This document shows, in pieces, positions 1-64,000 of a stretch of DNA of 64,000 nt. A model generated the notes under the pieces. The model ran no database searches and was not told the DNA's origin. It worked only from the letters and a program-made list of their open reading frames with translations. The stretch comes from Bigelowiella natans CCMP2755 (lineage: Eukaryota; Protista; Cercozoa). The translations under genes and the position numbers were made by a program. Where the stretch lies: the NCBI GenBank assembly GCA_000320545.1, contig ADNK01000875.1, forward strand, positions 248,001-312,000. Reading direction: 5' to 3'. How positions within the stretch are numbered: the first letter of the stretch is position 1; each line of letters begins with the position of its first letter.

Positions 1-653
1 TCATCCTCTCACTCACTCTCCCAATTGTCCCTTATTCTTCGTTGCCTGACTAACCTTACCCCTATTATTATTATTATTACTATTTCTGCTACTACTCCTA
101 TTACAACTACTTTTGCAACTGCAGAGATTGCGCTATTGCTGTCCTTAACAATACTACTCAGGGACTGATCTAGCTTGGTCGAAGGTTTCTGTGTCATCAC
201 CCATCATCATATCACCCATCATCGTCATCATTAGAAGAGGAAGAGAAGAAGAAGAGGAGGAAAAAGAAGAAGGCAGATCAAGACATAGCACAGCGCAGCG
301 AGCCTACAACCACCCTCCACACTTTCGGCTACTGTTGCCACATTATATTATTCATTAATTCATATATTTACCAGTATGGCTGCTACTATTATGGCCAACT
401 TGACACCACACGAACACACACAGAATAACTCACACAAGCACACACGCACACACACACACACACACAGTTTACGACGAAGACGAGGGTCTACAGGGGAATT
501 GATGGTCGCCCCTTGGACTGGAAGTGTTGAGGAGCGCCGATGATTCTTGGCATCATCGAGTAGTACGTTTGTGCTGCCTAGAGGGAGAAGAAGGGGAAGA
601 AGAAGTAACATCATATTTTGGACATCCATCATGGAGATGTACCTTTGTACACG

Positions 654-687
<34 letters not shown>

Positions 688-737
688 CCAACATGTCTGT
701 ACACATGCAAATACATACTCCACGCCTGATAACCTGC

Positions 738-768
<31 letters not shown>

Positions 769-1086
769 CCCCCCCCCCCCCCCCATGAATGCAATCAAAA
801 CTCACCCTGCTGCTGCTGTTGTTGTAGAGAATCCCGTCCACTTGCTGACTCTACAGAAAGGGGGTCGTCAAGTGATATTGCTCCCAGGAGCATCTAAAGA
901 GGGGAGAAGAGGAAGGAAGAAGAAGAAGAAGAAGAACAACAACAACAAAGGGGGCAGGCACAAAAAAAGAGCAAAGAACATATGAGCAACCACGCGATGA
1001 GTGACGAATCATCGAAGAATACGAAAAGAATATAAAATAATACTAATGCGGCGACAGGAAAGTCCAGCGTTTCTCACTACAGGGAG

Positions 1087-1128
<42 letters not shown>

Positions 1129-1309
1129 CAAAAGAGCGGTAGTAGTAGTAGTAGTGGTAGCAGTACCTTAGACATCGTTATTGAAGGTAATTGCGTGAAG
1201 AACCGCATCACGGTTTCGCAGAGATAATAGGCAATCTGAGAAGAGGAAAGGTAGTTTCGTTATTTCGATGAAGAGGAAGAAGCAGACAGAGAGCTACATA
1301 TATATCATA

Positions 1310-1346
<37 letters not shown>

Positions 1347-1547
1347 ATAATTGGTACTGAAATCAGAGATATTGCCTCCTCCTTCTTCTTCCACAATGCT
1401 TGCTGCTACTACTACTACTACTAGTACTAGTACTAGTGATACCTCATGCCTGACACTCGGCCCAAACGCTGTTAGGTAGCAAGGAACCTTGACAGTGTAT
1501 TACAAGCACCGACAACACAAGTACAAACCACAACATCTACTTTGTCA

Positions 1548-1580
<33 letters not shown>

Positions 1581-1863
1581 CCAACGACCTACCTACCTAC
1601 ATCGGCTATATACCAAAAGAGAATTTCAGATCATAGTTTATTCTTCCGAGAGGCAGAGAGAGAGAAGGAGAGAGAGAGAGAGAAAGAGAGAAGGGTGTAC
1701 CCTTTCCGCAATCTTGTCGAAAAGGAATAGCTTGAGTTTTAAGGGCAGCACATCTAATGAGCTCATCTTCATAGAGGTCATGACCTAAGATATATCGATG
1801 GTGATGAGAAAGAAAGAAGAATACGACACAAGAACGACACGAGCGGTGGCTCTTATTTCTCCT

Positions 1864-1905
<42 letters not shown>

Positions 1906-2254
1906 TTTATCTAGGGAGGGAGGATTCGATGATATAGGAGGGAGGGAGGAAAGGAGGAGCAACAAACTTATTATTATTATAATTATTATTATTATGATCA
2001 TTTTTTGCATCATCTCTACTCTCCCCCCATCGGTAAAGTTTTGAATGGAGCTGCATCACGACGGAAGGCACAAGAATGGACGGGTACACTACGACGAAAC
2101 GGAATCACTAGCACAATCTTGCTGCTTACTACCATTTGTGCGTAGTTGCAGTAGATAGATGCTGTCAATATTGCGAAGAACCCCGCAAGTTTATTCGAGA
2201 CCCCAACATCCGCTGAGAGGGCCTGTTAAACAAGTAGTATCTCGTTATTCATAT

Positions 2255-2292
<38 letters not shown>

Positions 2293-2600
2293 ATATATAA
2301 TATACCTCCTTTTCGCTAATGTGTATGTGTATGTGTATGTGTTGTGTGTGTGTATTTCCATGCATTTTTTGGGATTTGGTCAAAAAACCTTCGCTTCCGC
2401 CATAATGCCGCTAATATCGTTCTGATGGTGATAATGAGAGAAATATGGGGGAAACGAAGCAAGGGAAAAGAGAGTACAGAGAGGGAGTGGGAAAGCTTGA
2501 CGACGACTACGACGACTGCTGGCAAGGACCTGGTACAAGAGGTAGATATCTCGTTTCTTCTTGTTGCCAGAGTTTACTGCTGCAGGAGCGCCTATTCATT

Positions 2601-2634
<34 letters not shown>

Positions 2635-3534
2635 CATTATTTCGCTTTCCCACCTTAATTACCTCCCCCCCCTCCGCCCCCACCCTTTTGTTATCACTCA
2701 GCAGTACACATAGCAGCAAGTACTAGTACTCACCATGTGACGAGTAGGCGACTTGCATGCAAGAGGGCGGCGACATTTCCTGCTGAATTTGTATGACCCC
2801 TATCCGCGTGAGCGGAGCAGCACCTGTGGGATGTGGATCGTTAGTTGGTGTACCTAGATCTTGTAGTATGCACGCATTAATGATCATAGCAGCGCCAGAA
2901 GGATGATAAAAGAAGCAGTGAAAAACGACAAACGAGCATTAATACAGCGTAGAAAGTTTCCTGTCCCTGTTTCTACTTATTTCCCTCACTATCATCATCA
3001 TCATCATCATCAGTAGCAGCAAATGCAGCAGCACGAGCCTTATCTATCACCTTGTCCTCTACATACTCCAAGGAAAACAGATTGTCCTCCTGTCCCTGCG
3101 GCGGCGTTGGCGATGGTTGTTATGAGAGGAGAGCACAATTCAACATTTTTTTTCATTTATTTGAGATCATAAGATGGTCCATAGCGAGAAAACCCGAATG
3201 TTTCCATTCATCGCCGTTGCGGCAGAACAAAAATCATCGATGTTTTCGGAGCTGTGACCTTTATCTACACTAAGATTCTGAGTTGAACTACATGCTGTAA
3301 CTGTGTTAGTTTTTCTGCTCGGTTTGTGCCACCACCTCTATTCATATTGCCTACATATGCGCCTGATATTGACGTTGGCACCCCTGTGAACAGCACGTGA
3401 TTGTTCACGACGCTCCTCTCGGCATTCACACTAATTGCTGGAGAAACACAAGGAAAGGAGGGGGGGAGGGATGATGAGCACAATTGAATCTGTATGATGA
3501 CTAATTTATTCAAATAGAAGAATTACTGAGATGA

Positions 3535-3582
<48 letters not shown>

Positions 3583-3631
3583 TCTAGAGAGTACCTGTTA
3601 TTGGCTTCCAGTTTTTCGTCTTCTCGTCCAT
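1..3631 (-). CDS. Hypothetical multi-exon gene, likely running off the window start
   Basis: A series of short open segments flanked by ag|...|gt between microsatellite-rich introns (e.g. MDEKTKNWKPIT at 3631, ALSADVGVSNKLAGFFAILTASIYCNYAQM near 2130-2222, IAYYLCETVMRFFTQLPSITMSK near 1167-1235). No family recognised. Confidence 0.45.
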
Positions 3632-4017
3632 GTACCGCACACATAGTCGAACTGAAAGCGAGGTGATGAAAGACTTTCACGACATATTAAGGTAGGGGCA
3701 TGTGATCTTAAGCACAGCAAAATTTAAAAAACGCAAAGGGAGATAGATTGACGCTCTATATACCAGCGCACTTATACTTATGCTACATAAAATTCAAACA
3801 TTAGTAGTTTAGAGCGTTCTGATAATGGTTTTAATGCGTAGCAGCATTATGCTTGTCCACAGCTTGTAGCAGCAGATCAATACTACTACTCTTCCTATTT
3901 TCTGGTAGGATCGTTGATATCGACGTTTTATTACCCGGATTCCGAGCGCCTGTATTTAGTGCTGCAGACAAGCCACTCACGGTATGCGAGATCTGACTAA
4001 AGCCTGCACCGAAGAAG

Positions 4018-4857
4018 TCAAAGAGTTAATGGAACTATTTGGGTATATTTATGAAGAAATGCTTCTAGCCTCTTCGTTGGAATTGGAGGGGCAAGTATTC
4101 GGTTGCAAAAGAAAATCTGTGGTTTCGAGCAGAATCTGCTTCATTCTTTATTTTGTGTGTCACGTGTTTCCTAATTTCCTTTTCCCCCCCTACAAAATAC
4201 TGTCCTACTATCTCATCTACCACCCTCCCCAAACTTTGCAGAAACCTTCCGCTGGTTTTTCCTTCTCGAAACGGAGCGCCACATCAATGATTGGCGCGTC
4301 GGCATCTATTTCCTCCTCTACCTCACACACGGCATCTAATAGCAGTAATGTATAATGAATTCTTTTTCATGGTACAATCACTATCGGAGAAACGGCATGT
4401 ATATTCGTTAGTAGGCTTGCATTGATGCTAACGGTCAAAGTGACATGTGAAAGTAGGAAGACTACTCTCCTGAACATTGATACCTTTCACTTTGCGCCAA
4501 ACTTTGATTCGCCGTTTCGTCAACGCCTTGGTAACGGACTGTCACGACAAGGAGTGGTTGAGGACAGTTGTTTATGTTAAACAGCACTTCCTCACGAGTG
4601 TACGTGAATGGTGCAGAATGTGTCCATGAAGATCGGAATTACGCCATACGATGAAAATAAAGATTCTAGTATTGTTTGTATCCCCAACCCAATATAAGCA
4701 AAGAGAGCACGAAGACTCACCTTCTCGAAGTTCAATGAGGCTGAGTGTGTTGGGCGTTTCTTAGAGCGCTTCAGACGATTGCACCTCTACGTGATTTGAA
4801 TTCGATTAAGAATTTTACTTTTCCTCTTTGAATGAAAGTATCTTTGTCGTTGGCATT

Positions 4858-4888
<31 letters not shown>

Positions 4889-5884
4889 TCATCATCATCA
4901 TTGGTGTTTTCACTTGACCTTATCTTCTACGTCCCAGGAGCCATACGGAATTTTCAAGTCAAACGCGCTGTCGGCTTTTCCTTCTGCTTATTCAGAACCA
5001 ACAACGAGTGGTGGATACAAAATATAGTAAGGATGCTTTGAGTGTTGACGGGAATCCAGAAAAGAAGAGAATCTGACAGTTCGGCACGTCTCCATGTTTC
5101 CTGTCTAATTTGAATACCTGACACTCGCTCGGCTTCTGCATCGAGAATCTTGAGGAAGGGATCTGGATGGATCTGGAGTCGTGGGTACACCAGAATAGGA
5201 AAAGGAATCGACATGTGAGGATGAGGAAGCTACGACTAGCTGTGGCTATTTTGATGTCTGCTACATTTAGATCAACCCCCCAATGTCCAAAAAACATCCT
5301 TCTTCCAGCGCTTCTACCCTATCGAAAGCTTCCAGTCATCGCTTCCAATTCTAACTCACTCAACCTACATTGATAGAAGCCTTTAATCCTTTCCTCAGCT
5401 GATCGAAGGCCTTATCCATGGCTCCTTGAGGGAAGGTAGCTACTGCAATCTGATATCCTATCGCGTCTGCGATCACTCGGGGCTGGAAATGAAGCTAAGA
5501 CTTCCAACAGAATATGTCGTTCTGCATAAATTCCCTTGTATTTCCACATTTGTGTCAACTCGATCCAGTCATCCCGAAAGTGCTCCTGTTTCCAGCTCTG
5601 TGCATGCTTTCGAGAGCTCGTCCTGTACGAAAGGCCGTCGTTCTCGATAAATCCAGACTGAATACAGAATATCCGGGTCTGCCAATAGCCAAAGAAGAAG
5701 TCGAAACTTCGCCGTTCACAATGGGGGTGATGCTCAACTTCTTTCCAGAAGATCGGACGGAACCTACGCTGCGGTTGGCGGAAAGCTGAGACAAACGCAG
5801 GACGTTAGGCAAGAATTTGTCGTGATTTACGTGATAATTTGTGGTAATTGACCGCAACTGACGATCGGCTGACCCCTTTCCCAC
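4018..5884 (-). CDS. Hypothetical multi-exon gene
   Basis: Exon-like segments with splice signals (SVTKALTKRRIKVLAQSER near 4485-4540; DAVCEVEEEIDADAPIIDVALRFEKEKPAE near 4246-4335). Boundaries uncertain and no homology recognised. Confidence 0.3.
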
Positions 5885-6049
5885 CAGTCAAAACTTCAGA
5901 CCTCTCCACGTGGCTATATAGCTTCAACACCCTGGTCTCGTTTTTTGGTTTCTAGTCGATACAAGAGATTCAAACGTTTGCTACTAGTAGGAAAAGAATG
6001 CCCTCTCGTAGGTTTTGACTGAAGATTTATTTCAGGAGATTACATCAAG

Positions 6050-6284
6050 ATGCCTGAGTCCAAGTCTGAGCCTGCAAGCGAAAAACCAAAGTTAAAAATA
6101 TGCTGTGCGTGCCCGGATACGAGAAAGTTGAGGGACAAATGTCATTTATTGAAGGTACAATGTAAAAACAAAATATCTAGACTGTCCATCAAATAAAATT
6201 GCTTCACTGTAGGGACCAGAACATTGTAAGAAGGAAATTGAGGCACACAAAGTATGCTTGAGGAAGCTAGGCTTTAAGATATGA
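6050..6284 (+). CDS. COX17: Cytochrome c oxidase copper chaperone COX17 (2 exons)
   Basis: Exons 6050-6154 and 6213-6284 (GT-AG intron) give MPESKSEPASEKPKLKICCACPDTRKLRDKCHLLK|GPEHCKKEIEAHKVCLRKLGFKI*. This has the CCxC copper site, twin CX9C motifs and the typical LGF end. Missed by the ORF track. Confidence 0.95.
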
Positions 6285-7191
6285 TTCTCGTCGGATTTCA
6301 ATTGAAAATGCTTGAATCAGTCAAAGGGATACAATCAATATAGGTTTCAGTTCAAGATTCTTGCCTGAACTCTCCCATCAAGTAAAATGTCTCACGTGAC
6401 ATTCTAGCAAGTCCCCCACCATGCAATCAACATTATGCTATCTAGGACGGAGGCATAATTTTCTATTTGTGTCACTCTTGTTTCACATTTATATCTTAGT
6501 GATACTTGTAATGCTTGTCATAGACAATGTGCATGTTGGTGTGCATATGGGAGACACATCTACGACTAGCAAGGTGCTTGTGGCACGTATCACATGCAGA
6601 GTGCACTGCAAAGCACCATAGGCCGTTGCATATACGTATGCGTGGACCATGCACACACGCGCGGTTAGTAGAAAGACTGTTGAATACTGCTACGGTGGAT
6701 CGCCGAGACGATGATACTACATGTCATGGCAAATGCAGCTGTCTAGCTGTGCTGGCAACTCTAGACTTGCATCAGCTGCTCAACGCTAATGCATGGCACA
6801 TGTTAGTGATATTTAGCGGTAAACAAGTCTTGTACAGATGCGCCCCCCCTGTGATATATGAAGATTCCAGCTGCGGACATTGCGATAATCGTTACCAAAA
6901 TTACGACTAGATGAATCTAAGCGCACATCGCTGTCAGCTGTGCATGTAGAAGCCATGTTGGAGCAGCACTGTCGCGATCGCATCAGTAGCTGCGAGCAAC
7001 CATGCTGACATACACATCTAGACATGGCACGGTCATGTTGCATCATATACTGCATACGTAGTTACATGTATGCCATAGATAGTATCGTATGGATTGACTA
7101 CGTGAACAATGTGCAACAGCGTCGATCGCTCAATAATAACATCATCAGGGCAATCTAGCAATACGATCATCTTGCACTCGCAAATGTACCA

Positions 7192-10100
7192 TCAGTTAGT
7201 CGAATTCGGCGTTGGGCTGAACTCAACGGAATGCAGAACCTGCCAATGGTGACGTGGCACTTCCACATGACCACACTCCTCTGCGAGACCCGCGAGAAGC
7301 TTTGGCATTTCGGCCTTTCCTCTAATTCTTGGTTGTGACTGATCCGTGAGCCCCACGAATAGTTCCATACCGGCAATATTAACTGGTGATACACTCTCTT
7401 TACCTTCTGCCATCAGATGCTGGTGTTTTTGGCCAAGAATGGACGTCTTAAAGCCAACCTCGGCGCGCTTGAGCACACGACAGGACACCCCGTGGCTTGG
7501 AAGATTTCGTAGCGCTGCACACACACGCTGGCTCTTGAGGGAAACGCTGCTGATGTTTAGCAGAAGGACGGGACCAAAAGAGTTGCTGGTTGTATTATCA
7601 TCGGTGATGCCTGTGCCATTCCTATTGGCGGTAGCGCTATTATTGTCGTAACTAGTTATATTCGTGTTGTGGTCGTCATTCTTGTCGCTGAGCCGGTTGT
7701 TGTATGTGCTGCTGCTGCTGCTGCTGCTGTAGATCGCGACGAGACGATCAAGCAAGCCGCAGATAAGACCCGTCCCCTTCCAGAACGACAATGGCTGCGG
7801 AGTGGTGGCCTTCTCTTCTCTTTTCTTTCTGCCTTCCCTCTCCCCATCCGCCTCATCGTCGATGCTGTCGACGTGTCTGCACTCCTCTTCGGTTGGGATA
7901 TAGGGGGGGTTACAGATGATAAGATCAAACGCACTGTATTGCTGCTCAAGGGCGCATCCAAGGCGCGGCCTTACGTTGCTCGGCATGGCGGCGTAAGGAG
8001 ATTTCATGAACGCGATGGCTTCTTTGCACGTGTCTAATGCTACAACTGTAGCAGAGGGCAGGGACAATGCAAGAGACTTGGCTAACCACCCAGACCCCGC
8101 CCCGACGTCGATGGCGCGCTGAAATATAAATCTGGATCCTCCTGCGTCATCTTCAGCTTCCTCGCCACCTCTTTCTCCCTTCAACATTGTACGGCCATAG
8201 CGAGAGCGAATAACGTTGGCCGTGATGAAGGTGTCTAGATTTGGCCGCATGAAGTGGCCACCCTGCTTGTAGAAGTCCATCTGCTCTGTCCAAAGATGAT
8301 GAGATGGTCGCGACGATGGCAGTAACGACGGCGTTGTTGGTGGTAGGAATTTTGAGGAAGGAAGTAGTAACGACTCCACGGGCGTTTTCATGGATGATGA
8401 CGATGATGATGATGATAATGATGATGATAATGATGATGAGGGTGGTGTGTGTAAGTGACTCTGCTGTCTTAGAGTGATGAAGTACTTTGCCTCCGCAGGA
8501 AGTCCATACCACCTGAAGCCGCCGATCACCGCCGGATGGGCAAGAGACCAGACCAGCTGCTTCGGATGTTTCTCCGGATCTTTTTTATCTACAAGATACT
8601 CCTGGGCGAGAACCACGTCGCCGGAAGCATTTGTTTCGCATACAACAGCAACTTTACGAGAGCTCTTGCCGCCGTCGTCTTGAAACAGGAGATTTTTCAT
8701 CTTCTCGATCATCGCGTCGACTCTGAGTTCTTGCTGCTTTGCCAGCACCAAAGCACGAGGCCAGTCCACCGTGCGCCCATCATCCGCAAAATAGCTAAAG
8801 TTCCTCCGAGACATTTGGTCAACGCGCGCTGCTACCCCCAGCTTGTGCATGTGAGGGAGTGAGCAGTTTATGTCGTTTGGGAAAAGCAGCGGCGGTGAAC
8901 TTCTGTTGTTCCTGGAGTTTCTTTTCATAACATCACCACCACCACCACCACCACTACTACTACTACTGCTGCTGCAGTTACTATCACGTTCACAACAGTT
9001 GCTATTAGTTTTCGCAACGATTTCCAGGATTCTCGTGCACAAGTCGTTGGCGATGAAGCGCACGTAGCTCTTGACTGTCCGAGCGTTCATTGTTCCTCCA
9101 ATCGATTCCGACGGGTTGTCCTGGAAAAGAAATTCGACGAAGGCCTCCTCCACATGCACAGCGCCACGCACTATTTCATGCACCGTTTGCGCACTGATAG
9201 AATCTCCCTGGGCGATTAGGCGTTTGAGAAGTGCGAGGGAAATGTTGACATGTTGTCCCTCGTCACGAGCAATCAGGTCATTCGATCCTACCAGCGATGG
9301 CAGCTGCTTTGCGTACTTTTCCTTATAGTAGTAGATGTACGCAAAAGCGGAAGAGAACATTATCCCTTCCACACAGGCGAAGGCCACTAACCTCTCCGCG
9401 CGGGTTCGGTTCCTGCGATTCATGAATCGCCGCACGAAGTTGATTTTCCTTCTAAACGCACACGCGCTGTTTGGGTAGTGTGTGTTGTTAGCCTCTCTGC
9501 TGGTAGGGTTGTCATTTCGAGCACCCTCCTCCTCTTCTCCCTCCACCTCCTCCTCACAGATATTAGTTGTCGCGCCAGTTTCACGAAACAGAATTTTTCT
9601 CTCCTCAGCATCTGGTACAAAGCTCTTCAGCAAGAGGCTGTACGTCAGGCTATGGACGACTTCCTGTGCATTTTGCAGCGCAAGAACTTGCGAGCACAGC
9701 TGACCACTGGCGTCGTCAAGATCGTCGAATTCAATGGTGAAGTTGTCTCTCAGGTTGCGCGAAACAACATTGTCCGCGAGCGCGAGAAAGGCCATGACGC
9801 GCACCAACACTGACCGTTCCAGCGGCGGTAAAATCTCGATGTTTTTCTGGTCGATCTCATAGGGAAATTCTGTTTGCGACCATGCTGCCTCTTGAAACCA
9901 CAGAACAAACTCGTACATCTCGCGGTCACCTGAGGGATCTACCAGGAGCTTACATAGGGGAGGAGACGGAGGAGAACGATGAGGAGGAGGAGGTGAAGGC
10001 GAGATTGGCGTCTTCTTCTTCCATGATGACGACGACGTCGATGATGATGATGATGATGATGATGATGATAACGATGATTCTACAGTCCTTTGTTGACTTT

Positions 10101-10946
10101 TAACATCGAGATCATACTGTTGTTGTCGGAGGAGAGAGGACGGGAGTAATCGGGCCTGACGAGGGGGGCGCATGCGCATGTAGTAGAGACCAGTCTTCAA
10201 ACCGGCACGATTGCAGAGGAGGTGGTAAGCTGCTAGAAAGGTGTTGTCAGGATGCTCTACGAAGTAGTTGAAGGACTCCGATTGGTCAATGAACCACGAC
10301 CGCACCTATGTTGGTATGCGCGCGTGTGTGTTTGCTTGCGTGTCAGTGTGCATTTTTACATAATACATGGGTAATATATGAATGATATTTGCAATAAAAT
10401 CTGGCACAAAAACGAATTTTAGAAGATAAATACGCAACAGCGTTGTGGCGAATGACAACGCTTTATCGATGGTTAAGGTAAGGTTAAAAGCTGAATAGTG
10501 AGCAATGGAATACCCATAATACATCGATCAAAACAACAACCTTGGAGTAAGCTACGGGTACATAGTCGGGGAGCTCCCATCCTGAAAATAGTGAAAGCGA
10601 TTTTCTTTTTTTGTGGATGAGGAGAAGAATGAATATTATTGACTCGTACCTGTGGGAAAGATGCCGCATAGCTCCCTCCAAAAGCTCTCTTCGGTGCTGT
10701 TCTTTTTATGTAAAAATCTACGGTAATCAATGCTGCGCAGAGAACCTCCAGACTCTTTCAGTTCTTTGGCTATATCGGCATTCCATAGGCCAACGGCACG
10801 CATGCGGGCGTGCATGTGGCGGTTTACTTGCCAGTATTGACCGAGGAAATCGCACCGAAGCTGCATATTGCTTTCGGGTAGCTCTGCACCTGCGGTATCC
10901 ATTGTATGTGTGTGTGTGTGTGTGTGCGTGTGGTAGGGATAGGAAA

Positions 10947-10987
<41 letters not shown>

Positions 10988-13900
10988 CGTAGAGTTTTGA
11001 TGCAGTTCTTTGAACCGTAATTTGAAGAATGGGAACGAAAAACACTAAATCACAGTCAGAGTGGCGGTAGCCCCTCCAGTCGGCCACAACGAATCGATGG
11101 TAAATATCAACATATTGGTTTGTTGCTGTGAACTATTTCGTCATGTATTTTGAGCCGTTACCAGAGCTGCAGCATCCGAAAACGTGCGACCAGAAAATGG
11201 AGGGGGGTTGGGCTGTGAGATGCGCGTTGTGTGTGCCGTGAAGCTCTAGCTTCGTGCGGACAGTCTCCCAATCGAGCCCAAAGCTGCCGTTGTCGTTCTC
11301 CTCACACCCTAAAATGCCCCTCGCACGGAATGCATTCATGCTGTTCTTGGCGACGTCAATCTCAGGATATGCTAGTTCGAATTGCAAAAACCTCTTTTTA
11401 ATCTTTTTCTTCTCCCTTTTTTGATGGTTGTGGTTGTCGTCTTCGCCTCCTCCAGCATTGATGGCCGCTGTTGCTGCCTGATCCAACGAACTGGACACTG
11501 CACCGAAGTAGAGATGCTCGTACAGTTTGCGGGCGAGTCTCAAGGCCGGAGTTGAGTCAAGAGAATGGCCAAACATCTGTAGCACATCGACCATGCCTTG
11601 CCCCCCAATCCCGAGGGAACTATTTTGGATATAATGTAAATCAATATCAGCATCGATTGCATATACTATCTTTCATTTTACACATCATTATTCATAATCC
11701 CTGTCGCCTTCTCCTCCTCCTTCTCCTCCTCCTCAGCTTTCTTTCTATCTTTCTGTATAACTCTATAATCAACTGACTAACCGATCCTTTGTCCCTTCGA
11801 ACGCTGCCAAGTTTTCAAACGTGCATGCCCCTGCAGTGACGAGGCAATCCCCCAAGCGTTGTGCCTCACGCGCCGCTCGAACAAGTCCATCCCAGTCTAC
11901 GTACGGTCCTGGATGTCCTGTCCAGTTGGCCCTTTGTGCTGTTTTCTCCCTTTTCCCCTTTGCTGCTAGTTTCACTTGAGGATCATCTCTGCCGCTGTCA
12001 TCATCGTCATCATTGTCGTTCTCCGTGGTGTGAGGGCTAAGTGTGCTTCGCTCATAGCGCACGAAGCTCGGAAAGCAGAGCGTCATGACCGTGCAAACGC
12101 TAGTCTCCGTTTCGTCAGAAAACTGAACGATTTCAGTGCACAGGTTGGAGCTTCGAATGGACGTCCCACGTTTTCTTTCCCTCTTTTTATTGTCTCGGAT
12201 ATCCCCCCTGCAATCGATGCTTGTTTTTCTTATCATATTCGCCCCTCTCCCCCCTTTGCTTCTAGCTGCACACGTCGTTGTTGTCGCCATCTTTGCTTTT
12301 TGGCTATCGTATTCTGTTTCCCCTGCCTCCGTTTCATCTTTTTTATCGTCGTCGTCATCATCTTCTTCATCATAGTTTACAATCACCGGAGATCTGCTGT
12401 TGATAGTGTCGCGATTAAGCATGTATGGTTCCCCCGTCTTGCGCTGCGAGCGAAGTATTGCGCCCATGATATCGCGTGCGCGGGTCCATTTCACAACTTT
12501 TCCCTCGGAGACAAGGCTGGCCATTTTTCTTCGGAAATCCGCCGTTGCCATGAGGGCGTGACTCTCGGCTGGGGAAAATAGCGGCCACTTGTCGTCCTCT
12601 TTCACTGCTTCGTAGAATGCATCAGGAATCTGAAAAGACGGCAGGGGGGAGGGGGGCCGAAGGGTTAAGGAAGCTACATGTCGATACGGTTTGGATGCAC
12701 CCCGAGAATGCGATACAAGAACGCGACGAAAAGCGTAGCACAAAAGAACAGCATTGAAATATGATGTGCAATACATAACAGGCAGGTGTGCCTTCACCAT
12801 AAGCGCAATATGATTATCCTTGGAGCTCTGTTCGATAGTAGGGTCCTTGAGCTTTAAGAACTCGAAAATGCCCTCGTGACTTGGATTCAAGTAGAAAGCC
12901 ATCGCTGGCTTACGGAAGCTCTTTTGCTGCTTTACACTTGAGCGTGCTACGGCCTCCAAGTATCTGAAAACATCACCGAGTTATGCCGAAACAGTCGTAT
13001 TTCATTCACATGTCATAAATGATACATGAAACACACCCACACCACACACATACTTGGCACCCCCGCAAAAGGAGCAAAAGAATATTCTGGCTAAACCTTG
13101 CGAGGGGAAGCATTTCTTCGGTCTCAACGCCATGAAATTGGATGCCATGGCCGCCATAGGGTAACTCCCCAAGATCGTTCAGCATCTTATGACCCTCACG
13201 ATTTCCCTGCGTAAAGCACGTAGAGAAATGACCATCAAGGCCTTTTCGCCCTGCATTCGCCATTAGTGGACTTGGAGGAGCAATCTTCTTCTGAGAAAAC
13301 AGCGTATACCAACTCTGTATCTGTGCTAAGCTTTTGTCATTCAGGATGAAGCTAGATGGTGTTCGCTGGGTCTCTGCTGCGTGAGCAGAAGAGGGTGATG
13401 AAGAAGATGACATGGAGGAGGAGGAGGAGGAGGAGGAGGCCCTGACCCTCCAGAGTTCCGCGGCTAATGAAGCGCGAAGATAGCTATACTGTGGCGTTTC
13501 AAGCAGCTCGTGGTAACTTCTCCCTTTCATATCATTCCCCATTGACATTTTTTTCGTCTTTGGTGCTCGCAGCGAGAACAGAGCGAGGGCGTGCATGCTA
13601 TAGATTCCGGGATACAGAAAGTCGCGCCCTGGGACGACCATGGCATCAAGTGCTTTTCGATTTCTCATGACTGTGGCATAGAAGGAGGAAGTCAGCTGGC
13701 TCTTCGCCGCCTCCATGGCTTCTGAGAATGATGGAGGTGCGCGTTGTTGGGTGCGCAGGGCGAACGAGCGAGCAGCCCATACACCTGATGATCATTCAGA
13801 TTTCACATGTGTATGGTGAGGGCGAGGTATAATGAAATTAGTATGGTTTTTAATTAGCCTGAAAAATGGACCGACCAGCTTCAGGGAAGAGCCAACTAAT

Positions 13901-14242
13901 GTTTTCAGCACGTTGCTCCATTGCGACCTTTTCTTCGTCGCCGCACTGAAGGCCTTTCGCGTCCAGAAGCCTTGTTTTGCCACCTATTGAGCATGAGAGG
14001 CATACTGGCTCTTTCAAATATCTCTGATTTTTAGATTTGCACTCTTCAGTTCCTTTACTGGAGGAAGAGGAGGAACTCATGATCTGCATGATGGCTTCCT
14101 TATCTACCCGAAGAGGCAATGATTCATGGCTGTTCGAATTGTTGCGGCAACTCTCTTTTATCACTTGCTGGATCCACGAGACCGCGGCAATGTCCTTCTT
14201 CGAGGAATGAGAGGGCAAGAGAGCCTCCTCCTCGAGCGCCAT
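7192..14242 (-). CDS. Single-chain class Ia ribonucleotide reductase R1-R2 fusion with C-terminal HemK/N6AMT1-like methyltransferase (~1,973 aa, 8 exons)
   Basis: Exons 14242-13876, 13784-13097, 12963-12798, 12629-11782, 11619-11162, 10889-10650, 10581-10541 and 10305-7192 are all GT-AG and phase-compatible, total 5922 nt. R1 motifs: FSTCF, TGEPYM, SSNLCTEI, SVCT, LGIGGQG, FIDQSES, GLKTGLYYMR. R2 motifs: ADNVV, QEVVHSLTY, VEGIMFSSAF, RDEGQH. Methyltransferase motifs: IDVGAGSG, DLIICNPPY. The R1 C-terminus, R2 and the methyltransferase lie in one stop-free ORF (7192-10305). Confidence 0.9.
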
Positions 14243-14609
14243 TGCTCTCAGCTCTCAGTTGATCAGCTATCGAATCAATGGACAGACGATGAACGTTATC
14301 GAATCTTACGAATGTGTGTTGTCGTCCATTTTCGTTGTCTTTCTTGTGAAATGACCTGTATATTATCCTTGTTTTTCCGATTATTCATTTACACCTTACG
14401 ACAACACAAATCCCCCATCCGAAGCACATTTCGCCTGGTAGCGTTCCTAATGATGGTTTCCATCTGCAATTCTTAGCTGCGACAACATAATATAATCCCG
14501 AGAACTGCGAAGCGAAAAAGAGTACGCTAGTCGGAGACGCTGAAGCTTCCGCTGAGGAGAAGAGATGCACACATGCACATGTGAACATGAATGTAAACAC
14601 ATGGATCTA

Positions 14610-15276
14610 CATGTACATGTGAGACGGATGTGATGAAGAATTGAATTTTTTCAATGGTCATCCTGATGTAGCTGTGCAATGCAGCGGCTACAGCGCTGAT
14701 GTTGCATCTGTTGGTTTCTGCCACGATGTGTTTCATGCACTTGAAAGCGTCCTCATGCGACCGATGTTGCCGCGCACTGCGCGCAGCAGTTCTGGAGTCC
14801 TTTTCAGCCTTTGTCAGCCGGTTCGTGTCGTCGTTGCGATTCATGATCGCGCGCATTTGATTGCGCAATCTGATTTGTTCTCGACTGTGTGTTGGACATT
14901 GCAGGAGATGATCCATGTCCTTCAGGATGCCACATGCATCGCACGTGGCATCTTCCTCTGTGCATTGTCCACGTGACAGCATGAATTTTCCAAGATTGCC
15001 GACACCACAGATGGCGCGCATCCATGATGTAGCAACACTTGGAAGTTTTAGTTTGATGCCGGTGATCGAAGATGACGGGAGGAATCCAAGATTCTTGAGA
15101 TGCACAGCGCGCAATGAATCATTGGACCATTCCTCTTCGAATTCGTTGAAAGCACATGATTTCATCACCTTGTGATGTTTTTTCAGTTCTTTTTTTAGCG
15201 CCTCTGTTGTCGCCAAAACGGTGGGCAATTCGTCATCCAACAAGTCGTCAGTGATCGATTTGAGCTGACGAAACAA
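14610..15276 (-). mobile_element. Non-LTR retrotransposon (LINE) 3' fragment, copy A, TpA-depleted
   Basis: Encodes a C-terminal CCHC knuckle (CDAC...DMDHLLQC) typical of LINE ORF2 ends. Clearly homologous to 35696-36060 (both share SAVAAALHSYIRMTIEKI). Confidence 0.7.
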
Positions 15277-15519
15277 GGATGCTTTGTTCCACGCCTACAC
15301 ACATGTGCACATGCATGCACATGTGTACATGTATGTATGCATACATGACATACAATGTGATGATGGGGGTCCGTGCTTGTGCTGTTTTTAACAATGAATT
15401 TTTCACAACCACACATTCTCTCCACAAATTGCCTCCAATGCATGATCAGGCTGCCATTTAGATTCTCAATGACCTAATTCCATCCATCGCATGCATGCGT
15501 CACTTTACTTCGTTTGCAG

Positions 15520-15666
15520 ATTTTTGCTGCGCACTGGTAACACAGTCCTGCTACTGGGTTCGGGCCGGGGATCGATCGACTGATGATGCTGGCTGGAACT
15601 TCTAACATTAGAGACGTCACGCTCTTTCCGGTTGCAAAACCCGAGCCAGAAGCAGTAGTTTCCTAG
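15520..15666 (+). pseudogene. Lysyl-tRNA synthetase C-terminal fragment
   Basis: Translates DFCCAL..., then after a frame disruption [33 protein letters not shown], matching class II LysRS motif 3 (GxGIDRLxML...IRDVxLFP). No upstream exons found. Confidence 0.7.
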
Positions 15667-16341
15667 ATTGGCTTGCGATTGTTTGCATCATCGCCCTGTC
15701 GTGTGGTGGATAATACTCTCAAGTAATTCGGTATCATCGATCCTTCGCTGTAGCGCTGACCGACAGCAATGTTAGTTAATCTAGCTATGATTTGTGCGCG
15801 ATGCGTTGTTGTGCTGCATGCCGCACAGACAAATACATATGTGTGTATGTAAACATATGTTCATATCGCCGTACATGTATGCATCATAGCCACAGTCATG
15901 CATACGTAGCACACACATGTGTAGATGTATAGTAAACATGTGTACGCATGCACATGTACATTTCTAAATTTGTAAACATGCCCTCACCATATCTAGATAT
16001 CGCATACATGCAGCAAGTATGACTAGAATTCAACAACGATTAGTCTCCACGTCCATGATTTTCCTCAACAATGCTGCGGCGCTGGCTTGGCATAGTTGAT
16101 ACATTCGTCGATGCCATGTGTTAGCATAGAGTAGTGCAAGCCATTATACCATGATTCAGCTGTTGGCGATCAGATGTACTAGCTGATAATTTGCTTAGCA
16201 ATGATGCAATTCGGAGGGAATACAGTATTCCGCTCACAGGTGGGCGTGGAAAAATGTATGGATCATGAGAAACTTAAAATTATTTGACTGCTGGATTGTC
16301 AGAATCTTCTTCCTCCTCCTCCTCCTCATCCTGTGCTTTTG

Positions 16342-16923
16342 CTATGAGTCTTGGAAGGGTATTTCTTTACAGAATGCATTAACATCGTCTTCACTGATTG
16401 TTATTTCCCCACTATTATCTAGATCTGGCTCGTATCGTATCTGAAAGCAATCCTGATATTCTTCACCCTGCATTCGCGGTTCATTCAGTCCGCAGACAAA
16501 AAATACTTTGACTACTCTTTTGAATTTTTTTTTTGCTCTTTCGAGGAGATCATCGTTAGTATTTCCATTTCTACGGTTTGTTGTAGAAAGCAGCACACAA
16601 AAAAACAAGACCTCTTGCAAATTCATTTCTTTTGGGATTACATTGTCGTCCTTCCCACGTTGGAACAAACCCAAGAACCATTGACACAATTTCCATTTCC
16701 CTTTCTTATTCTTCTCTAGGATTTTGTCTATGAGATTCGATAAAAGCTCCGGATTTTCATCGGAATTGCAAAAATATTGCAGATATTTCTTGCGCGCCGC
16801 CGAGGCTTTACGGTTCTGTGGGCAACAAGGAGAAAACGACAGCGGTGGGTATATTTTGCAGCGACTAGATGGCGAAGGATGGAGATTCTGCTGATTAACA
16901 TTTTCAAAACAAACACACACACA

Positions 16924-16989
<66 letters not shown>

Positions 16990-17117
16990 GTTATTCCTTT
17001 CCTAGGATTATGATCGATAAAACTTATTGTGGTTCTATACACGTGAAACGATCATCCAACTAGATATAATATCCACTTACGACAAGATAGATGTGATAAA
17101 AAATGATTTTAAAATAC

Positions 17118-17149
<32 letters not shown>

Positions 17150-17500
17150 ACCGTTCATAATCGGAGAACAATTTCAAAATATTCAGAAGTGAAACCTCAT
17201 TTTCTTTAGGATTCAGGTCGCTGATGGAGGAAGTATCTCTGTAAGGAAATGAGCAAAGGGAACTTCAGGAATATGATTATCGTATTCATTTTTTCCATTT
17301 CCAAATACCTCTCTTCTACTCGTGGATTCATAGTTTTAATGTCAGCCTCTGTGCATCCTGGACATTGGATATCTTTCAATTACAATGTATCTTTATATAA
17401 TCGATATAAAGGAGAATATTGTAAAAATTATGATTGCGAACTACCCCCTTCTCTTCTCTCTGAAGACACAATTTTCTATGTATGATCAATGTCTTTGCTT
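16342..17500 (-). CDS. Hypothetical protein (last exon ~16342-16815 plus possible upstream exons)
   Basis: A 150-codon normal-complexity open segment (NRKASAARKKYLQYFC...KEIPFQDS*) follows a cag acceptor. No family recognised. Confidence 0.35.
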
Positions 17501-19337
17501 CAAGATCATTTCAACGGTTGTCAATCACCATAAGTATTTATGATTCCGCTCGATTTCACGGTGACGCTGCATACATGTGCGTGACGTTTGCAATATGAGG
17601 AAGAAGATCTTCTACGTCCCAACTAGCTCCAGCACCAACAAAAGGATGCCAGATCGAAAGATGACAACAGAGGGAATTTCACGATACTTTTTTTTTGTGA
17701 AGATACTTTTTTTGTGAAGACTCATATGACAGGAAGTTCGAAGTCAGTATCGGGTGCTTTCGTTTACACGTGAAAGCTCAAAATTTTGGGGAGACGATGG
17801 GTCCACTTGGATTCTGGTGCGTGCAGTTGTTGACTACTCACAGCCACTGCTCGGACTGACGCCTTGATCTGCTCGGCTGACGCCCAGGTCAGTAGAAAAT
17901 TATTTCCTTACTGGGCTGCAAGAACACCCATGATTTTCCTCTGCGACAGGGATTTTTGATGATTTTTCAATATTTTCCCGTGTCAGTAGAGCGTCATTCT
18001 GCTCCGAGTCTTTCTTGTTGAAAGCTGCAGCCTTTTAGGCCATTTCTTATCGATTTTGGCCTCCATTTGATCGATCTTTCGGAAAATATGATGATGACGA
18101 CGCCCATGCCCGAGGAGAGTCCAGCTGTCTGCTTTTTTTTGGGCCTGCATTTGCTCTTTACTATCTATTCAATGCCCAACGCATACCATTCCGCAGTGTG
18201 TGCCTGAGGATAGTCCTTGAGATACAGCAAGCGAAGCAAGTTAGCCTGTGCACTTCATCAATTAATCTTAGACTCGATGTTTTCAGCGACGTCGCTATCC
18301 TAATTTCTTCCGAAATACACTTGACAAATTTCATCCATTTCTCGTGATTGGAATAATTTTCCCATCCCATTTTCAACATAATTGCACCAATGCTGGGAGT
18401 CCTGGCCGCTGTCCGTCTCGAAATCGTACTTGCTTCGTGTTCGAAAGAAGATCGACGAGACGAAAAATTAAGTTTGAGACTAAATGTGGCATCAAAGAAA
18501 GTGTGGAATCAATCCCCCGCCCTGCTGTTGACATGCTGCACAATCAGCTATGCTTGTGCACTTGCAGCAGACTCTTTGCTGTCCGAAACCGAACATCGAG
18601 TAAATACGCACCTGTTGTCAATGATGAGCTGCCTGCGCTACATGTGCTGGGATTCACCATGTCACTATAGCCAGAAGTGAACTCCAATTTTTTCTGATCT
18701 TCACCCCATGAGATCCTGCAGCACGTTTTTGACCTAGCTTTCGGCAAGGCTAAGCAATTATCATGTGGGCTTGTGCCACTGCTTTGTTTGTATTAAATTG
18801 TTTTCATGCTGTGCTTTATTATAAAGCAGACGCTAGACTGATCAATTCATCTCTGTATATGATTATCGATTCGAGGGGTGTAGTCAGCTCGCGACCAACT
18901 TAATGTAAAGAAACATAAGGCAAAATTGATGTAATAATGATTCTAGTAATGATGTCATTGAGTCGGCAAATTCCCATCCTGAGTGTCACGAATTACTGTC
19001 GACGCGCTTAGTCGCTCGTTTTCATATAACCGCTGACGCATACTTCTTAATAGCTTAGCGTGACTGCATGGATGTACATAATTTTGCGCACAAATATGCG
19101 CGCACATGGAAACATATCGATAAGAGCAATAACGTACGTTGTGCACTGCGTTTTTCCATGCACGCATGCACACATAGTGTAAAGTGCAATATATACGATT
19201 TAACATTAGAGACGCCATCTATGCGTAAACGGACACTAGCTTAGCTTTGCTGTGTTTCGTAAAAATCCCTTGTAATGGGAGTTAACTCGAAAGAATGTGT
19301 TGTGCTTAGTTCCCCCATTTAAAATTATTATTGACAA

Positions 19338-21927
19338 TCAGAGCTCTTGTTTCAGGTGAGATGATGTACCTAAATGATAGATTGGAGGGTGATGTAGTGT
19401 CAGAAGATTGTATTGCTCCTCTAGTTGCGACCTCAACCCTCCTCTCTATTCCCCTGCTTTCTTTCCCACCCTCTCATTCTATCCGCAACCTGTTTTCATG
19501 GCAGAAGCGATAATCGGTGCTGCCTGTTCAGTATTGGTGGTTCCTAGCGACAGCACGCTTGCTGCACGCTTCATCTCACGAAGAACATCTTGTCCGCGGT
19601 AGTAGAAGAAAGCGAATCTGTGTCGGTAGTGGCATTGGGAATGAAAAAGAGGCATGATTGCGTATGCTTGTACAAAACTATGACATGCGTCAGTGCGTGC
19701 GTATATGTTCTATTAAGATTATTGGCGCGATGCATCAGATATTTCTGTTCGTTATCGTTAACTAAACTAAATACCCAGGCTTCCGCCCCCCCCCCAACCC
19801 GATGGTTCATACACATTACCCTCTACTTCCCTGTGTGTTGTTAACTTTGGTTTGCACTTGCCCCTCAGAGTCCTAGGCAAGAGGAGGAGGAGGAGGAGGA
19901 GGAGGAGGAGGACTTAAGTACTTTCTTCGGTGGGTAACATGAATGAAACGATATTAGAAGAAGAAAGAAGAAAATTATGTAGAACTTCATATAACGACAG
20001 CAGTACAGCAGCGTAACTACCATGAATAGCATGCGAGGGATGTATTCACCATCAGGCTGATACTTAAGATCCGAAGGCTCCTCTTCGTTTTGGAGGTTTA
20101 TCATCACAAACTTCGAGGAGTCTACATAATGGTGAAATATGAACAGGTCAATCTTTGCGTGCGTGCGTATGCGTTTGCGTGGACTGAACTTACATTGCTC
20201 AATCTCATCGGCGTACTTGGAGGTCGTGAAGGCGCTCTTCAATTTTGTGCACTGAAACATACTGTTCGTTAAATTCACTGGAAAGGAATGATTAAACAAG
20301 AGGACATGTTGGTTGTTGGCATGGCGGAAGGAGCGACATAGCAGAGAGTTCTAATGCTACGTTTTTGTCGCAGTTGTTCGTCGACCAACGGCTTCGGCTT
20401 AATCCAGTTCTTCACATACTGTTTATGAACTGCCATAGCTATTCTGCTACTACTACTTCTGCTGCTACTACTATATCTACCTGATGACAAGCAGTGTTAT
20501 GGATGAGCAGAAGGATAGGTTTCTTCTCCTGTCTGGCAATGCGCTCTCCCTCAGCTATGCTGTTCACCCACTGCGTACACGAATGGTGAGAAATCAAGAT
20601 GGGGACTACCCACTGGCAATGGGGTAAAGATGGCGGGGGAAACGATGACGAAGATGAAACAATCAGATAGAAATCAAACACATAGCCTTGTCGTAGAACA
20701 ATAAGCATTATTGGTGATTTTGCTTTTGCTCTTAGCAACAACGACCTGGATCTTTTCGTTGAAGCCTCTTGCTCCCTTTTCTCCGGGGGTATACATATGC
20801 GATGAACTTGCCGATGATGATGCCTTCGAACATTTGATGTAGTATAGTACACATGTTGTTACATGTGTGTAGATATCGGGGTTACTACTAATGTTCCTAT
20901 GTCATTCATCGTAATCCTCTACACTTTTTTCGGTTGTGGTGTATTAGCTCACATAGTCATTGGAGAGTGTGAATGTCCTCGCACCGTCATCGTATGGGAA
21001 TTCCTTCTGTTCACATCGAAACAGCTTTCTTATCAAGCTTCATCATAACGATGACGACGATGTGATGATGAAGAAGATGATGATGCTTGTAGCGATTTAG
21101 TACTGGAGGCAGAAAATTGATGTGATTTGTGTACAAAAGTACGTTGAGTTGCTGAATGACAGAATATATTCTTCGTCGATGTCCTAGCTTGTCAACACCT
21201 GATTGGTTTGGATTCTGAGTTCTTCAAAATTCATTCTTGAAAATTCATACAAATTGATATGGGGTCTTATTACATACATGCAATTTATGTCGGGAAAAAG
21301 GTGGAGAGAGAGAGTGAAGTTTAGAAGGCGTGATAGTGAAAAACGCCGAGAAAGTAGAAAAATAAGTATCATGGTGGTTGTACAAATGGCGAAAAGTTGT
21401 TGAGCAATATGTTGTACCCAATTCGCTTTTTAGTTCCGCTTCGCTCAAAGAGATTAATGTCTGCGTGACACACCAGCGATGATATTTCGCGTGGGACAGA
21501 TTACAGTCTGCTTATCCTCATTACTACCATAGGCAATTACATACCTTTCCGTCGATGCCTTGCTCCTGGAACACCTCCTTGAACTGCGGGAGCTCAAGCG
21601 TATCCAACCTTCGTGGAGAGAAAGAATTAGAAACCTCGTAGGTCATTCGAAGTAACGGGTAATTCTACCACTCTCCGACTTCCTTTACGCTCCAAGCTCC
21701 AGGACTCTGATTAAGTAAGCGAGCAAATGAATTCTGATTTGGAAGGGTGACCTTCGAAAAGTAATTGCATGGATAGAATTTGCATACTTCCTGCTCACCT
21801 TATCGACTTTTATCACAGGATCGATGAACTCAGTAGCATCAACGGCCAGACCATTGAAATACATTAATGACACTCCTACAAGTGCCATGATGGAAGTGGA
21901 GCATGGATGCATCGCTAATCTCACCAT
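19338..21927 (-). CDS. Secretory-pathway SAM-domain + ERp18/TXNDC12/AGR-like thioredoxin protein ending in KTEL (~270 aa, ~12 exons)
   Basis: Manual splicing gives a hydrophobic N-terminus (IMALVGVSLMYFNGLAVDA), a SAM domain (WSVKEVGEWLDTLELPQFKEVFQEQGIDGKTLISLSEAELKSELGVDKLGHRRRI), a thioredoxin fold (KPILLLIHNTACHQCTKLK...FVMINLQNEEEPSDLKYQPDGEYIPRMLF...FFYYRGQDVLREMKRA) and terminal MKTEL* via an 8-nt last coding exon at 19345-19338. Confidence 0.8.
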
Positions 21928-22906
21928 AGTTCTTTAAATTCTTCGCAGAGCTGCTTTCCTGGGAAGTGATGATCGGATCAAAAATTCTGGTGCAATGCGT
22001 AGATTTTTCGAATGATACAGATTGAATTTGAATTTTTGGATCATGTGGAAATGGCCACGGGGCTACCCCGATTTTTCCAATAAAAGATAAATTGAACGAT
22101 AATTTTGAGAAGCGACAATATTTCACAGAAACAAATTGCTGTCATTTTCGGAAATGGTGCAGGGAAAGACCGAGGTGATAATTAATTAATTCGGCTAGCA
22201 ATTTTTGATGTCGTCAATGCCAAACCCAATCTATTCCTTGACCGACATTTTTGTTTTGAATATAATAAACCGGCAGACTCCCACCAACGGCTCTGCTGCA
22301 GAAACATTCAGCTCTAAAGTGATAAAAAGTGATTATTTATTAATATAATTTCTTCTAAATAAGGTAGTATTTGAATGATATTCTTTCAATCCATCCAAAA
22401 CGGCATCAATTCTTTCTAATACTGTTCAAGCTTCAATATAATGGGCGACGGGTTTTTGGCATCGAATTCAAAATGAAAACTTTCTGCCGAAATCGGACGT
22501 CATCGTACTGTGCGTCGTAGACCAACACTTGTCTCAGTATCAAAATGTACGGCACTCAAAAAGGAGATCCGATATACGAAAGCGAGAAAAATTAGAAAAA
22601 GGAATACATTGGGAATATGCGACAACTTGATTGAATTTGTCGCAAGAATAAAGCGCAGTTTCCGTACCCAGCCTGGCAACACAGAGCGGTTGAGTTTCGA
22701 GGTCTGCCGACCCGTTCGTTCCCGCCCCCTCCCTGGAGTTAGATATGCATGCAGTGTGATTTATTTTCGATTTTATGTTAGTTCAAGCGAATGTATGATT
22801 GCCATGATAGCTGGACCGAACGGCTTATCGTTTCTCGTTCACATTCCTCACTGAAAACGCTACTGCTGTCATGTATGTGTATTCGCCTTAAAACGAACCA
22901 CAGGCC

Positions 22907-28718
<5,812 letters not shown>

Positions 28719-29149
28719 TAGTGGGCTGGATGCAACAACAACAAACATAAACAAACGATAGCAAGCCTACCACATATCTATTGATCAAAAGAAGGTATGG
28801 TGGAAGCAGCAACTTATACAGTATTGATAGATAAATTTAGAAGCAGTGATGAAGGTTGTTATTTTTTTTCCATCTTCTCCTTCAACAGTCTCACCGTCTT
28901 CTTACGTAGCGATACGAATAGAGTATTTCTGCCTCGTACTCAGCCATCAGCTGAGCGCTACATGCTGCTGCTATGATCATCGGAGTAATGCAATGATGAT
29001 AATTAAACACACCATCAGTTTTATTATTACATAATTGAAGCCAAGCAACATTATGGCTACTGACGTTGTCGTTGAAACACTGGATCACTTCGATCACATG
29101 GCCTGCTGGTGGGTGCACAAGTACCGCTAGACCGCGTATGCGCGTATCT

Positions 29150-29830
29150 AGGCATGGCTGCATGGTGAAGCTGGCTAGCTAGTAGCTGGCTCGACGACTA
29201 CATTCATGTGCACATGCTAGCATCAAGCGTAGGTTAGGCGTGTAGCATGCATAGCTAGATAGCTAGATAGGGTGCGATAAGTGCATGATCGACATCCTTA
29301 TGTACATGTACCTCTGAGTAGATCTGCTAGCTAGCGCTAGCTAGCTAGAGTACAAAGAGAGTGCGATGTAATATCGAGCTGCGCTATCTAGCTAGCTCTA
29401 GCTCTAGATCCATCTAGCTAGCTAGCTAGCTAGCTAGATGTGCTAGCATGTGCTATAGCATTTCGCAGAAGTGTAGCCGCACGTACGTAGCGCTAGAGCG
29501 TCGCGCATTCTAGCTGGCTAGAACTAGCTACCATTTGCTAGATTTAGCAGCACATTCCTAGCTCTAGCTAGCTAGCTGCTCTAGTGCTAGATCTGCTACA
29601 TGCTAGCTCTGGAGCTATGCTAGCTAGCATGGCTCTAGCTAGCTAGTGATTAGATGATATAGCGTACTGTGCTTGAGAGTCATGTAGACATAGAACTAGA
29701 GTAGCAATAAGAACGCGACAGCTATACTACATGTACTACTGTCTAGCTGTGTCTAGCTAGCTAGACCTAGCACTATCCTAGTATCGACACTCTAGCTCTG
29801 TGCGACACATTGATCATGCTAGCATGCCTT
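29150..29830. repeat. CTAG/GCTA-rich low-complexity tract
   Basis: Dense (GCTA)n/CTAG runs such as ctagctagctagctagctagctag near 29414-29437. Similar tracts occur at 35450-35560 and 41345-41710. Confidence 0.7.
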
Positions 29831-30022
29831 AAATATTGTAAAATATATGGACTTTTATTCACAATCTGCGTGTTTATCGTATGATATGGTACGGTCCTAA
29901 TTGCATGCATGCATGTGCGTGCATTATAACACCTTTTTACAATAGTAGGACTGTTCGGCAACTCTTGGCATCAAGCTATTCCTGACGACATTCGAGTGTA
30001 CGATATGGGATAATGTGAAGAA

Positions 30023-30660
30023 CTACGACTTTATCCCAATTTGATTCTGAAGTTGGCGTGCAGGCTTGATGTTGTATTTCTCCATGAAATCGTCTAGCTC
30101 CGTTTGCTTCTTCTTCATGTGATCCGATAGTTGCTTGATCATTTGATTTATCTATAATAAGAAAAACGCAAACGTGGTCAATAAGTGTGGCTCTTCTTCA
30201 TCATCTCTCAAAAACTGTAGGTTATTACCCCTTGGAGATTCCTTTCTACAGCCGGAAGCACCTCTTTAATCGTTCTCTCCACTAAAACCCCGCCGATCAA
30301 GCGATAACACTTGCGTGCTGGATCTAAATCCTTAATTGTGTTTATCACGAGCCTAATAGAATCAGGATGTTCAGATAAGGAATTTGCAGAAAAGAGGCTC
30401 TTGTTGAGAAAATTCTGGAAAGATTGGGAAAAATAAATATTCAACGAAGAATGGATTAGCGGAAGAAAACGCATCCGTCAAGAAGTAGGAAATTATATCT
30501 GACAAAATGATAGAGAATCATACGAGTGCTCATTCCTATCCGAGTCCAACTCCCCAATTTTCAGGCCGTACTGTCGCACTTCTGCCTTGATAGCCTCAAA
30601 TTTCTGCATAATCTCTGCAGCCTGTGCCTGCGCCTTGCCTGCATCCGCGCTGGAAGCCAT
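30023..30660 (-). CDS. PFDN2: Prefoldin subunit 2 (3 exons)
   Basis: MASSADAGKAQ...KIGELDSDRNEHS|LVINTIKDLDPARKCYRLIGGVLVERTIKEVLPAVERN|INQMIKQL...EKYNIK, including the diagnostic RKCYRLIGGVLVERT motif. Confidence 0.93.
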
Positions 30661-31374
30661 TTCGAATGGATTATAACATATATTCTCGGGATTCCCAGTA
30701 AACGTAATAAATAGGCTCAAATATTACATAACGACAAATATTTCAGAGCAGAATATCGAAAAACCTTTTTTCTGCGATTCTTCTCGGCAATTTTCTGCGG
30801 GCTCGGGGGAATTTCCTGCAGATGGAAGCAGGTTTTGATCGGATCAATTGTATTTTCGATACCCTTTTGGTTTAATCATAGCGACAAGATTGCCGGCGAA
30901 ATATTGTGTAAATCGTCGGAAGCGTACGGGAAAATCGAGACCAAGAATCACGAGAAGCTATTTTGAAAGTTTGGAGGACTTCTACGGGCATAGAAATACA
31001 GGGGATTTTGAAGCATCTTTGCGTATAAATTCTATTATTATAGCATAAACCGCCAAGGTCACACGCATCGCATGGCCGCGCCCTGTCCCCCCCCCGTAGT
31101 TGGCAATATATAAGATGTATCCCCTTTACCCCCATTCGGGAGATGAATTCGTAGAGAAACGGCAATGCGGTGTCCGTGTCTGATAATTACTACGAATGCT
31201 CCTCTTCCCGATCCGAACATTGTACAGAGAGAAGAGTTTAAGCTGACTTTGATGAATGGTGGTCTGGACGGGTTCTTTAACATTGCGCGCGTTGAATATA
31301 TTTCACAGGAGACCTTTGTTCAGTTGCATCAAGACGAAGCAATAGCTGGACAAAAGGGCGGAAAATAGAGCAAA

Positions 31375-32693
31375 ATGTCGAGGTTCTTTGGCGCACAGGA
31401 GACTCCATCCGCCTCTGAGGCCTCAGAAGACGAGAACGAACGCACTAATGTTGTAAGAACTCAATTGGCGGATATAGATTCAAGCAGTGATGATGAAGGT
31501 ATATCATCCGCGATAAAATCTAACCACAATAACGCCTCGGGAGTAAAATTAGTAGCGCACTGTGTATTCTCTTCACCTTGTGGCAGCTGAGATGTAAATT
31601 GCTTTCATTATGAGATTTTTACAAATTAGCTTTCATTAGGGATTTTTTAGAATTTAGCTTTCGTTATTCACAAGATAGAGAGGGTTATAGTTTATGGCTG
31701 CAGTCTCATACGAATGACGGTATACATTCCTGCAGACAAACGCGTCGTGCGAACAGAGAAAGACAAGCGCTATGAAGCTCTAAGGAAGAAAATTCAGTTA
31801 ATGCGCAATTTCATAACAAATAATAATTGGAACGACTGCGCGTATCACTACGAGGAGTGGAAAAAACTGCTAGAGAAGACGAAGAACGTCTTTAAGAAGG
31901 AAGGGGGGCGCCCCGACTTCGTTCTGATCGAATGGGCGTACCTGCAGAAGGTAGTATCTGAGAAGAAACAACTCCAAAAGGAGAAGAAGGGCGTCAAATT
32001 AAGTAAGACCGACTCCAAGAGTTTGAACAAACTCAATCAGCGCATAACCAAAGAGATCACTGGATATAAGGCTGAGATCGCAGCGCTTGAGAAAGCTGGT
32101 GGGTGCTACTTTTTCAGATCCCCTCCTTGACCCCTCTCCTATTCATTGTGATGATGATAAGTTGTGTTCATATTAAATACTCCACGTTTGCAAGTATCCT
32201 TGGAATTTCATTTGATTAATTCATTTTATAATTTTCCTATCTATCTTCACCTGACCACCCCCTTGCATTCTCTGAACTGTGTCACATAGGTCGGTTGGTT
32301 CTCCCCGTTACAGTTGCAGAGCAGAAGGATGATGATGGTGATGATGGTGATGATGGGGGTGTCGACGATGGGGTTGATGATGGGGATGCGGGCGATGATG
32401 GAGATGGGGAAGGAGGGGACGACATGGGTGACGATGATTGGGATGACGATTATGGCGACGGGGATGATGACGAAGACGATAGTGATTTGGATGTTGATGA
32501 GACACCTGGGGGTTTCACGAGGGCATTCTGGCTGAAGAAAACACCAACTGAAGGCGACACAGGTAAGAGAAAGAAGCAGCACATATTAATATAATTTGTT
32601 GCGTTGGGTGTAGGGGTAGGGGTAGATCTTACACCTCATCAAGGCAAATTACCCATACCTTCATCCTGGACCCCCCCCCCCCCCCGCCACACA

Positions 32694-32754
<61 letters not shown>

Positions 32755-35042
32755 GAATGAAGCAACACACTCAGAACATTCAGTATTGAACAGCATTAAC
32801 CCGCCGGCAGAAGGAGGAGTCCTTCCATACCATAGCCTTTTTGGCTGCCTACTGAAAAATGATCTCATTACCCATATATCCTCCTTGCTCCCCCCTAACT
32901 AATACTCCTAGGCAAAAAGAGAGACAGAAAACAGCGCGAGCCCAAGAAGAAGAAGGAAGATACCACATCGACAGCGGATGACGGGAAGAAACCCGAAGAG
33001 AAGAAGAGTACAGAGATGAGTACAGAGGCGGTCCTGAAGAAACTCCGCGACATTGAGGATACGCGTGGCCGTAGAGGGGTTGATAGAAAGGAGTACATTC
33101 AGGACTTAGAGCTGCTTCTCACAAAAGCACGCAAGCGAGCCACAAGAGTCAAGATCGAAACCCTCCTTACCACTGCGCTCTTTGATATGAACCTCAATAC
33201 TGGGACGGCGTTGAGCATAAATAGCTGGACGAGGTGTGCGAAGCTACTCAACGCCATAGTGGCCTGTCTCCTTGACCCCGAAATGAAGGTTCGTCTCATC
33301 GAGGACGACGACGACTTAGAGGAGAACTATGAGGAGCTGGAGCTCGAGGAAGAGGAGAAGGAAAAAAAATTAAAAGAGGGCAAAAAGGCGGATGCAAAGC
33401 CCGCAGCAGCAGCGGCACGGAGTGGCGACGAAATCATATACATCAAGGGTAACCTCCACTCGTACATACAAAGGCTGTCGGACCAGTTTCTAGCCAGCCT
33501 CCGAGAGATGCAGGAGCACGATGAGAAGTACGCAGAGCGCCTAGGGGACGAAAAGGGCCTCGTTGACCTCATCAAGAGCGGCACCAAGTACTACCAGAGC
33601 CTCAACAAGAAAGCGCTTGTCGATATGTGCCGGCTGCTCCACCTGACCCACACCTACTACATCTACAAGGCATCCAAAGACCACTTCGCCCAAAACATCG
33701 AGGAGGAGAAGGGCTACATGATGCAGATGAAGTCCATGTTCTCAGATCAGGCCGGCGACATCGTGTACGACCTGTGCCTGCAGCTCTACCAGGCGGAAGG
33801 CGCCCGTACGAAGACTGTCGCACGGCTCTGCCACGTGTACTACTACTGCATTCACAACCGCTTCCACGAGGCGCGTAACCTGCTGCTCATGTCACACCTC
33901 CAGGACGTCATCCACGACGCCGACATCCATTGTCGCATCCTGTACAACCGCACTCTGGCACAGCTTGGGCTCTGCGCCTTTCGGAACGGCCATTTCAGGT
34001 ATGCCATGGACTGCCTCTCCGAGCTGTTCAACCACCAGCTCCGCATCAAGGAGCTCCTGGCGCAGGGAGTCACCTCCAACCGCTATCACCACGACCGCAA
34101 CCTGGAGAAGGAACTCCGGGAGAAGATGCGCGTGTACCCGTATCACATGCACATGGCGCATGAGATGTTGGAGGCTGTCAACCTGATCAGTGGTATGCTT
34201 ATCGAGATTCCAAACCTCGCAAAGGGCAAGAGAAAGACCATTAGCCGCTCCTTCCGTATGAAGTACGATCCGTACAAGAAGCAAGAGGTTACTGCCCCCC
34301 CCGAGAGCACCAGGCAGATTATTCTTGCTGCCAGTGACATCCTGTCTAACGGCGACTGGGAGGGCTGCTTTAACCTTATCTGCCAGCTGCGAATGTGGGG
34401 CTACATGCCGCACGCGCAGCAAGTTAAATTGAACCTCAAGAAGCAAATTCAGCAAGTTGCGTTACAGATTTATCTGCTCGTTAACGCCTCGACTTACGTG
34501 TCCATAAATGCGGCCTTCCTCTGCGAGATGTTCAGTATGGCTGAGTCCGATGTTCACAGGATCGTGAGTCGAATGATGCTGAAGAATGAGCTGCTTGGAG
34601 CGTGGGACCAGCCTTCTGGTTGCATCATCATGCACAACGAGGAGCAATCACGACTGCAGCAAAAGATCTCCGCTATGGCAGACAAGGTGAATAATTTCTC
34701 CGTTAACTATCATTTATTAAGTTATACCAGTGCCTTTTTTATAAGCCTCTTATACTTTTGTGTGGATCATATCAATGTGCATTTGGAGCGTGTTGTTGAT
34801 TTGTTTTGGGTTGACTTGATTTGCAGGTCGCTCAGCATGTTGAGATGAATGAGACTAAGCTGGACATTCATCGCTATGGCTGGAACTACAACCGGAACCA
34901 AAATTATGGTAAGGATTCGAAGGGACAGCGCTCCCACCACCGTTATAACAAAGACAAATCTCGTGGCGGAAAGGATGACAGCAACTACCAAGACCGTCGA
35001 GGCGGTTATGGTAGATCGTCGAATTACAAGCGAAGATATTGA
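31375..35042 (+). CDS. EIF3C: Translation initiation factor eIF3 subunit C
   Basis: N-terminus MSRFF, KRVVRTEKDKRYE, RGRRGVDR, ARNLLLMSHLQD, ILYNRTLAQLGLCAFR, KELLAQG, PYHMH, and a PCI domain ending VSRMMLKNELLGAWDQP. Confidence 0.95.
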
Positions 35043-35599
35043 GTGCTGTCATATAACGTTTTGTTCGTTTAGTAACACACGTCTTGTTTATCCTACCGAA
35101 GTAGCAGTTAAGTAATGTGTGCCTTGTGCTGCTGGCTAGCCATGCAAGTGCATGCGGCTATCGTTGATGCACCGCAGACGTGTAGGGTTCCTATATTCCG
35201 ACGCATCGCACAGACTGTACACCGCGTGATGGCTACTGCTGATGAATTATAAAATCTTATGATGTGTATACTCCTATATAGCCATCACTGCTATAGCGAC
35301 TGCATCATGATAGACATTTTAAGTCTCTTGCGCATTAATTCTAGCGTTGTCTGTCATTCTACAATTCGTGTGTGCGTGCGCGTGTCATGGACATGAAGTC
35401 TCTCATTGCGTGTCTGTGTGTGTACGCTGTAGATACGATGCACAGCCCAGCTAGCCAGCACTAGAGCAAATAACAATATGATCTATAGATCGCCCTCTGA
35501 CCCCAGCACTAGCGCTCTAGAGCTAGCTAGCTAGTATCGTAGTAGCGGCGCGGCTACGTACAGGCATCGCATCGAGTGGGTATATGGGCGAACGTAGCT

Positions 35600-36062
35600 C
35601 AATAACACTGTTTTTGTGTGCGTGGTTGCTTTGACTCATAGTCACGAACGATGTTGTCACATGTATAGACATGCGCTGGCAATCTTGGATTATTCATGCT
35701 GTCCAGAGGGCAGCGCACAAAATCAGAGGCAACGTGCGCTGCGTGCAACACATTGCAAGACATGGACCACATTCTGCAGTGCAGCAAGTACGGCCCACAG
35801 AGACTCAGATTCAACAAACAACTGACGGCGATCATGGATCGCAATGACGAAACTGCGCGTCTCACACCCGCAGAAAAAACAAGTCGAGCTGCTGCGCGAG
35901 AAGCGCGCCATGCTAGACCTAATCATCGTGCATTTTCATGCATGCATCATGTGACCAAGGAAACCAACAGATACAACTTAAGCGCTGTAGCCGCTGCATT
36001 GCATAGCTACATTAGGATGACCATTGAAAAAATTTAAACATTTCATTACATCCGTCTCATAG
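35600..36062 (+). mobile_element. Non-LTR retrotransposon (LINE) 3' fragment, copy B
   Basis: CAAC...DMDHILQC knuckle and a TAA stop at 36035-36037. Aligns with copy A at 14610-15000 (opposite strand). Confidence 0.7.
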
Positions 36063-36286
36063 ACATGAGCTGTGCTGCCGCGCCATGCGCTACTACATGC
36101 GCGCTTTAAATAGCCAGCGCACACACATATCGCTAGCGCTAGTTTATGACAGTATCAGCACAGTGCGACACACACGCGCGCACATACAAAGATTGAGGAG
36201 AATAATGAATGAAATGATGAAATGCAATGACATTGTCACGTGTTCAAAAAATGCTATGCATGTATCACGGCAGCTGCAACATCTCC

Positions 36287-37420
36287 TCATCGTCCAGAAA
36301 TAATATCGTTTGCCATCTCGCGAACTTTTCGAGCCCTATCTGATTTTTCGTCCACAAATTTCTCTTCCTGGGTGTACTGTATGTCTTTATGGAGCCTTGG
36401 GTCCGGTCTAGAACCTACGACGTTTGTAGTGTGCCTAGTTTCGTCCTGTACAGCTGAGGCAGTTTCACCCATATCCATATCTTCGACGTTGCTCTTCTTG
36501 TAATCCCCGATTGCCACCTCCTTCTCCACGTGCTCGCCTTCGATGAGCAGCCTCTTGACCATGTTTGATGCCTGCATGAAGTCAGGAACGTCCACCTCTT
36601 TTTTAATTTCTTCGTCGTCATCTGCGTAGATGGGTACATTATCAATGTTACAAAGAAGTCAATCAGCGTTTTCCAAATACCTCTGCATGAGCTCTCCCCC
36701 CCCCCCCCCCCCCCCTCCTCTCTTTCACACACATACACATACACACAACATGTTTTTGGGTTTTAAATATTTCCCAAAATGTTAGACATTCGGTAGTGCG
36801 CACAGTTGTTCGTTCGGATGTATACCTGGAACGTCTGCTTTTTCTGCTTTAGTATCAACATTCTGTTGAGTGTTAGAAGTGGTTGCATTGGTAGTCTTCG
36901 AATTCTTCGCCTGCTCCTTCGCCATTGTCTTCGTCTCCTCCTTACCGCCGTCATCGTCGTCCCAAGATTCTTGCACTTGGTAAAGATCCGGATATCTATA
37001 TGTCATCATACAGAGGCCACAAAGAAATAATAGCACACAAAATTAGAAGAGTGATGATATGAAGTAAAGAGAGGACTAACTCTGGCAGCGGAAGCTTGGT
37101 GCTGAGATGACGTTGAAAGATGTTAAATGTGACAGGATCAGGCTGTGCAGCGCCGCTCTCCCATCCTGCCACTTCCTCCTCTTGCAAGCCACACTTCTCC
37201 GCAAGTTGCCTGTGATAATAATAATAATAGTCAGCAATGTTGTAACTAATTAAGGTTGAAAGTTAATATTTTGCGAATTCGCAACTATTCATGGAGGTTA
37301 GTGAGACTACTTCTGCGTCATTTTGAAGCTCATTCGACGCCTGTATGGGTAATATAACCAAATAAGTTGCATCGAACATACGGTTAGAAAGTCAAGCGCT
37401 GCTGCTGCTGCTGCTGCTGC

Positions 37421-37468
<48 letters not shown>

Positions 37469-38018
37469 CGTGTAGGTTTGTGTGAACGATGATTCGTTTT
37501 AATCATGCGGAGTTTAGCGGATGTAGCGAATGCAATTTACGATTTGATCGCTTCCCGAAGATCCTCATGAATATATCCTCCTTTCGCCCTGGCATGGTCA
37601 TATTATGTCATTCAACTGTACTAATCTAAAATATTTGCGATATACACGGCGAAAGTCGTTGTTTGCCACTCATAAAAACGGGGTTGGGGTACATACATAC
37701 CGTCGCAGCTGCCCCTCCACAAGAGCCTTCGCCATCTTGTTTTCAGCCTCTACCTGCGACATCTTCACCTGGAGTATATCGCAATAATCACACAATCGAA
37801 AATGTAACAGACAAAGAACAAAAAGTACGTACTCCGCCATCATCGTCCTCGTCATCATCCTCGTCATCGTAGGTGTCCTTTTCATAACATTCCCTCACGG
37901 GCTCCACATGCCGCCCTGCATACAAAAGTTCAATAGTAATCACGAAAGAGAGACAAAGACAGAGAAGGCTGCATTTTTTAATCTAACCCATGATCTTCGG
38001 GTAAAGATTCGGATTCAT
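36287..38018 (-). CDS. Acidic protein with a Cro/C1 (MBF1-like) helix-turn-helix, multi-exon
   Basis: Spliced segments LREAIK|RRMSFKMTQK|QLAEKCGLQEEEVAGWESGAAQPDP match the HTH_3 pattern (TQxxLA...V..WE.G...P). Flanking exons are D/E-rich. Start uncertain. Confidence 0.6.
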
Positions 38019-38523
38019 TATTGGGGGCAATCTGGTAATTAAAGAGGATTGATTAGGATGAGAACAAACAGAAACTCAGCTGCTGCGAGATGGTTCAGAA
38101 TTAGAGGATAACATGAATCTTTCGCTCTGCGGCTTATTCAAGTTCCCTACAGCTCCAAGAATAGGACCCTTGGACTCTGGTGAAAAGGTCGGATACCGTT
38201 CTGTGGGCAAACAAGCATCAGCAAAAACTACTGCTACACCCAACATTATTGAAAGGAGACGATACCGGTAGAGTGATAGTGGTGAGAATTTCGCTCATTT
38301 GGACCAACAATGGTCAAGACATAAGCCAAAAGAATTCCAATCAATATAAAAGACGGCCAACGCGCGTCTCTACTCCCTTCTTCCCTCAGCATAGTTGCTC
38401 AGCGTTGCTCGGACTCCATTACTCGGCTTGCGACTGAATTCTTGTCTCTTTTTGAGAATTGCAATTGCTGAAGGGCAATTTGGATCTGCGACAAAAAAGT
38501 CAAAAAATTGTGAAAAATATTTG

Positions 38524-38606
38524 CGATGCTGACAAGATTCGAACTTGCGCGGGACGAAACCCACTCCCTTAGCAGGGGAGCACCTTAACCACTCGGCCAC
38601 AGCATC
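38524..38606 (-). tRNA. tRNA-Ser(GCT)
   Basis: Folds into a cloverleaf: acceptor GATGCTG/CAGCATC, D arm GCCGAGTGGTTAAGGT, anticodon arm CTCCC-CTGCTAA-GGGAG, long variable arm, T loop TTCGAAT, discriminator G. Confidence 0.96.
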
Positions 38607-39274
38607 TGAATTCAACTGATTCGTGCTGATGCATGCTAAATAAAATAACCTGCAAAGTTTTCCCCGAAAAAACTCACTCAATTTTTGCAAAATCGTAGCT
38701 GATCGTGATAAAAGAAGCGATGATCCAGATCCCGAGAAGGATATTTGCAAAATCCTACGCCTTTTCTTACCATTTCGCAGAGCCGCCAGCTGGGACTTAT
38801 ATCTACATGGCAAAATGGCCTGCAATTTGTAAGAATTTCGGCGCTCACATAGCTGTCTTCATGAATCGTAATCGCTGGACGAACGAAATTCATCATCCAT
38901 TGAGACATTTCCGTCGCAGGCCGTCACAAGCTTTGTAGTAGTAGCGGACGCGGACCAGCCACAGCAGGCACAGGGAGAGGTAGAGGGGGGTGAACAACGA
39001 ACGAGTACAGGAGAGAAGACACTCGAGGAATATGACAACGTCCCACAACATAGTCGCATAATCAAGAAGAAAGTTGAATTTTCTCAACACAAGCGGACCA
39101 GTTCCTCCTCATCAACCTGCCCTATTTCAGTCCTTGTACTCCTTTTTACATTTAATTGCCTCTAGAAAGACTACCATTGCTGATCTTAACGAACAATAAG
39201 AGATTTGTAGTTAGCAAGGGAGAAAGAAGCACCCGTGTTTGAAAAGAAATCGAGGCTAAATTTCACTCAGCAGC

Positions 39275-41077
39275 ATGCATACAAATAGTATTATCTCGGA
39301 AAGTTGGCTCCGTCGATTTTCGACCGCCACAGGTTTGTCTATGGAGTCATTACGTCTAACCTTCGAGACACAGGACTTCAGAAGGTTGCGCGTTAAAGAC
39401 CTAAAGAGTATCATACGTGAGCTGAAACATATTGCTCCGCGGAAATTCAATCATATGAATATGGGGGGGCGGAAAGAGAATCTAGTTGCTAGCATACAGT
39501 CAGCTCTTTCGCAGATCATTATTCATTTAATAAACCATCCACCAATTCCTGTTCCGGCAGTTCCAGTACCTAAACCTTTCCTCGCACGCTTTCAGCCACC
39601 CAAGTTAAGTACTGAACAGCTGGCGAAGATCTACAAGACGTCCATAGCTTCACCCACCCGGAGCCCCTTTTTCGAGGTCCACACTGCGGCAGAGCCTTTG
39701 AAACTTCTTGAGTTCAACTTTGCCAATACGCCTACACTCGAGTTTATAGTGACGTTGAAGGACAAATACGTATACGAAACGGGAATCGACTCTGACGATC
39801 AACTACACCTGGTGATGATTGATCTAAAATCAAACATGATTCCTTTCAATCGTAACTTCACTATTCGAATCAACTCTATTGAAATTGAACCGGCGGAGCC
39901 CCCCCGTGCGAAAGGAACGAAGAAGAAGGGCCTCCTTGTCTACTCCCCTCTTAATGTTACGCCGTACGCAAATATAAGGCACACCTCAATTAGGATCATG
40001 TGCAAGAGTGATCTTTTTACTAAATCAATGCACGGAGTTCTAGCGCTAGAGGTGAGTAAAAAACTCACGACGGAGGAGGTTTTCGAGAAACATCTGAAGC
40101 ATTTGAAATCTTATGAAAAACCTTTGAATACGGGGTCGCCAACAACTACTGCGAATACGGGATCGCCAACAATCACTGCGAAAAAAGCTCCGTCAACATC
40201 ACTCACAAGTGCGCAGTCCCCACCCCTCATCATGGTACCGAAGAAGGAGTGCTACGTGTGTAGGGAAAGAAACGACCTGTTGAGATGCTCTCGATGTAAG
40301 AAAATATGGTACTGTGGGACTAAGCACCAGCGGGAGGATTGGAATCGGCATCGCGCTGAATGCTTTGATTCGGATGACTCAGCTGCGGCTGCGAAGGCGG
40401 CCAGTATATATGCAGAAAGGGCGGAACATTGTGCGAACCTTGCTGTTGCAGCTGCACAAGCGTGTGTTGCGCATCATGCTGCCAATTCAAATTCAAGGAT
40501 AGAAACTGGGAAAAAACGAAGTTACCCCGGTTCCGCATCATCAGTGACGGCATCGTCGTCAGATGATCTTCTAGAAACAGATATCGTCTTGTCTATTCGC
40601 TGTCCCCTGTCGATAGTAGGGAAAATAGAGAGAGCGGCGAAGGGAAGGCACTGCCTACACCCTCAATGCTTCGACCTCATGTCATTCATACTTATCAGCG
40701 AGCAATCGTCCGTCTGGCAGTGCCCCGTGTGTCTGAAGCCATTGCCAATGAGGGACATCATCGTGGATGAAGACATGACACGTGCAATACAAGGTTGCGA
40801 TGAGGAGGTGACGCAAATTCGCCGCAGTCCGGAAGGGAAATTTACACCCGTTGTACCGAAAAACCCATCGGAGAAGAAGAAGAAGAAGAAAAGGCGCAAA
40901 AAAGAGCGCGTGAGAGAACCTTTCGACCCATCGAGCCTGTTCGCTGATGTCAATGAAAGCGTACCACAAGTACGGACAAACCCCGTCCTCGGCAGTAACA
41001 ACAACTCTTTAGCCACTACCACGGGTACTTACTCAAATCTTGGGTCGTCAGCCGAGGATGCTATTGTTCTGGATTAA
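39275..41077 (+). CDS. SIZ/PIAS-type SUMO E3 ligase with inserted MYND zinc finger, intronless
   Basis: SAP-like RLRVKDLK...GRKENLV, a PINIT-like region, MYND (CYVC...RCSRCKKIWYCGTKHQREDWNRHRAEC), SP-RING (CPLS...KGRHCLHPQCFD...WQCPVC), and a SIM-like C-terminus (EDAIVLD). The true start may be the ATG at 39341. Confidence 0.88.
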   Translation: MHTNSIISESWLRRFSTATGLSMESLRLTFETQDFRRLRVKDLKSIIRELKHIAPRKFNHMNMGGRKENLVASIQSALSQIIIHLINHPPIPVPAVPVPKPFLARFQPPKLSTEQLAKIYKTSIASPTRSPFFEVHTAAEPLKLLEFNFANTPTLEFIVTLKDKYVYETGIDSDDQLHLVMIDLKSNMIPFNRNFTIRINSIEIEPAEPPRAKGTKKKGLLVYSPLNVTPYANIRHTSIRIMCKSDLFTKSMHGVLALEVSKKLTTEEVFEKHLKHLKSYEKPLNTGSPTTTANTGSPTITAKKAPSTSLTSAQSPPLIMVPKKECYVCRERNDLLRCSRCKKIWYCGTKHQREDWNRHRAECFDSDDSAAAAKAASIYAERAEHCANLAVAAAQACVAHHAANSNSRIETGKKRSYPGSASSVTASSSDDLLETDIVLSIRCPLSIVGKIERAAKGRHCLHPQCFDLMSFILISEQSSVWQCPVCLKPLPMRDIIVDEDMTRAIQGCDEEVTQIRRSPEGKFTPVVPKNPSEKKKKKKRRKKERVREPFDPSSLFADVNESVPQVRTNPVLGSNNNSLATTTGTYSNLGSSAEDAIVLD

Positions 41078-41169
41078 CAGTTAAAAAAAATAGACTCCGT
41101 CCCTCGATGGATGATAGGGAATTGACTACTTGTCAGCTCTACTGTCCTCCTCTGCAATGTACTTCATGA

Positions 41170-44100
41170 TCAAAGCATGATTTCAGGCCTAATAGCGCGC
41201 TTGCACATTCATGATGTGAGTCGTCTGTCTGGCGCTGGACAGCATGCGTTCATTCCCTCAAAAACCCGACAATCTAACAATGCACATTGTGGTCGCGACC
41301 CTCGATTACAGCTTCACACAGCATCTGGACACACGCGCAGCATGCGGCTAGCTAGCTAGCTAGCACTCTAGCACTCTAGCACTGCACTACTAGCTAGCTA
41401 GACTGGCATGACTGCCGCCGGCGGGGCTACATGACACACACCATGACGACTGTACTCATGTCTAGGCCGTGCGGCCAGCTCTGAAACTAGCTAGCTAGCC
41501 GGCACTGACACAACACATCCCATCAAAATCAAGAAAATGATGCCTCTGACACTGCTCTGACTAGCTGTGGCTACGGCCGCAGCTAGCGCGCAGGCCAACA
41601 TTCGCGTGCGCGTGGACTGCTGTGCTGCTCCAGAAGCTGGACTCTGTGACTCGGTGTTGCGCACGTGAAAATCAGATTGTTTCTCACTGCCTTGAGAGCT
41701 AGCTAGCTGCAGCATGTGAAGCCATCATGCATCAGTGTCGCGTTGACTGACAGCAGATGCTTCTAGGATTGCACAGTGCTAGAGTGGCACACAGCACACA
41801 CACGTTGCTAGGCACGTCGCTGGGTCGTCTGACATTGAAATGCAGAAACTGAATGCGACCGCCAGCATTGACACAGTTCCGCCTGGACAAGTGAGCAGGT
41901 CTCCCAAATGATGATGAGCCATGAGCCTTTTTCCGATTCTTCTCGAACCAGCGAAGTGCTTCTTGCTTGCTGAGAGAGCTCCAATCTCCTCCATCGTTTT
42001 TCTTCTTTGTTCCTTGCTCACACCAGTGTCGTCACCATCAGATGGAAGAGGAAAAGACGAACAAGTGTCAAGGCATGGATGAAGCAATTCCAACGGTGAC
42101 GCGCAGCCGAAAATGATCATCAGAAAGGCTCATGCACTGCTCGCTCATCCACTTCCTCCCATCTGAAAGTGGACAAATTTCGCTGCACTTGCCACCACAA
42201 ATGAATGAACAAATGAATGAATGAATGGATTCCATTGGAGCGGTTTGAAGGATCAGAATTGCACGTCTACTCATCCGTGCCCTCATCCCAGCTGAAGAAA
42301 CACCTCGCGGGGAGGAGGAGGAAAAAATGCCCATCTGTTTTCGGCGGTTTCATCATCAACGTCATTGCCAAGAACATCATCAACCTGGAGTTTGCGCGAC
42401 TTCAAGATGTGGCTGTCGCACTTGTTTGAACCATGCCGCCCCCTCCTCCTCCTCCTCCTCCTCCTCCTGTCAGTTTGGTCATCATTTCACATGTCGCAAC
42501 ATCAGAATGGATCCTTTTGCCGGTGCACTTGACCGGGTGCCCTCTGAGACCTGTCTAGCTGTCTGTCGTTTCATTCTTTGACGCTCCGGACTCTGCCAAA
42601 ACCAAAGTTTTGCTAGGGGCCCCCTCGGATGATCCAAACGTAGATCGTCGTGTGGACATGGCCTTCAGGAAGTTTTTGCTCAGAGTGGAGGTCTTGCGCC
42701 GTCAGCATTTTGCCGCACAGCCGCTGGTGTCATTGCAACACAATGACCACATCATGCCAATTTGAAAAACCAGCTGGTTGATTTGCTAGTCACAGTCCTC
42801 ACTGAAGCCAGTTCGAGGCACTGCATTTCGAACACTGCAAGTGTCTTGCAACACTTTGGAAACGTAGTTCGTCATCATTGTTCATCATTGTTCATTGTTC
42901 ATCATTGTTCATCCCGCCTTCTCGAAATGGGGTGCAGTCCATGCTTTGTTTTTGGACTGACTTTGCGCAAAACACGTGAATTGGTCAAAAAAGAGCATCA
43001 AAGTGCGCAGTGGATCACACGTCAGGGATCCGCACGGACGTCACGTTCGATTTGCAGGGCTTCCTGCACATGCCTGCGTCCACGTGCGATGATTTTCCCT
43101 TGCAGCAGCGTGCAATGCAACTGCGACAATGGATCCATCATTGCGCAACATCGAATTCCAGAAACACCCAGAGAAAGTTCAACGCTGAGACACGTGCATG
43201 CATCGCGATGCGTCGTCGGCATGGGCATGCACGCACGCTGCATGCAGCACGTGAGATCACGCAGCTGTGCAGCATCAACTGCTTCGATGACTGTGAACTT
43301 CTAGACTTGTCGATGTCGCTGAATTGAATGATTGCGAGCAATGAAGCAGACGTCCATGCACGTCGTGTGCACACATTTGGTGGTGAATTTCACACAGTGC
43401 CAGATTGGCGGTGCGTAGCTGTGGCAAATTTGAAATTGCACCGCTGACATGCACGTGCGCACACAAAATGAGCTCAAAACCAAGCCTCTGCTGACAGTGA
43501 CATGCAAGCCATGCACTCGATCATGAATGCGAATGATGTCCCACACATCCACGTCGTGCGTGTGGTCCGCCACCGCCCGTACCATCATGGATCAGACACC
43601 AAGTTGCGACTTTGTGTCTTGCATCATGGGGATGCAAGTTGTTGCATGGTTCATCGATCTCGCAGACAGCAAAGTTGTGGTGTCACTAGTTGGAATTGCG
43701 AATTGCCGCTTTCCAGTCGTCATTTCATTGTTCACATGCGGTGTGTCACATTTCTTCTACACTCGCAAACATGCCTGGAGAGGCACCATCCATGTGAGTT
43801 GCATGCTCACATTCGGTGAGCAAGAAGTCTTTTGTTTCGTCCATTGAATCCTCGTCAGCTACTAGCTCTGCAACGATTGTTTGGGAATCCAACACGCATT
43901 TTTTCCCTGGTGAATCTTGCATCACGCCGAGGATGTTTCCTGCAACAGGGGCTGTGACGGTTGTGGATCCTGTCACGGTGTTCCACACGGTGTGGTAGAG
44001 TTCTGGAAGAAACATCACAACAACAGCAGCGGTGACAGCAGCAGAACATCCTCTCATGAAAAACGCTTGTCTGACTTCGGTCAGATGAAAAAAACAGAGG

Positions 44101-44713
44101 AGGCGATGTGCGATCAACCAACATCAACCGACAAGTCATTAGTCATGGGGCGTGACCATCAGCAGAAGCAATTTGATGTCCTTCCCACTCAATGCGAAAT
44201 GGTTGGTCGCCTCTTCCAATTGGGGCTTCTTGGTTCCATAGCGGAACCACACGCGATCAGCAGACAAGATGCATTGGAGTTCAGATGTGCTAAAAACATT
44301 GTTCACGAATGCGAACTGTGCATGTCGTCGTTGGAAAATGGACTCCATCACTGCATGCCTTTGGTGGTTACGCATGCGTCAAACTGATCGTGCTCTTGCT
44401 GACGACATTGCGAATTCCGTTGCGGCAGTTCAGAGTGTGATGGAGTGAACAACACCCCCACATGTCAGATGAGCACTGATTGATTGTGCAAGACCTAGTC
44501 TACGACTCAACGTTTCTTGGAGATCTTGTTGATTGAGGACACGGATGAGTCAGCTTGTCCCATGATCCTTTCAGCCGCTTCAAGTGTTGTGCGTAGCTAG
44601 CGTTGCTTGGATGCAAGTAGCTGCGGTCAAATGACTCGGGTAGTTTTGTCATTTTGCTAGTTTGGTCAAATTCAAACACATGCATCAAGTGCAGGACCTT
44701 CGATCCGAGTGAA
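41170..44713. mobile_element. Degenerate TpA-depleted repeat region (left part; interrupted by the Copia)
   Basis: Hundreds of bases at a stretch have no TA dinucleotide except in CTAG/CTAC/GTAG. The same composition resumes at 51814-52880 beyond the Copia target-site duplication. Family not identifiable. Confidence 0.5.
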
Positions 44714-45071
44714 TTTTAGCGGACTAGCGGTAGCTGTTTGGCTTTTGTGCGCGGGACTGTGCTGTTGATGTTGGAAAGTCAACACGCGGTCTCGTGTGCT
44801 TTTGGATTCTGATGATGACTTGTGACTTGCGCTGCACGCATGTGCGCATTGGGTTCCGGCGCATTCGCGAAGATTCTCGAATCTTCCAGAATTCTCTCGA
44901 ATTCTCTCGAGTGTTTCTGGAAGGTTCTCGAAGCTTCCGGAATGTTCTCGAAGATTCTGGAAGTTCTGAGAACTTCCATGCGCATGTGCGCAGCGCAGCG
45001 TGCAGCACGAGTGGACGTGCGCATGCTGCGACAGCTCCTTGATCGTGGGTGGCGCGGCCAGACCGCTGACA
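44714..45071 (-). repeat. Copia 3' LTR
   Basis: Direct repeat of 51456-51813. Reads TGTCAGCGG...CTAAAA on the minus strand. Confidence 0.95.
44864..44977. promoter_or_regulatory. Heat-shock element array in the 3' LTR
   Basis: Alternating nTTCn/nGAAn pentamers: 6 perfect units from 44864 and 10 perfect units at 44915-44962. Confidence 0.8.
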
Positions 45072-46826
45072 CGCCCCCATGGACGTGGTGACCACGATCA
45101 GAGTGCTGATGTGCACGTGCCATTTCTGCCATGGTGACAGAACTTTTGCACGGTGCTGCACATGGACGCCATTCCCAAAGGTTTCGGAGTCCGAATGGTT
45201 GGCAATGTTTTGCCGACCAAACATCGCACCACCAGACGCCCAAAAACTCTGTGCAGAGGCACAAAATTCCCAGGCTTGCAACTGGGCAAGGTGCCATGGG
45301 CATGGTGCACTCCGAAATCGGCAGGAAAAATTCTTGCCTGACTGGGCAAGGTGCCACCATTTCGGTACGAACTGGGACTTGTCCAAAAAATTAATTTTTT
45401 TTGAACGACACCAGTGTGCTTCCAGAAAAGAATTTTTCTGCGACACTGGTGCACTTCCAGAAAAAATTCTGGAATCCCCTGGGCACTTCCAGAAAGATTC
45501 CAGAAAAATTCCGGAATGCCCTACGTTCGTCACCTGCACCCACATGCGGTGTTGACCAAGGCTCGGTAGGTAGGTAGACAGGTGGGTAGTGCAAGTAGTC
45601 CTTTCCTCCTTCTTCTTCTTCTTCTGTTTTTCGTCATCAGCAGTACGAGCAGCACGACCCTTCTGGTTTGATCGTTGCTGTTTGATGCCATCTCTGTCAC
45701 TTACACTGTCACTACTGCTGCTGCTGTTTGCGTTGTGATGGCTACGGCGGTCTACTTTGAAGGGTTGTTTCTGATGCCCATGAAAGTTCCAGAAAGATTC
45801 CAGATTGTTGCTGCGTTTTTGTGAGACTAAGCTAATACTAGCTGTTTCGTTAGTGATATGACGAGGAAGGGGGGGTGGAGGAGCCCCCTCAAAGCTTTGT
45901 TGAGGGACCGCTGCTCTTGCCTGGTCCCGAACGTTCGACCCCAAGTATGCTTCGCCCTGTAGGCGCGATTTTGTCTCATAAGGTGCGGCCAATTTCGATC
46001 TATCGGTGTCCTTGCCATGATAACCTTTTGTGCCAGAACCCTCATTGTGATAGATTCCCCTTCTGCCTGCTTCCATGAAGGGGGGAGCGAGGATTCTCTT
46101 ACCGGAAAGCTATAACGACGGTTATTGAATTATTTATATAATAATGAGTCATCACTGAGCACCATAAGGGGCGCTAACTTCCTCATAATGAATATTCACC
46201 GCTTCGACCGGCCTGGATCTGTGATAGCCATTTCTCTGCGTAACTATTTGGTTGTCTTTGTGAATAGGCCCTCCTTGGTAGTCATGCTGTGGACGATCCG
46301 TTAACCCTGTATGGAGACTCAAGTTCACGTGCCTTAGAAATCGCTATATTACCCATGCTGCTTTGTTGCGGTCTCTGCATTTCTTTATTGTGGCCATTGT
46401 ACATAGGAGCCACAGCAGATGCCTCGCCACTTCCAATATAATACCGATAATTGTGTGGATCTCCAGGCGATCGTTTTTCCTTTTGTTAACTTCGTAGGTA
46501 TCTTGTAGTATACAGCTTTTGCATGTTCTCTCCTTATATTTGACTTCGTATTTGTTATACACTAGGTATCTCGTCTTCATTATTATATCCGCCCCCATGA
46601 TTGTGCAGTGTCTGGAAGACACTGTGCAATCATATAGAAATCTATAGCGTATTCTACATTCGCCCCCATGATAGCGAGAGTGTCTGGAAGACACTGTGCA
46701 TATAGTCCATAGCAAGATACGCAAGGAAAGGTACACACATACAAAGATGTGTGCCATTAAAACCTTGCAGCCTATATGTTTATATGTTGTAGGTTTCTAA
46801 ATGGACGTGGGGCTTTCATAGGGCGA

Positions 46827-49800
46827 CTAAGCGGACGTGGGGCCGACAAGGCGAGGGAGCTTGTAAGGTAGAGTCTTTGTAGTTATTTTTCTTTTTCTGG
46901 TGCCTTGTAGCATGATGGTTAGTTTTTCTCTGTATGATATAGGGAACAAGAAATCACAGTGTTTCTTGTTGCTAGGTCCTGGTAGAGCCTTAGTAAGTAT
47001 ATCAGCGGGATTGTCCTCCCCAGGTATTTTGTTTATGCAGATCTGCTTAGTTTGATAGTTATCACGAACATTGTGATATTCTATCCTTATGTTCTTGCCT
47101 TTTTGTGTGAATCCAGGCTTGGCTGCAATGGAGATAGCTGCTTGAGAGTCACAATACACAGGTACAGGTTTCGGTATCTTCATCTTTAACTCCTGTAGTA
47201 ACTGAGTGACATACACTAACTCTCTGCATATATCTGATAGTGCTATGTACTCAGCCTCGCCACTGGACATAGCAACGACCTTTTGCTTGTTGCTCTTCCA
47301 GACAACAGGTGCGTTGCTTAGCGATATGAAATATCCTGAGTATGATTTACCCGTTTTCTTGCAGGTTTTCCAGGAGGCATCGACGTAAGCTTTAAGCTCA
47401 GGTTTGGACGCTGCTTTAAAGGTAATTCTTTTATCCTTTGTATTGACCAGATACTGCAGTAAGCGTACTGCAGCGATGTAGTGTATAGTTCTAGGATCTT
47501 GACTGTAGGAAGCTAGACGAGATAGAGTGTAGCATATGTCTGGTCTAGTAGCCACAGCTGCATACATTGCAGCTCCTATGATGGATCTGTATGCCTTTTG
47601 ATCCACCTTATCATGCTCCTCGTATTCGTCTAACTTCGATCCTGTTATCATTGGTGTTTTTGCTCTTTTCGTAGGCGTGATATCATACTTCTGGGCGAGT
47701 CTGGTGAGGTAGTCTTCCTGCGATATCCAATAGTTTCCCTCATTGTCGCTACCAACTCTTATGCCCAGTGTTTTCTTTAGCTCGCCTTCATCGCGAAACT
47801 CAAACTTGTCGCCTATTCGCTTCATGACAAAGTCCAGGTCTCTCTTATCTTGATATGCTATGCATATGTCATCCACGAAACATGACAATATGATGATTCT
47901 TCCTTGTCTGTGCATTATCATTAGGCAAGGATCGGAATAAAGCTGGACGAAGCCAATGGCGTTGAGATGCTCGAGCAAGGTAAGGCTGAATATTGCACTT
48001 GCTTGTGTCAGCCCATAAATGCTTTTGTTTACCAGTAGGGCTAGTGGAAGGCCACTGTTGTATAGCCGGATTTCCTCAGGTGTCTTCGGCTTCCACCCTT
48101 TAGGTATTTCCATGTGTACTTTACAGTCCATCTTTCCAGTTAGGAAAGCTGTAAGTATATCTATCCCGTGTAGTTTTAGCTTGAGGATAGATGCTATGGC
48201 TAACATTATCCGAAAACTATTTAGGGACAACGTCGGGGAATAAGAGAAGAAGAAGTCTTCTCCCGGGATCTGCGTGAACCCTCGCGCGACCAGCCTTGAC
48301 TTATACCGAATGGTATAGTCTACATTTATTTTCTTCTTGAATACCCATTTAGATGTAACGAAATTTGTATCCTTAGGTCGCACTACCAGCGTAAACGTTC
48401 CAAGTTTTCGAAGCTGGTGCAGTTCCTCTTCCGTAGAAGGTATCCAATGCTTCTTATCATCTCCTGTGATTGCATCGTCATACGTCTTAGGAAGGTCCTC
48501 GATCTCTTGTACTGATGGAGCTTTTATGTTCATCAGGCGGTCGTAATAGCTACCAAGTATTCCGTAACGAATACCAGGTACTCCCCTATTTTCTCTATTC
48601 GACCTTCGAGGTTTACTTTTTGCTTTTGTTTCAGGCCCACCATCCTCTGGCAACTCGTCAGTTGCACTGGATGGTTCGGGGGCGTCCGCGTCGGCAGGAC
48701 CTTCTGGATAAAGGTACGCCAAAGCCGAATCACTAACTTTGTTTCTCTTCAGCGAAGGAAACTTAAACACTGTGTGGTACCATTTAGTTACACGGACTCT
48801 TCTAATTTTCAGCGTCTTCGTGGCGACGAGAAAAGTACCAAATCTATCGTCATATCCCAACATACGTACGTATTCACCTCTAGCACCCATACCACCTGCA
48901 GGTCGGAGTTCCTTGTCGATGTGGTTTACTCCGATGCATCCCCAGGTAGTTAGATTCTTTAGATTTGGTTGCTCATGGTGCAGTAGTTCTTTAGGCGTTT
49001 TTCTACCAGGTGTGCTGCGATGTGAGGTGACGTTGTGGAGATATGCTGCAGTCTGAGCTGCGTAGGACCAGTATCCGACCGGTAAGCGTGCATGTTCTAA
49101 CATAGCTCTTGTTTTCGCCATGATAGTCTGTATGTGACGCTCGGACATTCCATTTTGCTCAGGTGTTCGGGCGGTGCTAGGAACCCATTTTATTCCTTCG
49201 GAGGTGAGCCAGCTATGTAGCTTTGCGCTCATATATTCACCTCCACCATCCGATCTGAATTCGTCTATGCTTCCACAACCTGGAAGCTTTCTGATGTGCT
49301 TTAGGAACTGTATGGTTTTCTGCGTAACTTCGCTTTTCTTTCTCATAAGCTCCAAGGTAACCCACCTTGTTCCTTCATGTACGAATATTACGAAATACTT
49401 GTAACCATCCATGCTGTTAGGCATGGTCTTTACATCAGAGTGAATTCTATTCCACATCCGGTTTTTCTTGTGGATAACAGGTACACATTTTTGCTTCTTT
49501 TTGACAGCATCGTCCTCAATCTTTGCTTTATTCCGATGCTGTTTCATCCTTTCTTGGGCGCTTGGATCAAAGATCGGAGATCTTTTTGTTTTGGCTACAT
49601 CACAGGCCTTGCAAAAGATCTTCTTTGGTATTTTTATCGTCTTGGAATAAGGTAAACCTTCTGTAACTGCATAGGTGTCTCTTATCTTATCCGCTGCGAT
49701 GTGCCCTAGGATGTTATGTGCGTGCTTGATTGAAGATGGCTGTTTCATTGGGTAGGATTTAAATCTTTGTGTTTTTGTACTTTTGTTTATTTGTTTATAT

Positions 49801-51269
49801 CTCAAATAAAATAGGCCGTCGTCTTGAAAGTCCCCGAACGCGTATTCCTCTCCGTTGGCGGTAATGCTTATTCCTTGTTTTGTTCCTTTGTACTCGCTGC
49901 CACTCTTAACTAGTCTGTTTAGAGAAATCACATTGCCTGCAGCTTCTTCAGAGTACAAAGCTCCTTGTAGAACAATTTTATGCATCTTTCCTTGCTTGTT
50001 TTTCGTAGTTAGTTCGACGTCGCCTGCATAATCCACAAAGAATCCTGTCCCATCTTTGCCAACTTCTATGTATCGTGGTTGAATAGGTTTCAACTCGTTG
50101 AAGAAGTCGCGGTCGCAGAAGAAGTGGTTGTTGGCTCCGCTGTCGAGAAGGATCAAAGGCTTATGGTTGTACTTCAGCGTGTGCAGGTAAGAATTGTCGC
50201 GTGCCATCTTATTAATGTAAGAGGGTCTTTGGGAAGGGGAGCCATGATCTATAAAAGAATAGTGTTTTCCTTTGTTCTGCTTGCCTTCGTCTCTCATCTT
50301 GTTTCTGCATTCCTTTTCCCAATGTCCTTTCTTGCCACAGTAATGGCATTTTGTTCTTTTCTTTAAGTTCAAGAAATAGTCTTCTCTCTTTTGCTTCTTG
50401 GAATTGTCTTGATATGCTTCGCTGTTGTATCTGTTCTTTCCTTTGTTGAATTTCCTCTTGTAGGTCTTCAGCTGACCCGTAAGTTCATTTAGCCTTTTCT
50501 CCAAGCCATCGTACATCTTCACGTATTTGTGTTCTGCACTGGTGTGTCCTGCATGTTTCTTTGAAGGTTTCTGCCCGTCATCTAACGATCGGGAGTTCAT
50601 GTGGGAGCGGATCATGTCCACTGCAGAGTCGAAGGTAAAATCTTTCTTGTTGTTAATGACTGTTACTATAGTCTCGTATTTTTCTCTAGGTACAAGTCCT
50701 CGAAGTAGAGTGGTAAGAGCTTGATTGTCGGAGTATCCTTCGTGCTGTGCTCGAAGTCTTCTGATCGTCGAGTCAAGGTCAGAATGATACTTCGTGAAGT
50801 CTCCATTGTACTGACCCATGTTTATATCACTTAGCTTCGAATAAAGTTTCCTGACGGCTACAGGATTGGTAGGCTCGTACTTCTCCAGCAAGGCTGCTAA
50901 GGTAACTGCTACGTCTTTGGGTTTTCCTTCGAGTAGATCGAAGAATTTATCAGGAAGGGTAGCAGTGAGGAAGAATCTTCCTCTCTTTCTTTTGTTTATC
51001 TTTTCTTGTGATCCTCTTCCTTCGGGTTTAGGGTTGAGGATGTCGAATTGCTCCTGAGAGAGCTTGAGTACTTCTCGTCGGTGAGCGGGGTCGGTGCGTA
51101 CATTGACTTCTGTCACCTTTCCTTCTGTTTCTATGTTGACATTGAAGCATGATTCCAAATCCGCTGCTTCAAAGGCGGACATTAGCTTGTACATGTAGGG
51201 CTTGTAGTTGCTACCATCGTACTTGAGGGTGAAGTTTTTCAGCAGGGAGTCTATCTGCTTTTCTGACAT
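46827..51269 (-). CDS. Copia gag-pol polyprotein (1480 aa)
   Basis: Zn knuckle CHYCGKKGHWEKEC, protease LLDSGA, integrase (HNILGH..CKAC, IHSD, RSDGGGEY, NGMSER), RT (KSRLVARGF, KSIYGL, FVDD) and RNase H (YVDASW, EAEY, CDSQAA, ADILTK), in Copia order with integrase before RT. Confidence 0.98.
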   Translation of the reverse strand: MSEKQIDSLLKNFTLKYDGSNYKPYMYKLMSAFEAADLESCFNVNIETEGKVTEVNVRTDPAHRREVLKLSQEQFDILNPKPEGRGSQEKINKRKRGRFFLTATLPDKFFDLLEGKPKDVAVTLAALLEKYEPTNPVAVRKLYSKLSDINMGQYNGDFTKYHSDLDSTIRRLRAQHEGYSDNQALTTLLRGLVPREKYETIVTVINNKKDFTFDSAVDMIRSHMNSRSLDDGQKPSKKHAGHTSAEHKYVKMYDGLEKRLNELTGQLKTYKRKFNKGKNRYNSEAYQDNSKKQKREDYFLNLKKRTKCHYCGKKGHWEKECRNKMRDEGKQNKGKHYSFIDHGSPSQRPSYINKMARDNSYLHTLKYNHKPLILLDSGANNHFFCDRDFFNELKPIQPRYIEVGKDGTGFFVDYAGDVELTTKNKQGKMHKIVLQGALYSEEAAGNVISLNRLVKSGSEYKGTKQGISITANGEEYAFGDFQDDGLFYLRYKQINKSTKTQRFKSYPMKQPSSIKHAHNILGHIAADKIRDTYAVTEGLPYSKTIKIPKKIFCKACDVAKTKRSPIFDPSAQERMKQHRNKAKIEDDAVKKKQKCVPVIHKKNRMWNRIHSDVKTMPNSMDGYKYFVIFVHEGTRWVTLELMRKKSEVTQKTIQFLKHIRKLPGCGSIDEFRSDGGGEYMSAKLHSWLTSEGIKWVPSTARTPEQNGMSERHIQTIMAKTRAMLEHARLPVGYWSYAAQTAAYLHNVTSHRSTPGRKTPKELLHHEQPNLKNLTTWGCIGVNHIDKELRPAGGMGARGEYVRMLGYDDRFGTFLVATKTLKIRRVRVTKWYHTVFKFPSLKRNKVSDSALAYLYPEGPADADAPEPSSATDELPEDGGPETKAKSKPRRSNRENRGVPGIRYGILGSYYDRLMNIKAPSVQEIEDLPKTYDDAITGDDKKHWIPSTEEELHQLRKLGTFTLVVRPKDTNFVTSKWVFKKKINVDYTIRYKSRLVARGFTQIPGEDFFFSYSPTLSLNSFRIMLAIASILKLKLHGIDILTAFLTGKMDCKVHMEIPKGWKPKTPEEIRLYNSGLPLALLVNKSIYGLTQASAIFSLTLLEHLNAIGFVQLYSDPCLMIMHRQGRIIILSCFVDDICIAYQDKRDLDFVMKRIGDKFEFRDEGELKKTLGIRVGSDNEGNYWISQEDYLTRLAQKYDITPTKRAKTPMITGSKLDEYEEHDKVDQKAYRSIIGAAMYAAVATRPDICYTLSRLASYSQDPRTIHYIAAVRLLQYLVNTKDKRITFKAASKPELKAYVDASWKTCKKTGKSYSGYFISLSNAPVVWKSNKQKVVAMSSGEAEYIALSDICRELVYVTQLLQELKMKIPKPVPVYCDSQAAISIAAKPGFTQKGKNIRIEYHNVRDNYQTKQICINKIPGEDNPADILTKALPGPSNKKHCDFLFPISYREKLTIMLQGTRKRKITTKTLPYKLPRLVGPTSA

Positions 51270-51444
51270 GTTGTTTCGTTCCTGTTTTCTTTGTTTTCAG
51301 TGCTTTGGAGGCTTGACCGAAGATTGGCTGAGGGAATGCTGTTGTCGCTTTCAGTTCCTTCTTCTGGAAGGATGTAGCTGAAGGGGGGGGGTGGGGGGTT
51401 TGCTTGGTTCTTTTCTTTGTTGGTTCTCTAGCAAGTCCTCTTGA

Positions 51445-51455
51445 GGCTCATAACC
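51445..51455 (-). other. Primer binding site, half-tRNA-iMet type
   Basis: GGTTATGAGCC directly follows the 5' LTR and resembles the GGTTATGGGCC PBS of copia/Ty5-like elements primed by a tRNA-iMet fragment. Confidence 0.8.
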
Positions 51456-51813
51456 TTTTAGTGGACTAGCGGTAGCTGTTTGGCTTTTGTGCGCGGGACT
51501 GTGCTGTTGATGTTGGAAAGTCAACACGCGGTCTCGTGTGCTTTTGGATTCTGATGATGACTTGTGACTTGCGCTGCACGCATGTGCGCATTGGGTTCCG
51601 GCGCATTCGCGAAGATTCTCGAATCTTCCAGAATTCTCTCGAATTCTCTCGAGTGTTTCTGGAAGGTTCTCGAAGCTTCCGGAATGTTCTCGAAGATTCT
51701 GGAAGTTCTGAGAACTTCCATGCGCATGTGCGCAGCGCAGCGTGCAGCACGAGTGGACGTGCGCATGCTGCGACAGCTCCTTGATCGTGGGTGGCGCGGC
51801 CAGACCGCTGACA
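51456..51813 (-). repeat. Copia 5' LTR (heat-shock element array at 51606-51719)
   Basis: Direct repeat of 44714-45071, followed by the PBS on the minus strand. Confidence 0.95.
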
Positions 51814-52299
51814 GTGAAGGTCTGCGTACTAGCTCTTGCTTCCCACAGTGCGTGTGTTCGTGCCGTTCAAATGTTTCTCCTTCTCCTTGTTCTTCGATCT
51901 TGGCGCACTCCGTGGAGCACTTCATTGAAGGTGAACGAAACAACTCGATCTTTCTTTCTTTCTTCCGCTTGTTCGAAAAATAATACGAGCAAGCACTTGT
52001 TCAGTTTGCGCGTCTAGGCGTGCCAGCATGCCACAAGTGATACGCAATGCTTGCATGACAGTGAACGTCCAGATGTCTGCTAGTGAGCGCTAGACGTGCA
52101 CGATGACGATCGATGCGATGCCGCGCACACGTATGTGGACTTCATAAGTCCTTATACCACGCTAGCACGTCACGGCAGTGCGTGCGAGGCCGCGGTGATT
52201 TGCAAGTACGTGCACCTCGCGCTCATCGGTCAGATGAGGTTCGATCATCGCACAAGATCGATGACATGCCAGATGCGTTGCAAGGCATTCTAGCATTGC

Positions 52300-52349
<50 letters not shown>

Positions 52350-52882
52350 GCTAGCACGCACGCACCACAGCGAACGTGCACATGCATTGCTACTCAGAGA
52401 TGTGGTGACATGGCTAGATGGAGGAAATCAGCATCAGTGTAAATTGAAATTTGTTGCTGTTGGCATCCGCGCAATCTCCATTGAAATGTGCCTTCCATCC
52501 ATGGAAACATGCCTTTGTTCATGCATGTTGCAGTTCACCCATTCGCCACTCATTTTTCGTCCCAGAATGCCGTTTTCACACAACACCCCCTTCATTCCAC
52601 TTCGTCGTCCTCCGGACTGCAAGTGCACATTAGTGCGAACGCGACACGCACACATGGGAGCAAAATGCAAAAAGGGCAAGAAAGGAAGGGAGGACAGAAA
52701 GGGAGAGAGAAAAGGTTGAGTCACAGAAAAGAAAGAGGAGTGATGCATGAACTTGTGATTTTTTTTTTGTCATTTCATGAAACAGCTCAACAATGCTAGG
52801 CTGCATCGTGAGTCGACACAGTAGAAAGAAATGTGCTTTTTGTTGATTTTTTGTTACTGCTACTTTGTGATCCTTCCTCTTC

Positions 52883-53434
52883 TTAATCATTGTTTGAATA
52901 CCTCTCCTCCTCCTCATCCTCCTCCTCAATAAGCGAAGCCTTGTCTATCGACGCGAAATGAGGAGCCCTATCGATGCCTGTTTGAGGGTCGGTAATGTGA
53001 TGATAAAGATGGTAATGATGATTGTTGTTGATGATGATGATGATGATAATGATGGTGATTGTAATGGTGGTGGTGGGAAGTAGCGGGTGATGTATTTACT
53101 AGCCTAGTCATGAGAAATGCGACAACACTATGGATACCCGATATTCTGAAATACGGAGAATTATCGCTAGTGTCTTTCTTGGTGTCGAAGTAGTAATTTT
53201 ATGGCTTTATACCGACCTACTCCTTCATCTCTATATTCGGCTACTCTCCCTCCCCCCCCCCCTCTCTCTGTCTCTATCTCACCACTCTGAGCACAGCATG
53301 TCCAATACGGTGCGTGCTGGCGCTTTGTGTCCTGCATATCGTCACGCAAAAAAACACAGAAACACACTCGCTCTTTTCAATCTAATTTTGTAGACTACGC
53401 ACCATTCCAATTCAATGTGAGTACAAGTATAATA

Positions 53435-53478
<44 letters not shown>

Positions 53479-54988
53479 TGTATAGTATTTATAAAAATTT
53501 GTATGGTGTGCGGCACAATGGCTATATTTGCAATGGCCGACACATGTTCGTCATACATGAATCGAACGGGTTGCACGCTTTGAGGCAGAAATCCTTCCAA
53601 GCATCTGATTGATCATCAAAATGTGCATTTCAGCTCTGAGAGTGAAGGGAGTGATAATTGATGCTAGCCCTTATATCATCACTTCGCAGCATTATCATCA
53701 GTATCGTCGTCACCATCAAATTCTTACAATCTCTCAATCTTATGTATTGCCACCTGAGGAGGGTCCCCGAGCAACACCGCAGTGCACGCTGCAAACGAGT
53801 GTGATATTGCGCTTAAGTCGTAACCTAATGTGAATGCACAAACATGGAAGAAAGCATTAGCGCGATCCCATGCGCGAAATAGGCCGCCGCTTCTTGTCTA
53901 GGCATAACTGTAGTAGTGTGTGGGTAATAAAACTGTCACAGGTGTGTCGTCATTGCTGTCCTTGTGTGTACGATAAACGACGAAAAGCTATCAACGAATC
54001 CACCCTCGCATGCATTGATTCCTCATTCTGTTTTTGCCACATAAATTGTTTGTTGTCGCAGTTGCGAATACTGTATCCCTGTCCCACCCCATTATAAGTA
54101 AGGACCTCCTTCTAGCACGAGAGCTATCTTGCCCTGAGCTAAGGCCATGAGGGAGTGCGTCATGTGGGCAAAACCTTGAAAAAAATGGTAAGCAACAACA
54201 AAGGAAAGCCATCAATCAGATGCCTAACAAAGACACACTGTCATGCAAGATAGGGGGAGAATTACTGAAAGGGGAAAGGTGATTTCAGAGAGGGAGGAAG
54301 GGGGGGGTTGAGACGGAAGACGAATGGAAGATTCTGGCTTCTTCCGCCTTCATGGTTAATTGTTTTTACACTCTCACCAGCAGGACTTATATCACACCCT
54401 CCCAGAGGGTCTCCGCGTGCAGAGTCGAATCTGACAAGAAGTGCAACATATGGTGACGATGACGTACAAGATATAAGCCATTCTCCGGAATCCCGTCGTC
54501 ATCATCATCATCATCATCATCATAACCATCACCTTTCACCATCACCACCCCATCACAACTGTCTAAACTGTCTACTACTCCTCCTCCTCTCACCCAGCTG
54601 ATATTATGACAAGCTGCGGGGCGAATTCATACGCAACCTGAGGGGATAGATAAATCAGACAGATGAGGGCAGAGCAGCCTGGAAAGCGAAGAGGTGGGAA
54701 AAGGTGGGGGATAACTGTATTCTTCTCTTGCATCTCTATTTTATAAGGGGAAATAAAATTCGAATGTGCGGACAAAATCCAAAAGACGAAAGCACTACGC
54801 AACCCTCCAGCGTTCTCCCTGCATCCCTCGTCATTTGCCCATCTATCGATCTGTCTACTTACTGGGAGGAGCAGTTGATGGAAGACTCCGAGGTAATCGC
54901 CATCACCCATGCCACCGCCATTCCACCCCACGTTCATGTTGTAGCCCTGTCATTCACGTTTGCATCAGTCACATATATAAACGATATA

Positions 54989-55026
<38 letters not shown>

Positions 55027-55621
55027 CACCATCACCATCTCATTCGCTGTCTGAATGCGTGTTTGTTGTTATGGTTGTTGTTGTTATTGTTGTTGTTATT
55101 GTTGCTCCTCCTGCTGCTGCTGTCATTCCTGCTACTGCCTTCTGCCGATATTATCTTACTTTTCTCGGCGTGTTACTCAAATCGATGAACTATTACTACT
55201 ACTACTACTACTACCTTGGCCTTGTCAATACCGACCTCTTTCGGCCCACCATCAACGGAGCTCGGATAGAATCTCCCATGGTCATATCTGCAAATGATGA
55301 TGATGATGATGCGGAGGAGGAGGATGATGATAATGATGATGATGACGACGATGGCGATTAATAAGGATGAACCATTTTTTACGAGCAACCATGTGTTATT
55401 AAACTGCGAGGAGTCATCAGTTATGTTGCTTGACACGATGTGTGTGCTGCAAAATACCTGTGCACGGAGAAGTAGAAAATCCTTTTATCGTCCTCAAACA
55501 TGTGCTGCGTGCCATTCCCGTGATGGATATCCCAGTCAAGAACCAGCACACGTTTCAGCCCCTTAAAATTGCATCAGGGACAGTGAATGTGTGCGTGCGT
55601 GTGTGTGTGTGTGTGTGTGTG

Positions 55622-55665
<44 letters not shown>

Positions 55666-57791
55666 AAGCTGATTTGACGATAATAACGATCATGAAGTAG
55701 CAAGGTAAATACACGTCATATAAAAACACATCGGGCCATCACATTTAATCAACAGAGTACAAATATGATTCTCTGCACAAATACACACACACACACACAC
55801 AAACACAAGGGAAGGGAGTGAAAGAGCGGAGGAGAAGTTTCAATATCGGGTAAATAATACTACCAGCTTATCCACTGCGATCCTTGCGGCAATAGCTACA
55901 TTGTTGAAGAAACAAAATCCTGCAAATGCCGATCAGAGGAGGACCAGAGAGAAAATCACGGAAAAGACGAAGCGATTCGATTCAGGCAAAATGTGCTGCA
56001 CGATTCGTCCCTCTCCATGACAATCCCCACGTATCTATTAGATACGTTGGTTTGGTTTGTTGTCATCATGGCCCTCTCTGCCCCAATACCCATCGAAGTA
56101 GTATCTACCACCTTTGCTGGAGAACCGCTCTGCGTGATGCCCTGGCGGCCTTACCACTGCCACCCCTTCAAACGGAGCATTGCATCAATCATCACTTATT
56201 TCTATTTATATCAAAGCAAAACACACACACACACGCATATGCAGACTCCAAACACAAACCACCGTTTTTGAGCTTTCCCTGAGCAATTCTAGTGACCAGC
56301 TCCACGGTGGACCTTTGTTGTGAGGAGGGGGAACGACACAGAGACAACAAGAGCATTTATTGAAATGCAAGCGGCAATACATAAGCCTTGCGGGCAATGT
56401 TGAAGCAGCTCTTTCCAGTTGGTATGATGATATTCGTTGTTATCAGGATACTACCCACTAGAGATTGCTGTTGTTGTTGTTGTTGTTGATGATGATGATG
56501 TTTCTGATGGTGATGGTGCTGGTGTTGATAGTAGTGCTCGGCTTAGCTGACCTACTACTACTGCTGCTGCTGCTGCTGTCAATACTACTATTACTACTAC
56601 TACTACTGCTACTACTACTACAGCTACTGCACTGGGATGATGGAATCACTATCATCATCTTCTTCTTCATCATCATCATCATCATCTTCGCTGTCATTAT
56701 TATTAATATCGACGTCCTTCGACTATAAATAGCGATACCCTGCCGAGATCCTCGCAGCTAGGCCAGTTCTCTTATTGAGATAGATGGAGTCGTAAAGACG
56801 CTCCAGACTTTTTGAAGACTTCTCTGGCACCTTATCCAAAGCCTGGACCAGCTATGGGAGGAGGGGGAGGAGGAGGAGGAGGAAGGAGGAGAGGGTGGGA
56901 ACAATATTAGATAGGTAGATTTTGATGTGCACATCTCAAGACGCAGTAGCCAGCAGCGGCAGCAATAAGTAGTATGGAGCAATAGCATATCAGCCACCAC
57001 AACTGCTCATGATGCAATATTTGATCTATTCTATGACAATAGTAAAAAATGATGTCGCTCCTGCCACTTTCCCAAGAGCAGCAGCAGCAGCAGCAGCAGC
57101 AAAAACAACCACCACCGCCCACCAGCATTACTAGGAGAACAGAGCTGCTTACTACTACTACTACTACTGGATATAGTAGCGTTTACGAGACAGCATACCT
57201 GCCGGTAGGTCTCCGAATGCACTGAGCAGATTTCCTGGTGTGCAAGCAAAAAGACCCGTGTATATGTACCGTGTATATGCTTATCATCACTGCCATCGCT
57301 CTGGTTGTGCAACTTCTCTCTCTCAATCTCTCTCTCTCTCTCTCTTTGTGTGTGTGTGTGTGTTTCTATCGCGCATTGTCTATAGCATTTGTAGAGTATT
57401 ATTGGCTAAAATCCACCTCCTGCGTAGCTTCCCGAGAGGGAACTGTTACACACCTTTCCGCCAATCGTTTTTCGACCTGCGGAGCCACGATCATATCAGC
57501 GATGGAACGGCGGCGAAGAGGAAGGTGGAAGGGAAAATATGCTCATCATCATCACCACCAACCAGCATGTTGTAAATAGCCTTTATCCTCAACGGAGACT
57601 CTGGGTGTGCATCATCGGTTAGGGAGTGATGCTGGCACATCCGCGCATCATATACCAAACCAGTGCCTTTTAGGAAGGAACAAAGTAGGTTTTGAAGGGC
57701 GGGGGGTGGGGGGTGTTGGGTGTTAATTTTCTCGCCGACTGACGGAAGTATTGTTCATCAGAGATGATATGCGTTTGGATGCAGAGAATGA

Positions 57792-57831
<40 letters not shown>

Positions 57832-58828
57832 AGAGAGAAACTGATGCGGAGGGGGGGGGGTGTAAATGGGAGAGATTCTGCAGGCTGTGAATGATATCGC
57901 AACCAAAGCATGCACAATCGATTGTCTTAATAGTACCATGACCAACGGGAAGAAGTGGTTCGTGAGTGCGCTCTATCGTAATATTGTAAGCTAAGAGGAC
58001 GTACGGAAAACAACAACAAATGGAGAGGAGGAGGAGGAGGAGGAGGAGGAGGAGGAGGATGGAATAACCAAAATTACTTTTACCACTGAAGCTTGGATTT
58101 GACTGCAATTGAACAGGAGGGTGAGAAATGGGAAAGGAAAAGGTGGTGCGAGGACATCATATAGGGGTAAAGGAGTAGTTCGCACCTTTGATTTTGCTGA
58201 ACGCAATAGCTAATTCGTCTTTCTTCAACTTGGGCTTTGCGGAGACCGTGGAAGAAGGTTTGCTGCTAGAATTACTGCTACTACTATTATTATTATTATT
58301 ATTATTATTATTACTACTACTACTACTACTCATAGCTGTGCTATCAACAGCCTTGCCAGGATCATCACGATTGGAAGCTACAGCAGGCTGCTTTTCCTCA
58401 TCAGATACTGCCTTTTCACTTTTTATGGACTTTGACAGTTGGTCGTTATTGCTATCATCGAAGTCCTTATCGCCCTCCTCCTGTATCTCTTTCCCATCTC
58501 TCTTGAAAGAGTCTCTGTTGTCTTCGGAGTCTTTCTCGTCATCCTCTTCTCCTGCTTCTACTGCAAATTTGTAGGTAGAGAAGTTCTTATGGATTGGCAT
58601 GGACACTACCACCGAATATGTTCTTCATCATCGTTTCGTTTCTCCCCCTCATCTAATTCACCATCGTTCCAGGATCGTTGCACATTTATATGACTAAAGA
58701 TCAAACGCAAAGCACTACATTACCACTATCCTTCGCCTTTACAACGGAAGTGCTGCTCGATTCCTAGGTACATGAATCCAGGGATAAAAACGTTAGGGTT
58801 TGTGGGTGGGTGCGTGCACGATCATTTA

Positions 58829-58867
<39 letters not shown>

Positions 58868-59520
58868 ATGGCTGGTATCATCATGAAGCCACAACCTGAT
58901 ATTGGTCGTCATCCTTGGCTTCGTGTAGGTCCTCAGGGCCCAAAGTTCGCTGTCGTTTCTGCAAAAAGAAGTATGGAAATCGAGATGGGAAGAGGGGTTA
59001 GATTGCAGCCTACTATTAGAATTGCTGATGATAAAGAAGAATGCCCACAAAGCGATACCAGCAGCAATACGATGAGGGGCCTCCGATTGATTGTTTGAAT
59101 AGAGTGTGAAATGAATAAACTACGAAATCATGATGGGAACTAACCAGAAGCGATGGCAGCGACGGCTTTTCATTATTATTGTTCTCTTCTAAGTCTGTCT
59201 CCAAAGGACGCTTCTGAAGAGTAAAAAGGAGGTGTTGGTTGAATTGAAATGGTAGGTGCAATCGGCGTCACATTATTCGGGAGTGTGTGACATTTTTAAC
59301 GGCAATTTTCAACATCAAGCGGCGACGTCTGCGTTTTGAAAAACGTAGAGGTAATTGGCGATACTAGAAATCGTCACATATCCGCAGATCAAAGGTGACG
59401 TCACCATGTTAGACGCGTTATGTTTCTGCATGCGCCCATACTCCAAATAAAAGAAAGAAATGACAGAAGCTCGCCGTCGCCTTTGTGAGATCCAACAACC
59501 TTAGACTTTGACGCAGCCAT
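52883..59520 (-). CDS. Class II histone deacetylase (HDAC6/HDA1-like), multi-exon, with acidic low-complexity N-terminus
   Basis: Spliced exons give [12 protein letters not shown]...[55 protein letters not shown]|[42 protein letters not shown] and VLEGG|YDL. Terminal exons are less certain. Confidence 0.92.
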
Positions 59521-60269
59521 GGATCGGAGCGTCTCCGACGAATATCAACGGGCCAATTTCGATATTTTTCTGGAAAGTTCCAAGGAGAGTGGGTGGGGTG
59601 CTCGCGGCGGGAAAGTCAGTGCACGGGCGCAGCGGGACTGAGTGCTTTGGCTGTTTGCTTTAACGAGATCCTGCGGGTGACGACAAGAAAGCAATTGGAT
59701 GCAATTCAAGGTAAATGACAGCAATATGGCATTGACGCAGATAAAATAACCCTTTCATTCTTCATTCTTCCCGAACCGCATGCATTTTTCGAGACTACGG
59801 GATGGTCAATCAGCGACGGCGGCCTTATGCAGGCTATTTCTGGAGCGCGCCACGCTGTGGGCATACGGCAAAAGGCGCCAATGGATCTGCTCGTACGCGC
59901 TGAGAATCATTCGTAGTTATTTATCCGGAAACAACTGAAAAAAACACAACAAAATCGCATGCGAGCTGTATGACCGAAGTTGCAACATTATTACCATTGT
60001 CATTCAAAGCAAAGCGACAGATGTGGGTAGTAACCGCATTGTTTTTCGTCGGAAGGAATATTACCTTATTATTATCACGTTGATACGGATAATTGGGTAG
60101 TGGTCTGCTAGACCATTATTTATCGATGATATATCGTACGGGTAGCAGTGGTAGTAGTTGAAGCAGCGGCAGAGGCAGAGGCAGATTTATTATCACACGA
60201 TCGCCAACCTCCTCGATATCTGTATTTCTGCTCTCTTGCGCGCGTTCTCCCCCCTCCCCCCACCTCTGG

Positions 60270-60566
60270 ATGATTCGGGGTACATTCCAGTTCAGTGGAG
60301 TTACAGTTCACGAACGGACAATCGAGGCAAAGTCTTTGGAGGGACTCTCCACCGCTCTCCTCGAGATGAAAGAAGACTCGAACGCATTCCTGACTACGAA
60401 GATGGCTGAGCAAAAAGAGAAGACGACTGCCTCCAAGAAGAACAAGAAACCTCCCAAGCAAACGGGTCAAATGAATATAGACTCTGTACTCGTAATTGCA
60501 TGTATAATTCCATTCTATATCCAATTAGCTCAAGATACGACCGGGAAAAAGCAGAAAAAAATGTAA
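60270..60566 (+). CDS. Small hypothetical protein, weakly GON7-like (KEOPS subunit)
   Basis: The helix LEGLSTALLEMKEDSNAFLTTKM resembles the Gon7 pattern (L..L...L......N.FLT..M) and is followed by a basic tail. Possible intron near 60465. Confidence 0.35.
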   Translation: MIRGTFQFSGVTVHERTIEAKSLEGLSTALLEMKEDSNAFLTTKMAEQKEKTTASKKNKKPPKQTGQMNIDSVLVIACIIPFYIQLAQDTTGKKQKKM

Positions 60567-61706
60567 CATCGAGAGGATTATGAAACAACAGCCCATACAG
60601 CACTCAGAATGCCGTACTTGCTCAAAAGCAGACGAGCTAATTTGATTGTTGATAATAATTTGAGGCTTAAGAAGACGTGAATGCTGGCAAACATTTTACA
60701 CATAAATGAAGAATTGAACAATGTAAACTAAAAATGCTGTCTGGAAACCGTTCAAACTCGATTTTATTCGTCTGCCAGGACTGATACGAGAATCGTACCT
60801 AGATTTTCAGCAAATATAGATTTATTGTTCGTTTTCTACGGCATGAGTGATAGCTAGACGGGGATATACAATAAATTCCTTTATTCGTCAACGAGTGTAG
60901 AGCAGTAAATCAACTACCAGACAAGCACTGCTATGTAAATTAAAACATGGAAATTATGAATTAAGTCTAATAGCAACATATTTGAATCATTTACACGCTA
61001 CGTGCACAGCAGGTAAGTTGAGGTTGGGTGCTTGCGTACGTATCGCACGCACTACATTCGCATGCGAGCCCTGCTTGCTTGACCACGCCTAAGCCTGCGA
61101 TGCGTCATCTCTACATCTGCACACGCAGTCCACAGGATGCACACATTCATGTTGTGCACACATTTAGACATCAGCATCGCGCCCATACAGCTAGTATAAT
61201 TAGTATAAGCCAACATCGAATATGCAGCAGTATAAACCGTGAACAGCGCAAGTAGACGACGCACTACTGAGACTGTAGTGGCAGTCGCACATAGCATGTG
61301 TCCATGCAATAAATGCATCTACTACATGCCAGGGACATCTCACATCATTGCAATTGTTGCATGCATCTTGCTTGTTTGATGGCAACCATTATTACGTCAA
61401 ACAAATGTGGCACCGTTAGACCGTTTCATCGATCGCGTCGCACCATAACAGTCCATCACAGATGATCGCCAGCACATTGCGACACGCACAATGAGAAATG
61501 ATTCAATCATAAGCTGTGTTGAAATCCGTACTGCCATGATCTAGATGATTGTTGAGAGCGACTATGCATGTCAACGCGCACATCACTAAGATGCGAAGGA
61601 ATCACTGTTCCGTTGATACACCCACACTCGTCGTCTCTCCCCTACATAACTCTGCAGTTTCTATTCTGCTTTCTCAAACGATTTGCAGCGGCACTGTTTA
61701 CAAATT

Positions 61707-62734
61707 TCACATCCGAGATCTAGACCGCACTCTATCCCGCCTGTCATGCATAGAGGTGGCAGATATTAGCAATATTGGACCAAACGAATGTGCTATATTG
61801 TTTGATGTTTATGATGCTTCTTTTGTTCTACTGACCAATACAACTTACTTGGTTACGTACACATGTAAGAACGAATAATAAATTCCCGCCTTTCAAGAGA
61901 ATTTTTCCAGTGTATTGTGTGATTTATGTTTTGGGCACATACCTATGAGGCTTACTATCTCCACTGTCGTCGCTCCGATCACGTTTTTGACGCATTCTTC
62001 CCCCGCCTCCTCGTCCTCTACCATCACCTTCTCGGCTGTTATCATATCGTCGTCGCCTAGTTTCTCTTCGATATGTCACCCTACTGCTGCTTCTTCTGCG
62101 GCGCTGGAAACCGCCATTATTATTTCGGGAACTATGGTATGAGCTTGGCCCTCTCCGCCGGTCTACATGATCAAAATCTGAAAACAACATAATGTAGCGG
62201 TTCGATCACATACATGTAGCTCTGCTGTCATTCAATAATAGCAAAGCTTTTGTTGGTCTTTCTCTCCCTCTTCACCACCTCTTTCGCGGTAGCCCTCTTG
62301 CCCAGGAGTTGCTATTAATTGTTACAGATTTTTGACGCAACATTAAATCATATGAAATCACTCACTCTCAATCGTAGGCAAATGAAATCGAGAACAATTA
62401 ACCACTACTACAAGTACTACTACTTCACACAGTACTAAGGAATGTGTTGATCGTGGCCAGGTCAGTCGCCGATGTCCTGCCGCGACATTTCCAATATGAA
62501 AGAAAATACAAGGAAACAAAGAAAGAACATCAGAGATCGATAATAGAAGAAGCTCTAAAGCATGCACATCGATTCTCCCCCCTCTGGACTATTTCTTTTT
62601 TACCTTCCGTGCAGGTATCGTTGGATGGAGCGCGCTGCTGCATAGTTGTTCCTGCACGTAATTAGTTATCAACGTTTAATCGTTCATTTAATTTTTTTAA
62701 ATGATTCTCTCTCTCTCTCTTTCAAACTGTGTGT

Positions 62735-62772
<38 letters not shown>

Positions 62773-63370
62773 TTAGCCAATACCAACTAACCGTCCCCAC
62801 TCCCCAGCCGCTAAATACTACCTGCCGATGATGCACAGTTTCATGCAGCCATCTGTCGTAGCCTTTTAGTAGATGAGAGGATGTGATAAAATAGTCGGAT
62901 GTTACTGTGGGCGCGCGCGCGCGCGCTTGTGTGTCCCTGAACCATCATCCCAAATATATACGCACAGGCACTTCAAAACCAACTGCTGTTGTAACCATGA
63001 CAACCCGGTTTCAAAAATCATTAGTTCCAAACATCGAAGAAAAAAATATCTTTGCTGCTGAACAAATATACGACGGGTGGCGCGTGATAAGCAATCCATA
63101 TTGTACTACATTGGACGGGAAGAAGGAGAAGACTCTGAATCTACAAAACAACGTCAAAATCACGACAAAACCAACAGGGGAAAAGTGAATATAATGGAAT
63201 TAAGGTGCTTGGGTAGTACAAAAATGATGATATACAAATTCTAAAATACGCAATTATCACCTTTGGTCGAGGTCAATGAGATTCCTCGACTTCTTCCCCT
63301 TCACCAGGCCAACTGTAAGAATATAGTAACCAAAACGTACTTTGCGTTATTACACGAAGAGACAAGATAT

Positions 63371-63436
<66 letters not shown>

Positions 63437-63674
63437 TCTGTGTGGTGATGTAAATAGAGCATGCATACTGTCGTACTGTTGACTTCTAATATGCATTGCG
63501 GAGAACACAATACGACAACCTAGATCCGTAGGCACGTCCATCATCATAGACACTTCTTTTTCCGGAAGCTTCTCTAAACAGCTATTGAGGGGAAGGAACA
63601 GCATACATGCCGCCAGAAATTGCAAATAATAATCAGGAAGGAGAGTTCATAAATTAATGTTTACAATATAACAT

Positions 63675-63714
<40 letters not shown>

Positions 63715-64000
63715 GTGTGTGCGTGTGTGTGTGTAATAGCGTATATGCAAGATATTTATACTATCTTTGGTGCTCTCGAACAAAATTAGTGATAAGATTA
63801 TATCCCTTCCTTCAACACCGTAATCTGATAGTGTACCACGGTCTTACTCTAAATTGAAGCTAGCTGTGGGGACTTGCTTCAGGATTTCCATCAGAGCCTA
63901 ATTTGCATAGGACAGGTAGTTTTGAAGGGAGGAGGACGGAAATGAGTAGGCGGTCGGTTCTATGGTAAGAACAGAAAATGTATTATTTTAAAAATGGTGG
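61707..64000 (-). CDS. KH-domain-like RNA-binding protein with RS/RD-rich C-terminus (5' part outside window)
   Basis: Spliced segments MDVPTDL|VGLVKGKKSRNLIDLDQR|FRV...MKLCIIG|RNNYAAARSIQRYL resemble a KH fold. C-terminal exons are rich in RR/RS/RD and end RDRVRSRSRM*. Confidence 0.5.

What the first reader, a model, noticed from the sequence alone, without database searches (positions are those of the whole stretch)
7192..14242. Single-polypeptide ribonucleotide reductase: R1 + R2 + SAM-dependent methyltransferase
Seen: the R1 C-terminal motifs (FIDQSES, GLKTGLYYMR), a Ser/Pro linker, a complete ferritin-like R2 and an NPPY methyltransferase share one uninterrupted 1037-codon ORF. Seven upstream phase-compatible exons supply the rest of R1. 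Established: class Ia RNRs normally use separate alpha and beta genes. Here all the chemistry is retained: thiyl-radical NLCTE, partner cysteines (FSTCF, SVCT), relay YY, di-iron ligands (D, ExxH, E, ExxH), the radical Tyr four residues after the first His, and a beta-tail Tyr (RRNFSY). Inference: a self-contained, highly divergent radical enzyme coupled to methylation, possibly making a modified (deoxy)nucleotide or nucleoside product rather than bulk dNTPs. I know of no described R1-R2-methyltransferase protein, but cannot search to confirm novelty.
Basis: partly seen in the sequence, partly recalled or inferred. Interest (0 to 1): 0.95.

Follow-up and report, generated by a model that had tools for sequence, protein, structure and literature searches.

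The report
Fused ribonucleotide reductase with added methyltransferase
A marine protist expresses one spliced gene whose single reading frame joins both subunits of the enzyme that makes DNA building blocks to a methyltransferase. The two-subunit fusion belongs to a little-noticed natural family also found in bacteria, giant viruses and other protists, which could help in studying how the two subunits work together.

Summary
The minus-strand frame 7192-10305 (1037 codons) holds the end of RNR R1, a Ser/Pro linker, a complete R2 and an NPPY methyltransferase. Spliced RNA contigs from three studies join the upstream R1 exons to it in frame. The resulting model has 8 exons and 1912 aa, and 3'-tag reads pile up only just after the stop codon.

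R1+R2 in one protein is not unique. I found nine other distinct fused proteins: on three bacterial contigs (one reading TGA as Gly), on a giant-virus contig, in a EukProt transcript and on contigs of unknown origin. An Amoebophrya genome also carries a colinear gene. In the R1 tree all fused proteins separate from canonical R1. The window gene pairs with Amoebophrya and sits next to the bacterial members.

The fused proteins lack the ATP-cone and specificity loop 1. Nearly all end in terminal cysteines (CxxC in five). The window protein has no terminal Cys pair and carries the methyltransferase instead. That domain is HemK2/Mtq2/PrmC-like, and its nearest relatives are stand-alone bacterial proteins. 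No other fused member has it, so coupling to nucleotide methylation is unsupported.

I found no paper on natural class I alpha-beta fusions. Verdict: new variant of a known kind. The scan had already noted this same stretch (s1-767813, s1-767891, s1-767913).

The parts
14059..14242 (-). Predicted first coding exon (ATG at 14242). The donor at 14058 is the best of several possible donors.
   Evidence: Frame-compatible GT..AG enumeration. An RNA contig extends 1171 nt upstream of 12900. The junction was not seen in reads.
13097..13784 (-). Exon 2: R1 N-terminal all-alpha region and the first active-site Cys (FSTCF). Boundaries are predicted.
   Evidence: Pfam Ribonuc_red_lgN. tblastn with fused homologues reaches E 1e-25. 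Splice enumeration.
12798..12963 (-). Exon 3 (R1 barrel start). The acceptor is predicted and the donor comes from RNA.
   Evidence: Joint 12629/12798 in contigs of 3 runs.
11782..12629 (-). Exon 4: R1 barrel with the thiyl-radical loop SSNLCTEIVQ and the second redox Cys (SVCT), plus long acidic and low-complexity inserts.
   Evidence: Joints. Aligned to human and yeast R1 structures. Alignment.
11162..11619 (-). Exon 5: R1 barrel, including the altered phosphate-loop motif QPPSIFWSHVFG.
   Evidence: Joints. Pfam Ribonuc_red_lgC. Alignment.
10650..10889 (-). Exon 6 (R1).
   Evidence: Record 16 of run X3 and the joints.
10541..10581 (-). Exon 7, a 41-nt micro-exon (R1).
   Evidence: Joints 10303/10539 and 10580/10649 in 3 runs. 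It keeps the frame.
10171..10305 (-). Start of exon 8: R1 C-terminus with FIDQSES and the YY radical relay in GLKTGLYYMR.
9919..10170 (-). Alpha-beta linker, about 85 aa, Ser/Pro-rich. It includes a (TCA)n repeat at 10009-10081.
   Evidence: No stop in this frame, against 2 and 4 stops in the other two frames. RNA contigs enter the repeat from both sides.
8788..9918 (-). R2 (ferritin-like) domain: Trp of the relay (AAWSQ), iron ligands, radical Tyr (QEVVHSLTY), a low-complexity insert containing NCCERDSNC, and the tail Tyr (RRNFSYF).
   Evidence: Pfam 148 bits. Mouse and human R2 structures match at E 1e-29..
8281..8787 (-). Post-tail segment: a predicted helix (8686-8766), a short beta region and a Ser-rich repeat (8388-8448). 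No family matches it.
   Evidence: No Pfam or NCBIfam match. Low-confidence model. A similar helix follows the tail Tyr in Amoebophrya.
7195..8280 (-). HemK/MTS-like SAM methyltransferase domain (GAGSG at 8086-8109, NPPY at 7900-7911) carrying host-type low-complexity inserts.
   Evidence: Pfam MTS. NCBIfam PrmC and HemK hits fall below their cut-offs. End-to-end alignment to bacterial P0099, P0111 and P0140. Best fold matches are HEMK2, Mtq2 and PrmC.
7032..7194 (-). Stop codon (7192-7194) and 3' UTR. The transcript ends at about 7030-7100.
   Evidence: RNA contigs end at 7032, 7080 and 7191. 3'-biased RNA reads pile up at 7101-7300.

Best explanation
This is a single-copy nuclear gene with introns that is expressed. 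It encodes a 1912-aa member of a distinct clade of naturally fused class I ribonucleotide reductases, in which alpha (R1) is followed by a flexible linker and beta (R2). In this lineage a bacterial-type HemK/Mtq2-like SAM methyltransferase has been added at the C-terminus, where relatives carry their terminal cysteines.

Shown: the frame, the splicing, the single 3' end, the family membership and the retention of every radical and catalytic residue.

Inferred: the beta domain assembles a di-iron tyrosyl radical and passes it (Trp, tail Tyr, YY) to the thiyl Cys of an alpha domain, in cis or across a dimer, so that ribonucleotides are reduced without a separately supplied partner subunit. The enzyme lacks an ATP-cone and specificity loop 1, so it probably escapes the usual dATP and effector control. 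Having no terminal Cys pair, it must be re-reduced in another way.

Inferred more weakly: the methyltransferase N-methylates a protein amide or amine (Gln or Lys), on the enzyme itself or on a partner, rather than a nucleotide. It is a lineage-specific add-on and not part of the reductase chemistry.
For: 1. One frame across the whole gene. RNA-derived joints give an open frame from 12980 to the stop at 7192, and the full model has 1912 aa with no stop.
2. Transcript continuity. Contigs from three studies are colinear over 7032-10303 and break only inside three trinucleotide repeats, which they enter from both sides.
3. Single 3' end. The 3'-biased reads of X22 pile up at 7101-7500; over 7501-11300 the RNA strand has no reads, with only traces elsewhere (0.5 or less against 8.3).
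4. Gene model. P0151 (EukProt, 908 aa) reads R2 through the methyltransferase as one protein.
5. Family. Pfam finds R1+R2 in P0002, P0004, P0005, P0006, P0008, P0033 and P0045, and the precomputed domains of P0157 and P0276 show the same. Their contexts are bacterial, giant-virus and a recoded bacterium.
6. Amoebophrya has a colinear gene in which a 930-aa ORF joins the R1 end to R2.
7. Trees. In the R1 tree fused and canonical sequences split at 100*, and the window gene pairs with Amoebophrya at 96*. In the R2 tree the window gene sits in a 99* set with P0014, P0002, P0004, P0006 and P0157.
8. The catalytic residues are kept in both eukaryotic copies.
9. Ordinary nuclear setting: single copy, beside eIF3c, a kinase and a copia element.
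10. Methyltransferase identity.
Against: - No protein-level evidence exists, and no single read or contig spans the whole 6 kb.
- Contig depth rises toward the 3' end (about 4-fold in X1, 1.5 to 2-fold in X3 and X12). This could be 3' bias or could reflect extra internal transcription starts.
- The R1 part is very divergent. Its best six-frame Pfam exon match is 78 bits, against 740 for the canonical R1.
- It lacks loop 1, the ATP-cone and the terminal Cys pair, so normal multi-turnover reductase activity is not assured.
- The methyltransferase scores below every curated family cut-off.
- The structural model is poor outside the Rossmann core (mean pLDDT 44.6), and HemK2 stands only about 1.5 Z above generic methyltransferases.
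Confidence: 0.6

Rival explanations
1. One reading: the reductase and the methyltransferase act in sequence on one small molecule and make an N-methylated (deoxy)nucleotide or nucleoside instead of bulk dNTPs.
For: The two are covalently fused in one frame. NPPY methyltransferases also include enzymes that methylate exocyclic amines of bases; TrmN, RsmC and METTL5 appear among the fold matches. The phosphate-binding loop of R1 is altered to QPPxVxWSRIFG in this subclade, and loop 1 is missing, which would fit a narrowed substrate range.
Against: The altered loop and the loop 1 deletion are shared by fused relatives that have no methyltransferase, so they are not tied to methylation. The best sequence and fold matches are protein glutamine methyltransferases. 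The nearest relatives are stand-alone bacterial proteins (P0099, P0111, P0140), one of them on a contig where no RNR domain was annotated among its neighbours. The Amoebophrya counterpart lacks the domain. I know of no HemK-type enzyme that acts on free nucleotides (own knowledge).
Confidence: 0.1
2. One locus but several proteins: internal promoters, internal initiation (Met130, Met676) or cleavage in the low-complexity linkers yield separate R1, R2 and methyltransferase products, so the fusion exists only at the mRNA level.
For: Contig depth increases toward the 3' end. Database entries begin at Met130 (P0151) and Met676 (P0001). The linkers are long and disordered.
Against: Both database entries are explained by ORF calling from the first Met. 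P0001 comes from a 1.6-kb contig, consistent with a break at the Ser repeat. The linkers stay open in frame against odds of 1e-5. R1-R2 fusion is conserved across bacteria, viruses and two eukaryotic lineages, which argues that the fused polypeptide is the functional unit.
Confidence: 0.15
3. A relic or repurposed paralogue that no longer works as a reductase. The canonical R1/R2 and a class II RNR supply dNTPs, and this protein has another role (regulatory, scaffolding or other radical chemistry).
For: Extreme divergence, loss of the ATP-cone, loop 1 and the terminal Cys pair, and many low-complexity inserts. Canonical RNR genes are present, and an earlier scan note reports a class II RNR.
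Against: All radical-relay, iron-binding and active-site residues are retained here and in the roughly 35%-identical Amoebophrya gene. The 1912-codon frame is intact, and the gene is spliced and expressed in three studies.
Confidence: 0.13
4. Assembly chimera or bacterial contamination joining unrelated genes.
For: The nearest relatives of both modules include bacterial sequences.
Against: The gene has spliceosomal introns and host-type Ser and Asn runs inside both modules. It lies in a contig of at least 312 kb among eukaryotic genes. RNA contigs from three independent studies match the genome with 0-1 differences.
Confidence: 0.02

Closest known systems
Canonical eukaryotic-type class Ia RNR (R1/RRM1 plus R2/RRM2; NrdAe/NrdBe)
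   Same: The same two folds and the same chemistry residues: thiyl Cys loop NLCTE, redox Cys pair, YY, di-iron ligands, radical Tyr, relay Trp and tail Tyr.
   Different: Here there is one polypeptide, no ATP-cone, a deletion of 12-14 residues at specificity loop 1, an altered phosphate loop and no terminal Cys pair. In the R1 tree it is separated from canonical R1 by a 100* branch of length 1.09.
Unnamed fused R1-R2 proteins in public data (P0002, P0157, P0004, P0006/P0153, P0005, P0276, P0008, P0033, P0045, and Amoebophrya P0014). JGI names one of them 'ribonucleotide reductase alpha subunit/ribonucleotide reductase beta subunit family'.
   Same: The alpha-linker-beta order, the loop 1 deletion, the lack of an ATP-cone and the shared motifs APPSP, TCFTQ and QPPxVxWSRIFG. 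The window gene clusters with them in both trees.
   Different: Nearly all of them end in terminal cysteines (CxxC in five, CX5C or CC in two, a single near-terminal Cys in two). The window protein ends instead in about 160 aa plus a 360-aa methyltransferase and has many low-complexity inserts.
Eukaryotic class III NrdD-NrdG fusion (Lundin et al. 2010, cited in PMC3267527)
   Same: The catalytic subunit and its radical generator are joined in one reading frame in eukaryotes.
   Different: A different RNR class (glycyl radical with a radical-SAM activase, anaerobic). The activase acts catalytically and is not a stoichiometric radical reservoir.
Other add-ons and engineered fusions: Facklamia ignava Grx-ATP-cone-NrdB (PMC6187632) and the engineered nrdA-nrdB(C35) photoRNR chimera (PMC11067019)
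   Same: Accessory or partner functions are tethered covalently to an RNR subunit. The engineered chimera shows that a beta tail fused to alpha can deliver a radical.
   Different: The Facklamia protein fuses a reductant and a regulator to beta, not alpha to beta. The chimera is artificial and carries only 35 beta residues.
HemK2/N6AMT1-Mtq2 and PrmC protein N5-glutamine methyltransferases
   Same: MTS-type Rossmann fold, a GxGxG SAM motif and an NPPY catalytic motif. Best fold matches are 6ped_A (Z 13.4), 3q87_B (Z 12.9) and 2b3t_A (Z 11.9). Best NCBIfam hits are PrmC and HemK.
   Different: It scores far below the family cut-offs (54 against 199 bits; 31 against 87). Its closest relatives are bacterial proteins of 417-463 aa with hydrophobic N-termini and unknown function. 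No substrate is known.

Membership tests
Class I RNR catalytic subunit (R1/NrdA) | Ribonuc_red_lgC barrel and the lgN all-alpha domain | tested here: met
   Pfam gives 110.7 and 35.1 bits on two exon ORFs; lgN scores 23.3, below its cut-off of 28. Six-frame hits.
Class I RNR catalytic subunit (R1/NrdA) | Finger-loop Asn-x-Cys-x-Glu with the thiyl Cys, the two redox cysteines and the YY relay | tested here: met
   SSNLCTEIVQ, FSTCF, SVCT and GLKTGLYYMR align with human and yeast R1 and with the genome's own canonical R1.
Class I RNR catalytic subunit (R1/NrdA) | C-terminal Cys pair that re-reduces the active site | tested here: not met
   There is no CxxC or CX4C anywhere in the model after R2. 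Only a CC...C lies inside a low-complexity insert.
Class Ia regulation | ATP-cone and specificity-site loop 1 | tested here: not met
   PF03477 is absent here and in all fused relatives scanned. There is a gap of 12-14 residues opposite canonical IRATGSYIRGTGGQSNG.
Class Ia radical subunit (R2/NrdB) | Ferritin-like domain above the Pfam cut-off, Asp/Glu/His iron ligands and the radical Tyr | tested here: met
   PF00268 scores 148.4 bits against 33.6. D in LALADNVV, ExxH plus Y in QEVVHSLTY, E in CVEGIMF and ExxH in RDEGQH.
Class Ia radical subunit (R2/NrdB) | Relay Trp and C-terminal tail Tyr | tested here: met
   AAWSQ and RRNFSYF align with the canonical and fused homologues.
Class Ia radical subunit (R2/NrdB) | Tyrosyl radical formation and NDP reduction | not testable with these tools
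   Needs EPR and an activity assay.
Natural fused alpha-beta class I RNR clade (unnamed) | R1 and R2 in one frame, and R1 clustering with other fused proteins apart from canonical R1 | tested here: met
   The R1 tree shows a 100* split, with 96* for the pairing with Amoebophrya. The R2 tree shows a 99* set.
Natural fused alpha-beta class I RNR clade (unnamed) | Terminal cysteines after the beta tail | tested here: not met
   Present in all nine distinct relatives in some form. Absent from the window protein and from the predicted end of the Amoebophrya gene.
HemK/PrmC/Mtq2 N5-glutamine methyltransferases | SAM-binding GxGxG motif and NPPY catalytic motif on an MTS fold | tested here: met
   DVGAGSGW and NPPY. 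PF05175 scores 34.8 against 23. The fold matches HEMK2, Mtq2 and PrmC at Z 11.9-13.4.
HemK/PrmC/Mtq2 N5-glutamine methyltransferases | Score above the curated family cut-offs (equivalog level) | tested here: not met
   TIGR03534 scores 54.2 against 199.1, TIGR00536 42.1 against 115.5 and TIGR00537 31.1 against 87.
HemK/PrmC/Mtq2 N5-glutamine methyltransferases | Methylation of the GGQ glutamine of a release factor (with Trm112 for Mtq2) | not testable with these tools
   Needs biochemistry. Other HemK-like loci exist in the genome (C3154, C3267, C3197).

The most novel reading that the evidence does not exclude
A naturally tethered alpha-beta class I RNR lineage, apparently undescribed in the literature, spans bacteria (including a TGA=Gly lineage), giant viruses and at least two protist groups. 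In it one C-terminal tail carries both the radical-relay Tyr and the reducing cysteines. In this alga that tail has been replaced by a HemK-like methyltransferase which modifies the enzyme or its partner, so that dNTP synthesis becomes responsive to SAM.
Probability: 0.2. Interest if true: 0.85.

Novelty: new variant of a known kind. Interest (0 to 1): 0.68.

Why it matters
The active alpha2beta2 complex of class I RNR is transient, and its 32 Å (PMC11067019) radical transfer has been hard to study. Researchers have built artificial alpha-beta fusions to hold it together (PMC11067019). A natural family in which the two subunits are covalently linked, have no ATP-cone, and carry the relay Tyr and the reducing cysteines on the same tail offers ready-made material for structural and mechanistic work. 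It also raises the question of how balanced dNTP pools are made without loop 1.

Its scattered distribution (bacteria, giant viruses, a chlorarachniophyte-like alga and Amoebophrya) points to horizontal transfer of a self-contained dNTP factory. The extra methyltransferase is, as far as these databases show, a one-off. It may reveal a new regulatory modification of RNR, or it may simply be a neighbour-gene fusion.

Tried and rejected
1. Alternative splicing at the R1/R2 junction. The loose ends at 9968 and 9993 in run X1 map to one other locus (C1408) that shares a CCT-rich word. None of the four loose-end sequences occurs in the window.
2. Separate methyltransferase gene. P0001 (361 aa) comes from a 1.6-kb contig that most likely ends in the Ser repeat just upstream, and it starts at the first Met.
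3. The search for homologous proteins. The search with P0004 was swamped by canonical R1 and added only P0157. The search with the R2 region added only P0276. The search with the methyltransferase found only itself.
4. Two scans of the bacterial and archaeal genome collection. P0157 gave nothing. The R2 alignment A2 gave 61 loci, of which I checked 44: all carry stand-alone R2 (at most 34% identity) and none has an open frame long enough for a fusion with R1. No named bacterium with the fusion was therefore identified.
5. ESM Atlas on the methyltransferase returned only generic MTS clusters.
6. The AlphaFold model of the C-terminal 569 aa was confident only in the Rossmann core, so the segment between R2 and the methyltransferase stays unassigned.
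7. Exon 2 alone found no PDB relative.
8. Six literature searches and two targeted readings found no natural class I alpha-beta fusion.
9. No paralogue of the fused gene or of its methyltransferase exists elsewhere in the genome.


Full report
OBSERVATION.
The minus-strand ORF 7192..10305 is 1037 aa long. Read from its N-terminus it contains, in order:
- the last R1 motifs, FIDQSES and GLKTGLYYMR;
- a Ser/Pro linker of about 85 aa;
- a ferritin-like R2 domain (Pfam PF00268, 148 bits against a cut-off of 33.6; mouse and human R2 structures match at E about 1e-29);
- a stretch of about 160 aa with no family match;
- an MTS-type methyltransferase with GAGSG and NPPY (PF05175, 34.8 bits against 23).
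Upstream ORFs on the same strand carry Ribonuc_red_lgC and lgN.

Chance does not explain the open frame. Shuffles of the 3.1 kb give a longest open frame of 135 codons on average and 263 at most. The spacers have no stop in the coding frame but 2-16 stops in the other two frames.

TRANSCRIPT EVIDENCE.
Logan contigs of three runs from three studies (X1, X3, X12) carry joints that read GT..AG on the minus strand, so these runs are RNA. After adjusting each joint to GT..AG, the introns are 12630-12797, 11620-11781, 10890-11161, 10582-10649 and 10306-10540. One 3118-nt contig (record 16 of X3) links all these exons down to 10082.

Joining the exons gives one open frame from 12980 to the stop at 7192. 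Two further junctions (13096/12964 and 14058/13785) are predictions from GT..AG, reading frame and homology.

Within 7032-10303 the contigs are colinear with the genome. They break only inside three trinucleotide repeats (8388-8448, 8922-8983, 10009-10081). Flanking contigs extend 33-46 nt into each repeat from both sides, which is what a 31-mer assembler produces on such repeats. The 3'-biased raw RNA reads of X22 pile up at 7101-7300, just after the stop. They show nothing near the R1/R2 or R2/MTase junctions.

Apparent loose ends at 9968 and 9993 belong to another locus (C1408) that shares a short CCT-rich word.

P0151 (908 aa, EukProt) reads R2 through the methyltransferase as one protein starting at Met130. 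P0001 (361 aa) comes from a 1.6-kb contig that most likely breaks at the Ser repeat.

Caveats: no single molecule spans the gene, and contig depth rises toward the 3' end (4-fold in X1, less in X3 and X12). Additional internal transcription starts therefore cannot be excluded.

HANDLING OF THE SPLICED MODEL.
Exons were searched by reference. The joined translation was built only inside scripts from window.fa, for the frame check, local alignments (including a local tblastn against the fetched locus L034) and trees.

GENOMIC SETTING.
The window is C2862:248001-312000 of a 91.4-Mb assembly in 3736 contigs. Neighbouring genes are eukaryotic: eIF3c, a SP-RING/MYND protein, a kinase and a Ty1/copia element.

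The genome also has other RNR genes:
- a canonical R1 on C1202 (740 bits, ending in a CxxC tail);
- an intron-bearing R2 on C3191;
- R2 fragments on C3239;
- about ten identical AT-rich intronless R2 copies, each beside an integrase-like ORF.
Earlier scan notes describe the genome as a marine alga with virophage-like insertions, a redoxin-R2 fusion and a class II RNR. My guess that it is a chlorarachniophyte such as Bigelowiella is inference only. The fused gene and its methyltransferase are single copy.

THE R1-R2 FUSION IS A FAMILY.
A full HMMER scan of 1.84 billion representative proteins placed long proteins among the best R2 matches. Pfam shows R1 (lgN + lgC) followed by R2 in P0002, P0004, P0005, P0006, P0008, P0033 and P0045. 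P0157 and P0276 show the same architecture.

Their contexts are as follows:
- P0153 (same cluster as P0006) and P0157 lie on bacterial contigs, beside RecJ, RelA/SpoT and GlnE.
- P0002 has 36 in-frame TGA codons, several at positions where relatives have conserved Gly, on a 31% GC contig. This fits genetic code 25.
- P0008 lies on a 331-kb contig with DUF5764, DUF5765 and a polX-ligase fusion, which is typical of giant viruses.
- P0276 is a complete Trinity ORF in EukProt.
- P0014 lies in GCA_905178165.1, an accession cited with its sister GCA_905178155 in a paper on Amoebophrya genomes. At that locus R1-like exons and R2 are colinear over 6.6 kb, and a 930-aa ORF runs from the R1 end through a 430-aa linker into R2.

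TREES.
In the R1 tree all eleven fused sequences separate from canonical R1 (the genome's own R1, a tapeworm R1 and Bacteroidota R1) at 100*. The window gene pairs with Amoebophrya at 96* and sits with P0004, P0002, P0157 and P0006 at 98*. The EukProt and giant-virus members form the other subgroup (quick LG+G4 tree, so the stars carry less weight than in a careful search).

In the R2 tree the window domain falls in a 99* set with P0014, P0002, P0004, P0006 and P0157. The second subgroup is nested among ordinary R2 sequences there, so a single origin of the fusion is likely but not proven.

SHARED FEATURES OF THE FAMILY.
- There is no ATP-cone.
- A gap of 12-14 residues replaces specificity loop 1.
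- The motifs APPSP and TCFTQ are shared.
- In the window's subgroup the phosphate loop PTASTSQILG is replaced by QPPxVxWSRIFG.
- The thiyl loop, both redox cysteines, YY, the relay Trp, the iron ligands, the radical Tyr and the tail Tyr are all retained. This holds in the window protein and in the Amoebophrya copy, which is about 35% identical.
- The cysteines that normally end R1 sit at the very end of the fused proteins, after the beta tail. Five end in CxxC, P0004 in CX5C, P0033 in CC, and P0005 and P0276 in a single near-terminal Cys.
- The window protein has none of these. After the tail Tyr come a predicted helix, a short beta region, a Ser run and then the methyltransferase. The predicted Amoebophrya end also lacks cysteines.

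THE METHYLTRANSFERASE.
Residues 676-1037 of the ORF align end to end with three stand-alone proteins of 417-463 aa (P0099, P0111, P0140). Identity is 40-47% in the core and 29-32% overall. These proteins have hydrophobic N-termini, and one lies beside dnaA and yidC on a bacterial contig.

NCBIfam ranks PrmC, HemK and HemK2/Mtq2 first, but all fall far below their cut-offs. The AlphaFold model is confident only in the Rossmann core. Its best solved-structure matches are HEMK2-TRMT112 (Z 13.4, 173 aa aligned), Mtq2 (Z 12.9) and PrmC (Z 11.9), only slightly above generic methyltransferases at about Z 11.

No other fused RNR carries this domain, and none lies within 10 kb downstream in Amoebophrya. 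The genome has other HemK-like loci, so this domain need not be the release-factor enzyme.

INTERPRETATION.
Shown:
- one spliced mRNA with one frame encoding alpha-linker-beta-methyltransferase;
- membership of a distinct fused RNR clade;
- conservation of the radical machinery.

Inferred:
- It acts as a self-contained class I reductase, with the radical passing from the beta domain to an alpha domain in cis or in trans.
- It has lost the usual allosteric controls.
- Lacking the terminal cysteines, it needs a different route of re-reduction. A CC...C in a flexible insert before the tail Tyr is a candidate, but it is not conserved in Amoebophrya.
- The methyltransferase is most simply a lineage-specific addition of a bacterial-type HemK-like enzyme acting on a protein amide or amine. 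Nothing links it to nucleotide methylation.

LITERATURE.
Searches found engineered alpha-beta chimeras (PMC11067019), a Grx-ATP-cone-NrdB fusion (PMC6187632) and the eukaryotic NrdD-NrdG fusion (PMC3267527). They found no natural class I alpha-beta fusion. The 2022 family-wide RNR phylogeny (PMC9531940) contains none of the words fusion, fused or chimera. The library covers open-access papers only, so a prior description cannot be excluded. JGI's automatic name for P0153 shows that the architecture has at least been machine-annotated.

VERDICT.
R1+R2 in one chain is a new member of an existing but apparently undescribed family. The added methyltransferase and the loss of the terminal cysteines make this gene a new variant. 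Interest 0.68.

Noticed in passing
G000 contigs C1997, C3609, C140, C200, C631, C796, C1475, C1612, C2835, C175 (loci L001-L008): About ten near-identical copies (263.6-263.8 bits) of an AT-rich, intronless R2 gene. In L001 it lies beside an ORF that looks like an integrase by eye. This fits the scan's earlier virophage notes.
   Followed up: partly
L022:563-4111 (P0002): This fused RNR gene has 36 in-frame TGA codons. Several fall where relatives have conserved Gly (for example EGIMF and GLKTG), on a 31% GC contig. It is probably a genetic code 25 bacterium whose protein was mistranslated with Trp.
   Followed up: partly
P0002, P0157, P0006, P0008, P0045 C-termini: In fused RNRs the CxxC that normally ends R1 sits after the R2 tail. 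One tail therefore carries both the radical-relay Tyr and the reducing cysteines.
   Followed up: partly
window 11162-11619 (motif in the model at aa 765) and homologues: The substrate-phosphate loop PTASTSQILG of canonical R1 is replaced by a conserved QPPxVxWSRIFG in the window's subgroup, which includes Amoebophrya. This may indicate different phosphate recognition.
   Followed up: no
L034:8300-8600 (Amoebophrya locus): A tandem duplicated unit (translated RLPHSRI..RVTENVFLKISSSN) sits between the last R1 exon and the R2-bearing ORF. It looks like an intron-borne repeat.
   Followed up: no
G000:C2303:31778-35716: R1-like fragments containing several TGA, TAG and TAA stops. They may be a decayed R1 copy.
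   Followed up: no
window 46827-51269 (-): An intact 1480-aa Ty1/copia polyprotein ORF (gag, integrase, RVT_2).
   Followed up: no
L050 and L056 (Kuenenia and Nitrosomonadales MAGs): The R2 genes lie in open frames of 883 and 910 aa, much longer than usual. The extra part was not examined.
   Followed up: no
window 14530-15276 (-): A 249-aa ORF with no Pfam match lies directly upstream of the gene. The scan noted this repeat elsewhere as hypermutated.
   Followed up: no
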